A stretch of 63,772 nt of DNA, filler included, from Bigelowiella natans CCMP2755 (Eukaryota > Protista > Cercozoa), in the NCBI GenBank assembly GCA_000320545.1. It is 6 parts of 6 records of this genome, joined end to end, with 100 filler letters (N's around TTAATTAATTAA, not from the genome) between each part and the next. Parts side by side here need not be neighbours in the genome. Positions count along the whole stretch, not along the records: positions 36,640 to 53,005 come from ADNK01001305.1; 5 more parts are not named here. One strand, given 5' to 3'. Positions 1 through 63,772 of the stretch are shown in pieces. Position 1 is the first letter of the stretch. Each line of letters starts with the position of its first letter. The position numbers were made by a program, and so were the translations under genes. The notes below the pieces were generated by a model. That model was not told the origin of the DNA, made no database searches, and worked only from the letters and a program-made list of their open reading frames with translations.

Positions 1-23
1 TCGCCCCTTTGCATGAGCGCCTG

Positions 24-61
<38 letters not shown>

Positions 62-523
62 ATAGACAACAGATGTATTATTATTCCTATTATGATTATT
101 ACTATCAATATCATTAACAATAATAAGCAGTCCTTAGTATTATTTCAGGGGAAAAGGAAAGAGGAGGAGGAGGGGGGGGAGGAGTATTCAACCTAATTGG
201 CATGTTTTGCAGAGCCAATATCACAAGAGCGCGCGCTTCCAACTTAAGCTCTGGTAGGCGTTCTTCTGCAACCAAGTTTAGAACCTGTGGTGATGTTCAT
301 CATCATCATTATCAACACACAACACAATGACATAATGATACAAAGCAGCTAAGGGACTACAACTGATGATAATGATGGAAAATTGTGATATACATAAGTG
401 GTGACGACTAATGATGATAATTGACGACGAGAATGAAAATAGAGTGATATTATTATCTTTAATAATAACAACCCTGGCCTGGCAAACAGGCGTGATGATG
501 ATGATGATGATGATGATGATAAC

Positions 524-556
<33 letters not shown>

Positions 557-695
557 AGAGTAATAATAATGTTAATAATAATATTATTACTATTATTATC
601 AATAATAATAATAATAGTCCTTGCAGGTAGGCATGATCAGTGTAATCTTATTCTCTATTTCTACTCGTACGTAGTTGTTGTTTGTTTGTTGGTTG

Positions 696-727
<32 letters not shown>

Positions 728-1435
728 GTACTACTACCTGTGTGCGGTTTCTCACAGAGACGATTGCCTTGGCACCACCTGCCTCTTGTTCAAACTCTCC
801 TAAAGCTATTGCTGCCGCAAAGTTCCCTCCAACAGATGATGATGGTGGTGGCCGGGGTGCTTTTGATGATGATGAAGATCCTCCTCCTCTTCCTTCCATG
901 TGATATTCTCCAAGGAGGACTCGGTTTGTTACATCTAAGGGAAGATCATCAACGGTAGTAAGTAGATGATGTGTGTGCGTACGTGTGTGCTTAGTGTGTG
1001 TTGTTTGCATTGCATGTATGTATATATTTGGTGCTGTTGTCATATGATGTATTGATGGTATACTAGTACCTATAGGAGGAGGAGGACTGCCAAGAGTCGT
1101 CGTTGCTGCCTTACACACCGCCAACAACCCTTTTGCTTCCTCCTTTACTTCCATCCCTCCATTGTAGTAACCCTTTTCTTCTTCTTTTTCTTCCTCATAC
1201 CTCTCATTCTCCCTTTGCTCTAATGTTGTGGACATCTTCTGGTAGTAGAGCTTTTGGTCTACTACATCTGACTCCCCCCCCTCCTCGTCGTCGTGATTAT
1301 CTTTTTCATAGTCGCAGTTTTCTTCTTTCATTATTGCGCTTGCTAGTTTCAAGCTTGCCATCTTGACGTCAGCCCTTGTCGTTATCTATGATTACCATTA
1401 TTATAATAGTAAGTGTATATCAATGATAATGATGA

Positions 1436-1478
<43 letters not shown>

Positions 1479-2272
1479 CGATATATAGCAGCGGCAGCAG
1501 TAGCAGAGGTATAATACCGGTATGAGCATGGGCGAGATATCTGGTGTAATGCTACTGCCGTAATGATGATGATGATCATCATCATCAGAACCAAAGGAGT
1601 GCTTCTTGAGCTCTTTTGGTGGTGGGGGTTTTGAAGGAGCATCTGCCGCGACAATATTCGCAATTACCACAGGATCAGCAGCAGCATGAGCACCATCTCC
1701 GTCTACAGCCTTGCTCAAGTCATCATTCTCATCACCATTGCCTCCTTGCTTTACTCCAACTATGGATGATGATGGTGATGATTGTATCAATGCTGCATAA
1801 GAAGAAGAAGAAGAAGAGGAGGAGGACAACTGCTGCTGCTGCTGCTGCTTCTTACTTTGGTGCATCATAGTCGAAGAATGTGTCTTCGAGGAGGAGGAGG
1901 AGGAGGAGGAGGAGGAGGAGGAGTGGATTTCAATTGGCAGCCCTGACAACGTCCTACTACCCCCTCCTATTTTGTCTGCTGCTTTGAGGAGAGGGGGGGG
2001 AGCGAAGTCCTGCTGGCGCGATGCCAGCAACCTTTAATAATAATAATATTATTATTATCATTATCATCATTAATATTACTATAAAAGAGCAGCAGATAGA
2101 TACATGATGCCACCTCGGTGATGATGATGATGATGATGATGATGATGACGATGACAGTGATCATCGTCGTCGTAGTAGTTGTAGTAGTAGTAGTAGCCAT
2201 AAGACAGAAAAATGAGGAGGAGGAGGAGGAGGGAATAAGAAGAGGCGTAACGTGTTGTATCCACACTATTTA

Positions 2273-2303
<31 letters not shown>

Positions 2304-2743
2304 GTCGTCGTCTCCATCCAAGCGATAGACAAGACGGACAAACCTAGCTGGAGTGAGAAGATCGTTATCCTTAATCTTGTAGAAAAGAAGTGGCAAGTTG
2401 ACATTGGTGAGGATGTAGTTTAACTCATCGCTCGAGGCCGTAGAGAGAATTCCTATACATTACAAACAACCAACCCTTCAACCCAGTAAAAAGTAAAAAC
2501 GATGAAGAACAACGCAATAGAGGAGATGGAGATGGAGATGATGGTGATGATGATGATGGTGATGATGATGACGGTGTTGATCACGGTATTGACGAATAGC
2601 AAGAAAACATAGCAGGGAGAGGCTAGACGAGAAAGGGAAGAATGAAAGAACATGAGTACGCATAATATACACGAAAGTAAAGAATAGTAAACTAATGTAC
2701 GCATAATATACACGAAAGGAAAGAATAGTAAACTAATGTCCAC

Positions 2744-2779
<36 letters not shown>

Positions 2780-2809
2780 GAGAGTAGGTGAGTAGGTGAG
2801 TAGGGGATC

Positions 2810-2846
<37 letters not shown>

Positions 2847-4372
2847 GTGAGTAGGTGAGTAGGGGATCTTATACTTCTGACCTACGATTCTCCTCTCCCT
2901 TTTCAAAATATCCTATGTGGATGGGGATGGATGGGGATGAGTACTATACCATGCCATCGTCATCATCATATGGAGATAAACAAAGAGAGAGACTCTCGCT
3001 ATATATCATTATGTATAAATATAAATATTGTACATATTATTATAAGGCGGTGAGCCGTGGAAACGTGAAACGCTGCTTATCAGAGGCATGTGCTGATATT
3101 ATTCTGCAAAAAAGGGTGAGCGACATTCAAAGCAGGTAATTTTCAACTACTATCATACCTGCTGCATCCATGTCTTGAATGCTGCAAATTTATAGTCCAG
3201 TCGTTTTAAATTATCCTGCACCTTTTATTTTTATGATGGTATTAGTGGTATAAGCGAGGAGGAGGAGGAGGAGGAGGCAATAATATGGCTGTCCACAGGA
3301 TCATTCTGAATGATGATGATGATGATGATGATAATGATGATGATGATGATGATCATGATGATTTTCACAGCACTCTCGACATTGACGTGTCCTTTTTCCA
3401 ACAGGTCTCCACCCCATCCCCCCTTGTGTACACGTATCGTCCAATACCTTCCTTAACTTCGCACGAGCACTATCGACAAGATCTGGAGAAAAATTGGCAC
3501 TTGGAAACCTGAATAGAATGATCATGGTGATGATGATGAGGATGATGATTATGATGCTATGTGGGATATCTTGGCCTGAGCAGTTATTGTGTAGTCTCCG
3601 TGAATTTTAATTTCTATTCTTTCTTCTTCTTGTTCTTGTTCTTGATCTTCTTTTTGTTTGTCTTCTTCTTCAAAGTAGTTAAGAACGTAGAATCTATCCA
3701 TCCCAAATTCCACGATTGGCAAAGATTTAAAGCTTGCCACCACCCCACCACCACTACCACAAATGTTTTCAACTCCGCGGACAAGCAAGTGGATGTCTCA
3801 ATCGGCAAATGATAGTGTTTGTTCTTAATCAGTATACTTCACCGATTTAACATTTGACGACTTAAGCGGCGGGAGCCTAGTGCCCTTCGTGCAAGCGCCC
3901 TTTCAGTATGGGAGGCATTATTATTCATTCACCCCGATGAAGAAGAAGAAGAAGATGATGATGATAATGATGATAATGATGATGATGGAGTTTAATTGTA
4001 AGGCATAAAGGGTCTAAATTGACGTTGTCGTCATTCAGCACTACTACTACCTCTCCCAGTAGTTGACGTAGAGGACAAAGAGGAAAATGAGAAATGCAGC
4101 TATACGAGGATATTCATGTCCGATTTGGAAAGGAGAATCGTTCGCAAACAGGACACCTGAGGGCGATATTTAAGAACCGTCAAGAGGAAATAAGATTACA
4201 ATCATAATAATTATGATAACATTGGAAGGTGGGGGGGTGAAGCGGGGTAGGATATCATTAAGACGACGACATCTGTCTGCGGAAAATGGAGTATCTACTT
4301 TGACTCGAAACTTTCGTCTCTCTCTATTTCTTTTCTCCATTCTTTCTCTATCTCTTTCTTCTTCCTCGAACT

Positions 4373-4423
<51 letters not shown>

Positions 4424-4544
4424 GTTGGCCCCCCCCCCCCCCTCCCCCCTTTCTTCTGGAAAAAGTATTTTCAGGTTACCAAACGAAAACAACATGGCTA
4501 GACAGCACCAAAACCGATTTTCGGATTCTCGATATCGATGCCAT
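1..4544 (-). CDS. Multi-exon gene of unknown function with one likely TM segment and long low-complexity exons; runs off the window start
   Basis: GT-AG-bounded exons on the minus strand, e.g. MASISRIRKSVLVLSSHVVF (ATG 4544), VLFANDSPFQIGHEYPRIAAFLIFLFVLYVNYWER (~4160-4055), ALARRALGSRRLSRQMLN, FPSANFSPDLVDSARAKLRK, DNLKRLDYKFAAFKTWMQQ, the ORFs 1401-2030 and 648-1361, and VLNLVAEERLPELKLEARALVILALQNMPIR (~285-192). No family recognised; some exon phases are unresolved. Confidence 0.55.
2656..2739. repeat. 41-bp tandem duplication (2 copies) in an intron
   Basis: gtacgcataatatacacgaaag(t/g)aaagaatagtaaactaatgt starts at 2656 and 2697. Confidence 0.9.
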
Positions 4545-5428
4545 GAAACCCTGAATAAAACAGCCCACATGCATAACATTACAAATATTAATGGGATGTG
4601 TGACTCTAATAACACATGATAGTCATGGTCATGAATCTAATCTCTTCTTCTTCAATATTACGGGATTTCTACATGGAAATAATGAAGAAATGATATGATG
4701 GAAACCCGAAGACAACATCTCTCAAACATAGATCTTCTCACTTTCCAACGGCTTACTTCAACATCAAAAAATAAATCTGACATAAGGGATCATCACTTCT
4801 TAATACACAGTCACCATTCAGAATGTTCCGTGAAGATGAAGAGTATCGATAATCCCAGACAGACTACGGCAAAGAGTGAGTGAGTACACTCAGATATGCA
4901 ATTTCTCACGGAGGTCCATATGATAATAATGACAATCAAACGATTTTTACAAGTTGAAACAAAATGAATTTGTTCTCACACACCACCCAAATAAATTTCT
5001 ATCCCAGCACATTTGGCAGATATCATTCAATAATTACGGAGAGAATTTCCCATGATGACAGGAGCCTTTCGAGTCGCCGTGACAATGAAAACGATGAGCA
5101 TGAACAGAGCCACTAGCATTAGACCGATAAGGGTAGCCTAAACACATTCAATAGACCGTGGTTGATGTATTTTCAATTTAGAATTTGGATCAGATTTGAC
5201 GTGAGATGTTGCTGGAATCTTTCTTTGCTTTTCAGCTGTCTTCTTAAGTTTGATAATTTCAAACCTTATCTGTCATCTTTCGTGTAAGCCCACGCCAGAT
5301 TCAATATATGCTTTGCCCCTGAAATCTGCCCCTCCCCCCCCCCCGTCAGTCTCGGGTGACGAACTCGGAAGGACTGATCAAAAGGTTGCTGCTGCCCTTG
5401 AATAATATGTCGAATATCCAAATCGAAG

Positions 5429-5570
5429 TTGTAAATCTGAACTACTTCATTGTCGTTCTTTATAAATGGCAGATCGTACTTGTAAATCTGAACTACTTCA
5501 TTGTCGTTCTTTATAAATGGCAGATCGTACTTGTAAATCTGAACTACTTCCTTGTCGTTCTTTATAAATG
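5429..5570. repeat. 51-bp tandem repeat, about 2.8 copies, in a divergent intergenic region
   Basis: ttgtaaatctgaactacttcattgtcgttctttataaatggcagatcgtac at 5429, 5480 and 5531; nearly identical copies with no spacers. Confidence 0.95.
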
Positions 5571-5801
5571 TATCACCCCTTTATCCGAACGCATCGTCCA
5601 AACCTTGTCGAACACACATTGCTTCTAAGCTCATATGTGCCATCGTTCACATGAAGTAGATTGATTGTGTCGTATTTTAGAAATGTCCTCTAAATCTTCT
5701 TTAAATATAATACAGCCTGTAGTTTATTATGTCTTATTAACCCATAGACCAAGCCGAACGCCCCTACTTCCGCTTTAGGGAGGGAGAGAGAGAGAGGAGG
5801 T

Positions 5802-6876
5802 ATGGGGAAATTCTGGCATAGGAGTAGTCGGAGTCGGAGTCGGAGCCGGAGCCCTGCTCGCAACCATAGTCGCAGTCCCAACAGGAGAAGAGAAGCCGGG
5901 CTTCCGGAAGAATGGCTCCGGAAAAATAGGGAGAAAGAGGAAAAGGACAAGAGAGAGGAGCGGAGTCGTAGAGGCAGCCCGAGGAGGAGAACCTCGTCAA
6001 AAAGAGAGAGAATCAAATCTAGACGAAGAGGTTCACGGAGCCGTAGTCATTCAAAACGAAGCCGGAGACGGAGAGAATCAGGGCGGGGAACAACGAGACG
6101 AGGGAGATCAAGGAGTAGCAGCCGCAGTAGCCGCAGCAGTGTAGACCTTGACGCCATTCCTCATGTCAAAAAGGCCGTTGAATTGCGACGCAAATACGGC
6201 CTAGAACTGCGCCCAAATACATCATTGCTGGGAGGGTTAATCCAAGACATCCGGAAGTTTAACAACACCGCAGATTTCGCCCAGACGGAGAGTGCGCAGA
6301 AACTGTTCAAAAAGGTGGACCCTGCAGCCGCAAATAGAAAAAAAGTGATGTTGATGTCCGAGTTTCTCTCAACAAAGGCTTTAGAGATAGACGATGGAGA
6401 TAGTTTACGTAAAGATAATGGATCGCGAAGTCCTTCCCCTGTAGCCCGAAATGGCGAGAGCTATGATGAATTCAAAGAGCGAAAGGCCAGGGAGAAGAAG
6501 GAGCGCGCGCGAAAACTCGAGGAAAAGAAGTACCGTAAACAGCAAGAAATCGCTCAAAGTCTCCTTGGAAAGAAATGGGGCAGTGATACGGTAAATTCCT
6601 CCTTGAACGCTCTTCAGACTACCAACTCAACAAACACCCTGTCGTCCTCATCCTCAAAAGCACAAGGTACTCCAGGTGTGCGGCCAATTCAGAAACTGCC
6701 TACTTACGATTCATGGCGCCAAACTCAATCTCCAGCACAGACTCTACAAGCTACAAACAACTTATCTTCAAATCAGTGGGCTCTTGGAGGTGTTGCGGTA
6801 GTATCCCAACAACCCCTTCCACCACTTCGACCACCACCCATCACTCCGTCATCATCTATATCAAACCAATGGGGAC

Positions 6877-6910
<34 letters not shown>

Positions 6911-7415
6911 CCCATATGGACATCACCTCGCACACCCCCCCGTGTTTCCACCTTCTACCCATACAGCAGAAGGAGCACTTTTAGTAGCAGAGGTACCGAT
7001 GATCCCGGGACAAGCATATCAACAGCAGCGGCAGAACGAGATGATAGCACCAAGTTCCCGCCCGTCTCACAACGCGCACCTCCGGCTTCAGACTTTTCCC
7101 GGCGTTAGCGGAGATCCTCCTCCTCCTGGAACACATTCTGTTCCTGTAGAAACTAACGAATTGAAGCAACACTGCAACCAACAGCAGCAGCAAACTTCTT
7201 ACTCAAATGAAAAGGTGATACCTCTGCCTCCCTTACCTCCAGAAGCATTTCGTATTGCGGCGGCGGCAGCAGCAGCTCAGGAAAAAGAACCTGTGGGCTG
7301 TGAGCAGAGCAAGGATGAATGTACGGAGAAGAAAGTGGATATGTTCGATGCAATACTTAACAACGATGGAGAAGACGAGGATGAAGAAGAAGAGGATAAT
7401 GATCATGATGAATGA
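5802..7415 (+). CDS. Intronless 537-aa Arg/Ser-rich (SR-related) protein with a Pro/Gln-rich C-half and acidic tail
   Basis: Long ORF with N-terminal RS dipeptides (RSRSRSRSP), a charged coiled-coil stretch (EFKERKAREKKERARKLEEKK) and no recognisable RRM. Confidence 0.75.
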
Positions 7416-7794
7416 TTATTGTGAAGTGTGCTGATTTAAAAGGGTCATCACGGATCGGCTCCCTTATTGTAAAAAATTATATCAGTCACCATTGCTAGAA
7501 GCATGACGGTAGATTAGCACTAGTACACTCAATGTCATGTGTAAAGTTACATGCATGTGATTCCTTGCATGCATCAAGCATCCTCAGAGCCATGTTTGGA
7601 AGCGCAGTGCCAATACGAACGATTCAAACAAACACAACCTGACCAAATCTTGATGCCCATGCGCTAAATTGTGATTTTGGAAACCACAAGCAATCCATTT
7701 TCACTTGTTCATCCAAGTTTGAACAACAGAAACATTTGTCATGCCAGCATGCATCACACTTCTGCTTCAGGTGTGATGATTTTCGCGAAACACC

Positions 7795-8122
7795 TGTAGC
7801 GCGTACCACTACGCGGGCACAAGTCACGTGCGACAACAAAGGGGTTGTCGCGGATATAGAATATAGATAACGTAGATATTAATACAGCATAGGCACGTGG
7901 GTTCCGGCGGGACTCATGGCAGCACACCGGAAGTGTGCTGCCCCACGTGCGGCGGCATTCGCGAAAGCTTCGCGAATGATTACGCAGTGCACGATTTAAT
8001 AAAAATATAATCTTTAATAAAAAAATAAACACAACTCTTCAAAAGGAAGCAAACGTGCCTTTCCCCCCCCCTGCCTACTTGTGCACGTAGCGCCTCGGCC
8101 TGTGAACACCTTACGCGCAACA
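7795..8122 (+). repeat. 5' LTR (328 bp)
   Basis: Starts TGTAGCGCGTA and ends TACGCGCAACA (11-bp inverted termini, 1 mismatch). Contains AATAAA signals. Identical to 53436-53761 except a 2-nt difference in an A run. Confidence 0.95.
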
Positions 8123-8127
8123 ACCTT

Positions 8128-8145
8128 TGGCTTCCACACACGGGA
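8128..8145 (+). promoter_or_regulatory. Primer-binding site (tRNA primer)
   Basis: TGGCTTCCACACACGGGA lies 5 nt after the LTR; its complement ends in CCA like a mature tRNA 3' end. tRNA identity is not determinable by eye. Confidence 0.75.
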
Positions 8146-8161
8146 AACGATTTGACTAACA

Positions 8162-9896
8162 ATGTCACAGCAGCTAGAAGAACAGCAGGACTTTGGCTCG
8201 CAGGCCGTGCAAGGGCACGAGCAGAAACAGGAAAGGAAGGGCGATACGGACGCTAAGGAAGGAGGAGGAACACCTCCACAGGCACCGCCGGGACCAGCAC
8301 CCGGGATTAAGAAAGCAGATGCAGCAGCAGAGGCACTGGAGAACTTCTACGAGGCGGACGACGAGGACGTGGCCGCCGAAAGCAAGAAGGTCGTAATGGC
8401 ATTACGAGCCTTGCGACCCAGGGCGAGCAACTACGCCAAACTGAAAGTATCGATAGAATACAAGTATCAGACACATGATGTTTGGGCAGCTATCATGCAG
8501 GACATCATGGATTACGAAGCAGACTTACCTCCAGAGTGGGCAGCTTTGTTTAGGAACGACGGGGGTCTGGGCGCCTCGCGGGGGACGACCCAGAGCACCG
8601 TCAAGCAGCAGCAGCCGGTACAGCGGAACACCCAGTTCATGTCTGTTAAAACAGCACCGGTTATGATAACGAAATACAACGGGAAAAGAGGTGAGGCAAG
8701 GAGGTGGTGGAAGAACGCTAGGAGTATACTCTGCGACTTTACCCCTAACCCCACCGAAAACGACAAGCTCAAATGGCTAGCTATAATAAAGCAAGCCATG
8801 GACCTTTACGAGACAGGCAGGACCCGGATCAGGCAGCTAGAGAAAATACACACTACAGTTAGTGGGCTACGAGACGTTGAGGCGATAATGAAGGCTTTTG
8901 TAAATGAACAGGATGCTAACTCCCTACCCCAGGCTATTAGAAAATACAGAGCAATGATGCAGCATGAGAGAGAACCTGTTAGAGACTTTGCCACGCGCTT
9001 CCAGGATATGATCGACGAACTACATGATTTTAATTACAACACAGGTGATGATCAGGCAAGGTTTGAAGAGTTCAAGTTAAAGATAAAGGAATCCACTTAC
9101 GTTACGGAGAAAGGCTACACCACGATGGAGGCAGCAGTGCAGGCTATATCCCTACGCGAGCAGGAGCAGGACCGCAAGTTTACCAGCCCTAAGGTACCTG
9201 GCATAGGAAACATTAACGCTATTAAGCCGCAGCGAGACTGGTACAAGGACAGGGAAGGTAACCGACGTTGCGGATACTGCTCACGTAAAGGGAAACACAC
9301 CGCTAAAGACTGCAGAGACAGGAAAGAAGGACGACCCAGGATGACGATCAGGCAGCTCAACGAACACTACGAGAAGTTAAAGAGAAAGAAAGGCAGAGGA
9401 CAAGGATATAACAACAGCAAATGGCAAGGCAGCAACAACGGGAAGAACAATAAATATAAGAACAAAAAGCAGAACAGTATCAATGCTATACAGCAGCAGA
9501 TAAACGGAATATTAGATCACCTTAAGCAGGCGCCGACGAAGACAGCAGTACCAGCAACGCAGGACCAAGACAAGCCCATGACCCTAGACGACATAAAGAA
9601 CTTAGGAGTATGCAACATTAATGACGAAGACGCTAACAGGACTATCAAAGTTGCTATGACCAAGGTTAAAGTTAAAGACAGCTACGGAGACTACAAGAAA
9701 CTACCTGCCCTTTGGGATAGTGGCAGCATGCCGAAGTCCTTCATAAGCCTAAGCACAGTAAGAAGGTTAGGACTATTGGATCAAGTGACTAAGAAAGAAC
9801 GTAAATATGCTCAAGCAGACGGAAGCTCTTCCATGAAGACCGTCGGTGAGCTAATGCTAAAGCTACAGATACCTGGCAGCGACGCGGAGACCCAAA
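8162..9896 (+). CDS. gag-pol: Gag-Pol polyprotein, N-terminal part (capsid, Zn knuckle, aspartic protease)
   Basis: Capsid-like ITKYNG..RRWW, MHR-like QHEREPVRDFATRF, knuckle CGYCSRKGKHTAKDC and protease ALWDSGS followed by SFIS and flap-like QADGS, all in one frame. Confidence 0.9.
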
Positions 9897-9996
9897 NNNN
9901 NNNNNNNNNNNNNNNNNNNNNNNNNNNNNNNNNNNNNNNNTTAATTAATTAANNNNNNNNNNNNNNNNNNNNNNNNNNNNNNNNNNNNNNNNNNNN
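9897..9996. other. Artificial contig linker (N44-TTAATTAATTAA-N44); same at 36540-36639, 53006-53105, 60564-60663 and 62518-62617
   Basis: Identical 100-bp spacers with a six-frame stop oligo. Confidence 0.99.
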
Positions 9997-10054
9997 ACTG
10001 TTTTTTCGACGTACGCCATTCTTTTTTGATTTCATTTATATTATTGGGATCTAG

Positions 10055-11040
10055 CCGAACTCAATGTATACGATTGGCATTTTGGAGAAAATTGCAATCC
10101 AGGGGGGCGATTCCAGGTTCGGGGTGCGGGCGCTGGATTACTTGACGCATTTCTTGGATCTTTAAGAAGGTCCCTTAGGAAGACTCTTTCTTGGGGTTGC
10201 GTCGTTTAAGGTTCTATAGCAATAAAGACCTAATGAAGATCTCCAGATGGTTCGCGGTAGCTAGGTGCATGTGTAGAGTGCAAAGTGCAAAATTATTTGG
10301 TGGCTCCATGCATATTGCGACCGATCAAACGATACGATGTAGGGGGGGGGGGGGGGGACGGGTTCTAGGTTTGGTAGTTGTTAGTGGTGCAGAGAAGGTA
10401 CGTGGCATTTAAAAAATAATGAAGATCAAGAATTTAGGGCCTACATCAAGCTCAAATTTCAACACAATCATGCACATTCTTCAGGTGGCGGACTTTCACG
10501 ATTGGAATCTGTTTTCTTCGTTTCGATACTGGATCGATTTGTACCCCTACTTGTCGGCATATTCATGCAACTCGTGTGCAATGGCTCGACTGCTCGCAAT
10601 ACACCCTGAATCGCGTCATTCAAAGTACTTGTACCCATGGGAATACTGGCTGGACTCGATGTTATTGAAGGCTGCAACAAGTAGATATTCAAAAATGTCA
10701 TGAAATCGTACTGCCAAAGGAATCAAAACATGGATAGTGTAATTCTGATATACGCACTGATAGACAGGAAATATATAAGCAATGTGCTTTTTAACATTAT
10801 TGGGGGATAAAACAAGTATCTAGAGTTTTCTATTTATGTTTACGTAACATATAGTCGAAATGCATTGCACATGACGACCCACAGTATGCAATACGCTCCT
10901 TCTTCGAGTGAGTCGCAAAACATCATTACTCAACAGGCTTAAACTCACCAGAATGTCCTTGGAGGAACGCCAAGGCTTTGTGGAATTTCGAAAGACCCGT
11001 GTGTGACATGCCAGTTGACGCAGTCCAAAAGACCGCCTAA
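10055..11040 (+). CDS. Partial multi-exon gene of unknown function (5' end lost in the gap; may extend further 3')
   Basis: Phase-compatible GT-AG exons: ELNVYDWHLEKIAIQGGDS / RFYSNKDLMKISRWFA / VADFHDWNLFSSFRYWIDLYPY...WEYWLDSMLLKAAT / SLNSPECPWRNAKALWNFERP. Confidence 0.5.
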
Positions 11041-12165
11041 TACAGGTTAGGAGGTTCCAAGAAGCTCTAAGTCATTTATTTCTGAGGAGAATTTTCAACT
11101 TTTTCTTACCAAGTTGGAGACGGTTGATAAAGGTAGAAGCGTAGGTCCTTTATTGGCTCGCCATTGTAGTTTGAGTTAAACTAAGAATTTAATCGCTACT
11201 ACTTAATCCATGAGAATCGCGAGATGATCTGCAAGATCAACAACCTTTGAAACTTTTATGATGTGCCTTAATTGCGAGTCGTCCTCATGGTGTGGTTTCT
11301 TTTTAAAAAATGTTCAGTATCACCGACTCATTTAGAAACCTTTGGGTGTGCATTAACCTTCATAAGTTTGTATCTGTGCAATATGGTTTGCCACATGTTG
11401 TTCTCTCCGCCCTTACCAAAGAAATAACAACAATCAGATGATCATTGTCGCGGATTATTCCTCATTTACAAAACTGGCCAACCTTTCCCGCCACCAGACG
11501 TTTTATGGTGATTTCCCCACAGTAATAATTTCGAAAGCTAATGAAGCTTAACTGATGATTTAAACAAGTTTAGGCCACGAGTAAAATTGTCCTATGTGAG
11601 AATCTTAGATAAATGATTCCTCACCTGAATGGGCTCTGTGAAAGAAACCTGCTGGTAAATCACGGAGGGCCTTTTCTCCTCCCTAACCACCTGAGGATGT
11701 ACGGTGAAAGGTATTTCCACCAATACATAAGCACTATCTCTTCCGCCAACAGCTGTGTTTCCCTCCGAAAGAGTTTCCTCAGCATTGGAATTAGAACTGG
11801 ACATCTGGCAGCTCTTCCTATCTCTTAGATCGACAAACAAGTGGTTGTCTTATTGTTCTCATGAAGGAAAAATTAAGGGGAAAATTATATTCTTGAAAGT
11901 GAGTTAGCTGTTATTACTATGCAAAGCATTTGTTTTCTCGTTGTTCCGCTTGAATCGTTCTGGCGTATGCTAAGATAGGACCCTTTTCGAGATGTGATTA
12001 ATTGATCGATAACATGGTCATCGGAATATAAAGGTCAGGCGTTCTATCTGTGCTATGCTGATGGGATGCTGCACCAAGTAGTTTGTTGGATGAAGTGAGA
12101 GTAGCAGAGATGTTTAAAAAGGGAGAGCAGTTGAGTTGTGAGCAAAGCAAGTGCAACAACGATAA

Positions 12166-12198
<33 letters not shown>

Positions 12199-12684
12199 CT
12201 TCGGGCATATATATCATCGTGATTTGACCGATAAATAACATCAATAACTAACATCAATAAATAATATACACATTAAAAAATCAAATATGACTTGGTCCAT
12301 TATTTTTACATACGAGCTAACCCTATTTCAATTTGTAAATTCTTATCATTATAGGTATTGTTGGTCTTGTTGTGTTGTCTCATACAGATCATATAACTGC
12401 AGATCATGATATCATTTTGACAAGGACTAAAGAGAGACAGATAAATCTAGATATAGATAAACCAGATGCAACCAGATATTATCTTCTCAATGATGGTAAG
12501 TTTAAAATGATAAGAAAAATGTTGTCGTTGTTATTGTGCTGATTGTTCATGTTAGTCAGTTAGTTATTCTGTTCGCGTCCTTGGCTAAAACTATGTGTTT
12601 TCACCGAAGTGAGTTACATGTAGTTAGTCTAAGGTGTTAATAATAAGGGTAGTGATAGATGCGACAACGTGGTGTACATGTACT

Positions 12685-12740
<56 letters not shown>

Positions 12741-13115
12741 AGAGAAGAAGCAGAGAGCAGTGGCGGTGATCAGGGAGTGTGGAGATAGATAGGCAGTGCA
12801 GGCAAGCAGGCAGACACAAGACACAAGGACGCAGCCAGACAGCCATAGGAAGGGCAGACTAACTTGCTTGGTGATGTGATGCCTAAATTGTAAAAATACA
12901 ATCTGAAATTTGCATCTGCTTCCTATTGACAGACAATGATGTACAATGATCCCTGATCGATAGAAATATTGTAATGGCAGGAAGTTACACGTGGAATTTC
13001 GAGTAAAAATTAGCAACGCTTTCATTTTGGACCATCGTACGTCCGAGTCTTCGACAGAAACCCTATTCGCTATCATCATCATCGATATTGAGTTTACGAG
13101 TAGAAGAACGACTCA

Positions 13116-15411
13116 ATGCAAAGTTCCTCAAAGACAGCTGTATTCGTCTCCCTTTTGTCGAATTTGCCCCCTCCTCTCTCTTCGATTAACGGCATCGGTA
13201 TTGTCGGCCTCTCAGTACTTTTTGTCGTTGTCGTAGTGTTGTGGTTCCTGTCCTGGCGCATATATCGATGTTACACGTCCATGTTCCCGGAGCCTTGTCG
13301 GGTGACAGACATCAAGCTAGATGCAAAGTCTTACGATTTTGTAATCGTTGGAGGGGGTACTGCTGGATGTATCCTGGCTTCCAGATTGAGCGAACATCGT
13401 GGCAGCACTGTACTTCTCCTCGAAGCGGGCGACCGAGACGATGGGCCTTTCTTTCGCTTGAATCTCCTTGGGGCGACTTTCATGAACACACCCCATCACT
13501 GGAATCTCTGTACGCAGCCCGAATACGAGCTCATCCAAAGTGACTATGATTCTGATAGTAAGTCTGCAAGAGGTAGGATGTTGATTCAGTGTCGTGCAAA
13601 GTGCCTTGGAGGATGTTCTTCACTCAATCTTGCAATTTGGCACCGTGGCCTCCCTGCTGACTACGATCATTGGCGAGATGTTCTTGGGTGCAAAGGTTGG
13701 GGTTGGAAAGATTTGGAACCCTACTTCCAGAAATGCGAGGGGAAAGGCTGTAAGAGGAACCCCAGTGGATTTTTCAGCACTGGATGTCAGCGGTTCATAA
13801 GTGATGCAGGAAGGGCTTTTGAGAAGGCTTGCGCCTCGGTGTTGAACATCTCAATGGTGAAAAATTTCCTCACAGTTCCAGAGAAAGGCGTGGGGCGACC
13901 GTTCCAGATGGTTTTTGCTGATGGAACTCGTTGTAATGCAGTACGTGCTTATCTGACACGAAGAGGGGCAGATGGAGTAAGGGTATGCGACAGACCAAAC
14001 TTAACAATAGCTACCAATGTGCGTGTCTCTAAACTAGGGGCCCTTGATGAAAACGGTTCCGTCAATAACGTGCACTTCAAACAAGGCAAAGACTTTGGTA
14101 TCTTGCACGCGCGGCGGGAAGTTATTTTATGTGGCGGAACAATACACAGTCCCCACCTACTAATGCATTCGGGTATAGGCCCAAAAGAAACTATCGAAAA
14201 TAAATGCCATATCAAGTGCCAGGTGGAGCTTCCAGGAGTAGGCAAAAATCTTAGGGTAATTAGTTGAATAGAAAGACTTTATTCTATATTTGTCACGAGG
14301 ACAAAAGTGAAATTGGTGCTTCATGGTATGGGGATAGTTCTCTGAAATGATGAATTGAAATTGCGCATTAAGTTCTTTCACATTACTATTTTTTGTAGCT
14401 GATGCATTAGCAGCTAGGCTGCCATCTGCGTTGATAAAATTTGTTTCTAGTGTAGATATTTGTCCCATGTTGTTTTTCTTTCCTTTTTTGTGTTTCCTTT
14501 AGGATTTAGCTTCCAGTGGCGTAATCTATGAGCAAAAGCAGCCTTCTATAGACAAGGCTGTGAAAAGAAAACTGAACATAGCAAAATTTGCCCTCGGAAT
14601 GAATTCGCCTCTTCACAGCAACACGATGGATTGCTTTGCTTTTACGTCACTAGAAACGTTGCAACCTTCTACTTCGAATACTTCAACTCTAATCACAAAC
14701 TCAACCACCGCCACCGCTAATTTTGCAGATGTGAAGCATGATAGTTCAGAACGACGAGGAAAGGAAGACAGTCTTGGCGATGAGACTATGAAGCAGGCAC
14801 ATGATCGCAGAGATCGACGTCCCAATGTAATGTTGAGTCTCCAGGCTGCTCGATTTCCATTCGCTTGTGTAGGATCGTACACAAATTCGGTTTCTGATGG
14901 ACAGACAGGAAAGCTGCCAAATGCATTCACAGTACATACAACATTGTTGCAGCCTAAATCTGGCGTGAAAGGTGGGCAAGTGGCAATTGCCAGTTCATAC
15001 CCGTTCTTTCCGCCTACAATATCACATGGCTATCTTTCTCATGAAGAAGATATTAAGAGAATGGTGGAGGCAATTAAGGTTGCACGCAAAGTGGTTCAGT
15101 CGAAAGACTTTGATTTAATAAGAGGAAGGGAATTGTTACCTGGCCCTTCCGTTCAGAGTGATAAAGAGATTGAGATGTATATTAGGCGTTCTGCGTGCCA
15201 TTTTTTTGGAACAATTGTCGGAACTTGCAAGATGGGAATAGATGAAAATGCTGTGGTCGACACCAGCTTGAGAGTTCGGAAGACTAACAATCTCAGGGTT
15301 GTTGATGCTTCAGTAATCCCTTCACCCACAACAGGATTCAATCATTCCACCGTCGCTGCGATTGCAGAAAAGGCTGCCGACATCATCAAAAAACAGTGCA
15401 AATTGCGTTGA
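13116..15411 (+). CDS. GMC (glucose-methanol-choline) FAD oxidoreductase with an N-terminal membrane anchor; exons 13116-14255 and 14503-15411
   Basis: YDFVIVGGGTAGCILASRLSE (GxGxxG), RAKCLGGCSSLN, EVILCGGTIHSPHLLMHSGIG, GVGKNL, GTCKMG and LRVVDASVIP..IAEKAAD. One in-frame GT-AG intron. Confidence 0.95.
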
Positions 15412-15810
15412 TACAATAGTTGATTGTAATGGCAAAAGCAACATTGCAAGATAATAGACACAGAAATATGATATATATATTAGAAAATATAACATATTGC
15501 ATGTCTATCATCAATGAAGTGTTCAACTCCTTCGATCGTGGCTGCACGCTCTTGTGCGCATATCTAGATATTTGGATTTGCAACTAACACCAAAATGTCT
15601 ATCTCTGATGAAATGGCATCTGTTAGGTAACCGTAGTAGTGCACTATCTGCTAGCGCAATGTCCTCTCTGATCGAACTGTCGATCCATGCTAGCAGCATG
15701 CATCAACAGTCCTGAGCTGCGCGATTTTGTCACATCTCAACTTTCATGTCTAGATGTGGCTAGATCTGGAGATCGGAGCGCGTTAGTGGGATGGATGACC
15801 GGCTATTCAG

Positions 15811-15997
15811 CGAAGGTGTACCTACAATAGCATGCCCGAACTAGCGAAATGGACACAGCCCCCATTTTGTCATATGCTTTATCGATCTCATCGCTAGGAG
15901 CAAAGTATATTAATCGAAAGTGTACGTACAATAGCATGCCCGAAATGAACGCAGCCCTCGCTTTGTCATTTGCTTTATCGACCTCATCGCTAGCAGC
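15811..15997. repeat. Diverged direct duplication, about 85-bp unit with period 104
   Basis: cgaa(g/a)gtgtac(c/g)tacaatagcatgcccgaa...ttgtcat.tgctttatcga.ctcatcgctag at 15811 and 15915. Confidence 0.85.
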
Positions 15998-16242
15998 GCC
16001 GGCTGACGACTACTGCTAGACTGGCGCGCGTGACAGTCACATGTGATTCTCATCGATATAATTAGAAGGTTCCTTTATCTTATAGGATCAAATAAGGAAG
16101 AAGAGTGTTCCAATGGGTAAATCCATCAATTGAGATACATGTTTTTTTTCACTATAGACACAGTATATATTATACGTATGTCTATTGTTATCCCAATCTA
16201 GCACTGGCATAGCCAACGAATTGTGAGTTTCGTTGATGAAAT

Positions 16243-17034
16243 TTAGCCAAAGATTTTGATTCCCCTTTTATCTACAAAGAGACCCAGGCACAGAAGACCA
16301 GCTCCCCCAAGCATAACTAATTTATTCGTACGTGACACAGAAGATGCATCTGCTTCGTCAACCGTAGCCTTTACACCGAGGATAGCAGCAAATGAGCCCA
16401 GTAAACCAGCCCCAGGAACGTGATTCATAAGCATTACGACAGAAGCCAACTCTAACTGAGACACCTTGATTTATAATCATTTTATGGATTTTGAGTTTCC
16501 AACAGGTGTCTTTCCTTTTCCATAAAAAAGAAAAATGATGTACTCACCACACTCGTAAAAGATCCTGCATTCAACGGGAACTTGACAGCCGAAATTAAGA
16601 GTCCAGTTGCAGCAGCTTGGGCAGCATAGAACCTATAGTCCCTTTCCCTAAGTAGTTGCATATGTTTGTTACAAAATAAACTGTATTTACCTTCAATGAA
16701 ATGAACGTACATCCTTGTCTTCCGAGGGGTACAAACAAGTACGAGTGTTGGTGGAGAGTGTATAACATAATTAACAAGAAATGTAGGCGTTTCTTAGATT
16801 ACGTCAACGTTTTATGAACAAATGTTTTTAAGCTTAGCTTCTGCTGCAAATAGAGGAGTTTATCTTCCTGCGACAACTAACAACACAGCTAATACATAAG
16901 ACATCTACCGGTACTCGTAGATCTACCGGTACTACTACCAATCGAAGAATATTTGAATAGTCATTTAAAAAACTAGAACGATGATGGGGGGGGAAAAATA
17001 TTATTAAATCTACTACTACTACTACTACTACTAC

Positions 17035-17080
<46 letters not shown>

Positions 17081-17545
17081 ATCTTCCTGTGCCACAGAGC
17101 CTTGAATACTCGTCCTCCTCCGAGTCGGAAATAAGGGGATCATCATCATCATCATCTATCAACTGAGAAATCAATCCTGTTCCGATTTCATCGCTTTCTC
17201 ACCATCATCCATCCCGAGAAGCACATGGATTCTCGCACACAACCGATGGTCATGAGTATCATCACATTCCTTCTGACACAAATCTCCATTGCAAAGAATG
17301 GTAGTAAATGTGATGTGGTAGTTGGGCATTGTGATAAAAGACAATAAGAGTGAGGACAGTCATGGTGCTAGTTAGTAGTGTTAGAATAGTATTATCATAT
17401 GATAATATTGATGATATCCAACCATTATTAAGCCATAATTGATGAGTACATATATTAATACATACACAGGCGTCGTCACTGCGACAGCAGTAAAAACAGC
17501 AACTAGGTCGGCTAGTAGTGCCATAACCACAGCCGGTGGTGGCAT
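16243..17545 (-). CDS. Small multi-exon multi-pass membrane protein of unknown function
   Basis: Exons MPPPAVVMALLADLVAVFTAVAVTTP (ATG 17545), ERDYRFYAAQAAATGLLISAVKFPLNAGSFTS and VSQLELASVVMLMNHVPGAGLLGSFAAILGVK...LGGAGLLCLGLFVDKRGIKIFG*. Middle exons uncertain. Confidence 0.6.
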
Positions 17546-17620
17546 GTTGACAGCTATCAAAGCTACTAGCACTCAAGCACAAAAGCCGCAGTTATTTTTT
17601 GATGCGTCAAATCCCCCAGC

Positions 17621-18626
17621 ATGGCTCACTCCGCCTTGGATCCGTAATAGATAACAAACAAGCAATTAAGCGAGAGAAGATAGAAGAAAGAAGAAAGAAA
17701 CCACATATCACACAAAAACCTACAAAGTTGTTGTACCACATAAAATACTATCACACAAAAACCTACAAAGTTGTTGTATCCACATATGACACTATCACAC
17801 ATAAATCTACAAAGTTGTTGTATCCATCTATTTACATCTGTGCGTACAACTTTTATGCAAATGTAATTCACAATATGAAATATATATTATTCTCATATAC
17901 GCACACTCATGTGTGTGTATGTTGATTTATCATCACTCGATATGATTACATTATAAAGATATATCTGAAGTAGTATCCGTCAATTGAAGAGAGGGTTCTT
18001 GTTCTTCTTTCTTTCTTCCAATACAGAACATAATCAAAGAGCTGGAGCTATTATGTACCCGTTCAACTCAAAACTTTATACTGAGAAAGTATTAGAGTAC
18101 ACATGACAAAAGAAGATGTAGATGTGGTAGTAGTGGCAGTAATAGCAGTAGGATCAATGAGACACTATTTACTAATTTATTATGATTATAGGAATTAATT
18201 TTCGAATTTGAATCTGATATATTCCTTCATATTATCAGAAAACAAACACACAACCTGTGCCGAGTGCAATTCTTCCCTTCCCAGATTATGATGATGCCAT
18301 TCCAAGTACTGCAACTATCGAAGGCTAAATTATTTAACATTTGTTAATAATGTAAAAAAAATTGTCACTCTAGCACAGAATAAAAATAACGACGTAAGCC
18401 ACCACCTGTATTTCTGTTAGATGAGCAGGTAGCATTGCAGTTTGAAGGACCTACGAATCCTTATTCTTTGCCCCCAGAGGTTATAATATATCTTACCTTC
18501 GTTCTAATTGCCATCTGTTTCACCGTGCATATTCATAAAAAGAGAACTAATAATGATATGTATCTCACCTGGCGCTTTGTCTTTAACAAAAAGATACCGC
18601 TGGCACAACACAACATTCTCAACTGA
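17621..18626 (+). CDS. Possible small multi-exon gene of unknown function
   Basis: Candidate exons MAHSALD, NIIKELELL, YDDAIPSTATIE, EQVALQFEGPTNPYSLPPE and IPLAQHNILN*. Not all junction phases resolved. Confidence 0.3.
17706..17826. repeat. About 43-45-bp tandem repeat, 3 copies
   Basis: atcacac(a)aaa(c/t)ctacaaagttgttgta appears three times. Confidence 0.85.
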
Positions 18627-19605
18627 ATGTAAGTTTCTTTTAGAATGTACTATCAATTCTTACACGGTTGTTACCTTACTAACTTTTTGCAGTAGCAGTA
18701 ATTGCCATTGCTTGCTTTCCTCGCGTTGATAAAGAGGCTGGCTGCTACATTAGATGCATTTGTGTTCGTAGACCGACAACAGGGATAATAACAACAACAA
18801 TAAAGACCAGTCGAAGTTATTCAGAAATGAGTGAATACATAGTCAATGTCTATATATCCCTTGAGAATGTCTTATGTACGTCGTTCCTGCAATGAATCGG
18901 CAAGCATTTCGCATCGTAAAGCCTCGCTAGCTCGGCGATTACGTGCCTAAATGCTGGGTCGCAGCATGATGTTCGTGCAATTAATAATTATTATTGTGCA
19001 GATCACATGGACACGCTGTTGCTTGCATCGATCGATGAATCGAAAGCTAGATATCAACATGTGCTCACAATAAGGCTGGAAAGCCTGAAGACTGTTGCGC
19101 CTTCTTGACTTTGAGCGCAATCCGAATATTATTAAGGCAGCATGTCGATGGCATGCACATGCAACCATCCTGTCGTACTGCTATAACGTAAATTAACCAC
19201 ATGTCCATTACTAGATTAGTCATCAGCATTCAGTGCAAATTACACTCGCTTGTGCCACGCGTGCTGTCTTCCCTGCGCATACATGCACGTCTAGACGTGG
19301 ACGAAATCCTCTCACCGCTACGTCAGTACGTCGATCCACCGTTAATAACATATTTTATGCATGTAGCAAACAGCAAACGTGTTCTTTGGTGTGACTGCTA
19401 TATTATTCGACACTGCTACTCGATTACAATATTTCATTCTCTATCATTTGCATTTGCCATTCATTTGAATATGACACAACGAACACTCTTGCCAGCTTGC
19501 CACTGCAACAACTATATGCATCTTATGCTTTTAATAAATGGCCCATAGTCTACACCTGCATCATCCTATTTTTAGTGCATGGCCCATAGATATTATATAT
19601 TCACA

Positions 19606-24611
<5,006 letters not shown>

Positions 24612-24682
24612 CACCACCAGGAATGAGGGAGAGGAGATGGGGGAACTAAGCTTTCAACACATCTGGCATGTAAAGGAGACAC

Positions 24683-24827
24683 TTCTTTCGGTATTATTAT
24701 TGGTCTTTTATTAATACCGGATATATCCTAGTCAATTACATATATTTATACTTTCAACACAATACGATGATGATGTGTCATTTCTTTCGGTATTATTATT
24801 GGTCTTTTATTAATACCAGATATATCC
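24683..24827. repeat. About 46-bp direct repeat (period 99) in the divergent promoter between SNAPC3 and the plastid-protein gene
   Basis: ttctttcggtattattattggtcttttattaatacc(g/a)gatatatcc at 24683 and 24782. Confidence 0.9.
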
Positions 24828-25146
24828 GAGATAGTTTGTTCTATATATTCTACTGGATTGGTCTCCTTTTAAAAGGAGAAATATCATACTAGATTTACAC
24901 AACTTAGTTTGTTCGCACCTCTTTCTCTCGGACACTACCTCCTCACTTGGCATTAAGATCATGCGACATCATTATTTCATGATTTATAGTACAATAAACA
25001 CGTCCATCCGTCCTACCACCGATCACAACAACCTTACAACAACAATCACAACATTAGGGCACACCCACCACCACCACCACCACCACCACCAACACCAACA
25101 CCAACACCAACACCACACATAGGACACAGGACATCACCCAATTCTG

Positions 25147-26724
25147 ATGATGCTGTACCTCGCGTTGATGATGAGGCTCACAATACTTCTTTCAACTCTC
25201 TACCTATCCGTTGCTACACCCTCCTTTTTTGGCATGGCATCGTCATCATTATCATCATCATCATCTCGGCTGTTTACAGGGAGACCGATCGGTCCCAAAC
25301 CACCATTGTTCACCGTAGCAGAGGGTGGTAGTGTGACACTACCACGAACCAGCAGGCTAGGGCGGAGAAGAAGAGCAGATATAAATCGACCCGCTGCTGC
25401 TATGATTGGTGGTTCTGTTCGAACGGCGAACAGTTTCTTAACACTGAGACGCAGCAGAAGTGAATCCCAGCAGCAGCAGCAGCAAACGATTGTTCCTCCT
25501 CCTCGTCATTTTCGTACTACTAGACTATTGTTCGTTTCCGCCTCTAATAATAATGATAGCCCTGCTCAATCAGCAACTGCACAGGAAGGGGATAAAAAAA
25601 CAACCGACGATAAAAACGACATGTCCGCCCCACTAACAAAGGAAAAGGCAGAGACGGCGAATCGTGAGACCTCTGACAAGCTAATTGATGTGTTCTTACA
25701 ACAAGAACAGGATGCGTGGAAGCACTTACTCGGGTTTTCCACACAATGGTGGGAGATGTCTGATGGAGTATTTGCTAGAATTGCAGAGAGAGCAAATCAG
25801 ACAGCCGACCCAAAGGAACAATTAGAACTTCTCCGTCTTGGACGTCAACTAAAAGAGACACATGATGAAGTATTCGAGAACCGTCGCGTTTGGAGGGAGC
25901 TTCGAAACCTCAAACCGGATGAACTTGAGTCTTACGTGTCTGCAAACATGGAAAGAATTGCAACGGATAGCTTCTTTGAGTACCTGAGAGATGTTGTTGG
26001 AAGGGCAGATCATATCGAAGATAATAGTGTTAGTGATCTTGAGCGCAGCCAAGTACGAGATCTTGCTAATAAACTCCTAGACCTTACTCAAGACTTGGCA
26101 ATAGGGGTAGACTCAGAGGTACGTAAGAATATGGAGAACATTCTTCGAGCGGGTTCCAAGGAGGATGCTAAGAAGGAGATCGATAAACTAGCAGAAAGTG
26201 GGGAGCTTGACCCAAGATATCTTGCCCTTATGTCCAAGGTTGTGCTATTATGAAGAAGAAGAAGAGGGAAAAGACCGTTACAGGCCTACTTTTTTAGAAT
26301 TATCATCATCAACCTAATAATTTTGATATGATCTCATCATTTGTTATATCAAGGCATATGCTGGGGGGAAAGACACCTGGTTTACAAAAGAAGATCATGA
26401 AGAAACGACGCTATACATGTATGAACAAATGCGTGTATCGATGCGCAAACAACAGCCTCTGGAAATTCGTCTCTTAAAGTATGATGTATTCATAGTAAGT
26501 AGTAGCAGCAGTTATATCAATGCTAATAAAAACATCATTTAAATTTGATTAATTTGATGTTCGGTTGCTGCCTTCTTTCACCTTTCACCTCCTCCTCCTC
26601 CTCCTCACAAACTTTATCAGCACTACTAACTACTACTACAAATTTCTATTTCTATTTCTACGTATCAGTGTTAACTGCATACGTAAGTGTTTGCCTCTCT
26701 CTTACGTGCAGAAAGCACTTAACT

Positions 26725-26777
<53 letters not shown>

Positions 26778-27243
26778 CAAAAGGTATGTGTTAGCCTTTC
26801 CAACCCCACGAGAACGGAAAGAGGCATTAGAGGAGGTTCTGACTCCAGGTGTAAGATTTGACGATGAAGGATGGTATACTGCAGAGACTACCACTCCAGA
26901 AGCTATGCTTATGAGAGTTGAGGACCTTCTACGAAAGTATAGAATGAATATGAAGAGGTTCGGTGAGTTGGAACCACGCCCTATTTATCGTGCTCTTGAT
27001 AGAAGAGGAGATATGGACAAGGATGATATCATGCGTGATCTCGTTGTAGATTCTGTTTATATGTATGTTCCTGAGGTTATGGAAAGGCTACGAGAGATAA
27101 GGACACTTATTAAGTCGGAATTTGCTGGCCAATTGCCACAAAATAGTAACAACGGAAATCCTCAAGACAGCAGCGGGAAATTGATTGTTACACCAGATAA
27201 CCAGGATGTTCTATTTCAGGGAGATAATTTTATGCCATTTTGA
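25147..27243 (+). CDS. Plastid-targeted At4g37920/At1g36320 (CDB1/CDB1L)-family helical protein with a bipartite leader; exons about 25147-26238, 26354-26478 and 26784-27243
   Basis: Hydrophobic signal peptide, then a long Ser/Arg-rich, acid-poor transit-like region. Mature part has WKHLLGFSTQW..FARIAERA..DPKEQLELLRLGRQL, IDKLAESGELDP, PLEIRLLKY and P.ERKEALE...TTPE, as I recall for this family. Confidence 0.75.
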
Positions 27244-27620
27244 TCAAGATGTAGGTGTATATTTTTGTAAATAATAATATTTTAATGAGGTTCAAGTGAT
27301 AAGGAAGGAAGGAGCGTACATCAACTTTGAGTATTGCATACTTTTTCTTTCTTTCAAATATTATGACTGATATAGTCTCTCACCTCTGCTTGATAATAAT
27401 GTAGCTAAATTTATGCCAATGAAAGTTCGCGAAGTGCCCTAATTATATGTCGTTGTTATAAAAATTGCGCTCATTGCATTTGTAGTATATTTGGGCCTCC
27501 AGATATAGCATATACATATATGAGACGGATGTAATGAGTTGATTAAATTTTCAATTGCCATTCTAATGTAGCGTAGCAATGCAACGGTTACAGCGCTTAT
27601 GTTGTATCAATTTGTTTCAT

Positions 27621-27652
<32 letters not shown>

Positions 27653-28719
27653 TCGCTTTGAATAGTTTTTTGGGGCACTACTTTCTAGCTTTGTGCGGCA
27701 TCGTATGCGATCAACACTTACCATACCACAATGACCGCGATTATGCAGACAATGGATAGAAAATGCAATTTATGCACGCCATCGTTCGCACGTACTGTAA
27801 GTCGCGGGCGAATCACAAACAATGTATTTTGCAAACATTAGCGACATCATTGCTGAAACAAACAGACACAATATGAGCGTTGAAGCCGCGGCCTTGGCAC
27901 CACAATTTGTGAAATTAGTATTGCACAGCTACACGACGTCGTTAGGATGACTATTGAAAATTTACATATTTTGTTACATCCGTCTCACCTATTACAGCAC
28001 ACTTAGCGCTGCTTTGAATAGCTACGATACATTAGGATGATTGTCTCATGCTCATAGTGTATATACTATATCTAAGGTCGTATACTGCTATTGCGACACA
28101 TAGAACATGAAAACATCCATTATTATATCAATTGGAGGGCGTACAATATCGATTGCTTGTGGATACGGCACCAGAAACACTGCTACGCTGCCTTGTGTTG
28201 TACAAGGGGGAAAAGGCCGACGACGACTGCCAGGCAAATTAATTAGCGTATGAATGCGTCATTAATGACTACCATCCATGCTAGTCAATTTATTACGTAC
28301 ACAAGCTGTATAGTCATATACTACAGCACGCAGACGCCATCTAGCTTATCTTTAATTTGTTGCGCATAACCCTAACTGAGTCTAATAGACACGGTTAAAG
28401 ATACCTTATAGTCGGAAAGTTCACGCTGACGTGTGGGCTGCTATCTATCTCATGTTAGATTTTATAATTCGATTTTTCACATTGGTAGATATTGCCGGTT
28501 CTATCCGTTTTTTGTTGTTGCAGACTACATATCCTAGGAGATTGAATGGCATCTTTTTGCGAGACAAAATATAACGCATTCTTTTAGTTAAGGTATGTTT
28601 TTTATCACCCTCATGATTTGTTTGCATAATATTCGAATATTTTTCTTATCTTTTTAATCGTAGATGTCATTGTGATATAATGATGGATCTATGTGATCCA
28701 TAGTTTTGCTGCTCGCACC

Positions 28720-28795
28720 TCAATATCTTGGATCTGAGATATAGATGAAAAGATGTACATGTATGTACGTGTGTGTTTGCGTGTGGTTTGTGTGC

Positions 28796-28829
<34 letters not shown>

Positions 28830-28864
28830 ATAAGTATCTGTAGATGTATATACATAGAGAAGGG

Positions 28865-28911
<47 letters not shown>

Positions 28912-29420
28912 TTGATTATGTCCCTATCCTAACGCAAACCCATTTTGGAGCTCTGTAATCCGAAAGGCATCGGTGATTTCTTTGGAAACTCGCTCGGATT
29001 TAAAAACCCTGGTTTAGAGTCGATGAAGGAGAAAGAGATAAATATAAATTGAAATTTGGTACCCAGCGTTGTATTTAAGAATAAAAGTGAGATTTTGTTA
29101 TCGTTAGTGTTTGTGTCTTCTTGTTAATGAAAAATTCATTACCACAATCACATATTCCAAACTCAAAGGCTGGCTGTCCGTCTTCGTTTATCTACATGAA
29201 ATGCAGTATTACTGTTTGATTTTTTAAAAAATACACATAATAAATTTGGATCAACCTCGCTCCGACGCTCCATTTCCAGGATAATATCCATACCTAATAT
29301 AACTCAGGGCTTAAAATATCATTCGTCATCAACCATGCTGGGCAATTCGAGGAAGAGAATATCATTCAGCGATAAATTTGAGATCCCAAAATTTAATGAA
29401 CTCTCGTCAATGTTAATGAT

Positions 29421-29508
<88 letters not shown>

Positions 29509-30391
29509 TATGTACATCATTTGTTTACTATGTAGTTGACATGTTATATCATATTATCTAGATTATTCCTGCTTTATACTTGCGAATTCTGTACTAGCAT
29601 AATCTTATAGTGATCTCATTTCTATCAATTACTCTGATCTCTTTGATTTTGTGATGAGCTATTGTTGCATATGTAAATATAGAGTAATTGATCATAGTTG
29701 CCTTGCAAAACTCGACCAATCTGTGTACTCTTCACTTTGGTATCATTAACGCCCTGCAGAACAAGGAAAAATAAGCCAAATTTTTTTAAAAAAATTCTCA
29801 AATGGAGATAATTACCCCGGAACAAATAAATATGTAATATGCATTGATCTGTCATAAGTAACTTTTTGTAATTCTCTATGATTCCTAGTAATCCAGTAAA
29901 TGCAAATTTTTTATATCATTATTTTTGCTCATAATCTATATCTGTACTCACATTAACTCCAGTGGAAATTATAAATCGAGTATCATGATATCCTCCACTT
30001 TCGCCTGGCATCTGTTGCACTATGCCTAACGTAGTCAAAATAAAAGCATAAAATAAAATGAAGCTACTAAAACTGAATACGAGTATCTAAAATTGTTCAC
30101 TATTCATCTCTGAAAAACATTAAATGAAGTGAGTGGAATTGTCTATTAGATACGTGTGCGCGACACATACTCAGTGAATATTCTATTGTATTCTTATTTT
30201 CCCACCAGTCCGTCATTTTAATATCTCTTCTTTCACTTCATATTTCACCTATCTGTCCTGGTCCTTTCATGGAAATGCTTCCCTCGAACTAAATATTTTT
30301 TCGCAAACAAAATTCTTAATCAAAGTAAGATTAAATATTTTACTGGCAGTAACACTACAATAAATTTTGTGTATCAGTTTAGTAACAGAGC

Positions 30392-30422
<31 letters not shown>

Positions 30423-30918
30423 TTTATTTTTATTGTTGTTGTTATACCTGTGGCGGTATAAGTGGAACACCTAAATTATCTGATACGCTAAGTAGAGCTC
30501 CGCCTAGTAGGTACCTGAACAAAAACACCATATATTTATCTAAATTTTATCTATCTATCATATAATAGAAGGCTTTTTTAAGTGCTACTTCTAACATTAT
30601 TATTTCTATTACTTTGAAGATGAGGGAATATGTTCATAATATTATCATTCAGATGGGAAAACATATATCATCAAACGATCTGCAAGCTTACATCGTCGAT
30701 TGATACCAAAAAGAAAGAAATTGTTAAATCATATATAATTTACACACTGCTACATGCATGCACATACACATAAGTACATGAATATAACCTTGCTGGCTCT
30801 ATTCGGTGTATTACTGAATCATTGTATCTTTCATTGAGGAGGATTTACACAGCATTTTCCCCAAATTATTAGATGATAGTTCTTCGAAGTTTCATTCACA
30901 TATGTAACCTCCTCTCTT

Positions 30919-30956
<38 letters not shown>

Positions 30957-31359
30957 TGCTTTCATGTTAAGGTAACCCAAATCTTCTTTGCACATATATG
31001 TATATGCAAATGGGATATAGTTACTTATTCATTGATGTAAATTTAAGTACCGACACATTTTTAGATGCAAACTACCCGATTTTCCTCACTAGTGGAACTT
31101 CTTCTTTTTCAGCTAAGATACTGTGGTGCCTGAAATATTATGTTGAAAAAGAGTTGGAAGAATTGATGGGAACAGAATAAAAAATTGATTGAGAGATAAG
31201 AATCATTTTAATAATGCTAATCTCTAAATTTATTCAATTATGATATTCTTTAACAACATACATATCTCCGCGAATCAAATCCTTGAAGTAATCCACCTTA
31301 AATAACAATATGGAGGCAGCAACAAGAGAGTATTCACACCACAAACAAATATATATATA

Positions 31360-31393
<34 letters not shown>

Positions 31394-31474
31394 TTTACAA
31401 TGTCAGTGTAGCATAAATGAAACACATATTGATATAATATTATCGTATATATGTAAATATACATATATGCATAT

Positions 31475-31524
<50 letters not shown>

Positions 31525-31618
31525 TTTCACAGGAACACACACAACTCATTCATGCATACACAGGGCAGCAGACAAGCAGACAGATACGATCCTGTATATC
31601 ATCTGCAAATATGGAAAC

Positions 31619-31657
<39 letters not shown>

Positions 31658-33064
31658 TGTCTCATCATCATTACTCACCAGAGTTCCCTCCACATTTCCA
31701 AACAAGCCGAAAATTACGGTACCAATCTTTAATTTTTGTAATGATTAAATCATTATTTTCGTTGGGAATCACGTATTTTGACTAATAACGGACGCCCATA
31801 CATATGCAAGCGTATATTCACAACTATCACCTTTGAATACTGATTCGAAGATTAACATTCGTAGTTTTTTGATATTCTATGGTAGTAGTTATCCTAAATT
31901 ACGATACATGTATGTTCTGGGAATTTGTGTTATGTTTCAAACGAATTCGCGTTTGTTTCATATGTATGCCCTGTGATCGGTCTTTGCAAAATTATATCAA
32001 TAAGATAACCTTTTTCCGTCTGCGAACGTGAACTAAACGCGACGATGTTTTATTCTTAGTTTCTTGATGTATAAAATAGTAGTAAGAAGTAGTAGTAGAA
32101 TTAGGAAGCAAGGGATACAAAAAATAATATAATTAATATAATTTGTGGTATTCAAGTCAAAGAGGTAGATTAAGTAACATTAATGCATGAACGAAGTATT
32201 GTTATTGTCTGCACATACCATTGTTATCATCTGCTTGTATTTCATCGGCATCCTTCACGATGCGGACAAATTTCTTTCGCACCTCAAACTCAAAAAAAGC
32301 TACATCGGTAATCTGTATAAAGAAACAATTATGAACTAATAAGTTAGATATTCTGTCATAATTCTCATTTAGGATATTCACTATAATAGTTTGCTGCTTT
32401 GCCGATCATTAATGAAAAATTTCCTGATTTTTATCTCGTTTCAGGAAATTCTTACTTAAATAGTAATTTATGTGTGTACGTGAGTGTGCGCGTACTTTGT
32501 GCTCTTATCATCCACTTCATAATAAGAATAATAATAATAATAATTATATGCATCATCATGATTTACATGCTACACAGACTGACTGTAAGATCGTGAGCAA
32601 CAGTCTCTCCCAGTTTAAATTCATCCCAAATCAAATACGTCTACATTATAGCAGATCACACACAAAACAGTATCATCTATCTCGCACAAAAAAGTGCATA
32701 CCACTTTTTGAGTTTAAATTCAAACGTGTTTAGCATTAGTAGAACTGCCAAAATTAGTAATGGAATAGAAAGAAAAAAATACTTAAAAGGTGGTATATTA
32801 ATTGACGAAAGGAGAGATGATGAGGTCATGCATCCAAATTAGAAGGAAGGGTAGGGGGAAAAAAGGCGACATAGATGTATTGATCATAGATAGCTGTTAT
32901 TGCGGCTTAAAGGAGGGAGGCATTTCGTAATCAATCATCAATGTACGCGTCATTGTCATCATCATCGTCATCATCATCATCATCATCATGTAATTTACTA
33001 CATTCTCCTTTTCGAGCTGAAGTTCAAAAATCCTTCTCTAAACAACAATAAAACACACACACAC

Positions 33065-33108
<44 letters not shown>

Positions 33109-33164
33109 AGTAAATATGTTGAGTAATGTTGGGGAAATATACATAATATATATGTACACATATA

Positions 33165-33199
<35 letters not shown>

Positions 33200-33413
33200 C
33201 AGACGACGAATACTTCCTCGAGATGAAAATGAGGAAGGGATTTAAAAGACAATAGTGATGATGTATAAATTAAGACATATGTGCAATGGAGATGATCAAT
33301 ACAAGGAGAGAAGGCACTTTCTTTTGCAACACAAATATGAATAAATACATACATACAGAAAAACTCATTAATGAATAGACAAGTTTTTTCTTAGCATAAT
33401 TTCTAAATAAATC

Positions 33414-33451
<38 letters not shown>

Positions 33452-33944
33452 CCTATATCGTCCAATTCAAAAGCCCATGAAGGATCATATGTTTTGACAG
33501 GGTATGCAAGTGTTTCATTGAATAAGATTTTCCCCTTTGCTAATTGTAATAGTATTAACTAATTATGATAACAATCATTCATATTGTTGGGACTCAATGC
33601 ACTAGCAATTTAACAAGAGCAGTTGCATCATCGCTATATTTATTCTCATCACTAATGGGTTGAAAAAGAAAATCAACAATACTACATTATTAACCCTAAA
33701 TCTTCCTTCTTACAACGACTACTATACTATTCACCTTTAATTATCACTTGATTTGGTCTTAGTACAAGCTCGATGTCTTTTGCTGGAAGCATCATGGGCA
33801 TGTATACAACATAAATCGGTGTCAAAGGAAGGGAAATATTCATTCTCATTCACTACTTAGTTGGAAATTGCTCCGCCTATATATCTGTGTAGTCATTTAT
33901 TATGTTATTCAAAAAGAGAGCAAAAGGAGAACACCATCATCATT

Positions 33945-33976
<32 letters not shown>

Positions 33977-35547
33977 TATCACCATTTGATAGTCAATTGG
34001 TCAGCACCGAAATTGTCTCCATCTTCCAGTCGATGACACAATACTATTTTACTCATAATAATAACAACAATAAAATAACCTTTCATATCAGGATCAGATA
34101 TTGGAACGTAGAGATTTACCTAGTAAAATAATGAAGAATGTCATCATAGAGGAGTAAATGAATGAATAAACAAATGTGGATTTGTTATTTATTATAGCAT
34201 AACGACGAAGATGATCTTTGACTCACTACCACGAGCAACCATGGCAGTAGAAAAGGAAGAGGAGGCTGCTGATGAGCTATGAGAAGAGTAGTAAAGTGTG
34301 TAATAATCTAAGTGGTAGTATTATTTTTATAATAATAAATTACGTCTGTTTTCGTCTGATCCCACCAGTAATCAGAGAATCTAGGATATTATGGTACATG
34401 GAGAAATAGTAGTAGTAGTATGAAGGAAGTGATGATTAGTAAGCACCATGATGAGAATGTTGATATTGGAGGAACAAAATTTAATGAATTCATAAATAGA
34501 ACACAAAATTATTTAAATGGACAACTATCCTCTCAAAAAAAGTGTTTTTGTTTCGAATCGAATAAGTTGTCACTACATAATGTGTAAAGAAAGGGTAGTA
34601 GTATTATGATTTCTCATCATGTATTTGGACATGTATGTGGCGTGTTGTTGCCATTTTTTTAGGTACTTCTACGTGTAATTATGCAGATCGTGCTAGTAGT
34701 GGAAGAAGAACGATAACATTTTGTATTGTGTGTTTATATATCTATTTACTTTTGTTTGTGCCTATGTGTGTGTCATCGGGTGCTCGAGAAATATCATATA
34801 TGTACGTGTGTGTGGGTGTGTGTGGGTGGTGTGTGTACTATTATCAGCATTATAATGTCATACCAAATATGTTATTATCATATACATGTGTACTACTATC
34901 AGCATTATATTGTCGTACCAAATAATTTATTATGGCTATTCTTATTTAATACCAAATCCTTTTGTATATAATTATTATTATCATCATATTTCTTATTCTT
35001 ATTATTGCTGATTGTTACTTATTGCCAAGTCCTCTTGGTTGAGTAATCTTCTGCTCAGATGGTACATAAGCATTTCGATTGGGGTCAAATCTTAGAGGAC
35101 CACCAGCCTAGCACAATGATCATATACCAGCATAAACGATTGATATGGTGGCTGCGATCGTAGTGGTGGTGGTGGTGGTGGTGGGGATGATGACTGTAAT
35201 GATGATGATGATGATAATAATGATGATGATGATGATAAGGATGATGATGATGGGTAAGTAGTAGCAGCTATTTTCTATATTGCCGATAAACAGGTTTGGT
35301 AATAATGGTAAGTGGCATCGTAACCGTTCTCATTTAAAACATATCCTTGATTTTATATTTTACCTGCATGTCGCCTCCTCCCCCTCCTCCTCCTCCTCCT
35401 CCAAATGGAATCAATGACAATCGTTTGCCACCTGCTTGCCTATTTCCTCCCTGCATCTTCGTATTCCAATTACATGGCTTATTCAAATGGAAACTATTCA
35501 CCAAGTGCTCAAATAACTGTTGGCGGTGTTGATGATCATGCTGCTGG
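28720..35547 (-). CDS. Gene of about 20 small exons encoding a CS (p23/NudC-like) domain fused to a divergent cyclophilin-like domain; 5' end uncertain
   Basis: Manual splicing gives a CS domain (FSDYWWDQTKTD/VNLYVPISDPDMK/AKDIELVLRPNQVIIK/AKGKILFNETLAYPVKTYDPSWAFELDDIG/RRIFELQLEKEN/TYLIWDEF) and a cyclophilin fold (ITDVAFFEFE..IGTVIFGLFGNVEGTL/VDYFKDLIRG..KIG/YNDSVIHRIEPAR/YLLGG..SMKGPGQI/GIV..HDTRFIIST..KSTQIGRVLQ/GMDIILEME../INEDGQPAFEFGICDC/GFL). Phases are consistent. Confidence 0.82.
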
Positions 35548-35571
35548 GCGATCAGGAACCTATGTGTGTGT

Positions 35572-35603
<32 letters not shown>

Positions 35604-36260
35604 CATATATGAAAATATGCATATATCGATAGAATAGGGAAAATGAGGATAACTAAGCATTAGCGATTGAACTAATTAGCTGCACCACCTACATACACAC
35701 GTGGGATATGACAACTCTCATTGGAGAGTGGGGCATGCTACATCATTTTGCTACATCATCATTTCTAACTAACCGCTGCATACTGACTGACTGACTGCTT
35801 ACCGTCTTTGAAGCAGAATCTCCTGTATGGGGTTATTCTTGGGCGAGATCATAGCGAAAATGATTAAAGAATTGAGAATGAGAAGAAAGACACCGTCGTA
35901 TCTCCTCCTCCTCCTTCTCCTCTCGATGGCTACTACGTGTTGTGTAGTGCTAGGACACTCACATGCCACCATGATCACGTTATTCTCTCCTTCCTGCTGT
36001 TCTGCTCTGCAAATCCTGTAGTATTAGAAGTAGTAACAGTGGTAGTAACAGCGAGTTGCAGTTGTAGTAGTAGTAATAGTGGTTGAGGGGAGGGGGAGGG
36101 CCAGTTGTATCTATCTCCACCACTTCCGAAATCCTATACGAATTTCTTTTTTTTCTTTCTACCAGGACTAGGACTACTACGACAAGAGCAGTATTTATGT
36201 CGTAAGTACTATATTCGCCTAGTATTTATGAAAGTTTAAAGTATTACCCGGTAGTGGCTG

Positions 36261-36419
36261 GCGGTATGATATGTTCCTCATAGCCCCTTCTCTCCTCTCC
36301 TCTCTCCCGGTAGGGTACTACTTTACTAACAGTCCCTTGCGGTATGATATGTTCCTCATAGCCCCTTCTCTCCTCCTCTCCTCTCTCCCTGTAGGGTACT
36401 ACTTCACTAGCAGTCCCTT
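36261..36419. repeat. 78-81-bp tandem duplication (2 copies)
   Basis: gcggtatgatatgttcctcatagccccttctc...tagggtactactt.acta.cagtccctt at 36261 and 36339; in frame on the minus strand (RRGYEEHIIP twice). Confidence 0.9.
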
Positions 36420-36467
36420 TGGGCAAGATTCTTCCCCTCTCGAGAGACCGCACTTACTTTTTGAGCT

Positions 36468-36513
<46 letters not shown>

Positions 36514-36639
36514 CTACGTACTACGTACGTACTACGTACNNNNNNNNNNNNNNNNNNNNNNNNNNNNNNNNNNNNNNNNNNNNTTAATTAATTAANNNNN
36601 NNNNNNNNNNNNNNNNNNNNNNNNNNNNNNNNNNNNNNN

Positions 36640-37049
36640 CCCCCCCCCCCCCCCACTACTACGCTGCTAATCCTGTCCTCGATGGAAGAGCCTCTGCCCC
36701 CTCTCCCCCCCCCTCCCCCGCTTCCAAAGTCTATCACAGTGCCACCTGAGGGGAGTGCGAGCAATCGTCAAACGGGTGAGATATACCATCATGATCTTCC
36801 AACCCCCTTCTCCTCGCCAAACCAAGAAACCTCGACTCCCACAACATAATGTGTACATGGTTGTTGTTGTTGTTGCTGCTGCTGCTGCTGCTACTACTAC
36901 TACTACTACTACAGCCTATTACCGGGGCCTCCCATCTGTACGACAACACGCCCGCCCTGTGGTGGTTGAGCATTAGCAATCAATCATCACTTCACATGTC
37001 AAAAGAGAACAACACAAAAAAGCAACCAACGTACGCCAAAATACGCCCT

Positions 37050-37087
<38 letters not shown>

Positions 37088-37658
37088 TCTCTCCCCCCCC
37101 TTCCCTCCCGCACTGCCTCCTCTTATCGAATACACCGAACATGAATGTAGCGCCTCCCACGCGCCCAACCGACACGTGGTTTGCTGGTGTATATCCCAGA
37201 CGGGCCGCCGTAGCGGTAAGAAACACGACGGCACACCATCCCGCTGGTACGATGAATACATGCCGTTTTATCTCTTATTATTATTTATTATAACCATACC
37301 CCTCCTCCTCCAAACATTGAGAATGGGTCCTGAGAAGCGCAACAAAGACCATGGTGATTGATTGATTGATTGATTGATTGGTTGGTTGATAATGGCACCA
37401 CGATGATCATGTATGATGACACACGAAGGAGAAGAGAAGGAAGAAGATGAGGAAGAAGAAGAAGAAGGAGAAGAAGAACTCTGGTAGCTATAATCCCGCG
37501 CACGGGGTCAACCTTTCCGCCAAAGAAAGAGTCGAAAATTCCTTGCGCGTCCTTATGTAGTTAAAGATGATTTCGTGTGGGAGAGGGGGTAGAGATATCA
37601 GGATGGGAAGACGGCACCATTTATAACCCCCCTCCCCCCCCCCACACCTAACACATTA

Positions 37659-37716
<58 letters not shown>

Positions 37717-38022
37717 TATGCAGATACATATAATTACAAGCACTCATGCACGCATATTTGAAACTCAATACGAACAGATTTACATTGAAGCTGAACTCCT
37801 GCCCCCCGCCTCCACCTCCCATCATTTCGGGGTCGAAGGAAAATCCTGGGCTGCTCTTGCCGTCCCAGCCGGGGGGGGCACCCATTTTATCGTTTTCTAT
37901 GCCCTGCTTGCCATAGTCGTCGTAAATCTTGCGCAACCTCTCGTCAGAGAGACAGTGATACGCCTCCCCGATCTTCTTGAACGATGCCGTTCTCCTGTGG
38001 AGTGTGTGCACAAGTGCGTGAG

Positions 38023-38111
<89 letters not shown>

Positions 38112-38935
38112 ACCGGTAGCATATGATGCCTACCTCTTCTTTTCCACGGGATCGAGTGTCTTATCGGGGTGCTCTTTGATAGCAAGCTGCGGCGGGTGAT
38201 TATGAAAAAGTGGTGGCAAAAAATGAGTCATCGGTGTTTGCCAATAGCTCTTCCGTAGCATCACGAGAGTCAGGTTCATGACGATTAAAAAGTGCACCAC
38301 CTTCCTGTACGCTTTCTTTACATCGTCTATTGTGGCCGACTTCTGGAGGCCCAATGTTTTGTAATACTCCATGTCGCATGCCCCACCTCGCAGCCTTACC
38401 ATCTTCGATTCAATGCGTTCAAGGGTGGGTGCGGACCCGCGACACTTTTGTTGTTGCGAAATCTGATGAAAATGCCGATCGTAGTGTTGGGAGGCGCTGC
38501 TGCTATTGGACCCACATCCAACTTCCTTCGCCACGCGTGAGCCTGAGCCATCAGTTATGGCGCAATGTGAAGGGGATTATTGGGAGCGAAGAAAGGGTAG
38601 CAGGCATGAGGGAAAACACTGTGTGTTTACCACATCAACCTACTGCTAACAGAATGAGACATTGAATGGCAGAAGACGCCACACGAAAACATCACTGTCT
38701 TCTCAACTCCTCTTCTTATGCTTCAAACCAGAACAAGAATCGAAAAACTTGTCATGGCTCTTCGGTTCGATGATGATCTATTGAAATGTATCATACCTCC
38801 CTGACCAACTATCGCAATGAGAATCGCTGACCACACTAGAAAGTGCACCAATCCCCCCCTCCAGCACAGGATACCATCCCGTCGGTGGAGATGGTGACGG
38901 TTGCCGCGAAGACAATCACCGATGTTCATTCGCAT
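36640..38935 (-). CDS. Class B DnaJ/Hsp40 (J-domain + G/F region) with an N-terminal signal-like and transit-like extension; 3' end lost at the gap
   Basis: EYYKTLGLQKSATIDDVKKAYRK/LAIKEHPDK.../FKKIGEAYHCLSDERLRKIYDDYG, then G/F-rich DAQGIFDSFFGG and DPFSMFGGGG. Leader exon 38935-38797 splices in frame to 38542. Confidence 0.9.
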
Positions 38936-40684
38936 CTTTACCCCTGCGAAGGATCTTGAATACGAATCATTATGATCTGCGTATGGATAAACGAATTGGT
39001 TCGTCAATGGTGCCGTGAATCAATGTTGTTCTACTAGTCTTCCATGAAAGCACGCTGAGCGTGTGCGTGCTCGAAGAGGCGAACCCTGTTTGACGCCATT
39101 GTACGTACGATAACATGTACCAAAAAATTCCAACTTATTATCATAATTGTAATCGTTTTCAATTTGAAAAGAAATCGGCATCTTTCTTCAGTGCCCTGGG
39201 ATGCACGAAAAACGAGATCGACATTCGCTAGAATCAACCCAGGAGCTACCATCGAGGGATTTCAAAAGGCAAACTTTCGGGGAAGTAAGCGGAATGATTC
39301 GATAGAAAAGCGTATAGGAAAAACAAAAGAGTGGGAAAATATCCCGTAATAGGCATTCGATGTTCGCGCATGGAGTTCGCTGATTGAGCTCGCACCGCAA
39401 GGCCAGAAGCCATTTACTCAAAAGACAGACCCGTAAATCCAACCGAATTTTGTCGCTTTCTTGGAAAAACATTATATTTTTATGTGCGTCAATCAAATAA
39501 TGTAGGCGTTTACCTTAACTTCGCGGACATTTGTAAACATTTGAAATTTCGCGGATTGCATGCTGCCAGAGGCCTCCGACCAACCGCTCGAATTCCCTGA
39601 GAATCCAGACTTTGTATCAAAATCTGTACACTTTCTATGTAAATTATCCCCTTGTTATCTCTTGTTAATCACCAAGTAATCCTGTCGTCCAAAATATTCA
39701 TAACTTTTCTATAAACAATATTGGTCACTCTAAAAAATATATGTATTCTGAATGTCTATAAGTATAGCTCTCATCTATATTCTTTGTCTACGTCTTGCAT
39801 ACTTTCCAGTCGTTTAATAAATTATTTGAAAAAATGGCAATTTTCTGACAATAAAGGATAAATGTAATAAACGACAACCATGAATGACAATTGACGAACA
39901 AGCTTTCTGTCGCGCCAAAGCCTTTGCTTTCAACGAAAAACTGATGTATGACGAATAATTATTTTAGAAAACTATTATTTGGTATATATCCCTGATTTCA
40001 ATCATAAATATAATTCGGTCTGCAACTCTATTATTCGGCACATCGTTGGCAGTTTTGTTGGGGGGACGAGGGAAGAATCAGTTTCTTGGCAAGGTTTTAC
40101 TCAATATGTACTAGATTTTTCACTATTCTAGACACATATGGCCGTATAAATGATTAAATCCCCCTTAAACGTATTACGTGCCATCCACTCAAACTTGAGC
40201 CAAAATTCAGATATTAATTATGCAAATAAGTAGCAAGAAGCTTTAACTAATTTCAAATATTTACAATATAATTTAGTGTATATAAAAAAATATCCTACAA
40301 TCTGTTTACACTTACAGTGTTTTTAATAATAAAACGATCTGAATCTGAAATTAAGATTTATTTAACTCTATTGGTTAATAAATTTTATTGTTAAATTTGA
40401 GAATAGATTGTTAAAATGTTATAATTATAATGTAAATCTCATTAATGACCTTTATTCAAGCGAATATCTGCGGATGTTTCAAAATATATAAGTTTTAATA
40501 AAGGATATTTGAATTTCAGTTTATTTTTCCTTTTCTGTGATAAATGTAACTCAATTTTTTTTGGGTTTTTATGGCTCTATTTTGAGGGTTTTCCATGTCG
40601 CTGTGACAGAATGGATAAAAAAAAATGAACACCGTTATTTCCATCACGGTCGCGTTGATTCTGACATGACGAAAATCAGGGTGA

Positions 40685-42121
<1,437 letters not shown>

Positions 42122-43219
42122 ATGCTCTGAGAATTTAAACGCTTGTGTGTCATTTTGCCTTATTTTTAGCGTCATAAGCCTAAAACCGTCAAATATTCGA
42201 ACATGGCAATTTTGCCACTTCAATATGTCATTCGCTTTGTGCATTTGCTATAATCGCTCTAGCGCTTCTCATGGCATCCATAAATGTAAACCCGAGCACA
42301 ATAGCTGACATGCGCTTAAATTGTACTCCAGCTCATTTGCTCACGTAGTGCTAGCTAGAGTGTGAGAATCTACTCACCCACCGTCGAATACTTAGCTTCG
42401 GTGCTGAAAAGATGTCGAAAAGATTTTTCTGCTACAGCCAGCATGGGAGGATGACATGCAACTGCAACAATTGAAAACAAATTCCAGCACGCCACAGCTA
42501 GCTAGCTAGGCACGTGGTGCACACTGCACAGCTCCGTCAAACCCCGCTAGCCCGGCTAGCCGGCAACGACGGGTTTGTGAACAGTGCAGCGCTTTGAAGC
42601 AGCAGTTGCAGTTGGTCGATCAAAGAAAAATCATCAGATAGAACTTGTCCGATGGCCAAACTAGCAAACCTCAAAAAATGACCGAAACGTTGGACCCGCA
42701 TCTGGAAATGTCCATTGTTTTCAAGGCCTCGATCAGTGAGCGCGCAAAGTGTGAAAATGCCACACCCGTCTAGCCGTTGTGCAGAGGATGCACGCTGCGC
42801 GTTTGTTCTCTGCCACATTTTGAATGCTTTTGCGCGTGTGTTTGACCAATCTTCATGTGCACGAAAAATTTCAAAGAAATGCGAGCAAATCCAATGTCCA
42901 TGACATCACATGACGCGCTTGGTCGCGCGCAAAAGCTTCCAAATGCATGTTCTGGCGATTCGTTACAGGTTTGACGGAGCTGTGGTAGACATGCATGCTG
43001 CACCACATGCGTGTGCGACTGATCACACATGTTCATTGTTGTCGTCCACTCATCTATGATTATTAGGAGACGTACACACCAGCTGCACAATAATGATACT
43101 AATAATGCAGTGATCACTAGGTAAATGATAAAGTTATTTTCGATAGTAAGAATCGACAAGCTTCACTAAAAGCTTCAAGTTAATTAAATATCCACGTCGC
43201 GTGTTAAATACACACAAAT

Positions 43220-43233
43220 ACACACACACACAC

Positions 43234-43300
<67 letters not shown>
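43220..43300. repeat. Compound microsatellite palindrome (CA)n-TG-(TA)n-CA-(TG)n
   Basis: The sequence is self-complementary around the central (TA)n. Confidence 0.9.
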
Positions 43301-43302
<2 letters not shown>

Positions 43303-44215
43303 ATATAAACTTAATATAAACTAACGTGTGTGCTTTATAAGTTAAAATAATAATTAGAACATATGATGACCAATAATAATAACAATAGTAATAATGTGAC
43401 TTATGTCTCTATCGTAAAACACATCTTATCCAGTGTGTATTCTTTTTAAATCTAGACCGGCTTATTAAGCTGGTCAAGCTACTATTACGCCGGACGAGCA
43501 GTTTGAGATGACGCAATCAACTTCAGAAGCGCCCACATCACAGGATTGGACTCCGACAACAAACACCACTCTCATGTTGCATACATGAGTGAAGCAAGAG
43601 ATATAATACGACGGTACAAATAACGCGAAAGTCAAAATATTTTTGTTACAGAACACACTAAATGAAAGCACCGATGCTTACGCTGGCGATAACGAGAAAA
43701 TGTGAACTTAAGTTCGTTCGTTATTTGGCTGCAAAACCCAACTATAGAAGACGCAGTTAATTCAGAATGATAACGATGACGGAGACGAAAAGATAATGAC
43801 CGATTGGGAATGTTTATGTGTGATGATAGTAGTAGAAGTGGTGCTGTTCTTTAACTATACGTTTTGGCTGGTGATGGAAAGTGAAGGCAGTAAGATGTGA
43901 TGACATGGGTATCGTTGTCTAAATCAATAAGAGAGCGCTAGCGAATAGGAACAGGTGGGAAGAATAAATAGGTCGCAGGAGCTCAGGAACGGGCTGATGG
44001 CTTGCACTGCCTCACACACCAACCAACCATGCGCAACAGCACCCAGTCCAAAGGAGAGTGAAGATTGAAGATAGATAGATAGATAGAGAGAGAGAGCGAG
44101 AGAGAGGAGGATATAAATCCAAGGTGCGATGTTTTGAATAATGGCCTGTTGGCAGCAAATGTGCTTACATCTCCATTCGACCATTCATCTATCCCCTCCC
44201 CTCCTCTCCCCCCTC

Positions 44216-44904
44216 CTAGTTGTCATCTCTAGGGCTACTGCTGCCAGTAGGTTCTCCTCCAGACACAGCGATGCACTTGAATGGAGCTCCGCTTCGGAAG
44301 TCAAAAGCGGCATAAACGTCATGGATGTCATCGGTCGTTAACGCCTGCACCACCTCAGAAAAGCTGTGAAAGAAGAAGAAGAAGAAGAAGAAGAAGAAGA
44401 AGAACACGACGAAGAAGAAGTCACGAAGCAAAATCAATCGGACGTCGCGTCGTAGGAGGGAGTAGGGCGGTACGGTTGATGGGTGCACGCTCATGATAGA
44501 AGCACACTAGTAAGCCAACGACAAAGAGAGGGGGAGAACACTCTTCATTACCATGGAAGTGCGACGATATGAATGGCACAGGGAGGGGGAACAACTACAA
44601 TCACCACGCCGCTACTCCGTGCTGCTGCTGCTACTACTACTACCATTACTACACTTACTCTGTTACGATGCGGAGATCCTTCTTTGGTATATCGTCTGCT
44701 TGGACACCGGCAAGCAGCTCTAGCCAGTAGTGATTACTCGAAAGTGAGTTTTCATGCTGGCGATGATGAGGGAGGGGTCCACATATGAGTGGGTTGTCGA
44801 TTAATGCAACAAATTAGAGAAGTTGTGCAAATAAAAGCAGCAGCAAATGATACACGACAAAGCACCAGATAGTAGCAGCGGGTGAGCTATGCTCGGGATA
44901 GGAT

Positions 44905-44944
<40 letters not shown>

Positions 44945-46444
44945 TATATTATAATATGCACTAATATTTATAACACCCGCTACCTGCGCAACCACGAACC
45001 GCTTTGCATCTTCCAGCTAACAATCGAGAACAAATGACACCAATCAATGTATCAATCAATCCACCCACAACAGCGACTGACTACCAACCAACGAGAGGAG
45101 AGACAAGATCAAAAGCCTCTTTTGCTGCGCGCATATCATGGAAATTGCTCGTCCATAACCATCATAGTCAGCTGGCAGCATGCACGGTGACCACTGTGAT
45201 TAGACCTGGCTACTCGTCGCGCGAAACCTCCTCAAAACCCCCTCACAGGCGTCCACAGCTCGCTCCACGTTCTGACCATTGTGGTGGTATACGTGACAAA
45301 ATGATAGTGAGAGGATGGAAGGGGCCGGGGGGGGGAGGGGGGGAAAGGGGAGCGAACAAGAACGGAAAAAAAAAGAGAATGAAGGCGTAACCACAAAATG
45401 ATCTAATTAGCGGTGGGATTTGCGAGTGTTGTTATCATCATCACCTCCGGCCTTGAGTGAACGAACACAATCCATTCGTTGTTTGTCCCACTTCTCTCAG
45501 CCTGGCCAATCTCGAGCTTTACGTGATACGTCAGCGATAACGTGTCTCTCACAATGATGAATAGCTCATTATTCAGCATACGCTCCAACACCGCAATGGC
45601 GCCATAAACGTACCTGACATCAAAGGCGATGAGGAGATATGGATTAGCAGGAGATTTTGGGTTAGGTTAGTTTTATTTGTTGTTTTGCCCGGACATACCG
45701 AGCGTTTTTGCGCTATTTCGACGAAATCATGGCAACAAGACGCACGCACGCACGCACGCACACGATTTTTTGTTTCCCCTCCCTTCTTTCAGAACTTCTC
45801 CCTACCTCCCTCCCTCCCTCTCTTTTTCTTCTTCTTCTTCGGCTCTTAAATAGTAGTTGGATAATACAGGGGATGTGCTCTGCGAGCTGGCGGCAATGGC
45901 GACGAATCCGTAGATGACAAGGCTGTTCGTCGTGTATATCCATCATTCTCCTCCTCCTTCTCTGCACCGCTGGCCACAGGATGGTGGAAAGGGCTGCTGA
46001 CGGAGGACGACGAGACTAACGATGGAGAAGAACCATCCTGCTTATTACGCCTGGAAGCTTCCTCCGGTGTAGATACGGCGATGCCCGTGGAATTGAAGGC
46101 GTCGTCTCTGTCCTCCCTTTTCCTTGCCTTCTCCCTCCGCCTCCTCCAGCTGCTGCTGCTGCTGCTACTTTCAGCCACCGAAGAGCTGGTCCTCTGCGCA
46201 CCTCCCTCCTCCTCCTCCTCCTCCTCCTCCTCCTCCTCCTCTCGAGCTATTGTCCTCTCCCTTCTCCGTTGCAGAGCGTCACCAAAGGCCCCGCCGAGCC
46301 ACACGCCCGTTTCGCTATCGAAGGGCTCTTGGAAGTGGTGAGGGGGGGAGGCATCATCATCGTGATCCCTCTTGGCGCTCATACCCCACCGGTTGGGAGC
46401 AAAACCACCGATATACCTAGTGTATTTGCCTTTATTTCTCTCTC

Positions 46445-46481
<37 letters not shown>

Positions 46482-46991
46482 TCTTGGCTCGTGTTTTTGT
46501 CTTTTTGTTCCGCGAGGGAAGAATGGAGAGGGGGAAGGGGGGGAAGGGGGGGAGGGAATAGAGGAGCTTCCTCATTGAAAATTACAACATCAACTACTAC
46601 AATTATCAATTATCACCCGATGGCTCTCCGCTGTGAGTCTGGTAATTCGACTCGCTGCTCGCGTCGGCGGTCATCAGGAATGAGGAGGTGGTTGCGAAGA
46701 GGGTGGTGGTGGTGAGGAGGAGGAGGATGGTGATGATCATGGCCACCATGGCCACTTGGTGATGACGAAGAAGGGACGGCTATCGATGATGACGACGACG
46801 ACGATGATGATGATGACGATAGCGGCACTGATGGCGGAATTGTCCCGAGGTAGGTGAAGAGAAGCGCCTCCATTCCCTGCATATTGAAGTCGCCAACGAC
46901 TACTATCTGCATTCATCATCGGTTTTATATGAGAAAACACACGGCTTCAAGATTGCCATGCTGCAGCTGCTTATTTTAACAAATCACCCGA

Positions 46992-47044
<53 letters not shown>

Positions 47045-48182
47045 CTATTCCGACAACAACCTCTAAGTTTTCTGGGCTCATCTGTCCCGTAATGGCGGTC
47101 TTCACGTCGTTGAGGCTAAGAGCGTCGATCTTCTCGCCCGGCGGATCGCAAAACCTTTGATTTGATGAAGGGTCGTGTACGAATGATGATGATGGTGATG
47201 ATGATGGTTGGTGATGATACTGGTATGTAATCGTTGCACCTATCATTCAAATAGCTAACTCCAATAAATTATCATCACGGATTGGCGAATCGCAAGGAGG
47301 GGATATTGGCTTGAGTCATACCTGGGGTCATCTGACGTGAGAGCACGTAGCAGTAGGTCCAAAGGCGCCAACTCGAGAGACGTTTTCGCACGCTGGCAGT
47401 GCGTATGCATCATCAGCTTGACATTCTCTAAGTCCTCCTCGGCCACATCCAAGTCCGTTAGCATCAGTCGTAGCAGCTGGACGGCACTTAACGCGCTGCT
47501 TGAAGGTGACCCGACCTACCATTCGTCGTCGGTTTCGGCGTAAAGTAGTAGAGTTGTTGTTGTTGTTGTTATTGTTGTTGTTGTTGTTGTTGTTGTTGTT
47601 ACTGTGTGTTTGGGTTATACATCGCACGCGACGGCATGCCCACAAATTTTTAACAAAATACACACACACCACGCACACGCACGCACTCATATATGCATAT
47701 TCTGCAGGTAGGCAACGGTCGTTTTCGTTGTCGCAGCAACCAGCATTTCGTCTCACTTGCGTATAAAATGGGCATCATCACCATCACCATCATCATCACC
47801 ATCACCATCATCATCACCATCACCATCATCACACGTGCACATTTGTTGTTGCTGCTGTCGCCGCCGACTTGTACCTCCCACCAAATCGTCTCCGGATTCA
47901 CTCCGAGCGTGACGTTTAGCAAGTTTTTGATGCAGAAAAGATCGATGTCCCCCCTCGTCCAGCCTGCTGCCGAGCCGCCCTGCATCACAACGTTGACTCC
48001 TGCTCTCACAGCCCCCGGCTGAGGGTGATGATGATGATGACGACGGAAAGTTTGGGGGGGGGAGGAGAAGGGAGATGGGGGTTACAGCGAAATCACTAGA
48101 GGCACATAGAAATAATTGTAATACTATCATAAAACCCACAACTCTCTCTTTCTCTTCCTCTCTCCTCCCCCCCCCCCCCCCC

Positions 48183-48216
<34 letters not shown>

Positions 48217-48538
48217 ATGTGTGTCTTCCCCCCCCCTCCCAATTTTTGTCCACATTTCTATCCGTGCGACTATACTGCAAAACATATGTATAATTCATAT
48301 ATATAGCCCATGACCACGGCTCCTTCTCCTGCCCCCCCTCCCCCCTCGTAGGAGAGGCCTCCAGCAGCAGATGCACGTATGAGAAAGTGATGGGCGATGT
48401 TCCCTGTGTTGTTCTTGAGAGAGATACGAATGCCGTTGCTCAGCCGCCGATGCACCACTTGTGTGGTTTCATCTTCATATCGTAGTAAAGAAGACGATGA
48501 GCTCCTATTCTGACCATCACCAGGTCGTCGAGGAGACA

Positions 48539-48569
<31 letters not shown>

Positions 48570-49460
48570 GAAGGAGGAGGGTGAAGATTTATCATCATCA
48601 ACAGCAGCAGCAGCATAATCGTCGTTGCCGTTTATGGGAATCCATCTCGGCTCATGCCTGCAAAGGATGATGGCTATCAGTCCCTTTTCACGACAACACG
48701 ATATATTCTAGCATTTCCCCATCTTCTTGAAATCTCGCATCATTACTACCACCACCAACATCATCATAGTCGTCATTGTCATCATGATAAGGAATATGCG
48801 TACGTCTTCGTCCATTGCAGCACCGTCGAGGGGGGTATAAGACGATGGCGACCTACCAAGAAACACAAATCAAGGATGGTGGCGTTGGGGGGGATCAAGA
48901 AGACGAAGATGATCTAGAGGAGGAAGATGATGATGATAGAAGAGATGGGTACGCGTATGTGGGTGTGTATGCACGCAGGTGTGCGTATGCGTATGCGTGT
49001 GTGCGTGTGATAAATCTTCATCGCATCGTGTGTGGTATATACCTGTCCCCTCTGCGCCATCCTCGTCATTATTCTTACTACGACTGCTCAGCTCCCCTCC
49101 CCCCCTCCTCCTTTCCTCCAACCGTTGCTGCCGTTTGGCCATCAGCAACCCCTCACCCGTCTCCTGGTCGCCTACTTGCTGCCTTTCTCTCTCGAAGTAG
49201 AAAGAGGGGGGAGGGGACTCAGGCCCTGCACGCAGTAGCGCGTCTACATGTGCCTCCACCGATATGCGTGCCCCCCCCCCGCCCCCACGGCCATTCTCTC
49301 TCTCCGTCGTCTCCCTCTCGAGACTCTCGGTTTTCGAGTTTATCTGGAGGTTCGGCGGCGTGCAGAGAAGTGCCGCTGATGTGCGTGGAGCATCCTGCAG
49401 TCCATACCGTGCTATGTACTCGAGCATTAGCCTCACTTCTGTGTTGATCTGATATATTAT

Positions 49461-49492
<32 letters not shown>

Positions 49493-49932
49493 CACACACA
49501 AACACATTGCAAATATAAATACACACTTCCAAAGGATACCGTAAGAGGCAACAGTAAGTAACCGCAAATACGTGTATATTAATATTTCACATCAACAAGA
49601 CCAAATAAACTCGGGTCTGACTTCCTTTCTTGTGACCTTGCTCTCCTCCTCCTCCTCCTCCCCCCTCCACACATGATGCGTACTGCTACTACTATTGCTG
49701 CTACTACCTGCTCTTTAGTGATCATCGGGGCGATGTTTAGGGCTAAGATAGAGTAATCCTTGTTTGACATGAAGGCATGCCCAAGAAGGTCAGCGTCCAT
49801 GAGAGCCTGAACAACATCTCCGGAGGGCACATCATCGCTTTGATCTCCAGCCTGTTGTTGAAACAGAATTCGGCGCATTTTCGTTCGCAACGCTACTCCA
49901 AAAAAAGAAAAAGGCCAGATGCTCGCTCATCG

Positions 49933-49970
<38 letters not shown>

Positions 49971-50450
49971 AAAAAATCATCCGAAGCTCTCTCGCCTCCT
50001 CTTTATTTGTGTCGCGAAGTCTTTTTGATTGTCTTCCTTCGATCCCCATCGCAACTACGCTATCGTCCATCAATACAGAAGCAACGAAGAGAAAAGGGGG
50101 GGGGGGGGGGGGGGGGGACGACGACCCAAAAAGGCTGATAGCTGCAAAGACCTCTCTCCGGTAGAATTGCAAGAGCAGCATGAGAGCCATCATCACTAGC
50201 ACATCGAGCGATAGTGAATCGATCGACGGGGTTTAAATAATACCTGTTTAGCATCGGCAACGAATGCGTCTTTCAAGCTGAGGAACTCGTCCTGTGAGAG
50301 GCCATGCTCGTACATCAGCCTAATCTCCTGCAAAGCTTCCTGAAGATCCTCCTCCCACTTCGCTATTCCGCAGTGAATCTACATATGAGCAAAATCAGCA
50401 TCGGTCTCTCTCTCCCTCTCTCAATGTAGTGTTTGTGTCTGTGGAATAAT

Positions 50451-50489
<39 letters not shown>

Positions 50490-51565
50490 GCACGTGTCGC
50501 GGTTGATGGGGGGAGGGGAGTGCCGTTACTCATGATGTAACTATCATCATCATCCTCATCACCACCACCACCGCCATTCGAATCACCAACCGATATGCGG
50601 CAGGAGCAATACCTTCACAGTCGTGACTTGGCAGCCTTCGCTCGCTGAGTCTGAGTGGTCAAACTCAATGCCTCCAAATGGCGCGGTGCTCTTGCAGCGC
50701 GAGCTGAGGCGATGAGCAATGGCCGACGCCTGATATGGTGGAAAAGGAGCGACGCGTTGGTGTTGTCGTTGTGATTACTGCGAGAAAACATTTTCTCTAA
50801 TTATAATCATTATCTCTCTTGCTATCATTACTACTACTACTGCTGCTGCTGCTGCTAACCGTACTAAATACCCCGATTCTCGTGGCGATGAAGTCCTTGA
50901 GGTCCTTGACCGTTTGGAGTGCAGATGGGGGGTTTTTCGCTCCCAATATGAGCTGCAGCTGCTGTGAGAGCAAGCTGTGCTCAAACAGCGAAACGGTGGA
51001 TGGGGAAGAAGAAGAAGAAGAAGAAGAAGAAGAAGAAGAAGAAGAAGAAGGAGGAGGAGGAGAACGGCCCCCCTTCCTCCTGCTCGCACTGGTGTTCGCT
51101 ACTACGGTGGGAGTGGTAGAGATGCTATCGAATTTGTAAGTCGCATTCTCCTCCTCCTCCTCCTCCTCTCCCTCCTCCTCCTCCTCGTATCCTGCGCGGG
51201 GGGCTCCATAGCTGTCTCTGCTCCATCGGTGAGCAACCCTTTGAGTGTCGGCCTCGTCATTTAGAGACTCCATGCCGGAGGGGGGGGGGGAGGAGGAGGA
51301 GGATGGCACGGGTCTCTCCTTCAAACCCTCATCGCCTTGGATAGGGAGGGCTTTACGCTTCCCCCCCTCCATGTGCGGTCGCTCTGGTTGCTCCATGGCT
51401 GTCTCAGTCGCTATCGTAGTCGTCGTCTTGTTCTCACCAGGGGGAGGGGGGGAGGGGGGGCTCGAAGGGGAAGGTTGCTTTTGCATCTTGAGGGAGGGCG
51501 GTGATAGTGAGATCTGAATCATCTTCATTATTGGCGAAGCTGAGGAAAATGATGGCGGTGATGGA

Positions 51566-51601
<36 letters not shown>

Positions 51602-52697
51602 TAATCATCAGGCTGGTAAACGGGGGTCTTGGAAATGCTCCCTTCATCCGCCAGCTTCTCTGCTCTACCCCCCTCTTCCCCGCCGCTACTCTCCACCCAG
51701 TCGCCGCGTCGTGCTCCAGTATCTTTGCCTCCCCTTTGCTGGCTTACCCCGCCATTATTACCATCGTCGCCTTTGTTGCTATTGAAGAGAAGTGAATTGC
51801 TGCTTTGCACACTGAGCTGTATCTGGTTGTTCAAACGGATTAGACCATCCCCCCCTGGAGGGACATCGTCGAGGGAACTAACTCTACTGCCCTGGTCGCC
51901 TCCCTCCCCCTCTTCCTCCTCCTTGTCTTTGATGCTATCGGCATCCCCCCCCCGGTCGCTGTTATTCTTATCGCCACGACGACGCAGCAGCAGGGGGGTG
52001 AGCTGCTTGAGCGACTTTATGCGTGAAAGTGAGGAGCCTATGTCGCCAAGACGCTGCGCTAATTTGTCAAAATCGCCGGCTCCACGACCGCGCTGGGGGG
52101 GGACGGATTCGAAGACGCGACGAATGCTCTCCTCAGCCTCTGCAGCATCCAAGTCTCCCACCTGCCCACCGTTAAGCATTAGAAAAATAGTGTAAGAACC
52201 GAAGAGGAGGTGGGTTGATGGGGGGGGCAGACGGGCAGAGGGAAAAGCTAATATCTATCTCTCTCACACAAACACACACGCTTCGCCTTCCAACCAGCTT
52301 AGATCAGCGAAAGACCGACGATAAATTTGCGCGTGTGTGGTGTTCTACGCTCTCCGTGTGCGAGCGACGAGGTGAGGTGGGGTGGGTGCGATCGTGGATG
52401 GCGGTGGTGAGGGCCTCACGATGAAGAGGTCCGCCCTTCCAGGATGATAAAAGCGATTGTAGAAGCTTCGGACCGAGGACGCAGGGGTGGTAGAGATCAC
52501 GGCCTCCGAACCGATAGGCAATCTAAGGAGTGTAGAGGGAATTGTTCAAGAGTTTGTATCAACCAGCAAACAGGCAACGATTTGCGTGGCAGCAGCAGCA
52601 GCTACCAGCAGCCATACCTGTTCGGAAGAATGGTCTCTTTGTGTAGTTCCCCGATCTCCTTGGTGGTGATGCGGTACTCAAGCGTCGACATCATACT
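44216..52697 (-). CDS. SPP: Stromal processing peptidase (M16 metallopeptidase), multi-exon; N-terminal HxxEH region lost at the gap
   Basis: MMSTLEYRITKEIGELHKETILPN/RLPIGSE..VRSFYNRFYHPG, EHSLLSQ..QTVKDLKDFIATRI, PFGGIEFDHSDSASEGCQVTTV, RRLSNGIRI, LNNELFIIVRDTLSLTY, VERAVDACEGVL and LTTDDIHDVY..KCIAVSG align in order with plant SPP motifs. Confidence 0.9.
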
Positions 52698-53105
52698 TAA
52701 GGGGGGGGGGGGGGGGAACGGGGGAAAAAATCAGAACCAAAGAAAAAGTTATAAATCATTGGATAAAATCCTAACCCAAGAAATGGCGACCCACCTGTCT
52801 TTTAATTAGTTATTAATACCTTTAGCCCCCCCCCTTTCCAAATACCCCACTAAATTAATACGCTATGTCCACATCTCTCTCTCTGGCTCTCTCTCGTCCC
52901 CCCTCCCACCAATTTTGAAACCAGGGAAATTTACCGCCAGGGGGCCAAAACATATGCCTCGATTTATAAAGGGGACTACCAACTCCTCATAACCCGGCGT
53001 CGCAGNNNNNNNNNNNNNNNNNNNNNNNNNNNNNNNNNNNNNNNNNNNNTTAATTAATTAANNNNNNNNNNNNNNNNNNNNNNNNNNNNNNNNNNNNNNN
53101 NNNNN

Positions 53106-53384
53106 CGACGATTGGCGCATGAAGATTGTCTATCTAGGCTACCCTGGATTACGAAATATGGAGAGGGTAGCTATGAAATAAAGGACGGAAAATATCAGCT
53201 ACTCTACCTAGCTGTTCCCGACTTACCCTTTGAGCACTGGTATAAGGTCCTGGGGGACCTTGATGCAGAGGGCTGGTATGGACACGAACCTAAGGACGAA
53301 GGTGAGTTCTGGGTAAGCGACAAAGGAGATAAGGTTAGAGAGGAATCTATTACCTGGTGGTTGGTGAAGTTCCGAAAGCGATGA
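53106..53384 (+). CDS. C-terminal fragment of a retroelement ORF (end of pol or an extra ORF)
   Basis: Frame is open from the contig start, with A-rich codon usage like the gag ORF. No recognised domain. Confidence 0.65.
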   Translation, partial: RRLAHEDCLSRLPWITKYGEGSYEIKDGKYQLLYLAVPDLPFEHWYKVLGDLDAEGWYGHEPKDEGEFWVSDKGDKVREESITWWLVKFRKR

Positions 53385-53435
53385 AGGTCTAAGGGAATAA
53401 GGAAGGAAGGAAGGAGCAACGTGACTTGGGGGAGG

Positions 53436-53761
53436 TGTAGCGCGTACCACTACGCGGGCACAAGTCACGTGCGACAACAAAGGGGTTGTCGCGGATATAG
53501 AATATAGATAACGTAGATATTAATACAGCATAGGCACGTGGGTTCCGGCGGGACTCATGGCAGCACACCGGAAGTGTGCTGCCCCACGTGCGGCGGCATT
53601 CGCGAAAGCTTCGCGAATGATTACGCAGTGCACGATTTAATAAAAATATAATCTTTAATAAAAATAAACACAACTCTTCAAAAGGAAGCAAACGTGCCTT
53701 TCCCCCCCCCTGCCTACTTGTGCACGTAGCGCCTCGGCCTGTGAACACCTTACGCGCAACA
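53436..53761 (+). repeat. 3' LTR (326 bp)
   Basis: Near-identical to 7795-8122 and preceded directly by the PPT. Confidence 0.95.
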
Positions 53762-53863
53762 AAGACACAGAAGTCAACACTGGAACTGATCGCCCCGTTG
53801 TTTGCCTTTCATCGCAAACAAGGCGTTGCATTTCACCCTAACGCAAGGTGAACGGAAAAATTG

Positions 53864-55608
53864 ATGAACAAGGTCGATCACGAAGACCCCAGACTGGCAC
53901 AGTCTAGCAGTGTTCTGCGCGCGAGGTGCGATGCACGTTGCAGCCTTGTTCACAGCCTTCTGGCCTTTTTTGAGCACGCCAGCACGTCGTTGCAGTTCAG
54001 ATCAGCATCATCGATCGTGCGCGAACTGTCGTTGCTTCATCACACCATTTCAAACACTTCCACACACAGGAAAGGAAAACGTCAAGTCTGGTCGTGCGAA
54101 CCACGCGGATGAGGAAACTGGAGAGTTGAAAATGGAGTCGATGTGACAGCCTTCCTTCGCGACAAGATCTTGCTGTGTCGCAAGAATTCAAATCTCGAGA
54201 TCTCGATGAGAACTGATGGACATAGGAGAAAATGAAGTAAATTCTACCAAGCGTCAATCTCAAAAGCAAGTCGCAACTGTGATTGAGAAGCGGTGCCTGT
54301 TCACATCTCAACAAATCGTTTGGAATTCTGAACGGATCTAAGATGCAAATAGGTGTGGTCGTCATACAAACATTCATGACGCAAGGAAGAATTGGAAGGC
54401 GTTTAAGAACTCTGCCGCTTCATTCGCCAATAGATATTTCTTACAAGGGTTAACCTCTGCGTTGGAGGAGGGATAACAAGGAACGGGGAGAACAGAATCT
54501 CGTCAAGAATGGAGGAGGAGCTGGACCAGGAAAGGTTAGAGTCGTTCGCAGTAGAGCTCTTGCTTTAAATTTGTGGATAAATGTTAATAAGGCACACAAA
54601 CTTTTGCCCGCACAAGAAGAACTCACCACACTTTTCCCGATGTCTCCAGGATCATGGAGCACATAAAGGAGGTCCAACGCGCGAATCGGCACCGACTCGA
54701 TGTGGAGAAAGAGATGCTCGTCCAAGAGAGTATCAACGAAGGACTCATGTCCACCCTTCTCAATATAAGAGACATGCACCAGAAGTCCGGAAACAAGTCT
54801 ACTGTGGCGGTGAGTGCAACCAAATCCAATTAATTGTTATTCTGATGTGATAATAGCTGTCTCAATATTACCTACAGCTCATCGATTCAGTGCTTCTTCT
54901 ATGCGACGCAAACGTACGTAAACCTGTTTGACAGCTGTTTCATTCCGGTGCTGACCCGTCACTACCTAACGATCAGGTTGTGCTCCGCAACGACATGTGG
55001 GAGAAGCTTTCCAGGCTTTCTCAGGTTAATAAAAGAGGCAAAATGGGGGGGGGCGTGGCAACATGATGGGGGCATCAGCATTTGGCTTCGTGCCACTCAT
55101 TACGCTTACCTTCGGTCGTAGGTTCAAATGGAGCAGAAAAACCTGAACGAACACGAAAAGCAGCACATTTTCTTTGAAGCCAACCTCGACCTCAACGAGA
55201 GCGCTGTTTACAAGAAGTCAAAGCAGGTCTTTCCCCCCTCCCCCCCCTCCCCCCCCTCCCCCAGCCAAAGGAAAAATACGCATGGATCCCCATTCTACCG
55301 CTCACGTATAAGCACCTCTGGTACCGACTTGATCGGTTTGTTTGCTGATGTGTAGAGGGCATACGCTCCCCAAAGGCCGTACCAGGCGGCTACCATATCT
55401 GCAGAGACGAATAGCTGTAATCGTAGCGATAGCAGCACCAGCGGAGGAGTTAGTGGGACGGGGACGATGCTAATGAATAGGAGCACCTCCATGATCAACT
55501 TGTCAACCCCAGACACGCTGCGAAGTGCTGGGGTACCCAGCCCTTCCGAAGCTGATAGAAAGTGAGTTGTGGTGAATTGAACCCCCAGACGACGACGAGA
55601 TTCTCACC

Positions 55609-55641
<33 letters not shown>

Positions 55642-58600
55642 AAGGCAGTGGAGTATTAAACGAGAAAGGACCGTGCACACTTATCATCATGCTCTGCGGC
55701 CTTGTTGCGATCTTTTTGGCCGTTAAGAGTAGCCATGCCTTGGTTTGGTGAAGCAGTCGGTGTTGGGACGCAAGATCATCACATCATCTGCATCGAATTT
55801 TGCGATGTGCATGTGTGAGCTGCTTCTCACAAGATGTCCACATGTGTCACCAATATATATTCTATAATATTGTACATTGTTTTTGGGGCTCGCTCACTGT
55901 TATCCTCAATGTCACCATCATCAGGCTGGGCGCGGTGTGGGAAGAGCAAGAATTGCCTAGCAGCGAAGCCGTATATCGAGGCAGCATCGAAGCGCTCGGG
56001 GTAGTAGCAGTACTACTGTGGTGTTGTTGAATAAGCCCTCCTTGTGTTTACCTCTATGATGCCATCGGTGACGGCGACGATAATGATAATGACGATGATG
56101 ATGATGATGATGATGATGAGCGATAACCTCTCCCAGGCGCAACTCCCCTTCGATCACGTCTCAGCCGGTGATGGCAAACGGTAGGCCACGCGCAAAGCGA
56201 CAATGACTTCTGCCCGACGACGACGTGTTTTTGTTTTAAGACTGGCAGTGAGATAACACCGGCTTTCATGCCTCGTTTTCCCGAATATAAGGGAGAAAAA
56301 ACACACATCTTTAACGAGCCTCTGATGTGAGTTGAATCGGCCATTGCCACTCTCAGTCAGGGAGAATAGTGACCCTACCATGAGAAAGCTCCGTAATTTC
56401 GCTGCTGTGTTGTTCCCAATCCTCGCTAATTTGCTTATGATACCGCCTAGATGCCTCGATAAGCTGATGGTGACTCTGCGGAAGAACACGCCTCTCCTTG
56501 GGAACCAGGTAGCAGCCATTGCAATCGATGGATATGACAAGTATGCATCGTTGCGCAATGCTGGAAGATATGCTGTCAGTTATGATGGTGATGTAGACTT
56601 TGTATATGGTGAGCGCGCGCGCGCGCACACACACACACACATACACACACACACATTATGCTGCAAGAGGTTCCTGTTTCCAACTCCACTGCAACGGTGA
56701 CCCATGACGACGACGACAACAACGATGAAGCTGCATGATGATGATGATGCATGATGATGATGATTGCATGATGATGATGATTGCATGATGATAATGCACG
56801 ACCTTCGGTCCGCACACGATTGACATCTTTGCTTACCACACCCTAGTTTTCATGATTAATCTGCATAGTTATTATTATTATGATTTATTATGACCTATTA
56901 TTTAATATCATCGTTGCGATAGACTTAGCGATAGAATCACGCGCCATTCATTAGCCATCGTCATCGTCGTCGTCATCACCACCACGAATCGTACACACCT
57001 TAAGGTGAGCATGCTGGAGGTGCGGATCAACCCCAGCGCTCCGCTGGAATTCCAGCTCTGGAATCGAACGCCAGGGGGGGGGGACGGGGCTGCGGACGCG
57101 TCTAACACGACAGTCGAGGAAGGCCCCGCACCGAACTTCAGGATCACGTTCACGGATGTGGATGGTGGTGTTGCGAAGGAGCGCAAGGGAGGCGAAAACG
57201 ACGAGGCTTCTGCACTCCCAGCCGACCTCACGCAATGCGCCTACCTTGGGTCGCAGCAGCTCTTCGTGTCCCAGCTGCACAAACTCGCGCTCTCCCCCCT
57301 CTACCTCAGCCTCGATCTTATGGTAATAACCTACACGCGTGGTGGTGGTTGGCAAGCACCTAGCTGGTAGTTGGCGGTGGTGGTAGTAGGTAGTGGCGAG
57401 TGCGGTGATGAGAGCTACAACAGTAGTACTCGATGGGGGGAGGTGTGCTTGTAGTAGAAGTAGTAGTGGCGTGGGTGATAGTAGGAGTAGTGGTAGCACG
57501 TGGAAGAGGATGATGCTGCTTCCAGGCGGTCATTTCGAGGCCGCAGTGACACTGCGTTGTGTGCGCGCACATCCTGACGAGTCATCAATCATATACTGTC
57601 GTGCTATGCTAAACACAGAGTATGGGAAAGCACAGCAGCCTCCTGGGCGCCGCAGATTCACGATCCCCCCCCTTGCCGTACTCCCAGAGGCCTCAAGGAG
57701 GAGACGGCGGCGGCCTCGGCGGCAGTGCCGCTATGCTCTTCGAGCCCATACCGACCGAGCTTCCTCCGGGATGGGAGCATGGCGTCTCACGGGATGGAAC
57801 CCCCTTCCTCTTACAGGTAGTAGTAGTAGTTGTTGTTGTTGTTGTTGTTGCCGTCGTTGCTGTCGTAATAGTAGCAGGGGTATATAACAACTAGCAAGAG
57901 TGGTAATCGAAGTAGTAGTAGTAGTAGTAGTAGCAGCAGCAGCAGTGAGAGAAAATAGGAAGAAAAACAGGCGTAGCATATCGGATATGTAACCCCCTTC
58001 TCCGCACCCCACTCACCACTCGCAGAGGGACCGCGGAGATACGGCGTGGAAGCTGGGGGACACGATCTTCGGCCTCAAAAGGGCGGCGCTCAGCCCTGGC
58101 GCGAAGGGAAGGCAGTTGGGGAAAAATAGCCAGCAGAATCAACCGAGCGCTTCGCCGGCAGATAAGGAATCTACTTCCTCCTCCTCTTCCTCTCCCCCAG
58201 CGGCGCCACTACCATCATCATCATCAACATCGCCGTCGCCGGCAAAGAGCAGCAAGCTCGCCCCTTTTGACCGAAGCAAGCCGCTGAGCTGGGTCGGGCT
58301 GACAGCCAGGTCGCCCCTCCCCTCTGGCGGCATCATTATCCGGACAGAGCAAGGGGGGACGCTGCTGGCTTACGTAAAGAACCGAATCGCGGTAAGACCA
58401 CATACACACACACACACGCGCGCGCGCGCGCGCACACACACACATACAGACGCACAATTATGTTGTAGAGCAATAGCTACGACGTACAACGAGAGCAAAA
58501 CACTGGGCGTATCAGCCGTGCCACTATAACAAATATAGCCAATATTCTTGGATCGCTAGTAGTTGTAGTAGTTCGTGGTAGTAGTAGTAGTTACTGCATT

Positions 58601-59014
58601 TCCGCTGCAAAGGTTATAAAAGGTGTTGTTTGGACGTCTGAGCGCGGAAAATCGGGCAGCATCTGCCAATAAGCAGTTTGGGGGCTCCGCCGTGTTTAAC
58701 GCCCTGAGAAATACCTCGTGATCATCATCCATAGCACATCATTCCTGCGTCATCTCCCCCCCCCCCCCCCCCCTCCCCCCCTCCGCCTCTCCGCCCCTCC
58801 GCCCCACCCTTGATTACACAGCTCTCCATGAATGGTGAGCACCGATATGCTATGGCGAGGGATGGATTGGGCAGCTGGTCAGTGCTTGGCGCACATGGGA
58901 GGCGTATCAAGATAATGGAGGCGAAGGCGCCGTCTCCCACGAAGATCTCCTCTCCCCACGAAGGTCAGAGGAGCAGCAGTCAGCTCAAGAAGCCCTCCTC
59001 GTCGGACTTTGCTG

Positions 59015-59048
<34 letters not shown>

Positions 59049-59414
59049 TTCAAAGGGGAAAAAGGGAAGGAAAAAACAGTGTACACGGGAACAAAAACAA
59101 TTGCTCTCCTCTCTGAGAATGGGTGAGTGCCCCCCCCCCTGTCCCAAAACCCCCTTTTTTTTTTACCCCCCCCCCCCGCCTTGTTATTTCCCCCCCCCCC
59201 CCCCAACCCCTCCTTGGGAAGGGAAGACACCCCCAAAGCCGATGCAAAGGTACCCCTTTGACCCCCCCAACGAAAAAAAAAAAATCTTTTTTGGGGGGGA
59301 GAAAAAAAAGAGGGGGGGGCGCCCCTTCAGAGGTGCCCCTCTCGCCAAGCTCTTCGAGGGGGGGTTTATATCAGAAAATAGAAGAGAGAAATTCATATAT
59401 ACAGTATATGTGTA

Positions 59415-59460
<46 letters not shown>

Positions 59461-59837
59461 ATATTTCATAGGTGTTCACAGGTATTTGTATTGTCCCTTG
59501 TTGGGAAAGATTTTTTTCCGCTCAATAAAAATTGGGTCCAACATGGAATCAGGAAAACACAATATTCCCTCGAGTGGGGGAGAGGGGGGGGGGGGGGGGA
59601 TGGATGTTGCATATGCTGGTGGTGGTGAAAATGATAACCGGCCTTTTGCAATAGGTGACGCACCCACACTTCCCAACGAACATCCTCAATATCTTCCTCC
59701 TCATGTACCACAGGTGAGAAGAGAAAGACAGCAGTGAAATAATAATAATAATAATAATAATAATTAATAAGTAGTAGTAGTAGTAGTAGTAGTAGTTGCA
59801 ATAATAGACGTAGCTACTGGTGGAAATAGTATTCGCG

Positions 59838-59875
<38 letters not shown>

Positions 59876-60055
59876 ATATGTATCCACCTCGAATGCTTTC
59901 CTGACAGTAACCTCCCTTACGTGTGTACTTTGCTTGCTGGCCGCCAGTTTTACCACTCCTCGAGAGCTTCTCGCCCGGCTTGTCTCTAGGTCGTCAGCCG
60001 CGCCCTCTTCGCCTCCCCCTTCTTCCCTGCCCCTTTAACATGCCCCTTATATGTA

Positions 60056-60123
<68 letters not shown>

Positions 60124-60264
60124 TGTACTTGATAGATATTTCATGCCAACGCCTATGAACATGGTCCCCGACGAGCTGAGAGAGTTCCAAACAACTCAAC
60201 GGGTAATGGAAGTGAGAGGGGGGGGGGGGGGGGGCTATCTGCGAAATTTGCTTCTACTGCTTCT

Positions 60265-60305
<41 letters not shown>

Positions 60306-60397
60306 ATGTCTGGGCGTTTTTGTTTCTGTTGCCCCAAATCCTCCCATTGATGAGAGATATGCTGACACGCTGGATCCCTAACCCCTACACCTACTAA
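53864..60397 (+). CDS. Large multi-exon gene with a WW domain and a possible C2-like domain; exact model uncertain
   Basis: GT-AG exons VVLRNDMWEKLSRLSQ, VQMEQKNLNEHEKQHIFFEAN, LEFQLWNRT...YLGSQQLFVSQL (C2-like), ELPPGWEHGVSRDGTPFLLQ/RDRGDTAW (WW), and terminal ILPLMRDMLTRWIPNPYTY*. Confidence 0.6.
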
Positions 60398-61223
60398 TAG
60401 TAGTAGTATTAGTAGCCCTCACGTCCCAATCCCTGGAGATGACGATGATCATCATCCCCTTTGTGGGTGTGTGTGGGTGTTCTACAACTGTCCTTGAGAT
60501 TTCATTTTATGCGGGGTGGACGTGCGTATGGAAATTATTATAAGTCGCCCGTTTGTTTGGTCGNNNNNNNNNNNNNNNNNNNNNNNNNNNNNNNNNNNNN
60601 NNNNNNNTTAATTAATTAANNNNNNNNNNNNNNNNNNNNNNNNNNNNNNNNNNNNNNNNNNNNATAGCTTCTGCCAACATAGGATTATTCCAAAAACCTC
60701 CCCTCCAACCCCCCCCGGATATTTTAAACACTACATATATATATATAAATATATATATCCCGGGGGCTCTCCCCGCGGGGTTTTTTAGGGTCGCCTTTTT
60801 TGTGTCCCCCATGTCGCGGTCCGATATAGGAGTGTAGACCGGCATTTCCCGCATATACTTCCCCCCGTATAGGTTGGGAGGGGAAGATTTTCGAGGAAAC
60901 CAAGATAATAAAGGGGGGGTCTTAAGAGGCACTGACATTAGTCCCGTAGGGGGGGCCAAAGAAATGCTACCACCAATTGAAAAAAATTTCCTTGAAATTA
61001 AGAATCTCCCCGCCCCTATGAAGAAGACTTTGGGAATTTTTTTTTATCCCCATAACGCTCTCTTTGGGTCTGAAAATAAATACCCCGCAAATGAACCCCC
61101 CCCAATATATATATATTTATATATATATATATATATAACAAGCAATTTTTTTTGACAATAATTTGGAAGATAAAGAAGTTAAATTCTTTATTCTTCGTGC
61201 ATGAATCTTTTTTTTCCCCCCCC

Positions 61224-61267
<44 letters not shown>

Positions 61268-61437
61268 GGGAACCTGCTAAATCCACCACAGAGCAGAAGA
61301 CTCAGAAAAAAAGCACGTAAGAACCATCCTCCCAAATACTTTGATTAGACGTGATAGCAGAGCATGTGTTGCTTGCATATCGTCACAAAGAGATAAACTA
61401 CAATCCCACAGCTTAGGAATGGAAAAGTGTAGATTCT

Positions 61438-61484
<47 letters not shown>

Positions 61485-61900
61485 CGCACGCACATTCACT
61501 CTTCATGAACGTCCACATGACGTTTTTGAGCCCTCTCTTCCTTTACTTACTCCTCTGCCTTCTCGAAACTAAATAACAAAATGCGTCTGCAGCTGATCAT
61601 CCACAGTCACAGCACCAACGATGATGTGATTATATGTGATGATATGCAGGGATGGTTGGTACGAGCGGACCGAGCAGCTTTTTGCGAAACTACCATCGGA
61701 GCAAAAGATTAGGGTTGGGACGCAAGGAAATAGAGGAGTTTATACCACTGCAGGGCTCATGGCCGATACTCACGAATTGGTACTACACAATGAAGCGACT
61801 CGTGTGGGGATTGTGTGTGTGAGTGGTAGGATATTATAATGCGGAATCGACTCTAAGTCTATTTTACGGACTTTACCAACGGCAAATCAGAAAATATATT

Positions 61901-61945
<45 letters not shown>

Positions 61946-61952
61946 GTGAGTA

Positions 61953-62016
<64 letters not shown>

Positions 62017-62405
62017 ATATATTTATTGAAAAGAAGAAGTCAGCACGGCTTGCAGCATAGATGTGATGGTAAAATAATGCGCTCGTTTTATTCTCATCAA
62101 TTTCCCGATGATTCCCCCCATCTGTGAATAAAATAGTGGCAATGGTAATAGTAATAGGAGTAGGTAGGAGGAGCAGTGGTAGTAGTTGGAGTAACAATAT
62201 CTGCTAGGTTCCTGTAGTTGATTATGATGGCTGTGCCGTTCTATAAAAGGTAAAAGGATATATAAAAGAAATCGAAGCTAGGTTAAAAGAACATGAACCC
62301 AAGAAAACCGCACGTTCCTCAAGACCGGAGCCACCATCATCATCATCAACTCCATCATCCACCACTCGAATTCCTTCTTCTTCTTCTTCTTCTTCTTCTT
62401 CTTCT

Positions 62406-62437
<32 letters not shown>

Positions 62438-62617
62438 CTCCTCCTCCTCCTCCTCCTCCTCCTCCTCCTCCTCCTCTTACTCCGCTCTTTCTTCTCGGAG
62501 TGGCTGAGGAAGGACCGNNNNNNNNNNNNNNNNNNNNNNNNNNNNNNNNNNNNNNNNNNNNTTAATTAATTAANNNNNNNNNNNNNNNNNNNNNNNNNNN
62601 NNNNNNNNNNNNNNNNN

Positions 62618-63133
62618 CATACGCCGCGGCCACGGATCTTTGAAAGAAACGAATCGTAATACCGCTGCCATTCGATCCGTCGCGACAATCAGTGACTTGG
62701 CCATCGCAGCCTCAATGTCCTCCCACACTTTCTCCACGTTAGCTATCGTACTGCAGCATTCAGATGATGATGATGAGGAGGAGGAGGAGGAGGAGGAGGA
62801 GGAAGAAAGGGGAAGGAGGAAACGAGGGCATGAAGGCCGCTGCTACGCAATAAATCAAAGGCAGGCATTGTCGATGGAGGAGGACACGTTTAATACACCA
62901 TAGGTCTCTTCCACAAATGATTGGTACCCTTTCTCCTGAAGGCGCTCTAGAAGGGCCTGTGCCGAGACCTCGAATTCACTGTAATTCCACATCGCCAACA
63001 TGGTGTGCGTGCGTGCGTGCGTGCGTGCGTGCGTACAAAGACTACTTATTTCGCCATCTCATCGCAAATACATTCTCTACTAAATACCGCACGCGACCGG
63101 CGGTGACGACTCATCACTACACTGCACTGACGG

Positions 63134-63167
<34 letters not shown>

Positions 63168-63704
63168 ACCGTTGCTTCAGCGTGAAGTAGTAATCCGTCA
63201 GCAGGTACTCCTTTCCTTGCAATGATATCTTGTAGTGAGCTCGAAAAAGCATTCATCTCTCTCTCTCCCTCTCTCTCTAAAAGTTAAAGCGCAGGGGAAT
63301 GTAGTATACCGACAAATGCGCCATCCTTTTCCGTGTAATACCTTGAATAAAAATACCATGCACTGTCATCCTCCCTTCCTCCCACTCATAGCAGTAGAAA
63401 ACGAACAGGCAGCGGCAGAGCGTGGGGGAGACTTATTCCAGCACAGAGCGATGGATGTGTGCTGTGCTCGATAGTGATAATGGTGATGGTGGTGATGATG
63501 ATGATGATGATGGGATCGTGTCAAAACGACAATAGCATCGGACAATAGGCGGTCATCTCCCCTACCCACACAGTCCTTCAAAGCGTGCAGTAGTTATTCT
63601 GATTGATACATACCCTTCTCCATCCTCGTGCTCACCCCGAGATTTCGCTATCTCAGCAGCAGCATCGCCTAGAAGGAGGAAGGCGCTTAGGCGCTGATCA
63701 CGCA

Positions 63705-63746
<42 letters not shown>

Positions 63747-63772
63747 GAGAGGGCGAGAGAGAGAGAGAGAGA
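62618..63772 (-). CDS. Internal exons of a gene, possibly tubulin-tyrosine-ligase-like (ATP-grasp)
   Basis: Exons ISLQGKEYLLTDYYFTLKQR, EFEVSAQALLERLQEKG and TIANVEKVWEDIEAAMAKSLIVAT resemble the TTLL segment HLTNY...LW..I...V.K.LIA; similarity is weak. Confidence 0.3.

What the first reader, a model, noticed from the sequence alone, without database searches (positions are those of the whole stretch)
38370..38935. Cytosolic-type DnaJ with a signal peptide and a leader ending in the ubiquitin C-terminal mimic RLRGG: candidate DUB-cleaved periplastid targeting system
Seen: splicing exon 38935-38797 to 38542 gives a hydrophobic stretch (LVHFLVWSAILIAIVGQG), about 45 polar residues, then MV-RLRGG (38396-38382) three residues before MEYYKTLG, where a normal class B DnaJ starts. 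Known: ubiquitin ends in LRLRGG and deubiquitinases cut after GG; complex plastids retain a relict eukaryotic cytosol (periplastid compartment) with its own Hsp70. Inference: this cytosolic-type co-chaperone is imported into that compartment and its leader is removed by a ubiquitin-specific protease rather than SPP. The stroma-type leader at 25147 has no such motif, which suggests the motif marks a compartment. I cannot confirm whether this motif has already been described in this lineage.
Basis: partly seen in the sequence, partly recalled or inferred. Interest (0 to 1): 0.8.

Follow-up and report, generated by a model that had tools for sequence, protein, structure and literature searches.

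The report
Conserved ubiquitin-tail motif in DnaJ leader
A Bigelowiella natans chaperone-helper (DnaJ) gene carries an unannotated targeting leader ending in the ubiquitin-like motif RLRGG just before the J domain; LRGG is kept in the only two known relatives, so it is not chance, but cutting by a ubiquitin protease is untested.

Summary
On the minus strand, ATG 38935 opens a basic stretch and a 16-aa hydrophobic segment. A GT..AG intron (38796-38543) joins it in frame to about 47 polar residues. Then come MV-RLRGG (38396-38382), ACD, and the J domain (MEYYKTLG, ATG 38372).

The genome is Bigelowiella natans, a chlorarachniophyte with a nucleomorph-bearing periplastid compartment. The public model (JGI Bigna1 135149, Augustus) starts at ATG 38402 and misses the leader.

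Only two close relatives exist among about 15 billion proteins:
- One, a 2-kb transcript, has the same build: a 28-aa basic region, a 17-aa hydrophobic segment, 117 S/T/R-rich residues, then RLRGG 8 residues before the J domain. Its only usable ATGs lie upstream of the leader.
- The other, 5'-truncated, has FLRGG 5 residues before the J domain.

LRGG is invariant, with synonymous codon differences, between unalignable flanks. None of 189 other J proteins checked has it. Cytosolic paralogues have neither leader nor motif.

So the leader and the motif are real and under selection. Periplastid targeting is a reasonable inference. Cleavage by a deubiquitinase is unproven: no ubiquitin fold precedes the tail, chlorarachniophytes lack the SELMA ubiquitin import machinery, and an M16-type site is a rival. 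RNA-seq could not be run.

The parts
38797..38935 (-). Candidate exon A. It holds the start codon (A at -3), a basic n-region of about 28 aa and a 16-aa hydrophobic segment (a signal peptide or signal anchor).
   Evidence: The Kyte-Doolittle (KD) hydropathy maximum is 2.85 at residues 33-43. The L005 orthologue has the same layout. Codon-position GC is 0.63/0.43/0.57, like the tubulin gene at 0.62/0.41/0.58. There is no RNA evidence in B. natans.
38543..38796 (-). Predicted intron 1 (254 nt), with GT at 38796-38795 and AG at 38544-38543.
   Evidence: The donor is GAG|GTATGA. The acceptor is the first AG after a pyrimidine tract. It is one of 53 frame-keeping combinations, so it is inferred, not shown.
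38403..38542 (-). Polar part of the leader, like a transit peptide (first part of exon B). It has about 47 residues, 9 of them Ser, and a net charge of about +4.
   Evidence: No Pfam or PDB similarity was found.
38400..38402 (-). In-frame ATG where the public gene model (JGI Bigna1 135149) starts. It is also a possible internal start for a short, leaderless isoform.
38382..38396 (-). The RLRGG motif (agg ctg cga ggt ggg), which matches the ubiquitin C-terminal tail.
   Evidence: LRGG is invariant in all three subfamily members with synonymous codon differences. The flank is predicted disordered, with pLDDT below 50 for residues 1-8 of the model.
38301..38372 (-). Start of the J domain (MEYYKTLG...AYRK), the last part of exon B.
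   Evidence: Pfam DnaJ match to profile positions 1-23. Identical to P0016.
38134..38186 (-). Exon C, carrying the HPD motif of the J domain.
37784..37994 (-). Exon D, carrying J-domain helices III and IV and the start of the G/F-rich region.
   Evidence: 100% identical to P0016.
37513..37551 (-). Exon E, carrying the DAQGIFDSFFGGK motif (a DIF-type helix of the G/F region).
   Evidence: The model shows a helix at residues 122-132.
37300..37329 (-). Exon F (DPFSMFGGGG). The public model wrongly reads on into the following intron and stops there.
36923..36956 (-). Exon G (GGRVVVQMGGPG), which is missing from the public model.
   Evidence: It aligns to both orthologues.
36640..36745 (-). Exon H, Gly-rich and cut off by the edge of the piece. 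The C-terminal half of the gene lies outside the piece.

Best explanation
This is the 5' half of a Bigelowiella natans nuclear gene for a leader-bearing paralogue of a cytosolic J protein. The mature protein has a J domain and a G/F-rich region. In the orthologues it also has three SH3/KOW-like beta-barrels in place of the usual DnaJ C-terminal domain.

The protein is made with an N-terminal extension of about 100 aa:
- a basic stretch,
- a 16-17-aa hydrophobic segment that takes it into the endomembrane system,
- a Ser/Thr/Arg-rich, positively charged, acid-poor stretch like a transit peptide.

By the usual logic for this alga (signal peptide plus transit-peptide-like region on a cytosol-type protein), it is most likely delivered to the periplastid compartment. 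There it would serve the nucleomorph-encoded cytosol-type Hsp70.

The extension ends in (R)LRGG, 3 to 8 residues before helix I of the J domain, in a disordered linker. This motif is under purifying selection. It is most simply read as the recognition or cleavage site that separates the leader from the mature co-chaperone. Which protease acts there is not known.

Shown: the sequence, its conservation and the translated leader in an orthologue. Inferred: the B. natans splice, the destination and any cleavage.
For: - Organism and faulty model: P0016 is EukProt Bigelowiella natans, JGI Bigna1 135149 aug1.28_g9857. It starts at ATG 38402 and ends inside an intron.
- Orthologue transcript L005: its first two ATGs (219, 291) are in frame with the J domain, there is no in-frame stop, and there is no Met near the J-domain start. 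Leader GC3 is 0.71 against 0.77 in the J and G/F region.
- Same build in both species: the hydrophobic segment lies at residues 29-45 (B. natans) and 28-45 (L005). The transit-peptide-like parts have net charge +4 and +12, and L005 has 40 Ser/Thr and 2 acidic residues out of 117.
- LRGG is invariant in 3 of 3 members, with codons ctg cga ggt ggg, ctc cgt ggc ggc and ttg cga ggt ggt. The flanks are unalignable and of different lengths.
- None of 189 other J proteins has LRGG within 25 aa before the J domain.
- Leaderless paralogues start M..(S/D)DYYKVLG.
- The three leader-type proteins form a clade (ultrafast bootstrap, UFboot, 95).
- The linker is predicted disordered.
- Literature: a nucleomorph-encoded cytosol-type Hsp70 is predicted to be in the periplastid compartment, and signal-peptide-plus-transit-peptide proteins of cytosolic type are the accepted predictor for that compartment (PMC3542566).
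Against: - There is no RNA evidence for the exon A-B splice in B. natans, and 53 alternative frame-keeping splices exist.
- The n-region of about 28 aa is long for a signal peptide, so the segment may be a signal anchor. No SignalP-type tool was available.
- The two N-termini are not significantly similar in sequence (permutation p 0.07-0.19).
- An open frame of that length arises in 9% of shuffles of the GC-rich L005 5' region.
- There are only three sequences, and one is 5'-truncated.
- Nothing here tells the periplastid compartment from the stroma or the ER lumen.
- B. natans and L006 both have a Met just before LRGG, so a short cytosolic isoform is possible.
Confidence: 0.6

Rival explanations
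1. After import, the leader is removed by a ubiquitin- or UBL-tail-specific protease (of UCH, USP or ULP type) that cuts after the GG of (R)LRGG. The motif would then act as a ubiquitin-tail mimic.
For: - Two of three members carry the full RLRGG, and the third carries FLRGG.
- The site lies in a disordered linker right before the mature domain.
- The residue after GG is A, G or K, never Pro.
- B. natans has a nuclear gene for a ubiquitin monomer with a signal peptide and transit peptide (PMC3542566).
- It also has an unusual wealth of N-terminal ubiquitin fusions that must be cut after GG, including truncated ubiquitin moieties (PMC6332867).
- From my own knowledge, short LRGG peptides are weak but real substrates of some deubiquitinases and good substrates of viral papain-like proteases.
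Against: - No ubiquitin fold precedes the tail, and most cellular deubiquitinases need that fold.
- Periplastid derlin and ubiquitin import components are reported absent in chlorarachniophytes (PMC5756292).
- The UCH-like protein seen in plastid and nucleomorph proteomics has no leader (PMC3542566).
- There is a single protein family and no cleavage data.
- No paper links LRGG to targeting in this lineage.
Confidence: 0.2
2. An ordinary processing or sorting element. The conserved Arg followed by small residues would be an M16-type site (R at -2 or -3, as for mitochondrial and stromal processing peptidases), or a site for another peptidase. Alternatively, it could be a functional N-terminal flank of the mature J protein. 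The protein may then go to the stroma or the ER lumen rather than the periplastid compartment, and the likeness to ubiquitin would be coincidental.
For: - The leader composition fits any chlorarachniophyte transit-peptide-like region.
- R-x-x or R-x before the cut is the known preference of M16 processing peptidases (my own knowledge).
- Signal-peptide-bearing J proteins in the ER are common, as in P0021, P0024 and P0251.
- Four residues are a small motif.
Against: - M16 sites are loose, so strict conservation of L-R-G-G in all three members, with RLRGG in two, is more than such sites usually show.
- The orthologues have no HDEL or KDEL ending.
- The plastid stroma uses a DnaK-type Hsp70, and this J protein's paralogues are cytosolic.
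Confidence: 0.25
3. A relic of a gene fusion. The leader would have been borrowed from a leader-bearing ubiquitin gene or from an N-terminal ubiquitin fusion. Only the last residues of ubiquitin survive.
For: B. natans has 22 ubiquitin-fusion genes, some with partial N-terminal ubiquitin, and a ubiquitin monomer of 190 aa with N- and/or C-terminal extensions (PMC6332867; PMC3542566).
Against: - A relic without function would not stay invariant while the synonymous sites and both flanks diverged.
- No residual ubiquitin similarity was found.
- The origin and the present function are separate questions.
Confidence: 0.1
4. There is no leader in B. natans. The upstream frame would be 5' UTR, the protein would start at ATG 38402 or 38372 as in the public model, and RLRGG would be a chance string or the N-terminus of a cytosolic protein.
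For: - The public Augustus model starts at 38402.
- Both internal ATGs have good context.
- The leader part of exon B shows no clear codon periodicity.
- No B. natans transcript was seen.
Against: - The L005 transcript cannot make a J protein without translating its leader.
- The motif is conserved at the peptide level.
- The public model is demonstrably wrong at its 3' end.
Confidence: 0.1

Closest known systems
Signal-peptide-plus-transit-peptide-like (bipartite) leaders of nucleus-encoded plastid and periplastid proteins in chlorarachniophytes (Hirakawa 2009, 2010; Curtis 2012; Hopkins 2012, PMC3542566)
   Same: An N-terminal hydrophobic segment is followed by a Ser/Thr-rich, positively charged, acid-poor stretch, placed on a protein whose paralogues are cytosolic.
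   Different: The n-region before the hydrophobic segment is long and basic. The leader ends in a strictly conserved ubiquitin-tail-like LRGG, which my searches did not find described for these leaders.
Ubiquitin, NEDD8 and ISG15 C-terminal tails, and the N-terminal ubiquitin fusion proteins of B. natans (Archibald, Teh and Keeling 2003; Sibbald 2019, PMC6332867)
   Same: (R)LRGG lies directly upstream of a separate mature protein. B. natans routinely makes proteins that are released by cleavage after this tail.
   Different: No beta-grasp ubiquitin domain precedes the tail. The preceding sequence is low-complexity and unalignable between species. DnaJ is not among the listed fusion partners.
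J proteins of the diatom periplastid compartment (sDTC, sDPC) and the SELMA-associated deubiquitinase ptDUP (Moog 2011, PMC3101018; Hempel 2010)
   Same: These are leader-bearing Hsp70 co-chaperones in a relict cytosol, with a deubiquitinase acting on imported proteins.
   Different: The domain partners differ (TPR and PDI there). The plastid is of the red lineage and has SELMA, which chlorarachniophytes lack (PMC5756292). ptDUP is proposed to remove conjugated ubiquitin, not to cut a linear leader.
Class B J proteins (Sis1 and DNAJB1 type)
   Same: An N-terminal J domain with HPD, then a G/F-rich region with a DIF-type helix, and no zinc finger.
   Different: The orthologues have no DnaJ_C domain (PF01556). 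They carry three tandem SH3/KOW-like beta-barrels instead.

Membership tests
J-domain protein (Hsp40), class B-like | J domain with an HPD motif | tested here: met
   Pfam DnaJ matches exon B and the orthologues at E 2e-22. HPDK lies in exon C. The model shows the J-domain helices with pLDDT of about 90.
J-domain protein (Hsp40), class B-like | G/F-rich region after the J domain, with no CxxCxGxG zinc finger | tested here: met
   Exons D to H are Gly/Phe/Met-rich. The full-length orthologue P0020 has no zinc-finger Pfam hit.
J-domain protein (Hsp40), class B-like | Canonical DnaJ C-terminal substrate-binding domains (PF01556) | tested here: not met
   The orthologues hit only PF00226. Their C-terminus folds as three SH3/KOW-like barrels. 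The B. natans C-terminus lies outside the piece.
Chlorarachniophyte bipartite (signal peptide plus transit-peptide-like) leader | N-terminal ER signal peptide | tested here: inconclusive
   A hydrophobic segment of 16-17 aa is present in B. natans and L005. It follows a basic stretch of about 28 aa, so it could be a signal anchor. No signal-peptide predictor was available.
Chlorarachniophyte bipartite (signal peptide plus transit-peptide-like) leader | Transit-peptide-like region that is Ser/Thr-rich, net positive and poor in acidic residues | tested here: met
   B. natans has 49 aa, net +4, with 9 Ser. L005 has 117 aa, net +12, with 40 Ser/Thr and 2 acidic residues.
Chlorarachniophyte bipartite (signal peptide plus transit-peptide-like) leader | Leader is transcribed and translated with the mature protein | tested here: inconclusive
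   This is met in orthologue transcript L005. In B. natans it rests on a predicted splice, because RNA-seq was not obtainable.
Chlorarachniophyte bipartite (signal peptide plus transit-peptide-like) leader | Localisation in the periplastid compartment or plastid | not testable with these tools
   This needs GFP fusions (for example in Amorphochlora) or immunolocalisation.
Ubiquitin-like modifier or ubiquitin fusion processed after GG | C-terminal LRGG tail directly before the released protein | tested here: met
   VRLRGG, GRLRGG and MFLRGG lie 3, 8 and 5 residues before the conserved J-domain start (M/T)EYY.
Ubiquitin-like modifier or ubiquitin fusion processed after GG | Beta-grasp ubiquitin fold upstream of the tail | tested here: not met
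   The leaders give no ubiquitin-family hit in Pfam at E up to 10. PDB sequence searches also find no ubiquitin.
Ubiquitin-like modifier or ubiquitin fusion processed after GG | Cleavage after GG by a deubiquitinase or ULP present in the same compartment | not testable with these tools
   This needs N-terminomics, mutants and a proteome scan for leader-bearing proteases. The literature reports only a leaderless UCH-like protein (PMC3542566).
SELMA ubiquitin-dependent periplastid import (with ptDUP) | Symbiont-specific Der1, Cdc48 and ubiquitin machinery at the second outermost membrane | not tested
   This machinery is reported absent from chlorarachniophytes (PMC5756292, citing Hirakawa 2012), so this system is not the frame for the motif.

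The most novel reading that the evidence does not exclude
Chlorarachniophytes, whose periplastid import and maturation machinery is unknown and lacks SELMA, may use a bare ubiquitin-tail mimic, (R)LRGG, at the end of a bipartite leader as the maturation or sorting signal for at least some periplastid-compartment proteins. A leader-bearing deubiquitinase- or ULP-type protease would cut it. The signal may have arisen from this lineage's habit of making N-terminal ubiquitin fusions.
Probability: 0.2. Interest if true: 0.85.

Novelty: new variant of a known kind. Interest (0 to 1): 0.55.

Why it matters
How proteins are sorted to, and matured in, the periplastid compartment of chlorarachniophytes is an open question. 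The translocon of the second membrane is unknown, and the ubiquitin-based SELMA system of red-lineage algae is missing. The peptidase that trims periplastid leaders has not, to my knowledge, been identified.

A four-residue motif that is identical to the ubiquitin tail and conserved at a leader/mature junction gives a concrete handle. It can be mutated in the transformable Amorphochlora, searched for across predicted periplastid proteomes, and used as bait for the protease.

Even if the ubiquitin likeness is coincidental, three results stand:
- The public gene model is corrected.
- A likely J-protein partner for the nucleomorph-encoded Hsp70 is identified.
- An uncharacterised J-protein architecture is described (J domain, G/F region and three SH3-like barrels).

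Tried and rejected
- Orthologue hunting:
  - A metagenome scan with exon D found nothing.
  - A second scan with the three-sequence alignment returned only generic DnaJ genes.
  - Word-index searches with P0020, P0016 and the alignment found no further leader-type members.
  - The subfamily therefore stays at three sequences.
- Ubiquitin remnant: Pfam at E up to 10 and PDB sequence searches of both leaders gave no ubiquitin hit. A weak hit to the deubiquitinase ZUFSP (whole-sequence E 0.014, domain E 1.6) is judged to be chance.
- N-terminal homology between B. natans exon A and L005: not significant.
- Codon periodicity in the exon B leader: uninformative.
- My first reading (5' UTR plus a chance motif) was dropped.
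- I compared the motif by eye with PEXEL (RxLxE/Q/D) and oomycete RxLR patterns, and the spacing does not fit.
- Papers by Hirakawa (2009, 2010, 2012) on chlorarachniophyte targeting are not held. What I say about them is second-hand or from memory.
Exons were searched by reference, and the spliced downstream part was taken from the database protein P0016. The only joining was a local frame check.

Full report
WHAT IS IN THE SEQUENCE

The finding lies on the minus strand of a piece that runs from 36640 to 53005.

Reading down from ATG 38935 gives a peptide that starts MRMNIG. It continues with a basic stretch of about 28 residues and then the hydrophobic run LVHFLVWSAILIAIVG.

After base 38797 there is a donor, GAG|GTATGA. 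The first AG after a pyrimidine tract lies at 38544-38543. Joining 38797 to 38542 keeps the frame, because exon A is 139 nt (phase 1).

The frame continues through a split-codon Gly and 46 polar residues. Then come M-V-R-L-R-G-G (RLRGG = 38396-38382), A-C-D, and MEYYKTLG, whose ATG is at 38372.

Downstream, the gene continues through the following exons, after which the piece ends:
- C, 38186-38134 (HPD motif)
- D, 37994-37784
- E, 37551-37513
- F, 37329-37300
- G, 36956-36923
- H, 36745 to the edge of the piece

Two cautions apply.
- 53 different GT..AG pairs would keep the frame from ATG 38935.
- In the unspliced frame a stop lies 61 codons above MEYY, and there is an in-frame ATG at 38402. 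A leaderless protein starting MVRLRGG is therefore also possible.

WHOSE GENOME, AND WHAT THE ANNOTATION SAYS

A full HMMER search with exon D alone (by reference) found a 148-aa database protein, P0016, that is 100% identical.

P0016 is EukProt EP00466 Bigelowiella natans, JGI Bigna1 135149, model aug1.28_g9857. The organism is therefore the chlorarachniophyte B. natans. It has a four-membrane plastid of green-algal origin, with a nucleomorph in the periplastid compartment.

The public model is an ab initio Augustus call. It starts at ATG 38402 and splices exons B to F as I do. It then reads into the intron after exon F and stops (GGGGVWL*), so it misses exons G and H and everything beyond. 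The model is wrong at its 3' end, and it is no evidence about the 5' end.

The neighbouring intronless alpha-tubulin (40760-42121, plus strand) is also in EukProt. It has 91-93% DNA-identical copies in marine metatranscriptomes.

THE DECISIVE COMPARISON

The same search found only two close relatives among 1.84 billion cluster representatives: P0017 (61% identical) and P0020 (62% identical).

P0017 sits on a 2013-nt transcript contig, L005.
- The frame of its J domain is open all the way up.
- The first two ATGs of the transcript (219 and 291) are both in that frame.
- There is no Met near the start of the J domain.
- The J protein of that organism therefore has to be translated from upstream of a 170-residue extension.
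  - a basic region of about 28 aa;
  - a 17-aa hydrophobic segment at residues 28-45 (29-45 in B. natans);
  - 117 residues with 40 Ser/Thr, 14 Arg/Lys and only 2 acidic residues;
  - then I-G-R-L-R-G-G, 8 residues before TEYYDIL.

P0020 sits on L006, which is cut at its 5' end. It reads ...KWMFLRGGKAGETEYYELLGV.

In the three sequences L-R-G-G is invariant, while the codons differ at synonymous sites:

| Sequence | LRGG codons |
|---|---|
| B. natans | ctg cga ggt ggg |
| L005 | ctc cgt ggc ggc |
| L006 | ttg cga ggt ggt |

The spacer to the J domain is 3, 8 and 5 residues long and differs in sequence. Everything upstream is unalignable. This is the signature of selection on the peptide, and it also shows that this stretch is coding.

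Further comparisons point the same way.
L005's open reading frame, which is not stored as a protein, has it as well.
- Leaderless paralogues start M..(S/D)DYYKVLG with no leader and no LRGG. They come from Hondaea, Polarella, the chlorarachniophyte Norrisiella and many unnamed transcriptomes.
- The three leader-type sequences group together in a tree (ultrafast bootstrap, UFboot, 95; SH-aLRT 53).
- An AlphaFold model of the N-terminal 145 residues puts MVRLRGGA in a disordered flank (pLDDT below 50) directly before a confident J domain.

WHAT THE MATURE PROTEIN IS

It has a J domain with HPD and a G/F/M-rich region with a DIF-type helix.

The orthologues have no DnaJ_C domain. They carry three tandem modules of about 60 aa that Pfam does not recognise. 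These fold with high confidence (mean pLDDT 86) into small beta-barrels. The barrels match the KOW repeats of Spt5, the SH3-like tandem of Kin17 and Tudor domains.

This architecture is widespread in stramenopiles, alveolates and rhizarians as a leaderless, hence presumably cytosolic, protein. "Cytosolic-type" is therefore fair. "Normal class B" holds only for the N-terminal half.

HOW IT MOST LIKELY WORKS

Shown:
- a translated N-terminal extension in an orthologue;
- the same layout, by prediction, in B. natans;
- a conserved LRGG at the extension/J-domain junction, in a disordered linker.

Inferred:
- The hydrophobic segment acts as a signal peptide or signal anchor.
- The Ser/Thr/Arg-rich part acts as a transit-peptide-like region.
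- In B. natans the accepted predictor for periplastid proteins is exactly this pairing on a protein of cytosolic type.
- A cytosol-type Hsp70 encoded by the nucleomorph is predicted to reside there and would need a J partner (PMC3542566).

I therefore put periplastid targeting at a little over one half, with the ER lumen and the stroma as alternatives.

The conserved motif is most simply a recognition or cleavage site that frees the J protein from its leader.

THE DEUBIQUITINASE IDEA

For:
- Two of the three members carry RLRGG in full.
- The residue after GG is never Pro.
- B. natans has a leader-bearing ubiquitin monomer gene (PMC3542566).
- It has 22 ubiquitin-fusion genes, some with only a partial N-terminal ubiquitin. 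The cell is therefore used to cutting after this tail (PMC6332867).

Against:
- Nothing like a ubiquitin fold precedes the tail, and most cellular deubiquitinases rely on that fold.
- The ubiquitin-dependent SELMA import system and its deubiquitinase ptDUP belong to red-lineage plastids (PMC3101018, PMC12412216). They are reported absent from chlorarachniophytes (PMC5756292).
- The only UCH-like protein seen in plastid and nucleomorph proteomics lacks a leader (PMC3542566).
- An M16-type processing site (Arg at -2 or -3 followed by small residues) is a sober rival.
- One protein family cannot show that the motif marks a compartment.

I found no paper that links LRGG or RLRGG to targeting in this lineage.

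LIMITS

- No signal-peptide predictor was available.
- The open frame in the GC-rich L005 leader alone is weak evidence, since 9% of shuffles stay open. The argument rests on the positions of the ATGs and on the conserved peptide.
Only a local frame check joined them.

VERDICT

A leader-bearing, cytosolic-type co-chaperone that is probably bound for the periplastid compartment is well grounded. Ubiquitin-protease cleavage is an attractive but untested sub-hypothesis, at about 0.2.
- It is a new variant of a known kind of targeting leader.
- It comes with a clear set of experiments that could turn it into a handle on periplastid protein maturation.

Noticed in passing
window 36640-38402 (minus strand): The public gene model JGI Bigna1 135149 (148 aa) is truncated. 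After exon F (37329-37300) it reads into the intron and stops. It misses exons G and H and the whole C-terminal half, and its start at 38402 omits the leader.
   Followed up: yes
P0020 residues 228-424; L005 1292-1891; alignment A2: The C-terminal half of this J-protein family is three tandem modules of about 60 aa with no Pfam match. They fold (mean pLDDT 86) as SH3/KOW/Tudor-like beta-barrels. The best PDB matches are Spt5 KOW repeats, the Kin17 SH3-like tandem and Mind bomb REP. The architecture is widespread and leaderless in stramenopiles, alveolates and rhizarians, and seems uncharacterised.
   Followed up: partly
window 40760-42121 (plus strand): An intronless alpha-tubulin gene of 453 aa ending in EEF is transcribed divergently from the DnaJ gene, across an AT-rich spacer (29% GC around 39640-40640). 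The identical protein is encoded by four marine metatranscriptome contigs that are only 91-93% identical at the DNA level.
   Followed up: partly
window about 45400-52521 (minus strand): A long multi-exon gene has fragments typical of an M16 (pitrilysin or stromal-processing-peptidase-like) metallopeptidase, such as VVGDF..YLGT at 46613-46912 and FYNRFYHPGRADLFIV at 52345-52521. Very long Ser-, Glu- and His-rich low-complexity inserts interrupt it. Only a weak Pfam Peptidase_M16_C hit was obtained (E 0.02). Its 5' end runs off the piece.
   Followed up: partly
window 37053-37093, 37355-37390, 37425-37478, 37679-37719, 38025-38110: The introns of the DnaJ gene are packed with microsatellites: (CT)20, (TGAT)9, (GAA)18, (AT)21 and (TC)18 followed by (TG)25. 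Long G runs occur in the Gly-rich exons.
   Followed up: no
L005 1196-1406: In the orthologue transcript, the J and G/F frame and the frame of the C-terminal barrels overlap out of register. This suggests a retained short intron or an assembly indel. The metatranscriptome gene caller split the transcript into several calls and started the J protein at a GTG just after LRGG.
   Followed up: no
window 38400-38402 and L006 56-58: Both B. natans and L006 have an in-frame ATG two to three codons before LRGG (MVRLRGG and MFLRGG), in good initiation context. L005 has Ile there. A second, leaderless isoform from an internal start is possible in some species.
   Followed up: no
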